A DNA stretch of 64,000 bases. Source: Macrostomum hystrix (Eukaryota; Animalia; Platyhelminthes). Below are positions 1 to 64,000 of this stretch, in pieces; the first letter of the stretch is position 1; each line of letters opens with the position of its first letter. The stretch covers positions 2,294,001 to 2,358,000 of the forward strand of contig CATNEN010000030.1 in NCBI GenBank assembly GCA_950097015.1. The letters are read 5' to 3'. A model generated the notes under the pieces. That model did no database searches. It saw only the letters and a program-made list of their open reading frames with translations, and was not told where the DNA came from. The position numbers were made by a program, and so were the translations under genes.

Positions 1-811
1 CTTACATGAATAAACAAGTTAAACAAACAATAACAAAATTACAAAGGAAGAGTGCAAAGCATAAGATCCATTTAAAGTAAAATATTAACCATTCATAAAA
101 AATCCAAAAGCTAAGAAGTATAACAAACACTCTAATACTTGATAGTAACAACAAGAACAACAAATGCTGACAACGCAGGACACACCAATTCTAGATTTTA
201 TTATTACTATAGAAATGGATAAAATCGTGAATACTGTCTGATCAGTAAAATTGTGAGAATAAGCTTCAGCCAATTATACAAATAAATAAAAATAAACTGT
301 ATTAACTTTGAAATTTAACTTAATAATTATTCAAAACTTCTGATCCATTTTTCATTAGCGTCAGTGAAATCCTTGTTAGAACTAATAAAATTCTCCGACA
401 TTATGCTCGTAGTGCGTATATTTTCCGGTGTTAATTGCTTGTATAATTTTTTACGATTATCGATCGAAAACTTCTGAAGCTCAATATCGTATAAGATTCT
501 TTTCGAAAATTCAACCTTAACCTTATTTTTAGTAAAAAGATCGGCTTTTATTAACAAAACTACTTCAGCGAACATAAACTTAATCCCCTCAAACCACTAT
601 TACAAAGTGAATATCGGTCCTTTTTACACGTGCGAAATTAACTTGGAAAGGGTTAAGTTTAACCAAAACCATTTCAACGATGAAGGTAAAGTAAATAAAA
701 GCTAAAAAGCAGGTTTGGAAAAGTTGCTAACCCCCTAGAAGTGACAGCAGTCAGCATCTACGCCTGAGACTGGCCACCATGCACAAGTGAGCAAACTGAC
801 CAAGCAACGAA

Positions 812-3800
812 TTATCCCAGGCCGTGGTCCTCGAAAAAGCCTTGCGGCGTCTCCTCCTAGGGAATGCGGAGAATCAGAAAGTTGACAATAAAATCACTGA
901 ATGTGTGAGTCACGAAGAAAATTAAACAACATATTTGGATTTTCAGCCTCCGACGCAGTTGATGTACTTGTGATGACTCTATGTACATAATTAGTAACTT
1001 CAGCAAAGCCCATGAATTTTGGGCTGTTTAATTGAGAGCTGACTTCATTTTAGACCTGCCCTGTGAAATTTAGTTGTAGGAAAAAGATCCTAATTGATAA
1101 TTTAATTTATTGATAATTAACTACACCTGCCCCGACAGATGCTGGGCCAGAGTTGCAGCCAACGACAGCACAGCCGCAGCTATTGCGCGGCGTATCTGAA
1201 GGCTGCGTAGGGGCTGTTCAGTCCATGGACTGGGGGAACGCCACACCAACCCTTGATAACCCCAGCTGATGCTGGTACCCATTTAACAGCTGGGTGAACT
1301 GACGAAATGCAGATTCAAGTGTCGTTGCTAAGGGACAGAAATTGTTCCAGTGGAGTCGGGAATCGAACCCCCGACCTTCAAGTCGTGAGTCCGAACCAGG
1401 GGTCCCGCCCGTTGCTCCTTCCGACACCTACAGTATACTGTTTTATCTCTCCCGTCTCTCATCTCTCCTGTGTCTCATCTCTCCTCGGTCTCGTCTCTCC
1501 TGTGTCTCATTTCTAGTGTGTCTTATCTATTCTGTCTCATCTCTCCCCCCTATCTCATATTTCTATAGTCAATGCGGCCCGCTGTCGTCTTTTAGGTTCT
1601 CTCTTTGGCCCGCTAGCTAGTAGGTTTGCCGACCCCAGTCTAAACACTAGGCTACAAACCCCTTGGATATATATTTATAACAAGTCATATAAGCACAAAC
1701 TCGCTATAGTAACTATAAAGCTATTGATGACCTGTACCAAATTGATTACAACAATGCAGGTCATTTAAATTATTAAGGAAACTACAAATAATATAAATAA
1801 TTTGCTAAGAAATGCTTAATAATAAAATGTTACAAACAGGAGAGAGATTAATTAACTATTATGACATTTCAGTGCCTATCCATCGACATTGAAGCAAAAG
1901 TTCCGGTAACAAAAAGATAGGACGAATAGACAAGCAATGACATTTAGAAACTTGCTCCGAAAAAGTAAAATGTTTTTTTAATTCTTTTTTTTCGAAAAGT
2001 TTGGCGCAAATTTAAGCATATTCAATGCCCGAATCGTTTAATGTTACATGAAGGCAATCAAAACTCATACTTGTATAGATAGCAGCTAACATCCTCGAGG
2101 TAAATATCGTGTATAGGCGGTGGTAGCGGAGTATAGCTATACAATCAAATAGAAGTGGTAATATTACAGCCAACGTTTCAGGTGTAACTGCATTATAACA
2201 GCCGTATTTGTTCACAGCCAGTGCGCCACAATAAGTTCAAAACAATGACGAAGACGGCCAACTTTAATAGATTGCCTTCGTAATAAGATAAACTTTTGTA
2301 GCGTGAGCAAATGCCAGAGAAAAGTGGACCGAACCAACTTTCTGGGTGCTCTCAGCTTCGCTCAAATCAATCCGTATTCCTTTAGAGCTTCCATTACGGC
2401 ATCGTTCTGAATAATTGGCAGATTTTCATTGCCGAAATGGTTGAAACGAGAGAGAGTAGATAGAGCGGCATAATAAGTGCAAGCAAGCAGCTATTCACAG
2501 GCGTTGCGCTCATAACTTCTATGTAAAATATGCTAAATGTATTGAATGAGTTGGCGGATCGCACAGTAGAACCAAAAATATAATTGTTCCGCTGTATGAT
2601 CAGAGATTTTGAAATATATCAGAGCTGCCAAACAACGCCTCTTTAAGCGAAATGTAAAGTTATGGCTTTCCATTCGCTGATTGGACTGATATGTGAGTGA
2701 GGTCAGTAGCCCAACCACTGATTGAGCTGATATGGAGTGAGGTAGCTGTAAGCCTACCCGCTGATTGGACTGTGAGATGGAGTGAGGTGGCTGGAAGCCT
2801 ACCCGCTGATTGGACTGAGATGGTCTGAGGTGGCTGTAAGCGTACCCGCTGATTGGACTGAGATGGTGTGAGGTGGCTGTAAGCCTACCCGCTGATTGGA
2901 CTGAGATGGTGTGAGGTGGCTGGAAGTCTACCCGTTGATTGGACTAAGATGGAGGGGGTTAAATTGACCTACATGTATAATAATTGAAATTTATCGGAGT
3001 GGTGGAGTAAACAAGCCACGCTTTATATATGAGCTATTACAAGTAAATGCTACATTGTTAAAATGTCCAAAAAACTAATTGTTATACCTTCGTGCTAAAA
3101 TGAATAATTAAGTGACTATGCGAAAAATCTAGCATAGTACTACATATAAAAGTACACTATAAAAGCTTTTGTCCTGACATACTGACATTTTGTGATAAAA
3201 GAAGAATTTAGGCCTATAGAAAAATCGATTTCTTTGACTTACTTCTTATTAGAATACTGACATTGTCCCAAAAGTAATGGCACGGCAGCGAGGTATGGTA
3301 TTCCATCAACATTTAATTATAGTAGTACTCCCATCTGCTATACATCTTAGCAGATTTTAATTTTTATACTTGATACTAACAAAAAGTCACATTTAGAGCT
3401 AAGTTAGAGCCAACTCCTTCATCTCCTTAATTTCATATTTTGTATTCTATTTCCCCCAAATTTAAATTTTTACATGAAAGATTTAATGTTTTTTCACCAC
3501 TTACCTCTTGAAGCAGATCCTGTGCAGCGATGGCTTTCAGAACATTTTTCTTGCTTGTCTCCTGAACTTCACCGCCCAGTATGAACTCGTCCAGCATAAA
3601 GTAGGCCTTCTCAAAGTTGAATATGATATCCAGCTCACACACCTGTGGACAGGAATGTATGACAGCATTACTCAGCACAATAATTGTTTCTGGTACTACA
3701 ATAAAACATGTATGGTATGCTATAAAAATGTTTGTATTTTATACTCCTAATCGCTCAGTAAAATAAACTATGCTTGCTATTGAATATCTTACCAAGCTCA

Positions 3801-4753
3801 TATTTAATTTAGAAGTTGGACTTACACTGCCAAAGTATTTGTCCAGAAGTTCAACATACCGATGTATGACTTCAAGGCAAAGCAACTCATTGTCTTGTTG
3901 CTCAACGGCGCAGCAGAAATAAAGACTTGCATACCTGAAGCAAATAGTAGAAAGCATATAAAGCCTACATTAGAAAATGCATGTTAATTAAATTTCCATA
4001 TACGATTATAATGAGCTGTGAGCTTACCTTTTGTACACAACTTTTAACTCTTTCCATTCGATGAATGAGCACATCTTTGGCTTGCGAGAAAGTATTAAAG
4101 TCACGAGGTCACGTGTTATCTTCTTCTTTGTTTTGTCAGATTGCGAAACATACCATTTTTGTAGTCTTAGCTTACCTTGTCTACTAAAAAGCAGCATAAA
4201 GTGAATCTAAAAAAGAAGGAATAAAATAACAGTTTTAGTGGTGACACAATCTATAATCACAATCTATCACAATAGATTTAATCACAATCTATATGCTTAG
4301 AGCATATACACAACATGTACTAATATAATTCAGACAACAGATCAGCATCTACAACATAACTTAACTTTTAAATTATTTGAAATAACTTTAAAGCATGGTA
4401 GACTTGTTGCATATCTGATATTTTTATATTTCTATTACGTACTTTGTAGTCACCTTAAAGCACCTAAAAGTCACTAAATATACCTAATTGGATTTTTTAA
4501 TTGCTAAATTATACGTTTTTTGTCTTTAACTCAACTCGAGTATGAACAGTAAAATACTAAACAAGAAAACAATACTATTTCCAAATTCATTACACTCATG
4601 AGAAACAATATGATATCTACATAGAGTCAGCCGAATTTAGATTAGCATATAAATGGTTATTTTAACCACACAAAAGAAAGGTGACCCTATGTACCAATAT
4701 TGAAAATAAGACTGTACATTATGTTATAATTGTGACTTAACAATACATACCAT
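812..4753 (-). CDS. AP1S2: AP-1 adaptor complex sigma (small) subunit, 5 coding exons, ~157 aa
   Basis: Exons: ATG 4753-4751 (candidate, followed by gtatgt donor), 4206-4028 ([19 protein letters not shown]...KVVYKR), 3934-3826 ([17 protein letters not shown]...DKYFGS), 3642-3505 ([20 protein letters not shown]...DLLQE), 856-812 ([14 protein letters not shown]). All GT-AG, phases consistent. Exon sizes 179/109/138 match the conserved animal AP1S structure as recalled. The symbol marks the family; invertebrates usually have a single sigma-1 gene. Confidence 0.96.
1147..1396 (-). mobile_element. tRNA-derived SINE family 1 (CORE-like central domain), in the last AP1S intron
   Basis: The reverse strand reads B-box GGTTCGATTCC, then core CCCTTAGCAACGACACTTGAATCTGCATTTCGTCAGTTCACCCAGCTGTTAAATGGGTACC, then AGTCCATGGACT and a GC-rich hairpin tail. 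Near-identical copies occur elsewhere in the window. Confidence 0.85.
1397..1638 (-). mobile_element. hAT (Charlie-like) MITE, degraded copy with internal TCTCATCTC repeats
   Basis: Starts CAGGGGTC and ends GGTTTGCCGACCCC. The interior is the reverse complement of the intact copy at 34441-34913. Confidence 0.7.
2677..2955. repeat. 43-bp tandem repeat, ~6 copies
   Basis: Unit CTGATTGGACTGAGATGGTGTGAGGTGGCTGTAAGCCTACCCG; lies inside the AP1S intron. Confidence 0.9.
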
Positions 4754-6340
4754 TTTAGTTACGCACTTCTTCTCAGATCGAATCAAATGATGAAGATTTA
4801 TAGCATACAGTAAAGCCACAACATAACGGAGCAGTTTTTATAGAAAGTAGACTAGGCCTACTCCTTAGAAAATTTATTGAAAACACGTAAATCTGAAAGT
4901 GATTAAGGTATAAGGATTAAGGATTAAGACTTCGATTGTCAGTTTAGACTTCTGAAACTTCGTAGAAAGTGTTCACCTTTAAAAAAATATGTTTTTATTT
5001 TCCAATTCTAAAGATAAAGCATATATTTAATTGATACACAGATAAGCTTTTAATTATAAACAAAACTTCAGTCTTAATTACTAATCCTATCGTGCAGAAT
5101 GAATATTTTGTTTAAGGGTAATTTCATTTCAATTGAAATTCAAATTCAACAAGTTCAAATTAGTCCTAGCAAGCGCCAGCGGCCAGCAGTTTACGTAGTA
5201 CCCATGTGCACAGTGCACCCCATGGGTATGTTACATCCCATCCCAATTACAAATTTCTACGCACATTTTACCAACCAACGTGCACACGCTGACAGCAGCT
5301 GCCTGCAACAAGCAAGGACCACTAGTAGAAGTGATAGGGCCTAGTCTTCTTCTAGTTGTCACTTCTTCTAGTGATCTGCGAATAAGTCGAGTCACATTCA
5401 CATACTCATACTCTCATAGTCAGTTGCACAACTTGCACTGAATTTGAATTCTAGATTATTAATTTGAAGTGAAAGTATTGTTTCTAGCTTCTGGTTTGCT
5501 TTGCTCTTTACTTTAATGCCATCATCTTCACCATGCCGCCTTGTGAAATCATTTGTAAATGTTATGGTATATTGTAAATTGTAAATTGAATAACAAATTA
5601 ATATTCACATTAACTATGTCAAACTTTGTCAAATCCAGTAGAATTAACTTTTCCATTGTTAGTTATTTGTTTGAAGTCATTAAAAGAAAATTAATAAATA
5701 TATCATAATTGGGCCCATTGTACCTATCTTCAATCAATGCATAGCAAAATTCAGTAGGCCTACAAGTGTAAAATCCTAGGCTAAGGCCTAGTCACTTTTA
5801 GTCTATTTTATTATTTACAATGTCATTAACTTTGTGTTTAAAGCATGACTCATTTTTTTGAAACTTCATTACTGGCCCACCAGTAGACCCACAGAGTTGG
5901 CTTGATTATCAGTAAGACAATTAATAGGTGAGGTTACAGTTTGTTTTCTGATTTTTTGACCATGTATTTCAAATTTTATAGAAACCACATGATGCACAAA
6001 GAAAAATATATTCTTTATTTTATATATTCTTTATATTCTATATTCTATATACTCTATTCTATATACTCTATATTCTTTATACAAAGAAAATTGTAAAAAT
6101 AGTAGTCGTAACAAAAAGATAGCCCAACAGATAATATAAATGCACAATCATATAGTAGCAATGCCAAAGACATTAGTCAATTATATTTGATGCCACAGGA
6201 ACACCTGAAAGTGACAATCAAAAAGAGTGTTGGTGATGCCATACCTATGCGGCTATGCTGGTAACAGGACAATTCGGTAACAGACAATTCGGTAACAGAC
6301 AGCTCGGTAACACCACAGGACAGTTCGGTAACATATCAAG

Positions 6341-7274
6341 CATACATGCGCAACACCCGGCCGACCCGGCCGATCCGGCCGGGTGACGAGCGGCCGAGCA
6401 AGGTAAGTCGCAAAAATGGCCACCCGAGAAAAAAATCGGACAGAAAAAAACGAGCGGAAAAAAAGAAAAGAAGGCAGGAAAAGGAGGAAAGCAGAGAAAG
6501 GAAAGAAGAAAGGAAGGAAAGCAAATGGGGAAAGAAGCAAAAACGTGACAAAATCTGCAATCAGAGGGAAGTAAGTCGCATTCAGAGGGAAGTAAGTCGC
6601 ATTCAGAGGGAAGTAAGTCGCAATCAGAGGGAAGTAAGTCGCAATCAGAGGGAAGTAAGTCGCAATCAGAGGGAAGTAAGTCGCATTCAGAGGGAAGTAA
6701 GTCGCAATCAGAGGGAAGTAAGTCGCAATCAGAGGGAAGTAAGTCGCAATCAGAGGGAAGTAAGTCGCAATCAGAGGGAAGTAAGTCGCAATCAGAGGGA
6801 AGTAAGTCGCAATCAGAGGGAAGTAAGTCGCATTCAGAGGGAAGTAAGTCGCATTCAGAGGGAAGTAAGTCGCAATCAGAGGGAAGTAAGTCGCAATCAG
6901 AGGGAAGTAAGTCGCAATCAGAGGGAAGTAAGTCGCAATCAGAGGGAAGTAAGTCGCAATCAGAGGGAAGTAAGTCGCATTCCAAGGTAAGTAAGTCGCA
7001 TTCAGAGGGGGCTAAGCTAAGCAGGGAAGCAGCTTGACGGGCGACGCCACGCAGCTGACCTCGCCAATTTCATTCACGCCGACGATCGAGTCGCCAGAGT
7101 GCACTCTGCTGCCAGCGGAAGACTAATTAGATGACGAGGCATTTTACTATTGCAACACAGTCATAGTTACCCCTGCCGTTTACCCAGATAAAAAATTTGG
7201 GCATAGGTATGTCGCATTTTTTTTTAAAACGAAGTCGCACGGCCGGTGTAAATTTGGGAAGTTGCGCATGTATG
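6341..7274 (+). mobile_element. Non-autonomous DNA transposon B (hAT/P-like, 8-bp TSD) expanded by an internal 21-bp array
   Basis: Perfect 14-bp TIR CATACATGCGCAAC / GTTGCGCATGTATG; 8-bp TSD ATATCAAG at 6333-6340 and 7275-7282. Confidence 0.9.
6558..7008. repeat. 21-bp tandem repeat, ~20 copies, inside element B
   Basis: Unit CAATCAGAGGGAAGTAAGTCG (AAT/ATT variants). It accounts for the repetitive ORFs 6245-6985 and 6346-6990. Confidence 0.97.
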
Positions 7275-8274
7275 ATATCAAGGGACAGTTCGGTAACAAT
7301 TGATTAAACTGGGTCGGAAGGGTTTGTTGCGAAATTATTTTATAGTTAGTTCGGTAAAGTTACAAAGTAAAGTCAATAGCACTTCAAAGCATATTTGGCT
7401 TTTCGAAATATGAGTATTAGGTTGCATTTTGCATGTTACATATTTGCATTCTTGCATTAGTCATATTTTAGCCCCATGTTCACCGTGCGGCTGTACCCAC
7501 AACCCTATTTTTCTCACCCTCTGCCATCTCGCATATAATACAATTCTTGTATATTGATATCAATGCTACAATAAATCGTATTTCAGCAGCCAACTAGCAC
7601 ACTTAAGGCCCATCCATACAGTCATCAAGTGAGGCCAAATTTCGTGTGATCACACAATTTGCACTAATTTTTCATCACTTTGTACATCCCTTTGAACAAG
7701 CCTTTACCCTACTTGCACACTCTAAATGACATGTCAGTTTCAGATACATCAGTAACATCAGTCAGTTGTGTCCTAGCAACGATAGTAGATACATTGTTAG
7801 AGCAAACCTAGATTGATTTTATTGACTTTCAATTGTTACCGAACTGTCCCCGGTGTGTTACCGAACTGTCTCCTGTATGTTACCGAACTGTCCTTGAGTG
7901 TTACCGAACTGTCTGTTACTGAACTGTCTGTTACCGAACTGTCCTGTATTAACCTATGCCAACTGTGGCACACTGCATGGCATGAATTAAAAATCTAAAA
8001 AGTATTACAAAACAAACTGAAAGTTTGTTTGAGGTCATATATGAGGTCAAGGCAAATGTGGTTAAAATCAGAATTAGGCTAGCAAGTTCAGTTCAGACTC
8101 CAGAGCAAATAACAAGTAAGTTTATGATAGTTATTTTTTAGTTTGTCTAGGCTAACCATATCAGCTCAGTATCATTTCCATATCTTGTCTAAATATGTTT
8201 AGTTTTGTTGTTCGCTTGGTACTATATGAGCCATAGCCATTGTAGGCTTCATTGCTAAATTTCTTGGTAATAAA

Positions 8275-8555
8275 CATACATGCTCAACCTCCCAAATCTT
8301 AGCCGGCCATGCGACTTAGTTTTTGCTCTCATTTGTGACTTAGTTCATTTCATTGCTCTATTTACGACTTAGTTTGCTCTCATTTGCTCTCTTTTTCTCT
8401 CCCCTTTTTCATTTTCTTCACGCCTTCCTTTTTTGTCCCTTGGTCCCCCCTTTGATTTTTTTGCGCTTGGTCGATTGTTTTTTGCGACTTACCTTGCTTG
8501 GCCCTCGTTTCACCCGGCCGGTTCGGCCGGGTCGGCCGGGTGTTGCGCATGTATG
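8275..8555 (-). mobile_element. Second, unexpanded copy of transposon B (281 bp)
   Basis: TIR CATACATGCTCAAC / GTTGCGCATGTATG; 8-bp TSD GTAATAAA at 8267-8274 and 8556-8563. The subterminal CCGGCCGACCCGGCCG block and GTAAGTCGCA motifs match 6341-6420 in reverse orientation. Confidence 0.9.
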
Positions 8556-8984
8556 GTAATAAAGCACATGACTAGATTTGCAAATAAAAGTAACAATTTC
8601 AGCAGGGCTGTCAGCAATAGCATACTATTAAGTGACACTAGACCCACAGTCAATGAGGGGGCGATTCTTATTATTTCACTGACTTCTGAGCACATATACA
8701 CATACATACAATATGTAGCACACTCAGGGTTGTACATTTGATCTGACTTTCTCATTGTCAAGCACTGAACACACTCACTGTATATAAAAGGTTGGCTCTC
8801 AAGGGCATAAATATCACAAAAAGCCCCAATATGTAACCAACTATTTCGTTTGTTGTCTTAGGTCCTCTTAAAACTACTGCTATATACTATTTAAAAGGGG
8901 TGTATATCGAGAATGATAAAACCTGATCATCTTCTTAAAGTGAGGATCACTTTATTTATACTTTCATGGTAAAAATTACAGAAG

Positions 8985-11900
8985 ATGGCCTCCATCAGCA
9001 TTGATGTTATAAAGAGCATATTTGTTGCATCCATTCATGTACTGGCAACAAAATCTGGCAGTCACGTGACTCTGAAATCTCTGATGGAAGCTTATGAAAG
9101 AAATATGGGCCAACCAGTACCATTCAGAGATCATGGCTATGGCAGCGTTGAAGAGCTTATCCGAGTCGGCCTGCCGCAAAGCTTGTCGCTTTATAGGGTG
9201 GGCGCCAACATGTGTGTTAAAAGTACACAGCCACTAAATGCCAATTCGAAGCGCATAGTGCAGAAAATTAGTACAGAAACTAATTATGGTCGTAAGCGCA
9301 GCAGCGGTGGTGGCGCTAGTCGAGGCCGGGGAGGCTTGCGGCAGCCGCAATCCCAAACCTTCAGCTGTCCGGAGTCAGTTAGGCAGCGTGTAGCCAGATT
9401 AGTTGAGAAATATTACGCTGCTAACAATGGCGAAGGCTGTGGCATTAACAATTTTGGGGCCCGATACTTCGAAGAATATGGTCTAGTTTTGCGGCTGGAA
9501 CAGTACGGATGCGATTCAATGCAGTCATTTGGTAGATTTCTACAATCTTGTGGCGTTGTTGGCATAGTTGAAACGCGTAATGGTGAAATCAGGTTTGTAC
9601 CGTCGGCTGTTAAAAGCGGTGACACCAGCATCAGCAATGACGATTCTGAGAAACTGATCAGTTTAGTGTCGGACTGGCAAGGTGGCATGGCGCCGCTAGA
9701 CGAGCTGGCTTCAGTCTACTGCTCACGCTACGGCTCCGAAGCCTATCGGCGCCTAGGATTTCGCAGCTTCGATGGCATGGTGACAGCGGAGTCGCGGCTT
9801 CGGCTTTTGCCTCGTTCCGGTGGTGCCAGTCCACTAGTACGGTTGGCTAGCAACCGGCCGCCTGTGGAGATGCCACCCACTACTGCGTAAGTTTTCACCA
9901 TCTACTCTCTAACACTCAACACTAAAACATGAACAAGGCATACACTGGTCATCGACTCCTGTCTCATAGGATTATTGAATCATCAGTCCCATGAAATATA
10001 GATCCTTGGCATTGTACGTCTAAATTATAAATATCAGACCAGACCTCGAATTCCGACTCTGGCTCCAGTCAATCGAGACTGTCCCAACATATAGTATGCT
10101 GTACTCTCGTAGCATTTACATTTCTATGCGCTCAATCACAAGAGAAATTAACTAACCAGGTTCCTGATCCTAGATTAATTAGAGACCAATGATATTGCGA
10201 CAAAGAGCGACAACACAACATAAGGGTGAGTGGCAAGGTGGTCTTACGCGTTTGCCTCTCGTACCAAGGTCCCTGGGTTCCATTCCGCTGCGAGGCCACA
10301 TTTAGGGCTAATAAAAGGCTTAGTGGCTTGTCGTGCAATTTACGCCCTTGAGTGCCAACCTTCAAGGCACAGTAAGAGTGTACACTGACTGCTCTGATGT
10401 GTCCGAGCAGATGTACAAACCTGTGTGAGCGTGTGTCTGTGTACAGTATCTGTTGTGTGAGTGCTCAGGAGTCAGCGGAATTGGCAGAATTGATCGCTGG
10501 CTGCAGGTCTACTGCCAAGTTATGTGCCATCATTCACAGCCCTTTTGCAATTATTAATGATTGGCAATTCAGAACCTGTTACCATTTAACTTATCTCTTA
10601 TCTCTTTATCTCTCTTTATATCTCTTATCTCAACTTATCTCTTTATGCAGGAGCTCAGACTTTTCGCAGCATTTTTATGACGAGAAAGAACATCAACAGC
10701 GATCACATGCTGAGCAGCAGCAGCTTCAATCGCCACAAGAATCTCCGACATCTTCGGTCTCGTCAACCGCTGGCGATTTGTCCTCAATGCGCCTAGCATC
10801 TGTAACGGCTTGCAGCGACTTGGACCGCAGCGACAGTTGGTCTGTGCTCGGCGACGGTCTTGGCAGCGGCAGCGGCGGAGTTCCAGCCGACTGCGCTCCC
10901 ATTGGCTACCAGCTGCAGCCGTTGAATATGGCTGAATTTGTCGACTCGTTTACTGGCAGGATTAAGGTGAGACAACAACCTTGTCTTTTTGACAAGCCTC
11001 CCGATTTCCAAGTTGTAAATTCCTGCGCGGCTCCTGATTGAAACGGTGCCGTGACGAAGCTTGACTAACGACTGAAACGCTTCTAAAGCGACTCTAGACT
11101 ACAGTGTCGTTTTTATATGGTTGCCTTTCGACTTCTTTACATTCAGTAGTTTGCCTCGTAATCTACAGTAGATGGCCTCGTAATCTACAGTAGATGGCCT
11201 CGTAATCTACAGTAGATGGCCTCGTAATCTACAGTAGATGGCCTCGTAATCTACAGTAGATGGCCTCGTAATCTACAGTAGATGGCCTCGTAATCTACTG
11301 TAGATGGCCTCGTAATCTACTGTAGATGGCCTCGTAATCTACTGTAGATGGCCTCGTAATCTACTGTAGATGGCCTCGTAATCTACTGTAGATGGCCTCG
11401 TAATCTACTGTAGATGGCCTCGTAATCTACAGTAGATGGCCTCGTAATCTACAGTAGATGGCCTCGTAATCTACAGTAGATGGCCTCGTAATCTACAGTA
11501 GATGGCCTCGTAATCTACTGTAGATGGCCTCGTAATCTACAGTAGATGGCCTCGTAATCTACAGTAGATGGCCTCGTAATCTACAGTAGATGGCCTCGTA
11601 ATCTACTGTAGATGGCCTCGTAATCTACAGTAGATGGCCTCGTAATCTACAGTAGATGGCCTCGTAATCTACAGTAGATGGCCTCGTAATCTACAGTAGA
11701 TGGCCTCGTAATCTACAGTAGATGGCCTCGTAATCTACAGTAGATGGCCTCGTAATCTACTGTAGATGGCCTCGTAATCTTCCGTTTTCATCTGAGCTAC
11801 AGTAATAGATGGCCTCGTAATCTTCAGTTTCACCTGAGCCTTCTGTAGGCGCAGCAAAGCCGCTAACTCAAAATACAGGAAAGTGACCACAGAAGCCGGT

Positions 11901-13128
11901 ATCGTTTCAATCGAGTTGTATTCTACGACTTAAATATTATAGTTAATTAGTAGTTTATTAATAATTAATAAGATTATTAAAATAGTGATATTATACATCG
12001 ATGCAGGTGAGCGTTCGAGCCACCTGTCCGGACGACCTGCTACTAACGGTGCACAGCAATCGTCTGGATGAACAGCGCCGACTGCTAACCGCCAGCATGG
12101 AGGCCTGCAACGATTGGCAGCCGATCTCCAGGCGGCACGCAGCCGTAGGCGGCCTGCTGTGCGCTGCCAGAATCGGCGGCGTCCTGACCAGGGTGCATGC
12201 TCTCGGCTACGAGGGAGCACCGCGCGCCGGCCGCGTTCGGGTTCGCCCGCTGGACCTGCCAGTGTCTACAGCCGGCAGTGATACCGAAGTAGTTTCGCTT
12301 AGTTCGCTCTTCTATCTGAAGATGAGATTCGCTGAGCAATGCTGCCAGCTGACTGCCCTGGCCTATTTGGACTGTTTGACTCCGGCGTCTGGCGACGGCC
12401 AGTGGAATGAGGCGGCCAGCCATTTCTTTTGTCACCTGATGGAGACTAGCTCGGAGCCGAAGGTGGTGCAGCTTGTGCAAACACTGTTCAATGAGGTGAG
12501 GGCGTTGTCTTTTACTATGACCCTGTAACCAGTTATCATTCAGGCTTCCAAGCTATATGACTTAGCTATACTTGAAAATCTTCAGGATTCCAATTCATAT
12601 GATTCAGCTGTACTAAAATTCTTCAGGATTCCAATTCATATGATTCAGCTATATTCAAATCCTTCAGGATTCCAATTCATATGATTCAGCTATATTCAAA
12701 TCCTTCAGGATTCCAATTCATATGATTCAGCTATATTCAAATCCTTCAGGATTCCAATTCATATGATTCAGCTATATTCAAATCCTCAAATCCTTCTGTT
12801 CAGTAGCTTAAGAACAGTAAATTGCAGTACGCAGATTTCTCAGATGAGAATAGCAAGTCCGCACCTTTTAAACAGCCCTCTATCCCGTCCCTCAACTGAA
12901 CTCAAGCCGCCCTACAACTGCTCGGTGATATTCATTCGACCCTTGGTTGCATCGGCAATGATTGAGGCAAAGCATGCATCTGAACCCGAACTTGCTGTAA
13001 GTAGCTTTAAAGATGCACTTTGTGTGGACAGATAATGGAGGTCCAATTAACAGTAATTCGTTAGTTCATTATTTATCATTTAATCTCATTTTCAGCCTTA
13101 CCTAAAGCAGCCGCTAACTGAATTCTAA
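8985..13128 (+). CDS. TDRD5: LOTUS (OST-HTH) x3 + extended Tudor domain protein, TDRD5/Tejas-like (germline/piRNA pathway)
   Basis: Exons 8985-9886 (three LOTUS-like repeats: TLKSLMEAYERNMGQPVPFRDHGYGSVEELI; NFGARYFEEYGLVLRLEQYGCDSMQSF; LDELASVYCSRYGSEAYRRLGFRSF), 10651-10966 (Ser/Gln-rich linker) and 12007-12495 (extended Tudor: VSVRATCPDD...LFYLKMRFAEQ...LDCLTP..GQWNEAASHFF), phases consistent. Probable further exons 12835(or 12844)-12996 (..VASAMIEAKHA) and 13096-13128; the last is low confidence. Orthology rests on domain architecture only. Confidence 0.75.
10222..10560 (+). mobile_element. tRNA-derived SINE family 2, near full length
   Basis: Head GGGTGAGTGGCAAGGTGG...GGTTCCATTCC (A/B boxes), body GGCTTGTCGTGCAATTTACGCCC, tail GTGCTCAGGAGTCAGCGGAA...CAGCCCTTTTGCAATTATT. 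Related copies at 16.7-17.1, 18.8-19.0, 30.2 and 49.4 kb. Confidence 0.8.
11153..11780. repeat. 22-bp tandem repeat, ~28 copies, intronic
   Basis: Unit GTAGATGGCCTCGTAATCTACA/T with a 6-bp inverted repeat GTAGAT..ATCTAC; no spacers. Confidence 0.97.
12581..12790. repeat. 41-bp tandem repeat, ~5 copies, intronic
   Basis: Unit TTCAGGATTCCAATTCATATGATTCAGCTATATTCAAATCC. Confidence 0.9.
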
Positions 13129-13427
13129 AAGTACAAGGTAGAAAGTACAAAGTTGTCGTCAAAACTATTTTGAGTCCTGAATGCTTCGTACGTAGGTTTG
13201 GTGAATTGCTATTATTGCAGCTAATAAAGTTGCTGTTGTATCGTATTGTACCATATGGCTCTGAATATAGAACCCGGAGAGCCAGATCAACCGCCAAACC
13301 CCCTTTTTCTGGACCAGTATAGGCTGATTGGTTGTCTTAATAATGTACTGTTCTAGCTAGTAAGCTGTGCTTTGAGAAAGTTTAAGAAAGGCATTTAAAC
13401 ATGTCATTTTCTAGACATCAACTCAAA

Positions 13428-13663
13428 GGTGTGCAGCCGACAGCGCAGATGCAGCTATTGCGCGGTGCATCTGAAAGCGGCGTACGGTTGTTTAGTCCAT
13501 GGACTGGGGTGATACCACACCCAAGCTGATGCTGGTACCCATTTAACAGCTGGGCAAACTGAAGCAATGTAGAGTTAGTGACTTGCTAAAGGAAGTCTAG
13601 TCGGGACTCGAACCCCCGACCTTCAAGTCGTGTGTCCGACGCTCTAACCACTAGTCTACAACC
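13428..13663 (-). mobile_element. SINE family 1 copy with complete tRNA-like head
   Basis: Reverse strand: GGTTGTAGACTAGTGGTTAGAGCGTCGGACACACGACTTGAAGGTCGGGGGTTCGAGTCCCGAC, then core and tail. Confidence 0.85.
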
Positions 13664-14289
13664 TCATTGCTTCATTCAAGCGCAGCTCACTAGCTAAACT
13701 ATGCAACTATGCAAAAATTCCGTATGTCTAGTGTATATGTGTGATGGCCAGTCGGCGTATACTGGTCTGATAGAATTGGGATTTGACGGCGATTTGACTC
13801 TCCAGGTTCTATATTCAGGGCTCTGTGGCTGTACAGTGGACCAAATTTTAGGCCTTTTAACCTACAAGTTAGTATACATTTATATGTGACGTGTGTCATA
13901 CGCTTCTGACTCTATTTAGTAGTAGCCCTGACAGGGATTCTTTAGATCGTAATATTGTGTTAAAACTGAAAACTGCATTTGTTCTTATTATTACCAGATT
14001 ATCTGAACGCTTCACATGTGAATTGGCCTTCCAGTTTTCGGTTTAGAAGTTAAACTGCATTTTTTGCACCTTACTATTGACATTATGCACTAGCTGATAT
14101 GGTAACGCTTAATGATTTCTTAAACATAAAATTGCCGAAATACAAAGCTAGCTATGCTGTTACTTTTTACTGATCTGAATAATGTATTTACATCATTATT
14201 TTATTTTTGCTTGTAGCTAGATAGGTTATATTAGTTTATATATTAGTTATATTAGTAATAGATTAATTACGTGAGATTTAAAATCAGAA

Positions 14290-15445
14290 GAGACAAGACA
14301 GGGAAGAGATAGATGAAGTAGGAAAAATATGAGACAGGGAAGAGATAGATGAAGTAGGAAAATATGAGACAGTGGAGAGATTGATGAAGTAGGAGAGACG
14401 TGAAACAGGGGAGAGATAGATGAAGTAGGAAAATATGAGACAGTGGAGAGATTGATGAAGTAGGAGAGACGTGAAACAGGGGAGAGATAGATGAAGTAGG
14501 AGAAATATGAGACAGGGAAGAGATAGATGAAGTAGGAAAATATGAGACAGTGGAGAGATTGATGAAGTAGGAGAGACGTGAAACAGGGGACAGATAGATG
14601 AAGTAGGAAAATATGAGACTGTGGAGAGATTGATGAAGTAGGAGAGACGTGAAACAGGGGACAGATAGATGAAGTAGGAAAATATGAGACAGTGGAGAGA
14701 TTGATGAAGTAGGAGAGACGTGAAACAGGGGAGAGATAGATGAAGTAGGAGAAATATGAGACAGGGAAGAGATAGATGAAGTAGGAAAATATGAGACAGT
14801 GGAGAGATTGATGAAGTAGGAGAGACGTGAAACAGGGGACAGATAGATGAAGTAGGAAAATATGAGACAGTGGAGAGATTGATGAAGTAGGAGAGACGTG
14901 AAACAGGGGACAGATAGATGAAGTAGGAAAATATGAGACTGTGGAGAGATTGATGAAGTAGGAGAGACGTGAAACAGGGGAGAGATAGATGAAGTAGGAG
15001 AAATATGAGACAGGGGAGAGATAGATGAAGTAGGAAAATATGAGACTGGAGAGATTGATGAAGTAGGAGAGACGTGAAACAGGGGAGAGATAGATGAAGT
15101 AGGAGAAATATGAGACAGGGAAGAGATAGATGAAGTAGGAAAATATGAGACAGTGGAGAGATTGATGAAGTAGGAGAGACGTGAAACAGGGGAGAGATAG
15201 ATGAAGTAGGAGAAATATGAGACAGGGAAGAGATAGATGAAGTAGGAAAATATGAGACAGTGGAGAGATTGATGAAGTAGGAGAGACGTGAAACAGGGGA
15301 GAGATAGATGAAGTAGGAGAAATATGAGACAGGGGAGAGATAGATGAAGTCGGAGAGACTTGAGACACAGGAGAGATAGATAAAGTAGGAGAGGTGTGAG
15401 ACGGTTGAGATAGATGAAGTAGGAGAGACATGAGACAGGGGAGAG
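14290..15445. repeat. Purine-rich ~34-35-bp minisatellite with higher-order structure
   Basis: Three unit variants (..GATGAAGTAGGAAAATATGAGACAGTGGAGA; ..GATGAAGTAGGAGAGACGTGAAACAGGGGAGA; ..GATGAAGTAGGAGAAATATGAGACAGGGAAGA) recur in 2- and 3-unit blocks. They account for ORFs 14247-15431 and 14284-15480. Confidence 0.95.
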
Positions 15446-15583
15446 ATGGATGGGTTGGAGTGGTGGCTCTTCCAGTCCATGGACTGAACAGCTGCTAGGT
15501 TAGGTGCAGTTTCTATCTATGCTTGATACTTAGTCATTTTTGATACTCAATCCGCAGCTGATTGCGTCATCACAATCAAAGTC

Positions 15584-18500
15584 ATGGCTGACGATGATTC
15601 TTCATTCGCTCCTTTCGAAGACGACGCTGCCGCAAACGCCGGCGGCGGTATTGGCTCCGAAGACGAGGACGCCGCTCTGGCTGCGCCTGAGTTACGCGAA
15701 GGTCGCGCCGACGATGGCGAGGAGGACGACGGCGAGGAGCTGTTCGGCGACGACATGATGAACGACTACAGGCCGATTCCGGAGCTAGACAGGTGGGCAG
15801 ACATTTTTAGTGTCAGTTTTATTAAGGTTACTAAGGTTATTAAGGTTAATGTTCAGTGTTAAACATCAAAATTGAGTTGTCGAAATTTGTTTATGGTATT
15901 TCCAAGGTTGGGTTGACTGAGTGGTAACGGAGAGAAGGCTTTTGGACTTTCCCAAGTTTTGCACTGTCCAATGATATAAAAGCCTGTGCAGACGTACACA
16001 TGCACATGTGAGCTTGTTTGTACTCAGGAGTCTGTGGTTAGTAGTCTGCTTAGGATTCTGTGCTCAGGTGTTTGTGCTCATGAGCCTGTGCTCAGGAGTC
16101 TGTAGTCAGAATTCTGCTTAGGAGCCTGTTTTCAGGAGTCTGTGCTTAAGAGTCTGTGCTTAAGAGTCTTTGCTCAGGAGGCGAAATTGCCTGGGTCGAC
16201 TATCGCAAAATGAAAGCCTTATAATATTACAAAGCCTAAACCCCACCTCTAATCGAACCACCCAAGGTACGGCCCCGATGGCATCGACGACTCGGAGTCG
16301 CACGACCCGATGACTGTCGAGGAGCGGCTGGCTGCCGAGCGCTCCCTACGCCGTCGGGAGGCCGAAGAGGGCGCCTCGAGGCCGCCGGATATGCGCCGTC
16401 GCGTTTTCGACTTCTCCGCCTCGGAGCTGGGCGCCTACGAGTCTGACGACGAATCGGAATCGGGCGCAGCCGCCGCCGCTCGCAGACGCCGACGCCGTTT
16501 AGCCGAACGCGCCGCTCAAGGCGAAGAGTCTGCCGCGGCGGCCGCCGCAGCCGCCTTCTTAAATGACGACGAAGGCGAGGGCATGGACGCGCTGGAGAAT
16601 CTAGAGAACACCAGGGGCATGACCATCGCCGAGTGGGTGAAACAGCCGCAGGCCAGGCACGAGGTAATGATAATAACATTAATAATAATAATAACTATTG
16701 CAGGAGGGCTGTGGGGCAATGGCACATCATTTGGTCACACAGCGAGTAGGCCCATTCCGCTGACTCCTGAGCACACACGCACACAGATACTGTAAGCAGG
16801 CACACACACATATGTACATCTGCCCTGACTTTCTTGTCGTCAGGCAGTGTGCACTCTCACTGTGCCTTGGAGGTTAGATTTCAAGGGCGTGAATTGCACG
16901 ACAAGCCCCCAAGCCTTCTCTCCGCGGCTGAGCCTCAAATTAATGTGGCATCGCCGCGGAATCGAGCTAGGGACCTTGGTGCAAGATGTACACACCTGTG
17001 TGAGCGTGTTCCTGTGTACGGTATCTGTGTGCGTGTTTGCTCAGAAGTCAGCGAAATGTGCAGAATTGCCTCCTCGCTGGCTGCGGGTCTAGTGTCACCA
17101 AATGATGTGCCATTGCCTGCAGCCCTCCTGCAATTATCAATATAATTATAAATGCCATGAGTTCATGTTTCAGGTTAAAATATGGCTTACAATAATGAGT
17201 ATTCGATCGAATTTACATTAATACTACTACTATTTCGCTTGTAACGGTCTCCTTATTGCACCCTATCAATTCGCAGGTCAAGAACCGTTTCATGAACTTT
17301 CTGCGTTCCACAACCGATGCTTCCGGCCAGAATGTGTACCACCAGCGCATCATGTCCATGTGCCAGGCCAACAAGGCCAGCCTAGTTGTTGACTACGTGG
17401 ATCTGGCTGCCAGGGAGCACGTGCTAGCCTACTTCCTACCCGAGGCTCCAATCGAGATGCTGCAAATTCTTGACGAAGCCGCCATGGCTGTGGTGCGCGC
17501 TGCCGTAGCTAATTATGACCGAATTCAACCCGTCATTCGGGTCCGCGTCTCCGGCCTGCCACTGCTTGAACAGCTGCGACAATTGCGGCATTCTCACCTG
17601 AACCAGCTGGTGCGCACGCGCGGCGTTGTGACCTCCTGCTCGGCTGTGCTGCCCCAGCTGAGCCTTGCCAAGTACAACTGTACCAAATGCGGCTCAGTGA
17701 TTGGCCCATTCCTGCAGAGCCAGGCTGCCGGAGCGACCGAGAATCGTCCAGTCAGCTGTCCGGAGTGCCAGACTGGCGGCCCGTTTGAGCTCAACTCTGA
17801 GCAGACTATCTATAAGAATTATCAGCGAATCAGCCTTCAGGTTTGTTTGAGCATCATAGGCATGCTTGTTTTTAAACTGTGCATTACTTAGTCCACTAAT
17901 TTGGCAACTTCCAGAAATTACATGCACCTTTATCAACACATTCCCTAAACTACACACCCCTCTTTGACACATTCACGTAAAATTCAGATTCCATGATTAA
18001 CACATTCTGTAAAAGGCATATTCCATAAACTATAAACCTTCCCCAATTAGCAAATTCTATAAACTGCACATTACATAAACATCACATTCCATAAACTACA
18101 CATTACATAAACTGCGCATTGCAAAAACTGCGCATTCCATAAACTGCAAAGTCCATAAACTACACATTCCATAAACTGCGCATTGCAAAAACTGTACATT
18201 CCATAACCAGCTTATTCTCTAATTGACACTTTCCCTTGACATCGGAGACGTTCCCTGAGTTGCGCATTCCCCTAAAGTGTACATAGGAGAATAGCCTGTT
18301 CCTAAACTGGGATAAATATCCCCACTGTCGTCCTATTTACAGGAGAGCCCTGGCTCTGTTCCGCCTGGTCGCTTGCCCCGCGCCAAAGATGTCATCCTGC
18401 TCGAGGACCTGGTCGACAGCTGCAAGCCGGGCGACGAAGTGGAACTCACCGCTGTCTACACGCATAGCTACGAGTCTTCGTTAAACTCTGCGCACGGCTT

Positions 18501-21500
18501 TCCAGTATTTTCAACCGTGCTGCACGCCAATCACGTGCTAAAGAAGGAGGATAAGATGGCTGCCGAGGCGCTAACTGATGAGGACGTGCGCACTATTAAT
18601 CGACTGGCTAAGGTAACATTGAACCTACTGGTTTCGTTGTATATTCGAACTCATGACCTCACCTCTATCTACTAAATAAGAAGATCTAAATAAAATCAAT
18701 CAGGAATTTTACGAGTTTATGTCCAATTCAGAAAATCAAAGCAGATGTGTTAATTCGTAGGTTTCCTCTGATTTTATTTACATTTGTCAATTGTTCGTAA
18801 AAGCAATTCAATCAATATTTACCCTTATGAGGGCTGTGGGCACTGGCTCAAGCTTTGGGAACAGTAGACCCGCAGCGGGCGATGAGACAATTTTCCCCAT
18901 TTCGGGCGTAAATTGCACGACATGCCCCCAAGCCTTCTCTCCGCGGCTGCGCCCCAAATAAATGTGGCCTCGCCGCGGAATCGAACTCAGGGACCTTGGT
19001 GCGAGAGGCAAACGTATTAGACCGCTCTGCCACTCACCCCACGTAGATTGATCATAAAATGTAAATTTAAAATGAAAAGATATGTGACTAAGACAAGAAT
19101 TACCAGAGATCCAATCGAACATACTTTTATAAATTCTAAATAAAATATGATATATGTATTTTCACGTTAGGACGGCCGCATCGGTGAACGAATAGTGAAC
19201 TCAATTGCGCCCAGCATCTACGGTCACGAGGATATCAAGCGGGCTATGGCGCTCTGCCTGTTCGGCGGTGAAGCCAAGAATCCCGGTGGAAAGCACCGGC
19301 TGAGGGGCGACATCAACCTGCTGGTATGCCTGCCGCTCTTTTCCTGTCCGATAAATTAAGTCAAGAAATGTTTTTGTAAGTTTTACGTGTGAAGTATCGA
19401 CAGTGCAATGACTCCAATAAGTCGATGCCGAATGTTTGTTAACCATTAGTTTAACAAATGCTTAGACTGAAGCGATACGAGCGATTACTTGCTCAGGGAC
19501 ACGAATTGCTTTTATTGGGATGAGATTCGAACTCCCGATCTCTCAGTCGGACGCTTAAAGCTCTTAACTAATCTACATGCTATAAGCTTCTTTGTACCGT
19601 GTCTAGAGATTGTACCCTTAGCCGCTCCAGTCCACGGACTGAACAGCTGTACACTTTCTTACACGCAGGTGTGCGGCGATCCCGGCACGGCCAAGTCCCA
19701 GTTCCTGAAGTACTGCGAAGGCATCGCGCCCAGGTGCGTGTACGCCACAGGCCAGGGTGCCAGCTCGGTGGGTTTAACAGCCTACGTGCACAAGCACCCA
19801 GTCACCAAGGAGTGGTGCTTGGAGGGCGGCGCCCTTGTCCTAGCCGACAAAGGCGTCTGCTTGATCGACGAGTTCGACAAGATGAGCGATTCGGATCGCA
19901 CCAGCATTCATGAGGCCATGGAGCAGCAGAGTATCTCGATTAGCAAGGCCGGCATTGTCACCTCTCTGCAGGCCCGTTGCACTGTAATTGCCGCCGCTAA
20001 TCCCATTGGCGGACGCTACGATCCATCAATGACATTCGCCGAGAATGTCGACCTAACCGAGCCTATTCTATCTCGATTCGATGTGCTGTGTGTTGTGCGC
20101 GATCAGGTGGACCCGGTGCAGGATGAGAAGTTGGCCAAGTGAGTACCCGACTCTGATTAGTATGGCTACTAATATAGACCTAATAGTGGATTACTTGTAT
20201 ATAAACTCCTACTTTACTACATGGAAATCTCACCTGGTCAAGCTGCTTTAATTATTCCGATTTGAAACATCAGAGTTATATACATTTGATAAGTTGAAAC
20301 ATGCTTTTCCAAGATGTTGTGACACAGTTGTCTGAGAGTTTAAAACTGTGAAGACTGACTTGCGTTGAACTACTTGAACTATTATGATACAAGTATTGAG
20401 TGGCTATCGATTTAACTCATCTCTAGACTGGTTAATGAGCGAATGTACAGTGTACGGAGATTCTTTACAAAATACATTCCGCTGAGTTTTGTAGCTTAAA
20501 ACACGCTTTTCCTAGTGAGTATACCCTAAGATTATCACTTGCATATCCCTAGGATTATAACGTGTATATCCCTAGGATTGTCACATGTATATCCCTAGAA
20601 TTGTCGCATGTATTTCCCTAGGATTATCACATGTATATGCCTATATTTAGTCATATGTTTAGTCATATGTTTATCTCACGGATTATCAAGCTCAGGGATT
20701 ATTTATTCGTGATCCCCGAGATGATCGCCTGCCTAAAATCCCACGAACCAGACCATTTTTACCCAGTGTGAAGAGCAGCCGCTGTTCGCAACCAACCGCC
20801 CTCAGGTTCGTGGTGGGCAGCCACATGCGCCACCATCCGTGCCTAACCGAGGCGGAGCGCGAGCATCTGACTGAGACTCTGTCCGCCAATCGCAACTCGG
20901 CCATCACCGATGCCAGCCTGGAGCCCTTGCCGCAGGATCTGCTAAAGAAGTACATCACCTACGCCAGAGAGCGCATTCATCCCCAGCTGAACCAGATGGA
21001 TCAGGACAAGGTGTCCAAGGTGTACGTACACCTGCGCAAAGAGTCCATGGCAACCGGCTCTATCCCGATCACCGTGCGCCACATCGAGTCTGTGATTCGT
21101 CTAGCCGAGGCGCACGCCAAAATGCATCTGCGCAAGTATGTGGACGATTCTGACGTCAACATGGCTGTCCGGGTCATGCTGGAGTCCTTCATCAGCACCC
21201 AGAAGCACTCGGTGATGAAGACCATGGAGCGCAGCTTCCAGCGCTACCTGGTCTACCAGCGCGACAGCAGCGACCTGCTGATCTTCCTGCTGCGCCAGCT
21301 AATCACCAAGCACGCCGCCTACAGCCGAACTAGTCGGCGAGCCAGACAGCATCGTGACAGTGACGACGAAGCTGACGCGGAGGACGGCGACGCTGATGAC
21401 GACGGTGAGGGTCAGCCGACGGTGCGCATCGCCGAGAAGGAGCTGGCGGATCTGGCCAGGCCGCTCGGCCTGCCGGGCCTTGACAGCTTCCTGCGCTCCG

Positions 21501-21568
21501 AGATCATGACAGCCAACCGGTTCCGCTACGATGCCGACAGGAAGGAGATCGTCTGTCCGATCTACTGA
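15584..21568 (+). CDS. MCM2: DNA replication licensing factor MCM2, 7 coding exons, ~941 aa
   Basis: Exons 15584-15792, 16267-16663, 17277-17840, 18343-18612, 19171-19323, 19669-20138, 20806-21568 (2826 nt, phases consistent). Histone-binding [11 protein letters not shown], Zn finger CTKC..CPEC, Walker [17 protein letters not shown], arginine finger [12 protein letters not shown]. Confidence 0.99.
15990..16185 (+). repeat. 13-bp degenerate repeat (GTGCTCAGGAGTC-like) derived from the SINE2 tail
   Basis: Repeated CTCAGGAGTCTGT/CTTAAGAGTCTGT, preceded by GCAGACGTACAC..GTGAGC as in the SINE2 tail. Confidence 0.6.
16690..16985 (-). mobile_element. SINE family 2 copy (MCM2 intron 2)
   Basis: Reverse complement of the 10222-10560 structure, with an (ATT)n tail at 16675-16697. 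Confidence 0.8.
16986..17140 (+). mobile_element. 5'-truncated SINE family 2 copy abutting the previous one head-to-head
   Basis: TGTACACACCTGTGTGAGCGTG...ACCAAATGATGTGCCATTGCCTGCAGCCCTCCTGCAATTAT is the reverse complement of 16697-16815. Confidence 0.8.
18010..18210. repeat. Degenerate ~18-bp repeat (CATTCCATAAACTACA/GC) in MCM2 intron 3
   Basis: Repeated CATTCCATAAACT / CATTACATAAACT / CATTGCAAAAACT. Confidence 0.7.
18815..19041 (-). mobile_element. SINE family 2 variant with the best-preserved head and a shorter 3' part
   Basis: Reverse strand GGGGTGAGTGGCAGAGCGGTCTAATACG...GAGTTCGATTCC (A and B boxes), then the shared body. Confidence 0.8.
20520..20645. repeat. 23-bp degenerate repeat, ~5 copies (MCM2 intron 6)
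   Basis: TATATCCCTAGGATTATCACATG variants. Confidence 0.75.
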
Positions 21569-21600
21569 GTGTGTGTGCTCAGGTCAGCTTGCTGTTGTTA

Positions 21601-22222
21601 GTGTTGCTATGACCGAATGGAATGAACACTGTTGCTATGACCGAATGGAATGAACACTGTTGCTATGACCGAATAGAATAAACAATGTTGCTATGACCGA
21701 ATAGAATGAACAATGTTGCTATGACCGAATAGAATGAACACTGTTGCTATGACCAAATAGAATGAACAATGTTGCTATGACCGAATAGAATGAACACTGT
21801 TGCTATGACCGAATGGAATGAACACTGTTGCTATGACCGAATGGAATGAACACTGTTGCTATGACCGAATAGAATAAACAATGTTGCTATGACCGAATAG
21901 AATGAACAATGTTGCTATGACCGAATAGAATGAACACTGTTGCCATGACCGAATAGAATGAACAATGTTGCTGTGACCGAATAGAATGAACACTGTTGCT
22001 ATGATCGAATAGAATGAACAATGTTGCTGTGACCGAATAGAATGAACACTGTTGCTATGATCGAATAGAATGAACACTGTTGCTATGATCGAATAGAATG
22101 AACACTGTTGCTATGATCGAATAGAATGAACAATGTTGCTGTGACCGAATAGAATGAACACTGTTGCTATGACCGAATAGAATGAACACTGTTGCTATGA
22201 CCGAATAGAATGAACAGTTTTG
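21601..22222. repeat. 28-bp tandem repeat, ~22 copies, just after the MCM2 stop codon
   Basis: Unit ACTGTTGCTATGACCGAATAGAATGAAC. Confidence 0.97.
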
Positions 22223-23140
22223 CAATGACAATTAAAATGACGTTAGTGAAATTCCGGGAAAAGGTATAAGATTTTTCTGATCTCATAATTTCTTATTCAA
22301 AACTAAATGCCTATATTTAAACTGCCTTGTTCCAGTGAAACATGGAGTTTCTGCCACTGTGACCATCGCGTACTAAAAATGAAAGTGTAAACTATAAAAT
22401 TCAAACTGGTGCGCATTTTGTATGCTAACAAAATCAGTGCAATAATTTAATAGTAAATAGAGACTAATCGGGAATTCTCGCGTCAAATGAACTGCCAATA
22501 TTGTTGCAAACTGAAAGAAGTATTCTATTATTTTCGCGATAATACTATTGCAATCTCTTTAACTTATTAAACTCCGATTTAAAGGTAAGTAACTACCTTA
22601 TTTCTTGAACTGTTGCACCGCATTTTACTACTCTTATTAACGCAACCGTCAATTTTATTTAATACAAAAATAAATCACAATTAGCTTTCTATAATATATT
22701 TCTATTTTTACCCCCAACCCACTCGAATATTTAAACCTTTTGCTATTTTTTGAAGCATTTTTAATTCCGCATTTTCGGTCCGTACTTTACAATTTTTCGA
22801 ATTGGTCCCAGTTCACGATGGTGCTTTGATAGCCTGAAGGTTGCTATAGATAATGTTCAATATTTTACTTCAAAATATAAACCGCAAATTAATATGTATG
22901 GCCAGCACTTTAATCATTTAATCTTTAGCTCAGACTTCGATGCTGAAAAAAGTGTTTTGCAGCAAATGACTGCTTCCATTATTTTCTTTTTACAAGCGTA
23001 ATATTAGATAATAGTCTAAAATTCATTAAACCCAATGGCTCTGTCTTCTGCTATCGAATCAGTTACAATATTAAATCATTACGACTACTATTACATTCGC
23101 AATTTAAAAATTTAACTGATAAAACCAGCTCTGATTTTGC

Positions 23141-23405
23141 CAGATGTGCAGCCGACAGCACAGCCGCAGCTATTGCGCGGCGCATATGAAGGCTGCGTAC
23201 GGCTGTTCAGTCCATGGACTGGGAGGTCGCCACACCCGCCCTCAATTATCCCAGCTAATGCTTGTAACCATTTATCAAATGGGTGAACTGAAGCAATGCA
23301 GAGTTAAGTGTCTTGCTAAAGGACACTAATTGTTCCAGTGGAGTCGAGAATCGAACCCCTGACCTTCACGACTTAAGTCCGACTCTTTAATTAGAAGACT
23401 ACAAG
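23141..23405 (-). mobile_element. SINE family 1 copy
   Basis: Tail, AGTCCATGGACT, core and B-box (GGTTCGATTC on the reverse strand) are all present. Confidence 0.85.
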
Positions 23406-23529
23406 CCCTGGAAGTAATATTATTAATTATAAAATAATTCGTTGACTTTCAACCACACTGTTTGCCAGTCAGTTACTTGGAATTAAAACCGTTGCACAGA
23501 TCACATAACAACACGTGCCTAAATCTTAG

Positions 23530-24545
23530 TTCAGTCTGTAGTGTGCTGCCCACCTGCAGTTACAGTAGCTTCAGTTCAGTCTGTAGTGTGCTGCCAACCC
23601 TGCAGTTACAGTAGCTTCAGTTCAGTCTGTAGTGTGCTGCCCACCTGCAGTTACAGTAGCTTCAGTTCAGTCTGTAGTGTGCTGCCAACCCTGCAGTTAC
23701 AGTAGCTTCAGTTCAGTCTGTAGTGTGCTGCCCACCTGCAGTTACAGTTGCTTCAGTTCAGTCTGTAGTGTGCTGCCCACCTGCAGTTACAGTAGCTTCA
23801 GTTCAGTCTGTAGTGTGCTGCCCACCTGCAGTTACAGTTGCTTCAGTTCAGTCTGTAGTGTGCTGCCCACCTGCAGTTACAGTAGCTTCAGTTCAGTCTG
23901 TAGTGTGCTGCCAACCCTGCAGTTACAGTAGCTTCAGTTCAGTCTGTAGTGTGCTGCCCACCTGCAGTTACAGTAGCTTCAGTTCAGTCTGTAGTGTGCT
24001 GCCCACCTGCAGTTACAGTAGCTTCAGTTCAGTCTGTAGTGTGCTGCCCACCTGCAGTTACAGTAGCTTCAGTTCAGTCTGTAGTGTGCTGCCCACCTGC
24101 AGTTACAGTAGCTTCAGTTCAGTCTGTAGTGTGCTGCCCACCTGCAGTTACAGTAGCTTCAGTTCAGTCTGTAGTGTGCTGCCCACCTGCAGTTACAGTG
24201 GCTTCAGTTCAGTCTGTAGTGTGCTGCCCACCTGCAGTTACAGTAGCTTCAGTTCAGTCTGTAGTGTGCTGCCCACCTGCAGTTACAGTAGCTTCAGTTC
24301 AGTCTGTAGTGTGCTGCCCACCTGCAGTTACAGTAGCTTCAGTTCAGTCTGTAGTGTGCTGCCCACCTGCAGTTACAGTAGCTTCAGTTCAGTCTGTAGT
24401 GTGCTGCCCACCTGCAGTTACAGTAGCTTCAGTTCAGTCTGTAGTGTGCTGCCCACCTGCAGTTACAGTTGCTTCAGTTCAGTCTGTAGTGTGCTGCCCA
24501 CCTGCAGTTACAGTAGCTTCAGTTCAGTCTGTGCTGCCCACCTGT
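23530..24545. repeat. 45-bp tandem repeat, ~22 copies
   Basis: Unit CTTCAGTTCAGTCTGTAGTGTGCTGCCCACCTGCAGTTACAGTAG. It accounts for the CCPPAVTVASVQSVV ORFs. Confidence 0.97.
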
Positions 24546-24775
24546 AGTTTAGAATATTACTATTACTACTAGCTATTTCGGACCTGAATAACACTGTACA
24601 TGTGTGTCGCCATGGTGTTAGTTGCTGTGTGCCGTGATTGGCTGCTGAGAATCTGCTAAGTTTTAACAGTTTTATATAGCTTCAGCTGTTGCTGTCGCAA
24701 AGACCTGTCCACAATATTTCCTCATTTGGAATATCTAATAAAATTTCTTCGTCTACGGAACTTTCTCCTGCAAGC

Positions 24776-25542
24776 ATGTGGCTACTAGCCCTAGCTGCAT
24801 GCGCTGCAATGGTCAGTAGCGCCCTCTCGGGTAAGTGTACATTGAGCTGTGTACTTTTTTAACTGTCGTACTTTTAGTCTTAGTTAACGTAGACTTGCTT
24901 TGATAACCTAGCATGCCCAGTGTGGACCTCCGGCGGCTACCTAGAAGTGACTCAGTCACCGACCAGTTTGCTACAGATTCTCAGCCAGTACTCGGCGGCC
25001 TGTCGCCAACTGTCGCCGCCGTCGCCGTCCACTGTCGACTCCCAGCAGATCGTTAACTTTCAATTTGCCGTCCGCGCCGCATCCACCGCGGTTGTCGGCC
25101 TCTTCTATGGCAGTAGCGGCGTCAGCATGTTCACCTACGCCTACGAGCTGCAGCTGGGCATTGAGACCAACACCAAGTCCAGCCTGATACGTCTCAGGCT
25201 TCCTCTGGCCATTGTGTGGACCAGCTCCGACGCCGGCTTCCTGCTGACCGCTGACAGCTGGCGTTACTTCAGCCTATCCATCAATCTGGCCACGGCCAGC
25301 TTTCAACTGCGTCAGCTCGACGGAGCCAACGGCAGCGCGCTGACCATCGCCGAGTTCAACGATCCCTCCGGCCTGGCCGGGGCTGCCTACCTGGGCTTGC
25401 GGAATCTGGAGGCTGCTGTCGACTGGAAGCTCTGGTACTCGGTGCAAGGTAGGCCAGAATCTGTTGATCTGACCCACCAGTGATCGGCTTCATGGCTTCT
25501 CATTCTCTTGCTTTCTCAGCTGCCTCACATTCTACTCGGTAG
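24776..25542 (+). CDS. Secreted protein with a farnesoic acid O-methyltransferase-like (Methyltransf_FA) domain, ~204 aa
   Basis: Signal-peptide exon 24776-24830 (MWLLALAACAAMVSSALS, gtaagt donor). Exon 24912-25448 carries FQFAVRAASTAVVGL..AYELQLGIETNTKSSLIR..YFSLSIN..EFNDP..AYLGL..DWKL, resembling the family pattern F.V.A..DA...YE..IGGW.NTKS.IR..DP..W. Probable last exon 25520-25542. Both introns are phase 1. Confidence 0.7.
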
Positions 25543-25562
25543 CCTGTCACCGGAGTTGCCCA

Positions 25563-25762
25563 CAGGGCTTGTAGCCTAGTCGGACTCACGACTTAAAGGT
25601 CAGGGGTTCGATTCTCGACTCCATTGGAACAATTCGTGTCCCTTAGCAAGACGCTTAACTCTGCTTCATTTCACCCATCTGATAAATGGTTACAAGAATT
25701 AGCTGGGATAATTGACGGCGAGTGTGGCGTCCTCCCAGTCCATGGACTGAGTAACCTTACGC
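25563..25762 (+). mobile_element. SINE family 1 copy
   Basis: GGACTCACGACTTAAAGGTCAGGGGTTCGATTC head, core GTCCCTTAGCAAGACGCTTAAC...AAATGG, CCCAGTCCATGGACT. Confidence 0.85.
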
Positions 25763-25844
25763 AGCCCCTTCATTATGCTAGGTTGCCCTCTAATTGTGCT
25801 TGGTTGCCCCCTCATTATATTATGTTGCCCCTCATTCCACTCAG

Positions 25845-26085
25845 TTTCCGATCGGTTGCCCCCTCATTCCGATCGGTTGCCCCCCTCATTCCGATCGGTT
25901 GCCCCCTCATTCCGATCGGTTGCCCCCCTCATTCCGATCGGTTGCCCCCTCATTCCGATCGGTTGCCCCTCTCATTCCGATCGGTTGCCCCCCTCATTCC
26001 GATTGGTTGCCCCCTCATTCCGATCGGTTGCCCCCTCATTCCGATCGGTTGCCCCCTCATTCCGATCGGTTGCCCCCTCATTCCT
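25845..26085. repeat. 20-22-bp tandem repeat, ~11 copies
   Basis: Unit CCCC(C)TCATTCCGATCGGTTG with palindrome CCGATCGG. Confidence 0.95.
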
Positions 26086-26811
26086 CATTTTGTTCGGCCG
26101 CGAAACGGACTGTGACCGCGACACGCGGCAAAATATCTACCCCAGCTAATGCTGGTAACTGCTTTACAGCTAAGTGACCCGAAGCAAATGGAAATAAATT
26201 ATCTTGCTTAATAACAAAAATTGTTTTCTGTGACTGAAATCAAAGAAATCAACTGTTGAGATGGAACAGTTCATACGAGCGTAGTTCATAAAATCATATC
26301 TGATTTTAGTACATTTCCTCCGTACTTGGCTATAAATGTGATTAGTGTTTGCTCTAGCATGTTTGTCAAGTCTGACTTAAACTTAGCTTAAATCTGAATA
26401 GGACCTTACCCATCATGTCATCACTAACCATCTGTTCAAGCACTTAACACAGTCTCATAAAACCCTGTTACTGGATTTCGTCAAGCGAGTGACAGAATTT
26501 GTCATTTTTTAAGGCGCTGTACTGAAGACTAATTGGCAATTGCTCAGGTTTGTTATAAGGTGAGTTTTTAAGTATTCTGCACTCCAACTTTTATTAGTAA
26601 GAATTATGTGGCCAAATCAAAGAACGACTTAAACTTAGCATCTTTTCTGTTTTTGCCATTGTTATAAACTTATTGCTTGAATTCTGCTTTCCAATTGTAA
26701 TTATTGTAGCCCGACATAAAAATAAATGTTTGTTATTAAACTTGCTTTGAATATTTGCCACTCGTAATTGCCTTGCCTTGTTTACCTCAGAAATTGTTTG
26801 ACTGCAGCTGC

Positions 26812-28262
26812 AATTGCAACCTGTGCTTGTGTCATTCCTGTGAGTTGCAACCTGTGCTTGAGTCATTCCTGTGGGTTGCAACCTGTGCTTGAGTCATTCC
26901 TGTGGGTTGCAACCTGTGCTTGAGTCATTCCTGTGAGTTGCAACCTGTGCTTCAGTCATTCCTGTGAGTTGCAACCTGTGCTTGAGTCATTCCTGTGGGT
27001 TGCAACCTGTGCTTGAGTCATTCCTGTGAGTTGCAACCTGTGCTTGAGTCATTCCTGTGGGTTGCAACCTGTGCTTGAGTCATTCCTGTGGGTTGCAACC
27101 TGTGCTTGAGTCATTCCTGTGAGTTGCAACCTGTGCTTGAGTCATTCCTGTGGGTTGCAACCTGTGCTTGTGTCATTCCTGTGGGTTGCAACCTTTGCTT
27201 GTGTCATTCCTGTGGGTTGCAACCTGTGCTTGTGTCATTCCTGTGGGTTGCAACCTGTGCTTGTGTCATTCCTGTGGGTTGCAACCTGTGCTTGAGTCAT
27301 TCCTGTGAGTTGCAACCTGTGCTTGAGTCATTCCTGTGGGTTGCAACCTGTGCTTGAGTCATTCCTGTGAGTTGCAACCTGTGCTTGAGTCATTCCTGTG
27401 AGTTGCAACCTGTGCTTGAGTCATTCCTGTGGGTTGCAACCTGTGCTTGAGTCATTCCTGTGAGTTGCAACCTGTGCTTGAGTCATTCCTGTGGGTTGCA
27501 ACCTGTGCTTGAGTCATTCCTGTGGGTTGCAACCTGTGCTTGAGTCATTCCTGTGAGTTGCAACCTGTGCTTGAGTCATTCCTGTGGGTTGCAACCTGTG
27601 CTTGTGTCATTCCTGTGGGTTGCAACCTTTGCTTGTGTCATTCCTGTGGGTTGCAACCTGTGCTTGAGTCATTCCTGTGAGTTGCAACCTGTGCTTGAGT
27701 CATTCCTGTGGGTTGCAACCTGTGCTTGAGTCATTCCTGTGAGTTGCAACCTGTGCTTGAGTCATTCCTGTGGGTTGCAACCTGTGCTTGAGTCATTCCT
27801 GTGGGTTGCAACCTGTGCTTGAGTCATTCCTGTGAGTTGCAACCTGTGCTTGAGTCATTCCTGTGAGTTGCAACCTGTGCTTGAGTCATTCCTGTGGGTT
27901 GCAACCTGTGCTTGAGTCATTCCTGTGAGTTGCAACCTGTGCTTGAGTCATTCCTGTGGGTTGCAACCTGTGCTTGAGTCATTCCTGTGGGTTGCAACCT
28001 GTGCTTGAGTCATTCCTGTGGGTTGCAACCTGTGCTTGTGTCATTCCTGTGGGTTGCAACCTGTGCTTGTGTCATTCCTGTGGGTTGCAACCTGTGCTTG
28101 AGTCATTCCTGTGGGTTGCAACCTGTGCTTGTGTCATTCCTGTGGGTTGCGAGTGTCATTCCTGTGGGTTGCAACTGTGTCATTCCTGTGGGTTGCGAGT
28201 GTCATTCCTGTGGGTTGCGAGTGTCATTCCTGTGGGTTGCGAGTGTCATTCCTGTGGGTTCT
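26812..28262. repeat. 31-bp tandem repeat, ~43 copies, followed by a few shortened units
   Basis: Unit GCAACCTGTGCTTGAGTCATTCCTGTG(G/A)GTT; collapses to GCGAGTGTCATTCCTGTGGGTT-type units after ~28140. Confidence 0.97.
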
Positions 28263-28521
28263 TCTGAAAAAAATTATGGAAAAACCATATTCTCTATCTC
28301 AGCAACCGGGGTCAACATGCATAGCAACCAGTTATTTGCCTTTATTGTGAATGTCATCGCGGGTGTATTTAACAGGTAAACAGATGTTGCGTTGGTGGGA
28401 ACAGAAATATTTTTTCTTCCCTGAATACTTTAGGACGGCCCGAACTAATGTATATATATATGAACAAACATTTGGCCAAGGCAGCAGCACTGGATATGGT
28501 AGACAATGAATGTTCACGAAT

Positions 28522-29255
28522 CATGATAGACACAGTGTCATGATAGACACAATGTCATGATAGACACAGTGTCATGATAGACACAATGTCATGATAGACA
28601 CAGTGTCATGATAGACACAGTGTCATGATAGACACAGTGTCATGATAGACACAGTGTCATGATAGACACAATGTCATGATAGACACAGTGTCATGATAGA
28701 CACAATGTCATGATAGACACAGTGTCATGATAGACACAATGTCATGATAGACACAGTGTCATGATAGACACAGTGTCATGATAGACACAATGTCATGATA
28801 GACAGTGTCATGATAGACACAATGTCATGATAGACAGTGTCATGATAGACACAGTGTCATGATAGACACAGTGTCATGATAGACACAGTGTCATGATAGA
28901 CACAGTGTCATGATAGACACAGTGTCATGATAGACACAGTGTCATGATAGACACAATGTCATGATAGACACAGTGTCATGATAGACACAATGTCATGATA
29001 GACACAGTGTCATGATAGACACAATGTCATGATAGACACAGTGTCATGATAGACACAGTGTCATGATAGACACAATGTCATGATAGACAGTGTCATGATA
29101 GACACAGTGTCATGATAGACACAGTGTCATGATAGACACAGTGTCATGATAGACACAGTGTCATGATAGACACAGTGTCATGATAGACACAGTGTCATGA
29201 TAGACACAATGTCATGATAGACACAATGTCATGATAGACACAACATCATGTTAGT
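28522..29255. repeat. 17-bp tandem repeat, ~43 copies
   Basis: Unit ATGATAGACACA(G/A)TGTC with palindromes TCATGA and GACAC-A-GTGTC. Confidence 0.97.
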
Positions 29256-29901
29256 CACAATGTCATAACTTAGTAGACAATAAGATTGCATTGCATTATA
29301 ACATACAGAGCTTAAGATTAGGTTCAATATTTTGTTGGTACATCTATATTCGTAATCGTTTGATAAGAAACATTCGGTCATGATTGGCATTGTGATAGAA
29401 TTTTTTCAGTTTTATACAAATAGTGTCTTGTTTGTCCTCTTTGTCTTATAAAATAAATTTAATTCACATTAACACGCTTTGTCTTCACCTCCAATTGATT
29501 GCTTGGCTCGCATCCTGAATTGAGAAATCGAGTGAATTTTTAAAAAAGCTGATTATACGAGTATATAACTTGCTTGTACTCGTCCTCATGTCAAACAAAA
29601 CAGCTCTAGGTTTTTTATTTCAATGTCGCCTAACATGATCTTTTTGTTTGGAAAAAGCCTGCTTTAGCGAGAAAAATCTAGGAATTCCGTTTGATTTCAG
29701 TTGCTGAGGACTAATATTTTTTCATATATTCGTAAACAATGGAAAAGTTCTGAAGAACTTGCTTTTTTAGATCTTTCTTGTCGGAAGCTTCCTAGAAAAT
29801 CATTGCCGGTTGGCCCAGTTTTTTATAGAATTTCTTCCTTCAACTCTTAGATTTCATGTACTCGGATACAGTATATACAAATACATCATATAAAAATGCG
29901 T

Positions 29902-30093
29902 GGGCTGTAGCGTGGTTAGAGGGGCGGACTCACGTCTTTAAGGTCTAGGGTTCGATTTCCGACTACACTTGAAAAATTTGCGTCCTTTAACAAGACACTT
30001 AACACTGCTTCAGTTCACATAGCTGATAAAATGTTACCAGCATTAGCTGGTTTCATTGAGGGTGGGTGTGACGTCATCCCAGTCCATGGACTC
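29902..30093 (+). mobile_element. SINE family 1 copy
   Basis: GGGCTGTAGCGTGGTTAGAG...GGTTCGATTTCC head, core, CCCAGTCCATGGACT. Confidence 0.8.
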
Positions 30094-30169
30094 GTAAAAC
30101 TCTATGGTGATCTGTATTGGTTCAATAATAGAATATTAATTAATATAATAAAAATTATAGCCGACATAA

Positions 30170-30352
30170 CTGGCTCCTGAGCACACTCGCACACAGATAC
30201 ATCTGCCTTGACTTTCTCACCGTCAGTGTACACTCTTACTGGGCCTTGGAGGTTGGCCCCCAAGGACGTAAACTACACGACAAGCCCCCAAGCCTTCTCC
30301 TCAGCTGCTTCCAAAATGAATGTGGCCTCGCCGCGGAATCGAGCTCAGGGAG
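30170..30352 (-). mobile_element. SINE family 2 copy
   Basis: Matches 16760-16975 (CACGACAAGCCCCCAAGCCTTCTC...GCCGCGGAATCGAGCT). Confidence 0.75.
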
Positions 30353-30394
30353 CTCAGACCACAGTGCAACTCAACCCCAAAAAATCGGACATTG

Positions 30395-30619
30395 TCACAT
30401 GATAAATTTGGGTAGATTTTTGCCACCAGACACCCCGACGAGAATCGTTGAATATCTCGACGATGCCGATGTTTTGTGATTCTGGAAGTTGTTTCACCGG
30501 ATAGATTGGAAAATTTTAGTCCGTGTTCTGGACTTTCATGGCGATTGGTTGAATATTTTTAGAGATACAGAACAAAGAAAAATGAAAGTATTTGAAATAG
30601 CTGCAATGTCGTCTCACTG
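30395..30619 (+). mobile_element. Partial copy of the TTAA MITE at 35759-36130
   Basis: Shares CACCAGACACC..GAATCGTTGAATATCTCGAC..GGAAAATTTTAGTCCG..TATTTGAAATA and ends CACTG|TTAA. Confidence 0.7.
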
Positions 30620-31340
30620 TTAACCGATTCTAAAAGTTTTTATTAGAAAGCTAAATTAATATCTATACATTAGCTTGACAATGGTGACAATTGTTAGAAA
30701 GTTTCCTGCATCACTACTTTTCAAATTCAAGTTAAAAAAGCAAACTTTTTTGTTAGTTTGTTTTGGTGCGAAGTTGGCCAAAGTTAGAAATCAACCTTCT
30801 AGTATATTGTATTACTTAGAAGGACAGTGTTGCCATGCTGATATATTTATGGCAGCAAAGGACCAGACAAAACCATGTTAAACGACCACAGCATTTCCCC
30901 GGATGAGGGCTCCACTGTCACTCAAGGAAGCACTTATCCTGCAATGCGACAGGAAAACTTTCATTTGAATGTATTGTTCGTGAACTAAACATATCGAATT
31001 TCTATCTGGATAATTTTCTAGTGCGCATATGTAATATTGTTCAGTTGCAGATTTTATCAAGCTTTAATGATGGCAAACAGAAGACCAAACCCCGGATGTA
31101 GGCTAGTTTTTCTGTCACTCTAGAACTAAAGAATTCAGATAGTTCGGGTCTGTCTTGTTGCACTGTGTATTGATGCTTCTTTAGCAGCTTTAGCGTGAAT
31201 TTCTATTCAAGAGACAGATGTGTCTCTTCTTCTAATACACAACCTTCTATACTAATGTGAGTAGTACCAAAGATTAATTGCGCTCTTGCTTACGTAGACA
31301 ATCTTGTAGGTGTTAACCAAGGCAGCAATTAATCATAATA

Positions 31341-32091
31341 CGAGGGGTGTTGCAAAATATTCCGGACTAATGCTAATCCTGGTGACAATTCGTGTTTGAT
31401 TTGGCTGAAAATTTATGTCTATGGTATTCAGCCGTAGAAGACTTCCAAAAATTTTATGCAGCTTAGTCAACCACAGCATACATGAGGGCCAAAATAGGTT
31501 GCAGCCCTATGAAGCTGTTGACACGATTTTTCACAAACCAAAAGTGAGCGAAAATGAGTCGGCCGAAGAATCCATCGGAGTTCGAGTCTAAGAAAGACAG
31601 CTTCCAACGACTGCTGAACCACCCAGCCTACAGTACCGATCTCGCCGTCGCCGATTTCCACCTCTTTGGCCCAATGAAGATGCCAATGCGGGGCGAGATC
31701 TTCACAATGCGCGAGGAGGTCATCGAAGCAGCCAACAAGTCTCTACGTCAGTTCGATGCCAGCTTCTAGGTGTCTGGCTTCGACAAGCTGATTCAGCGCT
31801 ACCGTAAATGGCGAATACGTGGAGCGAGCCAGCAATCAACCTGTGGACGCATCCGGCGATAGAAGCGACAGTGACAGTGATTGGTAGCTGTAACTCGGAA
31901 ATCGTATTTCATGACTATAATAATCTAGTGTACAATCGCTTATTACTTTGGACCATCAACTCCAAACTTTCTGAAACTTGATAATATTATAAAATGCAGT
32001 TGCCTGTTCGTCTGTTTAATTTTTTTGCTGAATCAGACTAAAATTATCACCATGACGAGCATATGTCCGGAAACTTTTGCAACACCCCTCG
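31341..32091 (+). mobile_element. Internally deleted mariner element with a C-terminal transposase remnant
   Basis: TA|CGAGGGGTGTTGCAAAA ... TTTTGCAACACCCCTCG|TA. The remnant LNHPAYSTDLAVADFHLFGPMK..RGEIF..REEV (31554-31769) matches the mariner HPPYSPDLAPSDFHLF motif; an in-frame stop follows and there is no N-terminal half. Confidence 0.92.
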
Positions 32092-32139
32092 TAATACACC
32101 TATTGCGTATCACTTAGCATCATGCACCTATTGTACCAG

Positions 32140-32612
32140 ATTTTCAGCAGATTGCGTGGCGCATCTGAAGGCTGCTTACGGATGTTCAGTCCATGGACTG
32201 GGGAGACGCAACGCCACCCTCAATTGCCCCAGTTTAATATCTCGCACAATAACTAATATTACTTTCAAACATTTATTCTTGCTTTATAATTAATTTAATG
32301 TATTAATGTATATATTTCATCTGTAAATCATCATTCTATAGGCAATATAATTAATTAATTAACTCTTGTTATAATGAACAAAATGTTTCCAGAATATTTC
32401 CTCACCTAATTGGAATCAAATTCATACGAAAACATAAATTTACCACCGCCTGGCTCTTCTTATTTTTGATGAAACTCCTACACTGGTACCCATTTAAAAG
32501 CTGAGTGAACTGAGGCTATGCTTAGTTAAGTGTCTTGCTAAATATTTCCAGTGGTGGCAAGGAACGAACAATTCTGACCTTCAAGTTGTGGTTCCAACGC
32601 TCCAACCGGTAC
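32140..32612 (-). mobile_element. SINE family 1 copy split by a ~240-bp AT-rich insert
   Basis: Tail and AGTCCATGGACT at 32140-32235; core and head at 32478-32612. Confidence 0.65.
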
Positions 32613-33237
32613 GCTACAACCCCCTGTTAACTATAAAAGTGCAAATTTATCAGTATGCGTTAAAAATGAGACACCGAGATTTTCAAAACTGTCTATGGCT
32701 CGAAAATGCATTTCTTAAAACTGTGAAATCAAAACTTTGTACAGTTAAGCTAGAGCAGTTTTTTGCTCTAGTTTTGCTCTTAAAAACAAAAAACTGAATT
32801 GAGTAAACTTGTTATTTTTCTAGCGACCATTTTTAAAAGAAAACTTGTTTAAATTTCACACCTCAATCTGCATCCGGAATTATGCTGGTGAGTGATCCCT
32901 GTCTTTGAGAAGCTTGCCTAAGTTAGAGTCCATTTCACAATATTTTTGTTTATAAAAACCTTCTTTTTTATTATTCCTCTTGCATCCATTAAATTAGTGC
33001 TAGATTTCATAGCGTAGTGCTTCAGTTCACTCAACTGTAAAATGGGTACCAGTATCAGCTGAGGTTGAAATTTTGGTGTTTGTATTTCAAATCCCATAAT
33101 CATTAGCCAAGCTGTCTTTATAGGTGAGTCAAAGCGTAAGGCAGTGTTTACAAACATAGTTTAGGAATGCGGTAGATTGAGCACTATTCCATTGATGCGA
33201 ACGAGGCTCGGAGTTCTCTTCCGGTTTCGGGGTTCAA

Positions 33238-33965
33238 ATAAAAGTACACTCAATCCAGTTGTCTTTTCCGGTTTAGGGAGTGGAATAAAAGTACACTCAA
33301 TCCAGTTGTCTTTTCCGGTTTAGGGAGTGGAATAAAGTACACTCAATCCAGTTGTCTTTTCCGGTTTAGGGAGTGGAATAAAAATACACTCAATCCAGTT
33401 GTCTTTTCCGGTTTAGGGAGTGGAATAAAAGTACACTCAATCCAGTTGTCTTTTCCGGTTTAGGGAGTGGAATAAAAGTACACTCAATCCAGTTGTCTTT
33501 TCCGGTTTAGGGAGTGGAATAAAAGTACACTCAATCCAGTTGTCTTTTCCGGTTTAGGGAGTGGAATAAAAATACACTCAATCCAGTTGTCTTTTCCGGT
33601 TTAGGGAGTGGAATAAAGTACACTCAATCCAGTTGTCTTTTCCGGTTTAGGGAGTGGAATAAAAATACACTCAATCCAGTTGTCTTTTCCGGTTTAGGGA
33701 GTGGAATAAAAGTACACTCAATCCAGTTGTCTTTTCCGGTTTAGGGAGTGGAATAAAAGTACACTCAATCCAGTTGTCTTTTCCGGTTTAGGGAGTGGAA
33801 TAAAGTACACTCAATCCAGTTGTCTTTTCCGGTTTAGGGAGTGGAATAAAAGTACACTCAATCCAGTTGTCTTTTTAGGTTTCATGAGCGGAATAAAATT
33901 TCATTCAATCCTGTTATCTTTTCCGGTTTTGGGAGTGGAATAAAAATACACTCAATCCAGTTGGT
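33238..33965. repeat. 47-bp tandem repeat, ~15 copies
   Basis: Unit AAAGTACACTCAATCCAGTTGTCTTTTCCGGTTTAGGGAGTGGAATA. Confidence 0.97.
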
Positions 33966-34440
33966 TCTCGGGTTTCGGGATTGGAACGCAAACGTCAGTC
34001 TTATATGACATATTCTTAGAAAGTCCATGGTGCTTGCTGATTGTGAGATGTTTTGCATTTCAAAGCTTCCGCAAGGATCAAAATCGTATTCCGTTTTTTT
34101 GCACGAAGGAATCTTTTAAGTGCGTTGTTAAGTTATTCTTTTTAGTCTTAACTGTCTTGCGTATTGCATTGACAGGAGCAGAACATAAGTTCTCAGAAAA
34201 ATGTCGGATGAAAACACCTCTAAAAATCATAAATTAAATAGTTATGAACGCGGTCTGAAGTTCTAATCTCCGTTGGAGCCTTTTAGACGTGGTGTAATTT
34301 CGAGTTTTCGCTTGGAATGTATTACCTATGATGAAGTTTGTTGCCTAACGTAGCTAGTTTAACTGTCAAGCATCAGGGGCTGCAGCCGGAACGACGACTT
34401 ATACCGAACTGATTACTGCAGGATAAGTAATGGTCTAGAT

Positions 34441-34913
34441 CAGGTGTCGGCAACCTTATATACCCCGCGGGCTAAAGAGAGAATCTTAAAGACGACGGCG
34501 GGCCGCATGAAGAAAGGGGAGAGATCAGACAGGTGAGAGATGAGACAAGTGAGAGATGAGAAAGGTGAGAGATAAGACGGGGGAGATAAGACGCAAGAGA
34601 GATGAGACGGGGGGAGATAAGGCGCAAGAGAGATGAGACAGGCGAGAGACGAAAAATGGGAGAGATGAGACAGGGGAGAGATGAAAAAGGGGAGAGATGA
34701 GACAGGGGAGAGATGAGACTGGGGAGAGATAAGACAGGGGAGAGGTGAGACTGGGGAGAGATAAGACAGGGGAGAGGTGAGACAGGGAGAGATGAGACAG
34801 GGGAGAGATGAGATAGGGTGTACTGTAGAGTAGGTGTTAGGAGGAGCTAAGGGCCAGATTTGGGAGCTTTGAGGGCCGCATCTGGCCCGCGGGCCGGAGG
34901 TTGCCGACCCCTG
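34441..34913 (+). mobile_element. hAT (Charlie-type) MITE with an internal GAGATGAGACAGGGGA satellite
   Basis: TIR CAGGTGTCGGCAACC / GGTTGCCGACCCCTG; 8-bp TSD GTCTAGAT at 34433-34440 and 34914-34921 (NTCTAGAN is the known Charlie target preference); GGGCCGCA subterminal motifs. Confidence 0.92.
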
Positions 34914-35123
34914 GTCTAGATTCTAGTGCCTTGAATAGAATTCATACAGGAGGGCTGCATGACAGAGCGGCCGTACGGGTTCCCCAAATAGTGGGTAGAT
35001 GTTGTAAAATCGACTTATTACTTTGTTAAAAAAAACATTGAAGAGCATAACGCAGAAAGTTTAACGACTGCAGAAAATAATTCCTTTCTCTTAGCGCGAA
35101 TTCAATGTTGCGTTTCACAGAAT

Positions 35124-35621
35124 ATGATCGCCAATCTCAGATGCTCTCTGGCACTGCCAATCCTTTTCGTGGGCTGCCTCCTGCTCACCTGTGTGTCGGC
35201 TGATGCCGACGAAATTAATATGAATTCTGAGCCTATGGTTATCTGCGATGGCGTGCGGACATGGAACCTGACCAATCAGCGCGTCTCGGCCTTTAATCCG
35301 TGGTGGGGCCGGCTCAGCGGGGCCGTGTCTTTCAAGGAGGTCGTGCGTCAGCGGGATGAGCCTTTCACTGAGGTCTGGCGTCATGTGAAAGGTGAACGCA
35401 ATTGTGAACGATTTGGCGATGTGGACATCTTTGTTGACATCACGTGGTACCAAGTGGTTGCAGACAGCGAGTTCCATGTTAAATATCAAGATCTTGGTGG
35501 CAGTTTATCTATTTATGGACATCTTACTCTTGGCCGTAATTTCATTCAGTCAGGGCGCCTGACTTACGAATACAATGCAACTTTAAGCGACTGGTGCAAC
35601 TCGACCACAAGCTCGGTCTAA
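35124..35621 (+). CDS. Orphan secreted protein, 165 aa, single coding exon
   Basis: Acceptor TTTCACAG at 35113-35120 just before ATG; hydrophobic signal peptide (..LPILFVGCLLLTCVSA); GC-richer, codon-like composition against AT-rich flanks; three N-x-S/T sequons; AATAAA at 35673. Confidence 0.7.
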   Translation: MIANLRCSLALPILFVGCLLLTCVSADADEINMNSEPMVICDGVRTWNLTNQRVSAFNPWWGRLSGAVSFKEVVRQRDEPFTEVWRHVKGERNCERFGDVDIFVDITWYQVVADSEFHVKYQDLGGSLSIYGHLTLGRNFIQSGRLTYEYNATLSDWCNSTTSSV

Positions 35622-35758
35622 AATTAACTGACGACAGTACTTTGTCCAGTTGTTGAAATTTATTTATTCTGAAATAAAAGTGGATGGCCACTTTTGCCCA
35701 AAAAATTACTTAATCTGGATTTAAATGATCTCGAAATATGAACTGGCGATGCCATTAA

Positions 35759-36130
35759 CAGTAGAAAGACGGCTATTTCAAATACCACTGCCTACTTCAT
35801 GATAGCTACGAAAACGAATGACCGATTTTCGTGATGAAAGTCCACCAATTTGGGTAAAAAATTGAACTAACTTTCAAAGCCGTCCGATGTCAGCATCGTC
35901 ATATACGTTATGTACATATTTTTCGTTTTGACACCAGACACCACGACAAGAATCGTTGAATATCTCGACAATACCGATGTTTTTTTATTCTGTCGTTTCA
36001 TCGGATTGAGCGGAAAATTTTAGTCCGGGTGTTCTGGACTTTCATGGTGATTGGATGAATATTTTTGGGCGATACAGAAAAAAAGAAATATATGCATGGG
36101 TATTTGAAATACCCCGTTGTCTTTCTACTG
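35759..36130 (+). mobile_element. MITE with TTAA target duplication
   Basis: TTAA|CAGTAGAAAGAC..TATTTCAAATACC ... GGTATTTGAAATA..GTCTTTCTACTG|TTAA. Confidence 0.8.
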
Positions 36131-36544
36131 TTAATATTAACCACGAGCAGATGTGGGATCTATACGTTGATCAAATAAACAATATCCTTACAGTGCAGTG
36201 AGCAAATCAATGTAGATCTCCATAACTCTAATTGTCGTGATGCGCTTTGACCAAATAAATTTTCATTTTTTCATGACTTGTTGTCGTATGTAATCTACTT
36301 CATATAAATAAGCGGCTATGATTGTTAAACTCAGTTCCGTGTCCTGTGCTAACTAATAAGTTTGTGAAAATAAATTGTCCCCATGCAAGCTTCTACCCTT
36401 GTGAACTGAAGCACTATGGAATATCCTTTCTCAAGCACACTTGAGCTAAGTTTCGAACTAATGACCTCTCAAATGCATGTCATAAATATTTGAATCTTCA
36501 TATTATAGTCAATAGTTAGCCTGTTAAAAAGTTCTAACATTCAT

Positions 36545-38128
36545 TCCTTCGTAGGACACGCGATTTGTCCGTTTTGGGCTGCTGTGCCTCATTCTCATCG
36601 GCATCTGGCTTATGGAGTTTACCTGCGGCGCCCATGCTCAATCTCTGGAAGAGACTGAGGAATACAATTGGGTTCGGTTATGCGACGGCAGACAGATATG
36701 GCAGATTGTGGAGCAGCAGTTGCTCACCTACAGCGTGAATCCGGGCAGCTTGTTCTTTCGCCTCTGCTTCCAGGAGATTTTCTCCTCCGGCCCGTGGGAC
36801 ATGGTTCGCTGGAGGTGCGTAGAACAGGTGCGTGACAACGCGCACTACGGTCTTGCCAATAGAAACATCCGCTGCTGACAGGCCTAGGCAGCGCAGCCGG
36901 GATCCGTCGACAGCAGTCGGCAGCGCACCGATGTCGGTGCAGTCGATCTTGCACGGCAATCTGTCGAACAGTGACTTATCCATCAACGAAACTTGCGCGC
37001 CGGTGTCGAGCAGAGCGGGCGCTGACACGCTGCCAAAGTGCACCTTCACGAAGACTGAAGGCGCTGATCTAAGGGCCCCTTTTGAGCGGGTCGGTGCTGG
37101 CCCCAGGCTGCCGACCCTCAGAAGTTTCCCTGCGGCTGTCCAGTTGGTGTCGGGCACACCGCGGCGGAGTGACCTTTGCCTGAGCACCGGCTGCAGCGGA
37201 TGCCGGTCGCCTTTGGGCACCGCCTAGCGATGTGACCCAGCTCGCCGCAGCTGAAGCACTTAATGGGTCCCTTCTGACGCCTGTCTCTTCCGGGTGGTCC
37301 CGCTCGCACGCTGGCTGTCAGCTGCTGCATCTGCTGCTCCAGCTGGCTCAGCCGTCTGTCTTCCACTGACACCGCAGCTGATGAGGCTGTAGTCGCGTGG
37401 CTCACCAGCTCAAGCCGCGCAGCTCTGTCGACGATGGCGGCCAGCGAACACGAGTCCACGTCCTGGTCCTTCAACAGCGCATCTCGCACGGCAGATGGCA
37501 GGAGGCGCATCAGTCGAAACTTTACGTCCTTTCCCGAGCCGCCACGGAGTCGTCCGGGCGGGCCCGAAGGTGGAGAAGCTTCAGGCTGTAGGCCAGCTCC
37601 CTCAGCGACTCGTTAGGCTGTCGCTTACGCTCTTCGAAGTCCTCCATTGCTCTGTAGCAGCTTAGACTGTTGCCAAAGCACTCGATCAGCTTCTCCTTCA
37701 GCTTTTCATAGCTGGCTGACACGTCTTCTGGCTGCTCCCAGACAAAGATTTGTGCTTCTCCTGTCACCAGCAGTCTCAGCTTCTTTGACTTCTTCTTGTC
37801 GTCCCATTCGCAGTCGTCGGCGAAGTCCTCAAACGTGCTGAGCCACGTTCTCACGTTGGAGTCGCCGCTAAACTTTGAAGGCAATAGACTGGCTTGCTCT
37901 GATTTGGCCATAGTGAGACCGCTGCCACCAGTGTAAGACCGTGGGTTAAGTTGTAGAACATAACAATCACGCACGGAGCCCTCACTGGCTCACGCAAATA
38001 TATTTAACGGCAAAGTTGGGGTGGGTGCAACCACCCTAAGCGAACGCACGCTGCAGCGCTAAACCCCCCACCCCAAACAAGCCGCGCGTGCACATCTAAG
38101 TGCACGCGCACCAACAAGCCAGACTACA
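36545..38128 (-). mobile_element. Truncated Ty3/gypsy-type LTR retrotransposon: 5' LTR, PBS, gag, partial protease, decayed integrase fragment
   Basis: LTR 38128-37932 (TGTAGT...CTTACA); PBS TGGTGGCAGCGGT 37930-37918, complementary to the tRNA-Leu(AAG/UAG) 3' end ACCGCTGCCACCA. Gag ATG at 37911 with two CCHC knuckles (CFSCGELGHIARRC, CSRCSGKGHSAAVC) and a 1-nt frameshift near 37530; protease LLDTGAQVSLM in the -1 frame. No RT/RNase H or 3' LTR seen. Confidence 0.92.
37088..37130 (-). promoter_or_regulatory. -1 programmed ribosomal frameshift signal (gag-pol)
   Basis: Slippery heptamer G GGA AAC (37130-37124) in the gag frame just before the TGA stop, a 6-nt spacer, then hairpin GGGTCGG...CCGACCC. 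The -1 frame is open into the protease. Confidence 0.85.
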
Positions 38129-39472
38129 CTATTTTAATCAGTATAGGCCTGTATAGTTGTCATACGAGTGAAAGTAACAAAACTATCTATAGGAACAACT
38201 GGCAATTAGCCATAAATATACAGAAAGATAAGCCAAATGAAAAAAGCTTGAGAGTTAATTTCTCAAGCACAAGCTGCCAAAGCAGCCCACGCAATCGGGC
38301 GCACACATGCGCAAGCAATCAATATGCAAGAATTGAATTAATTGTAACTGAAATCAATATATTATATATGCACCAACTTATTAAGACTTCGATGATATCA
38401 GCGTGATAGAAATGCAGCATTAAAAACTGCAGCATAATATAAAATAGCAAAATAAAAATTATTGCAATTAGAAGAATTGATTTTCTCCCACGAAAAGGTC
38501 GAAAACAACGAAAAGATCGCCATAATAATAGCAATATTGTCTACTGATGAACCACTGCAATGGCATACGCACGCAACGTGCATAACGGTCCCGCGAAACA
38601 AGCGCATCGGAATGAAGAAAACCATAGAAACAAGAGACAAAGGCTACGCAACCGTCTTGAAGCCAGCTGAGGCAGCCGATACTCTGTCTTCATCATTTAT
38701 CTATGTTTAGTCGGGCACTCACGAACCATATGGTTGTTTCCCAGGTGAGTGGGAGTGGGATTCAAACACAGCCGAGTGGGATTCAAATACAGCGCATAGC
38801 GTGGCAGTGCAGATTGCTCTGCTTCACAACTTTGGTCCAGGTTTTAATTTTTTTAATTTAATTTTGTCTTTGTATGTTGGAAGTGGCTATTCGCACGGCA
38901 GTCCGGAAATACAAAAACCAATAATTCACCATGAGGAAGCTTGCCGCGGGTTGGCGAACACGTATAATTTTATCATCTAACCATGCAGAAAATTATCAAA
39001 TAGTTTTTATTCATAAGAAAAATATACAAGCATCGCAGTTTACATTTTGGATTTGTTATAACCCGTTTCATCATTTCCTGGAAATGCACTACGAGATAGG
39101 AGATTCTGTCGTACGAATAGGGCCACTTATATCGCCAGATCCCACCTTGTATGCTTAGTTTCTTGGCTACCAAATAATTCTCGTGATCGACGTGTTGCTA
39201 ATTTTTTCGCGCAATTGTAAATCTACAATTGTCATAAAACGAATAATACAACCACTAGCGAAATTTTCCTAATATTTAAATAAATCAGCATTGGCTAAAC
39301 AGGCGACTTGCCTGAGCCAAAAGTACTAGGGTAATGTATCATCAAGTTCATCAACCAAACAGTGTATCTTCAAAACCGAACAAGAATTTTGACTCCTTCC
39401 TTGGTCTTGTGCAAGACAGAAACAAGCTATTGTATTTCACAGAACAACTATTTTGAATGTCAATAAAATTAT

Positions 39473-39912
39473 GGTAGTTGTTATTTGTCCAGTTAACCAG
39501 ACAAATAGCCATTTGGTTATTTGTCCGGTTAACCGAGGTTGTAGGGGTTGTAGCGCTACCACGAGAACCTCTATCATTTGTAAGATAAAATAATTAACAA
39601 GCTGCAAAAGGACAGTCATTCAGATTTGAAGTTTGTGTCTCAAATTATTTTCGCTTATCAGCTAATTAAAAAAATTAAAACCTTTTCCAGAAATTCGGTT
39701 GTTTCAGGGACTAACTTAGTTCAAGGGTATAGTTTGGTCTTTGTGAGGTCAAGACTCAAGATGGCTATTAGCAGGGCAAGAGTGGTCTTTGGGAGGATCG
39801 TTGCTCCTGCTCATTGAAAGGGGAGAAATTAAGTTCTTGGGTGGTTAACCGGTTAACCGGACAAATAACCAAATGGCTATTTGTCCGGTTAACCGGACAA
39901 ATAACAACTACC
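39473..39912. mobile_element. MITE with 9-bp TSD (MULE- or Merlin-like)
   Basis: TIRs of ~60 bp starting GGTAGTTGTTATTTGTCC and containing CCGGTTAACCGG palindromes; TSD TAAAATTAT at 39464-39472 and 39913-39921. Confidence 0.88.
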
Positions 39913-41469
39913 TAAAATTATTTACAAGCTAAGGCATGACATGCAATGAAGCATTAAAAGGAAAGAAAGATATGGATGTTTCAGTATAAATTTTTATCAC
40001 AAAAGCATACTTTTTAACAGCATTTTTTCAGCATGTACTTTAGACTAAGATTGTATGTGGTTGCTTTCCAATTAAATTTACCATAAATGTAGTTATTTAT
40101 AGAGCATGAAAAATGCTTTCAAATGACATAATTCATGATAGATCACTCCTTAAAATAAGATTAAACCACTCACTCAAATTTTAAAACTGAACATCAAATT
40201 CTCTGTTTGGTTTTGTAACAGTTAGGCCTAGCCACTTTATAAATATGTTCTTTCTATTATAAAAATTGTAAAAATAAATAAAATCAAAAATGTGCCAAAA
40301 AATAATTTTTGTTTATCTTTGTATCGTATTGAAAGTAATGCTTATGTAAATAATTTTGTTTTAATACTGTATCCTGTAAATAATACTTTGTAAAATTTTA
40401 TCGTTTTAACAAAATGTCAATTTGCTCTGTATAAATAGCCGCGAGTTTTGACCAGGAAAAAATAAAAAGAGAGAGGGAGCTAAACAAACCAGAGTGTTAA
40501 AGAGTCTAAAGTGTCTCCGAAGTTTTCTTGTAAGAAGTTGAAGTTAAAGACAAGTGTTCTAAGGTGTTTTCAAGAGTTTAAAGAGTGAGTTTAAAGTGAG
40601 ATAATTTGAAGTGTGTAAAGAGTTGAAATTGAAGAAGTTTTAGTGTGTTTGTAAAAAGAGTTTTTAAGTGTGTTAAAAAGCAAATTTCCGAAGGTATTGC
40701 ATTGTGTTATTCATTTTAAGAAGAGATAGCAGTGAGAGATATAATCAGACTCATACTCAGAAATTATACTAAGAATATTACAGAAGGGAAACTGCTAAAC
40801 TCTAATCTCGGGGACGCCTAATTGACTGGAAACGTGTACAGTTGCCTAGTTACCGCTCGTGCATATATAAACGCTACCATTTGAGAAGCTAAAACGGCAC
40901 ATTAAAGGACCGCTATTAAAAATTATCTATTAGTTGAGTCAACAGCAGTGGAATTATTAAAATAGCCCAAGAACAACTTTGGTGGCATTCAGTAGAATTA
41001 AGTAAAAAGAAGTAAAGCCCTAGTACAGTTTGAAGATACATGAAAATAATCGTTTAGTTTTAGATGAAAAACATGAATAACTTTTTCTATTCAACAAAAT
41101 TGCAAAAGCAGATATTTAGAAAGACAAAACAGTTTTCTATAACATGGCTTTTGATTTATCATGATATCTTAAATAGAAAATCTGTAGCTTAGGTTTAAAG
41201 TTAAAAAAATGCAAATTCTTGTTCGGTTGATGACACATTACCCTACTACTACTACTACTACTACTTGACATCTGGTGGTTCTAATATAATGCACATGGAT
41301 AGCTCTCTGCAGGCGGAGAACTCCGCTTCTGAGTTTTCATTTATATTTGTATGTGTATTAAGGCTTTTTGAACTTTTTTCCACATTTTCTTTATTCTAAT
41401 ATAGGACACCTCTGTTAAAATAGTATATAGGCTAAAGCCTTTTTGTGCTTTTTGAACTTAGCACTGGAT

Positions 41470-41935
41470 CCTAAACACTTCGTCATTTTACAACTTAGTC
41501 ATCTTAAAACTTGGTCATCCACTTGGAAGGTAGGACACTTCATCATCCAGCCAATTGGCATGCTTTAAAGTTTGGTCAGTTCGTCATCTACTCATAATTC
41601 AAGCAATCAAGTTTGTCATCAATAAAGTGAGGGTGGGTGGTGGGGCAGAGGTGTGAACACACTTCACACTCTCAATTGTCAAAAAGAGGTATCAAAACTG
41701 ATTTCATTATAAGAGTTGAAAGATAGGTGCCAACACAATGTGAGAAGGGGTAGGGAGGGTGGTTCTGTTCTAACTTTGAAAACTTTTGTTTTATAGAACA
41801 AAAGTTGAAAATTGAAAAATTTACTTGTGACAAAGTGTCCACAAGTCTAAGTCTCTTCATCATCCACCCTCTGAGATATTGGACAGATCGTCATCTGGAT
41901 GACAAAGTTGTAAGATGATGAAATGTCCATGTACC
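41470..41935. mobile_element. Old MITE-like element with degenerate inverted ends
   Basis: ACACTTCGTCATTTTACAACTTAGTCATC on the left versus the reverse complement ACATTTCATCATCTTACAACTTTGTCATC on the right; no TSD found. Confidence 0.45.
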
Positions 41936-44436
41936 TTAGCACCAATGCCAATGTAGGGCCTATATTATTATATAAAAAAAATACTTCAGTTTTTTAATTG
42001 ACTTCAATTTCAAACTTTAGCCTTACTATCTGTTTTAGCTTAACTGTAATTAAAAAATGGATATTTAAAATAATTGGTGCAACTATAAGTTTGATCAATA
42101 ATTTTATGAAATATTAAATAAAACTTGCCAGAATTTACCTTATTTTATGATGAATAACTATTTATAAATTAACAAAAAAGCATGAGCTTCATTGCAAGAA
42201 TCTAGTTGTAGCCATTGCCATCCTTGTCATGGTGTCTGATTCCTATATGTAAGGATAGGCCAAGGCCTACTCACAATTCACAAAAGCCCTTAAGCTTTGG
42301 TCCACCCTATTGGAAAAAAATTGGAAATTTTAGGCCTTGTTGTTGTTGTACACTGCCATGATCTAGACTATGGGGCAGAATCAATGTCACCTATGTGGCT
42401 CAGGTGTTTCCTAAGGTAAAGAAGTACACCTGTCAGAGAAGACTTATTTCATTCCCTAGGCCAGCAGCCAGCACCAGCAGAAGTAGTGTAGCAGTAGGTA
42501 GTACAGTAGTATAGCTTTAGCCTACAGCAATGCATCAGCTGCCTGCAGCAGTATGTTAGCAGCCAGCTGTGCTAGCAGAGCAGTATCCATTGCAATGTAT
42601 CAACAGCAATGCAGTTGTAGGGCCTACTCATTTTTTGTCATTTTAACTGGCATCATTTCTATCTGTCAGTTGTACTGCAACTGCACTGCTGTTGATGCAT
42701 TGCAATCTTATAAATCTTGTAAGTCTAGTGGTAAACTATAAAAAGTAGCCTATAAAGCTATAGAATGCTTTTATTTTGAATATATGAGTTAAAATATTAA
42801 TATAAATATTACTTAGTAAGCTAATTAGCTACAAGTGACTATCAAACAGTATATGTATTAGTGCCTTATTAAAAACTGATCACTATTCACCAAAGACTAC
42901 CATTCCTCATTGTTTAAGTCAATTATTGCTGATGTGATTACAAACAAGTCATTTGTATCAGTTTAATATAATACAATATCTTTAGTTTAAGCCTAGTTGT
43001 TAGTGGTTTTCTAGATAGGACTTCTGACCAAGAAGTAATTAATTTGTATGTTAGCACAGGGGAGACAGTGTCTTTAATGGAGCAATTTAATTTTTTTTTA
43101 CAATTTAAAAAAAAAATTGAAAATTCAAAGCTGTGGACACTCCTGCTAGGCAGGTGCGCAGTTGGTTTCAAGAAAAAGAGCGCAAATGCGCAATTGCTTT
43201 ACAGTCTAAATATCTTCAGTCCGACTCAACATTGTGATTGATTTTACAAAATAATGTTGTTCAAAAGACCTTTTTTGATCTCCGTAGTGCATTTATAAAA
43301 ATAGATGTGGTGATTTCACAAAAATACGGACAAATCTACCAAATTACATTTTTTTGATCTCCATAGTGTATTTTGCTAATTATAACAGCTAAGGTTGTCT
43401 TTTCACACTCGGAGCATGTAGTCATGTTTGAGAATAAGTGTGCCCCTCCATCAAAAAATTTCTGTAACTGTGCCTGGCTAGAATCGCACCTAATGTACAT
43501 GTAAGTTTATTTTAATATGTAATTGTATACCTAAGTACACAATAGCTTGGATGTACGGCACAGGTGCACACTGCTATACCATGTGCACCTACATGTACAT
43601 TTAAATGTATTTTATAATGTGTCATAATGTACATATATTTCAATGCACAAGGTGCGAGTACAGAGGCACTGGCATTCACTACTAGCATTGCATCTACACG
43701 TACTTGTACATGTAAATGTATTACAAATTACAAATTTATAAAGAACACAAGACGTTAGTGTAGGGGCACAAGGGTGCATTGTTTGTTATACATCTACATA
43801 CTTATGACAACTTTACGCACACAAGGCGTGGCTGCGTGGACAGAAATTTCTTTCTGTGTAGCCGCGCAGGCAATTTTACACAAGCGCGCTGGACACTGTC
43901 CGCAAAAAGCCCTATTGGCTCCAATAGGGGTCAAGGCTAGAAATTTCAATGAAAAAGCACTTTCTTGACTTTAGAGTGACTATGGCTAAATATTTAAGAA
44001 CCATAGAAGAATGAATAAATATATGTAGGTACTTGTAGTTTGCAATGCTCTAACCTTTAGCACATCCTTTTGGATACTATTAAACAACTAACATAAAGCA
44101 TAATGTAATAGACACTAATGACCCAACAGTTCAAATCTATGCTATATATTATAGGTATAGACAACACCAATAAATTCTAGCCTAAATGGTTTTACACATT
44201 CAAAGAAATTTTTTTTGTGTAATATATACTTTTATATAATTTGTAGAATACAATGTATGTATGTACAGTGTACTTGTATGTACAGTGTACTTCATTCCAG
44301 ACTGTACATATAAGATATAGCAAAAGTATGAATGGCTGCTTTGTTATTTATGGCTTTTATATCAGTTACTTTATAAATTTCAGGCAACTTGCACCTTCCA
44401 CTTTCATGTTTTAGCAATCAACTGTCATTTACAATC

Positions 44437-45842
44437 ATGACATCAGTGGCACACTCAGATGAAGCTGCTACTACTCCTGCTGTCGCCGACATTGTCAGGG
44501 AGTCTAAACTGCCAAAAGACAGTCGCATTGAGCTGGGCGACATCACTCAACACAATATTAGACAACTGCGTATTATTAACCAGGTGTGCTTTGAGGAACA
44601 CTTTCTGACAGTCTTCTGACAGACATCCAGATTGATGGATAGAAGTTATGCCTAGCTAAGCTGGGCCAGATTTCAGCCACTGGTACAGCCGCATCTATCC
44701 TCATTTCTATTCTAGCTGAGTATTAGTACTCAATTTACAGCTGAATGATTCAAAGAGAAATTGTCCCCCTCAAGATGCGATTGCTATTCCCGACCTCTCG
44801 GTAAAAACTCAAAAGCTCTGTATGCTCTCACCAATAGGCAACAGACTCCCATATTTTAAGACTATTCAGTAAAACATTAAACTAAATTAGTTGTTTGTTA
44901 ACAGTAAATTTTCCAAGGGGAGATTTGACACTACTTCGTGACATTTCGTGACGAAACTCAAGAACACCTTTTTGTTGGGCCATCTTCTGACACAATAATC
45001 AAGTCGCCAGCCCTTCAGACCGTCGATTTTTGCCATAAGAGCTAGTGTTTCTTACGCCTATACACGAAATTGCACTGCACCTCAGTGCGGCCTTGCCAGG
45101 ACTTCAAACTTTATCAGCGTGTCACCCGAATGAGCCTGCACCATCTCCGACTTTGATGGTCAGCAAACTATATCTAGACGGAGCTGCTGGACCTTCAACA
45201 AGAAGTAGTTGAGTGTAGCCGAATATTGAGGCTTGATCGGCGATAGTAGAGTAATTCTATTGAAAGAGAAACTAGATTATTGTTTCAGAAGATGCGCAGC
45301 CAAAAAAGTTGGTCCGTGTTTTTCAGTTTCGTGTGCTTGTATTGCTCGGTTCGGGTGCAGCAAAAGTTGTTGTCAGGGGCTCCCCTTGGCATAAAAACGG
45401 GAAAATCTCGTAGGAAAATTCACCTGCTGGTCTCAATTCACAGGTGGTCTTTCCAGTGTCCTACACCGACAAATTCTATGACGACATTCTGGAAAACAGC
45501 GAACTGGGCCGTCTGGCCTACTTCAATGACATTGTTGTTGGCGCAGTCTGCTGCCGCATCCAGTCGGAGGCCGGCCAGAGGCGCCTGTACATCATGACGC
45601 TGGGCTGCTTGGCACCCTATCGTCAGATGGGCGTCGGTACTAAGCTGCTAGAATACGTGTTCGAGATCTGCAATCGGGACAAGAATATCGACAATATTTT
45701 CCTGCACGTCCAGACTAGCAACGACGGAGCCCTGTCATTCTACCGCAAATTCGGCTTTGATGTAGTTGACACAGTGGAGAATTATTACAAGCGTATTGTG
45801 CCGCCAGATGCTTACGTGCTGCAGAAGAACCTGCGAGCCTAG
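44437..45842 (+). CDS. NAA50: N-alpha-acetyltransferase 50 (NatE catalytic subunit, San), 2 coding exons, ~181 aa
   Basis: Exons 44437-44583 (..SRIELGDITQHNIRQLRIINQ) and 45444-45842 (VVFPVSYTDKFY..AYFNDIVVGAVCCR..LYIMTLGCLAPYRQMGVGT..LHVQTSN..FYRKFGF..NYYKRIVPPDAYVLQKNL); phase-0 intron. Confidence 0.98.
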
Positions 45843-46399
45843 AAAGCATAGCAACTAGGCGCTAATTAGGTGGAATTAGGGGGATTTCTATAGCTAGACT
45901 GCACATTTGGGATTTTGATACTGTGACTACAATGTGTTTATTGTTTGGGCCAATGACAAGCCGAAAAGTACACTTGGAACAGTCGATAGTCATTTCTTCT
46001 TGCTGTCTAAGGGCTCATTTAGTTTGGTTTGATAATAAGTTAAAATTATTTATTATGTTTAACGAGAGGTCAAAAGCGAACGTGCTGTCCCCCAGTCCGT
46101 CTGTCTCCCTTAGCTTCAATTCTGTGGCCTGATTCGGTTGCCTATCCTATCTTTTTTATATTCCCTTTGCTGGCAAAGTATAACTTTCGCATTATAATAC
46201 TGCGCTTGCTCTAGTTACTTTTTTAATGAATACGTCAGTCTTGTTTGTGTCTGATTTAGTTATTTCAATTCGATCTTCACAGGGCTCTTTTATTCAGCTT
46301 AGTGAGTAGCATTCTTTATTAGTCTGTTAAATATTAGATATTCATCAACAGTTAATCCCGCTCTAAAATCCCCATTCCAAATTACGAGTACTTCTCCAG

Positions 46400-47220
46400 G
46401 ATCCCCATTCCTACTCTTCTAAGATCCCCATTCCTACTCTTCTAAGATCCTCATTCCTACTCTTCTAAGATCCTTATTCCTACTCTTCTAAGATCCCCAT
46501 TCCTACTCTTCTAAGATCCTCATTCCTACTCTTCTAAGATCCTCATTCCTACTCTTCTGAGATCCTCATTCCTACACTTCTAAGATCCTTATTCCTACTC
46601 TTCTAAGATCCCCATTCCTACTCTTCTTAAATCCCCATTCCTACTCATCTAAGATCCTCATTCCTACTGTTCTAAGATCCTCATTCCTACACTTCTAAGA
46701 TCCTTATTCCTACTCTTCTAAGATCCTCATTCCTACTCTTCTAAGATCCTCATTCCTACTCTTCTAAGATTCTCATTCCTACTCTTCTAAGATCCTCATT
46801 CCTACTCTTCTAAGATACTCATTCCTACTCTTCTTAGATCCTCATTCCTACTCTTCTAAGATCCTCATTCCTACTCTTCTAAGATCCTCATTCCTACTCT
46901 TCTAAGATTCTCATTCCTACTCTTCTAAGATCCTCATTCCTACTCTTCTAAGATACTCATTCCTACTCTTCTTAGATCCTCATTCCTACTCTTCTAAGAT
47001 CCTCATTCCTACTCTTCTATGATCCTCATTCCTACTCTTCTAAGATTCTCATTCCAACAATTTAATTGTCATTCCTACTCTTCTGAGATCCTCATTCCTA
47101 CTCTTCTGAGATCCTCATTCCTACTCTTCTTAGATCCTCATTCCTACTCTTCTAAGATCCTCATTCCTACTCTTCTAAGATTCTCATTCCAACAATTTAA
47201 TTGTCATTCCTACACTTGAT
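46400..47220. repeat. 23-bp tandem repeat, ~35 copies, between NAA50 and INTS2
   Basis: Unit ATCCTCATTCCTACTCTTCTAAG; degenerates further to ~47340. Confidence 0.96.
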
Positions 47221-47404
47221 TCCGCATTACTACCCCAATATCCTCATTTCTACACTCAAATCCATATTTCTACCCCAGTATCCTTTTTTCTACTCTCAAA
47301 TCCATATTTCTACCCAAATATCCTCATTTCTACTCCAAGACCCTCAGCAGTCTGTGGCCTCCTAAATCACCAAATAGCGCGTTCACATTTCCAGTCCTGG
47401 AACC

Positions 47405-50400
47405 ATGCAGTCTGGTTCAAACGGCTACGAACAGTCGCAGTTTCGCCATCTTGACACTGACACAATGGACAACGACGGCGTTGAATGCGACTGCGACTTT
47501 GCCAAGATCTATCGGGCTGTACGCTGCGGCCGACTCGGCTCCCAAGTCTGGTCCGAGGCTGAGCTGCTGGCCCTGGCGCCTCTCCTGTCTTGGCACAGGG
47601 ATCGTATCGACCTGGCCCGCCTGTTGTCCACCTGCAGGCCCGGCGCCAACAGTCTGCACTTTGGTCACGTGCTCGATTTCGCCAATGCGCTGCACTATAG
47701 CGTTGATTTTGGCGCTCTCGGACACGACGCGCGCGTTGATTTGCAGCAGAGAATTGTAGACAAAGGCGGCCTGATTGGCGATTTCACCTCGGTTGTGTGG
47801 CCTACGGCTGCCACCAGCGGAGAATTCGAAAGCTGCGATCGGCCAGATCAGCAGGCCAGGATGCTGCTCAGGTAAGGCTGCTGTATTTAAATTGCCGATT
47901 TAGTGTGAAACTTTAAACCCGTAACATTTTGGTGTCTGATCATATCCGCAGAGACATTCTATTAGCGGTTCGAACTGCTGAAGCTCACGGATTTTCTAAT
48001 AGTGGCGCGTCCACCTCGTCCAGCGTCGGCGAATCGACCGACGACAGTCAGGCTGTCGCCGAGCTCGCCGACTCTGAGCTGCTTTTCCACCACTGTCTGG
48101 CAACCCTTATCGCAGTGGCTCACCGCCTGCCCGACCTCCTTCCACCGGACCGCCTCCTGCCTGGCCTTCTGCGACTCCGGCGCGGCCGACGACTACTTCA
48201 GCATGTCGCCGCCATTCAGCCGCACGCCTGGCGTCGTCTAACACGCCAGCTGCTGGCCATTGGTCCAGGCCGGCCTATCCAATGGGCGCTGGCCTTGGCC
48301 GAATTTGATCCTGGCCAATCTGATTGGCTAGCCGAGATGTGCTTAGCTGAGCGGCGCCATCCTGAGCTCCTGGCCGGCCTGCTCAGTCGGGCCAGCCCGC
48401 AGGCCAGACCGGCCTCTCTAAGGCGATTATTAATGCACGAATCGACGGACACTAGAGCCTGGTTTCTGGCCGCTGTCACCGCGAGTTCGACTGGCAGTAC
48501 AACTGGCCGGAATCGGCAGCAGCATCAGCCATCAGCAGCTGGCACCGCATTCTTAGCGGCCTGCCGCCCGGACCTTCTAGTCGAGCTGCGTTCCGTTGCC
48601 TCAGCCAGCGCCATCGCTGCCTCCGTAGCGGCTTCCACCCTGGCTAGCCAGCTAGTGAAATTGTACGCCGCTTTGTATTGCCACGCGCCAAGCCATCCGG
48701 CGCTGACTGAGCCGGAGCTGGCCGCCCTTGCCGAGCTCCTGACTTCGGCCGGGCCGGACGCGCCCGGCAGTCTCACAGCCGTCTGCGTCGCCTTCGCACT
48801 AATCGCCTACACGGCATTTAACGAGGCCCAACAGGTTCGACTTCTGGCCTGGCTGCGTCGGCTAGTAAGGGAGCCCGGCCGGCCAGACTGTCGCTATAAG
48901 GTCGGTAGCCTTCCGAAAAGTTAAGCTTTTTTCGTACTTTAATGCACCTCTAGCCACCTGTGTTTCCCGCACCTGTGCCACCTCAGGAGGTGCTGTTACT
49001 GTGCGCCAGTCACCTGCATGCCAGACAGCAGGGCCAGGCCTGCGAGCTGCTAGACAGTCAGCTGGGCTTGCGCCAGGCTGCCAAGCGCGCCCAGTATCAT
49101 CATCAGCCACAGCAACAGCACTTGCCTCAGCTTCAGGCACCGCAGCAGCAGTTACTGCAGCTGGCCCCAGCCCTAGTGAAAGTGTTCCTAGCAGATGTGC
49201 TTCCAGAGTCCGCAGTTGCGGCTCATGCTGTTCGTGTGGACGTAACTCCCGGCCTGACCTCGGCTACAGAAGGTTACGTGCCTGTGCATTGCGTTCTGCA
49301 GCTCTTGCAGATGCGGTCCTTTGCCAAGTACAAGGTGAGAAACTGATTAGATAAATCAGTGGAGATCACATGACATGACACTGTACACAGCCCCCAAGCC
49401 TTGTCTCCACGGCTGCACCAAAAAACGTTTCCCGCCGTCGAATCAAGCCCATGGACTTTTGCGCGAGAGGCAAACGCGATAGACCGCTATGCCACTCAAT
49501 CCCCAATGGCAGGGTGAAATTACAGGAATTTTAGCTGATTCTATCTGATCTTCCTCCCAATAGAAGAGTGAAGTTTGTGTACTAAGCTGTTGACCAGCTT
49601 CAAAGGCACTAATTTGCGATTTCCCTCCGCATTGGCTAGGCTGATGTCACCGGCTGGGTGCTGCGCCAGATCAAAGAGTGCCGCGCCCCGCTGAACTCAG
49701 TAATGCCAACCCTGATCGAAGCGTTCGCCAAATCCGTTGTGCAGCCTCACGACAAATGGAGCGCACCTGCCTACGAGGCTATTAGACAGTCGGACATACT
49801 GGAGTTCTTCACCCCCTCCGCCTGCGGACCGGCAGCCGCCTGCGCTCCGATTCGTAGTTTCCATGACAACCAAGGTGCTTTAAATAAACTAGGCAATACA
49901 GAACAGTCAGAGCGCGATCTGACACCGCAGCTACTGATTCTGCACTATGTGCTCTGCTATGTGGATTGCCTTTTTGAGTCTAGGCAGGAGATCTCTTGTA
50001 CCGGCCGCTCTGTGCATCGCTACGACGCTAATCTGTTGTCGCGAATCCCAGTTAGTTACCTGCTGAGGCATTGCCGACGCCGACCGGAGCACTATCGGGT
50101 GCTCTATCCGCTGCTAGTGCGTCTGCTGCTGCTCAGAATGCCGCATCTGCTTCTAACCGAGCTGCCGATTCAGGTGAAGCAACTTACTCGTATATATTTC
50201 AGATCCTAAAATTTTTCTAAACTCGCCTATAATCTATATATCCCCAGAAATCCCAAGATCTGTCTAGAATCTAATCTCCATAAATCTCTAAGTACGTTAA
50301 AAATAAGAATCCCCGTATTTTCTGAAATCCAGAACACAATTCTCAAACTCTGTCTGGAATCCCAAGAAATCAATAAAACCGTATAAAAATTAATTCCCCA

Positions 50401-53400
50401 GAAATTACTAAAACCGTGGATTTTGTGAAGCTTCAGAGCAATTTAATGAATTTGTATTTGTAGACGAGGGCTTTCAGACAAAAAGTATTACGCGATGCAT
50501 TAATAAAGGTGAAAGTACGATATAACAAGCTTTCCGCGGCACTTCCCCAAAGGACTTGGTCATTCCAAAAAACGGCAAGAAAACGAAAAAAAGAACTGCA
50601 TTAAGTGACAACAAACGAACTAAGAGCACTAAGAACTAAAAAGAGAAAAAACTAAAAAAACAAAGACCTGCGAGTTATTGGACACAAAAATTACACAACG
50701 CAAATTGAACTGCGAGTAATGCATGTTAGATCCTCCACCGAGACCACCACCAAATAAGAGAAAATGATATAAAATGTGAATACGGAATTGCTTGCAACTC
50801 GAAAAATGTAACGATTAAGATTGTCTGTTGCAACGACAGCGAAATAAACTTCTCTGCAGAACATGACCCGCAGCTTTTTGAGGCCTGCGTTTAAGGATGG
50901 AATACCAGTTGATTCACTTCGAAGCGCAAAAGTTCTACTGAAGTTCTTCTGGCAGCTGAGCAAAAGGTTCTGGTATTGTCGCTGGCAATTGATGGAATGC
51001 CTCTGCGAGCTACGAAACGACGCAGGGCATGCAGGAATTAATAGCTTTCCATGCCAGCCACGAGGTCGAGATGCACGGCCCGAGTCGCCGAGCATGTGGA
51101 GATTAGTATGTAGGACTTTGCAGCGCTGGCATCCTTCTCCGTCCGATAATTGATCGGACCTGCATAGTCCATTTTGGACAGTCCCATTTTTCGAAAGGCG
51201 CGGACGTCGGAAAATCGGAAAGGGGGGTAGTGATGTACCTGACCAGGCTTTTAATACACAATAGTACTCCCGAATCTTGCTCAGAGTGGCAGGTACTCCC
51301 TCGTGGAATACGGCGTCGTGACAATGTCGAATGATCATAGTTTCAATATGAGCTTTGATAAGAATTAGCACGGATGATTTTTCTGAAATTAAACTACGTC
51401 TCTAAGTGGACCTCAGGAGCGGACAGGTCCATCATTGTCCAGAAATAGCTGCGGGTTCCAAATTTGAGGCGTAGGCGAACCAGCGCCAGCGCCTTGAAGA
51501 TGTTTGATTTCTGGACCCAAACGATAGGCCTGGAGAGCCCGAACCAATGTGACTTCGTCTTCCTGAACTTCCATCGCAGATCGCCAGATCAGCGCGGCCT
51601 GATCGCCAAGTGAACCAGTCGCAGTTCGATGGCGCAAGTTGTTTACAAAGCGCAGAGTCAATTAACTAACAGTCAACTAACAGATAACGCGAATCAATTA
51701 AGTCCAAAAATAGAACCGTTAGACGTCCAAAATGTTTAGAACTGATAAGTCAACCGAGGGCGCCATGTTGCAAAACTTAGGAGTAAAATATTGAATTATT
51801 CTTAAAATGCGACACGGATAACTGACGACAGAAAAGGAAACGAGGTGCACGAGCCAAAGCCCTAACTCATAATATATAGTTGGTCGGTCCACCAACTCGA
51901 CAAAAATTCGTGCAGAACACAACAGTGCGCTGCTGCTTCATGCCTTTTCCACAGTCGAAGTCAGCTGAAAGTCAGCTACTTAATGCAAGTTATCCAGGGC
52001 AGAATCAAGCTTGCCCAGTATACTAAAATTCTCAACTTAATTCCTAAATTCCCAATTCTCAAGATTCCCTATAGTACTCTTAACTGTTGCCATACCTGAT
52101 GAGCATCAATTTGATCCCATTTGTTACTTGCCAAACCCACAGGATGAGCTGGCCTTATCTCAGGACAGCTGCCCGGATGAGCTGCGGCCAGTTCAACTGA
52201 TGCCACCGCCCGGCTCGCCGCCGCCCCGTCCTGGCGACTTTGTCAACAGCGCCGCTGATCTGTCTGGCGGCCACGTCTTGGCTAGCGTTATGACCCAGCT
52301 TAACTGGCTGGCCAATCGCGACTCGGACTTTCTAATACCATACGCCGATTGGCTAGTTCGCCTGCTGAAAGTTTCCACCGCATTGAATGGCCCAGCCAGC
52401 CAGTTAATACAGGAGCGACTCAAGCCGTTGTGGCTTCGACTCTACCAGCTTATGCCGCGCCGATTGGCCTTGGCAACCCTGTCCGCCCTGCGCGGCGTCT
52501 CCGTAACAGAGGAGAGCATAGAAAAGGACCCGGTTGAACAGGTGCCTGTCTTTTCCTTGCTGTAAAACTTTGTTGGGTCTATGTGTTTCAGCAGTACTTA
52601 GTATTCATTATTCTCGTAATTCAAGGAATCTGGATCCCATACAGGTTTAAAGATTTCTAGGGATCTGGATCCCATATAGGTTTAAAGATTTCTATGGATC
52701 TGGATCCCATACAGGTTTAAAGATTTCTATGGATCTGGATCCCATACAGGTTTAAAGATTTCTATGGATCTGGATCCCATACAGGTTTAAAGATTTCTAG
52801 GGATCTGGATCCCGTACAGGTTTAAAGATTTCTATGGATCTGGATCCCGTACAGGTTTAAAGATTTCTATGGATCTGGATCCCATACAGGTTTAAAGATT
52901 TCTATGGATCTGGATCCCATACAGGTTTAAAGATTTCTATGGATCTGGATCCCGTACAGGTTTAAAGATTTCTATGGATCTGGATCCCGTACAGGTTTAA
53001 AGATTTCTATGGATCTGGATCCCGTACAGGTTTAAAGATTTCTATGGATCTGGATCCAGTACAGGTTTAAAGATTTCTAGGGATCTGGATCCCGTACAGG
53101 TTTAAAGATTTCTATGGATCTGGATCCCATACAGGTTTAAAGATTTCTATGGATCTGGATCCCGTACAGGTTTAAAGATTTCTATGGATCTGGATCCCGT
53201 ACAAGGTTTAAAGATTTCTATGGATCTGGATCCCGTTCAGGTTTAAAGATTTCTATGGATCTGGATCCCGTACAGGTTTAAAGATTTCTATGGATCTGGA
53301 TCCAGTACAGGTTTAAAGATTTCTAGGGATCTGGATCCCATATAGGTTTAAAGATTTCTATGGATCTGGATCCCATTCAGGTTTAAAGATTTCTAGGGAT

Positions 53401-55477
53401 CTGGATCCCGTACAGGTTTAAAGATTTCTATGGATCTGGATCCCGTACAGGTTTAAAGATTTCTATGGATCTGGATCCCGTACAGGTTTAAAGATTTCTA
53501 TGGATCTGGATCCCGTACAGGTTTAAAGATTTCTATGGATCTGGATCCCGTACAAGGTTTAAAGATTTCTATGGATCTGGATCCCGTACAGGTTTAGAGA
53601 TTTCTAGGGATCTGGATCCCGTACAGGTTTAGAGATTTCTAGGGATCTGGATCCCATACAGGTTTAGAGATTTCTAGGGATCTGGATCCCATACAGGTTT
53701 AGAGATTTCTAGGGATCTGGATCCCATACAGGTTTAGAGATTTCTAGCTGTATGTTGGGAATTCGGGGGATCTGGATGTTTGACATTAGGGATTTCAAGG
53801 TAGATTCTTGGTAAATTTCGTGAATCGGATCCATTTGAACACTACACTTGTACAGTAATCTTATCAGACGCAGCTGTTACGCGCCGTAGGTGGTCGCCGC
53901 TCTGCCCGACTGCGTCTATCGCCAGCCAGCCCTGCTGGAACTCTGCCTGCGCATCATTGAACTGTCTCTGCGTGCCTCCGACTCTTACTGGGACCGGCAG
54001 ATTGCTCTGGCCTGTCTAGATGGCCGGCAGCCAGTAGACCAGCCGGCCTCTCATCATCATCACCAGCAGCAGCCGCCGCAACCTCAGCAGCAGCAGCAGC
54101 AGACTCAGCAACAGCAGCAACAGTTGCTACTACATCCGGACAAGGGCTCGCCTTGCCAGCCACTCAGACGAAGCCTATTGGTCACCCAGGCGGCCTGCAC
54201 TGTCCAATTGCTGCTTGAGCGCTGCCTGGACTCCCCTAGACACATTAGACGAATCCTGGCCACGTTTATTCACTCGCTGTTTATATCAGATCGGGAGCGA
54301 GCCCTGTGCCAAGTGGTGCACTGGCAGTGCTACCCACTGCGTCTGGTGCCATTCGCAGCCAGTGCCATTCCCTCAATGCACATCTGTCTGGACTTTATTC
54401 TGGACCATCTGGCCTTCAACGCTGATCCGGCTGCGCGCATTTTCAATATTAATCTGATGGGTTTTTTAGCCGGCCAGTATCGGATACAGGCTGCCCTAGA
54501 TAAGGCGGCCACTGTGCTGGAGAGCCTCACGGTGCTGTCCAATCAGGTTGGTCATTCGAGAGCGGAGAGAAGTAGAGAAAGTGAGCGGAGAGAAGTAGAG
54601 GAAGTGGGCGGAGAGAAGTAGAGAAAGTGAGCGGAGAGAAGTAGAGGAAGTGAGCGGAGAGAAGTAGAGGAAGTGGGTGGAGAGAAGTAGAGAAAGTGAG
54701 CGGAGAGAAGTAGAGATAGTGAGCAGAGAGAAGTAGAGGAAGTGGGCGGAGAGAAGTAAAAGAAGAGAGCGGAGAGAAGTGGATGAGAGCGGAGATAAGG
54801 AATGGATAACAGCGGAGATAAGGAGCGCATGAGAGCGGGGAGGAGAGAATGAGAGCGGAGATAAGGAGCGCATGAGAACGGGGAGGAGAGAATGAGAGCG
54901 GGGAGGAGAGAATGAGAGCGGAGATAAGGAGCGCATGAGAACGGGGAGGAGAGAATGAGAGCGGGGAGGAGAGAATGAGAGCGGGGAGGAGAGAATGAGA
55001 GCGGGGAGGAGAGAATGAGAGCGGGGAGGAGAGAATGAGAGCGGAGATAAGGAGAGGAAAGGAGGTTATAGATTTAGAGAGAAAGAATTAGTAAAGTGAA
55101 GTGAGTAAGGGAAGGTTAAGATAGAAATAATGTTTACTCTCCAGGTCCACTCCCTGGATGAGAAGGCCGACTTTGCCATCCAGTGCATGGCCGCGGTGCT
55201 GAACATGTGCAAAGCTTTCCCTAAGCTGGCCAGGCCGGCATCACAATACCTGCTAGGCCTGATGTGTCAATGCCGCGTCACCCTGGCAACGTTAAAATCA
55301 CCTGTGCCAGTTGAATTTAGCCTACCGGCTGTCACTGTCAAACAATATCGTCGAGATCTGCAACAACTGAGCCTGCCGCAGCGCTATCAGCTGTGCTACG
55401 TGCTGGCCGAGGCCACCCTGGATGCCATTGTGCGGCGCACCCTGGTGCCGCGCACACTGTACTTTCCGCCTGAATGA
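47405..55477 (+). CDS. INTS2: Integrator complex subunit 2, 7 coding exons, ~1228 aa
   Basis: Exons 47405-47871, 47952-48900, 48987-49334, 49640-50173, 52143-52541, 53890-54546, 55145-55477 (3687 nt, phases consistent). Motifs SVDFGALGHDA, GEFES, TPQLLILHYVLCY, LYPLLVRLL, SAIPSMHICLDFI resemble vertebrate INTS2 as recalled, and the length fits. AATAAA at 55506. Confidence 0.92.
49380..49505 (-). mobile_element. SINE family 2 head fragment (INTS2 intron 3)
   Basis: GCCCCCAAGCCTTGTCTCC...GCGAGAGGCAAACGCGATAGACCGCTATGCCACTCA matches 18905-19040. Confidence 0.75.
50459..51919 (-). mobile_element. BEL/Pao LTR retrotransposon remnant in INTS2 intron 4
   Basis: Integrase core MDYAGPINY..KSYILISTCSATRAVHLDLV..Y*FLHALRRFVARRGIPSIASDNTRTF (with a stop); upstream IIRHCHDAVFHEGVPATLSKIRE and FLDNDGPVRS. 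LTR-like 51919-51766 (TGTTCTGCA..GCAACA) followed by PBS TGGCGCCC; second LTR-like block 50863-50459 (TGTTCTGCA..CTACA). Confidence 0.88.
52625..53748. repeat. 35-bp tandem repeat, ~32 copies (INTS2 intron 5)
   Basis: Unit GGATCTGGATCCC(A/G)TACAGGTTTAAAGATTTCTA(T/G). Confidence 0.97.
54560..55065. repeat. Two adjacent purine-rich repeats (~23 bp and ~20 bp) in INTS2 intron 6
   Basis: GAGAGAAGTAGAGGAAGTGAGCG, then GAGAGAATGAGAGCGGGGAG. Confidence 0.9.
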
Positions 55478-55827
55478 GTGATTCCATCTTTGCTTGATTC
55501 AACAAAATAAAGTCCCTTATCTGATCTGTGTAAAGCTAATACTATTTCGAGTAGTTATGTGTGTGTAATTACTTATGAAAACGTTAATATACTCGAAACT
55601 GTTCGCCACTTGGCAAAAAGACAACGCCAATTGAAGCATTTTACTTGTTTTTCTTGTTCAAATTGTTAGTAAAGCTTTTCTACATCTGTCATTAGCTTGT
55701 TCTGTTATCTCTAAATCTCTGCTAGGTGCTTTATATGTTTGCAATTGTTCAACTTATTAAGTTAAATGTATTTTCGTCATTTGAGTTTGCCTTTGTTTTA
55801 TTAACAGTTTTAAATTACAAACTTAAA

Positions 55828-56290
55828 ACCAGCTGTCTCCCCATCCCCAACCAGCTGTCTCCCCATTCTAAAACCAATTGTCTTCGCATCCCTAACCAGC
55901 TGCTGTCTCCCCATTCTAAAACCAATTGTCTCCGCATCCCTAACCAGCTGCTGTCTCCCCATCCCCAACCAGCTGTCTCCCCATCCCCAACCAGCTGTCT
56001 CCCCATTCTAAAACCAATTGTCTCCGCATCCCTAACCAGCTGCTGTCTCCCCATCCCCAAACAGCTGTCTCCCCATTCTGAAAAGCTGTCTCCCATCCCA
56101 AACAGCTATCTCACCATCCCGTACCAGCAGTCTCCTCATCCCGACTAGCTGTCTCCCCATCCCCAACGAGCTGTCTCCTTATCCCCAAAGAGCTGTCTCC
56201 CCATCCCCAACCGGCTGTCTCCCCATCTCCAACCAGCTGTCTCCCCATCCCCAGCCAGTTGTCTCCCCATCCCCAACCGGCAGTCTCCCG
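55828..56290. repeat. ~22-bp repeat between INTS2 and PRPF6
   Basis: Unit CCAGCTGTCTCCCCATCCCCAA and variants. Confidence 0.9.
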
Positions 56291-56349
56291 ATTCGCAAGC
56301 TAACCAGCCCCGGTGTCAAGCCTAACCAATCTGTATTGCTGTGTTGCAG

Positions 56350-59300
56350 TCGGCCCCTCAGTCTTTGGTGTCGCGCAAGCGGCGCGAATTCATCGGCATG
56401 CCGGCGCCGCCCGGCTACGTGCCCGGCTTCGGCCGCGGCGCTACCGGCTTCACTACCCGGTCGGACATTGGGCCGGCGCGCGAGGCCGACGACGCGCCGG
56501 ACGAGCGACACCTGCCGCCGGCCAAGAAGTCGGCCAGGGGCGGCGCCGGCGAGGACGAGGAGAAGGGCGAAGAGGAGGAAAATTTGAATGACGCCAATTA
56601 TGACGAGTTCAGCGGCTACGGCGGCTCCTTGTGCACCAGAGATCCCTACGAGAAGGACGACGAGGAGGCCGATCGGATCTACTCCAGCGTGGACGATCGC
56701 ATGGACGAGCGCCGCAAGGAGCATCGCGAGCGTCGGTTTCGCGAGGAGATGGAAAAGTTTCGCAAGGAGCGGCCAAAGATTCAGCAACAGTTTGTTGATC
56801 TGAAGCGCGACCTGGCGCTGGTGTCGGAGGATGAATGGCTGTCCCTGCCGGAGGTTGGCGACGCGCGCAACAAAAAGCAGAGAAATCCTCGCGCCGAGAA
56901 GTTCACGCCGGCGCCGGACTCACTGCTGGCTAGGGGCCTGTCGGCCGGCCAGTCTACGGCCCAGGTAGATCTGCGGGAACAGCTCCAAGGCGGCATCGCC
57001 ACGCCATGGGGCGGCGCCAGCACCAGCGTCAGCGCCGGGGCCGCCGTCGACATCGATATGAAGAAGATCGGTCAGGCGCGCACCTCTTTAATGGACATCA
57101 AGCTGACTCAGGCGGCTGACTCTGTCACTGGCCAGACTGTGGTGGATCCTATGGGCTACCTGACCGATCTAAATTCTGTCATACCGCAGCATGGCGCCGA
57201 TATTAACGATGTTAAGAAGGCCAGGCTGCTGTTGAAGTCGGTGCGCGAAAGCAATTTGAAGCATCCGCCAGCTTGGATCGCCTCGGCTAGGCTGGAAGAG
57301 CTGACTGGCAAGATGCAGGAGGCCAGGAATCTTATATTGCGCGGCGCCGAAGAGTGTCCCAGGTGAGTAAAAATGATAACGCGAGTCAATTCTGTTTGTC
57401 CTACTGCTAGTAGAGTAGTTGGCGTATTATAAAACGTACGTACCTACCTACCTACCTACCTACCTACCTACCTACCTACCTACCTACTTACCTACCTACC
57501 TACTTACCTACCTGAGCCATTAAGTCAAGTGCCAGATAACAGCAGCAACATGACTTTCCCCTCATCTCCCCACAGATCGGAGGACATCTGGATGGAGGCT
57601 TCCCGCCTAATCCCAGCCGACCAGGCCCGGGCAGTGGTGGCGCAGGGCATCGGCCACCTGCCCCAGTCTGTCCGGCTGTGGGTGCGCGCCGCCGAACTCG
57701 AAACTGAATCCAAGCGCAAGCGTCGAGTATTTCGCAAAGCCCTGGAACAGGTGCCCAGCTCTGTGCGCCTTTGGAAGCTGGCCGTCGAATTGGAAGAGCC
57801 GGAGGACGCCAGGGTGATGCTTCGCCGAGCTGTGGAATGCTGCCCAACCAGCGTTGACCTGTGGCTGGCCCTGGCCAAACTGGAGACCTATGAGACAGCC
57901 AGGAGTGTGCTCAACCAGGCGCGCGACAATGTACCCACTGATCGGCTAATCTGGATTACAGCCGCCAAGCTTGAAGAGGCCCACAAGAATGTTGGCATGG
58001 TGGGCAAGATTATCGATCGGGCTGTCACCGCTCTGCAGGTGGCCGGTGTTGAAATCAACAGAGACATGTGGCTGAAGGATGCCGAAGAGTGCGAATCCGG
58101 TGGCTCTGTTGAGACAGCCAGGGCTATTGTGCGCACCGTAGTTGGTCACGGCATAGACGAACAGGATCGCAAGCGTCAGTGGCTGTCAGACGCCGAAGGA
58201 TTCACAGCCAGGGAGGCTTACGAATGCGCCAGGGCGGTCTACGCCAAGCTCATCGCCGCTTTCCCGGCCAAGAAGTCGGTCTGGCTGGCGGCGGCGCACT
58301 TCGAAAAGAATCACGGCAGTCGAGAGGCTCTCGAAGCTCTGCTGGTGAACGCCGTGGCCAAATGTCCGACAGCCGAGGCCCTCTGGCTGATGGGCGCCAA
58401 GTCCAAATGGTTGGCCGACGACATCGACGGAGCTCGCTTCATTCTGGCCAACGCTTTCAAAGCCAATCCGAACTCCGAGGAGATCTGGCTGGCCGCTGTC
58501 CGGCTCGAGAGCGAGAACAACGACTACGAGAGAGCCAGGCGGCTGCTGCTGCGGGCCCGCAACCAGGCTGCCACAGCTCGGGTCTGGATGAAATCTGCCC
58601 GCCTAGAATGGTGCCTGGGCGATCTGAGCCAAGCCAAAGCCATCCTGTCCGAGGGCCTGAAAGCCTATCCCCAGTTTGACAAGCTCTGGATGATGTCCGG
58701 CCAGATTGCCGAACAGGAGGGCAACACTGAAGCGGCCAGGGCCGCCTATAACGAGGGCATTCAGCGCTGCCGCCAGTCTGTGCCGCTGTGGCTGCTGCTG
58801 GCTAGACTGGAGCTTAACCAAGGCCAGGTTAGTCTGCCCACCTACAAACCCCTGTCTGCCCACCAACAATCAGTGCAATTTTTTATTCATTAAAAATTAT
58901 CCCATAATCAGGCCACTCGCGCGCGCAGCATCCTGGAGAGGGCTCGAGTCAACAATCCGCGAGTGCCGGAGCTCTGGCTGGAGGCGGTGCGCACCGAGCT
59001 GAAGGCCGGACAGCCGCAGATGGCTGCGGCCACAATGTCACGCGCCTTGCAGCAATGCCCAACAGCCGGCCAGCTGTGGGCTGAGGCAATCTTTATGGAG
59101 GCCAGGCCGCAGAGGCGCACCAAATCTGTTGACGCTATGAAAAAGTGCGAACACGATCCGCACGTGCTGCTGGCCGTTGCTCGCCTATTCTGGTGCGAGC
59201 GCCAGATAAGCAAGGCTCGCGATTGGTTCCAGAAGACTGTGAAGCTGGACAGTGACTTTGGCGACGCGTGGGCCAATTGGCGCCGATTTGAATTGCAGCA

Positions 59301-59463
59301 CGGCACCGAGGATCAGCAGAGGCGGGTGGCCGCCCTGTGCGAAGCTGCCGAGCCGAGGCACGGAGAGCTTTGGTGCTCAATTAGCAAACTGGCCTGCAAT
59401 TGGCGCCTGAGAACGGCTAAGCTGCTGGACCTGGTGGCTGAGAAAGTGCCCACACCTGTCTGA
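56350..59463 (+). CDS. PRPF6: Pre-mRNA processing factor 6 (U5-102K, Prp6), 3 genomic coding exons; start codon not located
   Basis: Exons 56350-57362, 57576-58827, 58912-59463 (2817 nt). [73 protein letters not shown], many HAT repeats, DFGDAWA. Acceptor GTGTTGCAG ends at 56349. Confidence 0.98.
57438..57512. repeat. (CTAC)n microsatellite in PRPF6 intron
   Basis: TACCTACCTACC... about 18 units. Confidence 0.95.
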
Positions 59464-60580
59464 TCTAATAATCACCTGAACTACAGTCACTGTTCAACTT
59501 GACGTTCAAGTACAAACCCACTGTAAAAATGTAAAAAATAATACTTTTGACTCGTGTTTCACGCCGTAAGCACTTATTGGTTTTTTTTCTGCCTACGCTA
59601 ATCATTTTATAAAGACCTATTTGTGAAAGTCATAATTTAAAACGAATAAAATGTTCCTATCCTAGGCAAGCCAGTTTGGTTTAGCGGGATTAAATCATAA
59701 GAAAAACAAAAGCAGTCTTAACTTGTGTACATGTATATCACACCTGCTATAAGTACATCTTTGCTATTATTATCGCTCAGAATAGAATATGTTTCAGGAA
59801 GCTATTAATAAAACTACTACTATTTACCCATTTCAATGCCTTGCTTCTTACTATTAGTAGTAGAGAAAACAACAGCAAAGAAAAAAACTTACATAGAAAA
59901 CAAAGTTCGTTTTTTCAACTTGCATAGTAATATAAACAGAGTAAAGAAACGAAAAAAGTTTATTTTGTCACGTTTTTTATTTTCGTCTACGATTTTCAAA
60001 CACTGGCCCCTGTACGATTTCTGTAAACTCAAACTGTAGACAAAATCAATTTAAAAAGGCAGGAAATTGTGTGTATTAAAAGATTGATTTCAGTGACTGA
60101 GATACTGTATGATAATCAAGAATAAATGAAAATATCTTTAAAAAAGAGAAATGACAGTCATCCAGACTCTTTCTTAGCTTATTAACACGAGAACAGGTGC
60201 TGGTTAATTACATTTACATTTAATGTGCCAGAAAATAAGCACAACATAGAAAGACAGGAACATAAAAACTCTTATAATAACAGAAGGTTCTAGCGGTGAG
60301 GAAAATTAAAAAAGATTAAAATATGTTCAACTAACGAATTTATCTCAGCTGATATAAATTCCTCAAAGTACACGTGGAATGGATTTACGTTGTGACAACC
60401 ATGCAATTATAAACAATTCTTTAAATTACTATTCTGATGGCTAATAATCAAGTACAGAGGTGGCACATTAGATGGGGCGTTTAGAAAATGAATAAAACGG
60501 TGAGTTAAAGTTATTGCGATTCGGTTAAGCCATTGTCTATTATAAATTTTAATCAATCAAAAATCTACTTGGCTAGCCAT

Positions 60581-63824
<3,244 letters not shown>

Positions 63825-64000
63825 CCACTCACTACTGAAATGCATCAGACATTGCAAAGTGAACATACAAAATAAAGCAGCTATTAAGTTTAAACAAAAT
63901 AACAATCAAGCTACTACAGATCACACTGAAATGCATTTGAACTGACTGAAATAAAAGATTCACTATAAAAATACAATTAATTATTAAGTTCTATTTATAT

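Follow-up and report, generated by a model that had tools for sequence, protein, structure and literature searches.

In flatworms, the spliced leader (SL) added by trans-splicing can provide more than a 5′ end: the use of its 3′-terminal AUG as the initiator methionine codon is established, with in vivo evidence for such initiation, according to later papers that describe the work of Cheng, Cohen, Ndegwa & Davis (2006, J Biol Chem 281:733). ORFs begun by the SL AUG have been termed slORFs (PMC9851317), and the argument from orthologous N-termini that we use below has been applied to SL-AUG starts in Echinococcus (PMC3510090). The SL of Macrostomum lignano is 35 nt long with the 3′ end ...CAATTTATTGCATG (PMC8629364); it is identical in M. 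lignano, M. cliftonense and M. hystrix, ending in ATG (PMC8629364, PMC10468722), and is thus no guide to species among these three. This terminal ATG is described by the authors as probably the translation start, and Wiberg et al. (2023) kept it on their reads for that reason (PMC10468722).

Here, we describe the gene for the splicing factor PRPF6 in a 64-kb stretch of Macrostomum DNA (the window), which has in common with the flatworm slORF system an AUG-ending SL, an in-frame acceptor and a conserved N-terminus that lacks a genomic ATG. Its host is a free-living macrostomorph rather than a parasite. Our search of the literature on PRPF6 and the spliced leader found no paper tying PRPF6 to an SL-donated start. 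The mechanism is that of known flatworm SL-AUG initiation, and the PRPF6 case adds little conceptually beyond Cheng et al. (2006); its value lies in an unusually clean view of how an AUG-ending SL allows a gene to lose its own start codon.

The PRPF6 Gene of Macrostomum

By sequence comparison, the identity of the gene as PRPF6 is not in doubt (Table 1). Pfam places the PRP1_N domain in exon 1 and the TPR_14 and HAT families in exons 2-3, an architecture in common with human PRPF6 and yeast Prp6, the bridging protein of the U4/U6.U5 tri-snRNP, and the first 337 residues match both human PRPF6 in the PDB and yeast Prp6. The three coding segments, spliced and preceded by one added Met, give a stop-free protein of exactly 939 aa, compared with 941 aa in human, in agreement with the product of about 939 aa and normal length that had been anticipated in a preliminary description of the locus. 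The alignments begin at residue 2 of human PRPF6 and residue 3 of yeast Prp6, in both cases upstream of Met17, the first methionine that the Macrostomum genome encodes in this frame; the PRP1_N model match starts only after Met17. In human and yeast, the initiator ATG is part of the gene itself, whereas Macrostomum PRPF6 has none of its own.

Both cis introns have lengths divisible by three, such that the genomic frame continues through them, but each contains stops. A short repeat with a 12-nt unit lies within intron 1 (about 57428-57517).

Table 1. Features of the INTS2-PRPF6 region, in window coordinates; X1, X6 and X8 are sequencing runs with assembled contigs.
Feature	Position	Strand	Basis
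INTS2, 3′ part, stop codon 55475-55477	53890..55477	+	Pfam PF14750, E 7.4e-31, for ORF 53890-54618; last ORF 55130-55477
Tandem array in the outron, about 21 copies of a 22-nt unit	55824..56289	.	Tandem Repeats Finder
In-frame TAA closing the PRPF6 frame	56323..56325	+	Read from sequence
Pyrimidine-rich tract and trans-splice acceptor	56332..56349	+	Motif fit; SL junction 56349/56350 in contigs
Sixteen ATG-less codons, conserved N-terminus, translatable only from the SL AUG	56350..56397	+	Frame; orthologue alignment
First genomic in-frame ATG (Met17)	56398..56400	+	Read from sequence
PRPF6 exon 1 (PRP1_N domain)	56350..57362	+	Pfam PF06424, E 2.6e-54; human PRPF6, E 7.7e-144; contigs
Cis intron 1, 213 nt, GT..AG	57363..57575	+	Joint in X6, X8 and X1 contigs
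PRPF6 exon 2 (HAT/TPR repeats)	57576..58827	+	Contigs; Pfam
Cis intron 2, 84 nt, GT..AG	58828..58911	+	Joint in X6, X8 and X1 contigs
PRPF6 exon 3, coding part, TGA stop 59461-59463	58912..59463	+	Spliced translation; Pfam
PRPF6 3′ UTR, AATAAA at 59645-59650	59464..59650	+	X6 contig end at 59631

A 5′ End without a Start Codon

Read upstream from Met17 (56398), which is also a possible alternative start site, the PRPF6 frame is closed by a TAA 75 nt from this ATG and upstream of the acceptor. The intervening acceptor consists of the tract tgtattgctgtgttgcag, whose 3′ end is 56349 and whose last six letters, TTGCAG (56344-56349), agree with the trans-acceptor motif [T/C]TNCAG of M. lignano (PMC8629364). 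It is followed in phase 0 by sixteen codons that encode the conserved PRPF6 N-terminus and include no ATG, and then by Met17. Between the end of the upstream gene and Met17 (55478-56397), there are four ATGs (55557, 55575, 55735 and 55766), all of which run into a stop before 56350. The preliminary description had recorded the TAA, the phase-0 acceptor and the first ATG correctly in every particular, and its failure to detect an ATG-bearing cis exon in the upstream gap agrees with the fate of these four frames.

The Spliced Leader Junction in RNA

A search of sequencing runs returned four runs of one study in which 88 % of the words sampled from the gene occur. The contigs of two of these, X6 and X8, were compared with 56290-59800, as were those of X1 and X3, which are runs of other organisms (A and B). 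RNA support for the 5′ end comes from the assembled contigs of X6 and X8, from one study with no library type on record; such contigs hide rare isoforms and give no expression levels. Each of the two runs holds one contig (3009 nt in X6, 3220 nt in X8) spanning the whole PRPF6 mRNA with both cis introns spliced out. Immediately 5′ of 56349 (G), both contigs carry 23 letters that do not come from the window, TGCGAAGACTCAATTTATTGCAT; together with the G, these letters (...TTATTGCAT + G) correspond to the 3′-terminal 24 nt of the 35-nt Macrostomum SL, fused at 56349/56350. The letters across the junction are ...TTGCATG followed by TCGGCC, which sets the SL ATG in phase 0. As the introns are absent and the SL is present, the contigs represent cDNA. 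The X1 and X3 contigs cover only parts of exons 1-3 (57271 onward) and the 3′ end, with the 5′ end outside their coverage.

No copy of the SL was found in the 64-kb window with up to three mismatches allowed; hence, the leader is joined in trans, and a cis origin of the leader was rejected on the same grounds. A scan of the whole window against Rfam at gathering thresholds gave no match, with neither an SL RNA nor another RNA gene nearby. The recovery of 24 of the 35 SL nucleotides probably reflects the use of a k=31 assembly graph at a leader common to thousands of mRNAs. These contigs supply the RNA that the preliminary description had looked to as a check, namely transcripts carrying the SL at 56350, and its premise of an SL ending in AUG holds for M. 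lignano, M. cliftonense and M. hystrix and matches the contig letters.

Since the SL is common to thousands of mRNAs and the evidence for its attachment comes from contigs alone, the junction might have been created during assembly, through fusion of PRPF6 to an abundant transcript that bears the SL. Such a fusion would need a shared 30-mer in the graph, but the genomic letters before 56350 are unlike the SL; moreover, two runs show the same junction, which uses a canonical acceptor and has the phase predicted for it. We consider a chimera of this kind extremely improbable. A different challenge is that an upstream cis exon with its own ATG might provide the start in the main or a substantial isoform, with the SL form being minor or condition-specific. 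The intergenic region does contain its four ATGs, and rare variants are dropped from contigs. Nevertheless, both full-length contigs end in the SL; 56290-56348 is covered by no contig, and no contig of X6, X8, X1 or X3 joins a cis 5′ exon, or any upstream window sequence, to 56350, which is the very configuration that the preliminary description had named as fatal to its proposal. None of the four upstream ATGs opens a frame through to 56350, and the coincidence of the Met columns with those of the orthologues leaves no room for extra residues. A cis-encoded start is accordingly very improbable in our estimate.

Run X5, a sediment metatranscriptome, also contains about 6 % of the words sampled from PRPF6, and these may stem from a Macrostomum-like sediment animal or from a conserved part of the gene.

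Conservation of the ATG-Less N-Terminus and the Site of Initiation

A word search with the 337-aa piece encoded by exon 1 recovered many N-terminal PRPF6 fragments, its length filter excluding proteins of ~940 aa. None of the fragments found is more than 70 % identical to the query, and thus no possible close relative of Macrostomum is among them. When these are aligned with MAFFT, the Met donated by the SL shares its column with that of P0027, P0039 and P0046. The N-termini compared include those of scallop (P0013, MSVQSLVSRKKKSFIG), Schistosoma margrebowiei (P0001, MSVQTLVTKKRKEFIG) and P0039 (MSAVQSLVDRKKKSFIG), the last of which lines up with the SL-Met N-terminus of Macrostomum column for column. 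The 16-residue extension is identical to orthologous N-termini at 9-11 of its 16 positions, and the 16-mer, shuffled 5000 times, never reached the observed mean BLOSUM62 score; by this measure, the likeness of the ATG-less residues to the orthologues is far above chance. A frame match with the SL AUG would arise by chance with a probability of about 1/3, multiplied by the chance of 16 stop-free codons, and in S. mansoni the SL AUG shares the reading frame of 28 % of trans-spliced mRNAs. The frame match by itself is weak evidence, while the conservation is decisive evidence that the stretch is coding. Because the first in-frame ATG of the genome comes only after the conserved N-terminus, a full-length protein requires the SL AUG.

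We posit the following mechanism. The PRPF6 pre-mRNA receives the SL by trans-splicing at the acceptor TTGCAG (56344-56349). With it come the cap and a 5′ UTR of some 32-42 nt, as well as an AUG that is set in frame directly before TCG (56350) and would serve as the initiator. Scanning ribosomes would meet this SL AUG first and produce full-length PRPF6, whose N-terminus, Met-Ser-Ala-...-F-I-G-M-P-A-P, would match the ancestral animal N-terminus; the trans-splice acceptor occupies the place of the orthologues' genomic ATG. We assign a probability of roughly four in five to this reading as a whole, i.e., SL trans-splicing at 56349, the SL AUG as the in-frame initiator and a 939-aa product with the ancestral N-terminus. 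Our observations comprise the acceptor, the joining of the SL to the mRNA, its reading frame, the lack of a genomic ATG and the conservation; initiation by ribosomes at the SL AUG we infer from the first-AUG scanning rule and the published evidence in other flatworms. The central proposal of the preliminary description, that SL trans-splicing gives PRPF6 its start codon, thereby finds support at the RNA level, and its initiation step is likely on these grounds.

The transcript might alternatively be trans-spliced as seen but translated mainly from AUG 56398, with ribosomes skipping the SL AUG by leaky scanning and the frame match being incidental. By vertebrate standards, the context of the SL AUG is weak (U at both -3 and +4), while AUG 56398 is preceded by the purine G at -3. 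The PRP1_N model begins downstream of Met17, and the recognised domain therefore does not need the extension. Further, not all of the S. mansoni mRNAs in the SL-AUG frame need the SL AUG, and in Echinococcus nearby AUGs may often stand in for it (PMC3510090). Against a start at Met17, no other AUG precedes that of the SL, which lies about 32-42 nt from the cap, and the 16 upstream residues are conserved up to the orthologous Met in many animals and partly in human and yeast, a likeness that untranslated sequence would lose. We regard predominant initiation at Met17 as unlikely, while leaky scanning from the SL AUG to AUG 56398 could yield an additional form shorter by 16 residues.

Orthologous Loci and the Loss of the Genomic ATG

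The preliminary description had raised the prospect that related species would miss the same ATG. This is not the case: at the five orthologous loci at which we read the DNA, with at least 144 nt upstream of each (S. margrebowiei, Rodentolepis nana and three further contigs), all five, including the two parasitic flatworms, have a genomic ATG of their own within six codons of the SL-Met position, in the same alignment column in three of them. The three contig orthologues read ATG TCN GCN, and Macrostomum reads CAG|TCG GCC. The start of S. margrebowiei (ATG TCA GTC) lies one codon downstream, and that of R. nana (ATG ATA TCC) six codons downstream. The Macrostomum acceptor thus stands at the codon where 3/5 of the inspected orthologues have their ATG. 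Among the flatworms examined (S. margrebowiei and R. nana), the genomic PRPF6 ATG is lost only in Macrostomum. The schistosome and tapeworm loci inspected have kept theirs, such that the dependence of PRPF6 on the SL is not flatworm-wide.

The PRPF6 gene models of S. margrebowiei (319 aa) and R. nana (507 aa) are short against about 940 aa, and are probably split or truncated annotations.

One could go further and propose that in Macrostomum the ancestral ATG was replaced codon for codon by the acceptor while the parasitic flatworms kept theirs, and that the output of full-length PRPF6 became obligately coupled to the capacity for SL trans-splicing, a coupling that could connect the supply of spliceosomes with SL usage by feedback instead of being a neutral ratchet. 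We hold this extended scenario to be decidedly improbable. The idea that a spliceosome gene in need of trans-splicing forms a special loop is a weak one, as PRPF6 already needs the cis-splicing of two introns and its dependence on trans-splicing is therefore not special. Of more practical consequence, Macrostomum gene models built with the SL trimmed would render proteins of this type truncated or mis-started.

The Upstream Neighbour and the Rest of the Window

The gene preceding PRPF6 on the same strand is INTS2. From its stop (55477) to the PRPF6 acceptor there are 872 nt, of which 466 nt belong to a tandem repeat (unit consensus AACCAGCTGTCTCCCCATCCCC, with higher-order periods of 48 and 92 nt), leaving a repeat-adjusted gap of about 400 nt. 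The array makes up about half of the gap and ends 60 nt before the trans-splice acceptor. In M. lignano, genes have been assigned to an operon when they are neighbours on one strand, are both trans-spliced and lie less than 1 kb apart after adjustment for repeats, and repeats inflate the intergenic distances within operons (PMC8629364). INTS2 and PRPF6 may likewise constitute an operon, with gap and strand fitting this definition if INTS2 is also trans-spliced.

Elsewhere in the window, minisatellite arrays at 54496-54936, 61140-61915 and 62800-63315 contain long repeat-derived ORFs on both strands, which are probably non-coding simple repeats typical of the genome. The local GC skew is strong, reaching +0.51 at 14001-16000 and -0.35 at 46001-48000, and these stretches probably reflect strand-biased simple repeats.
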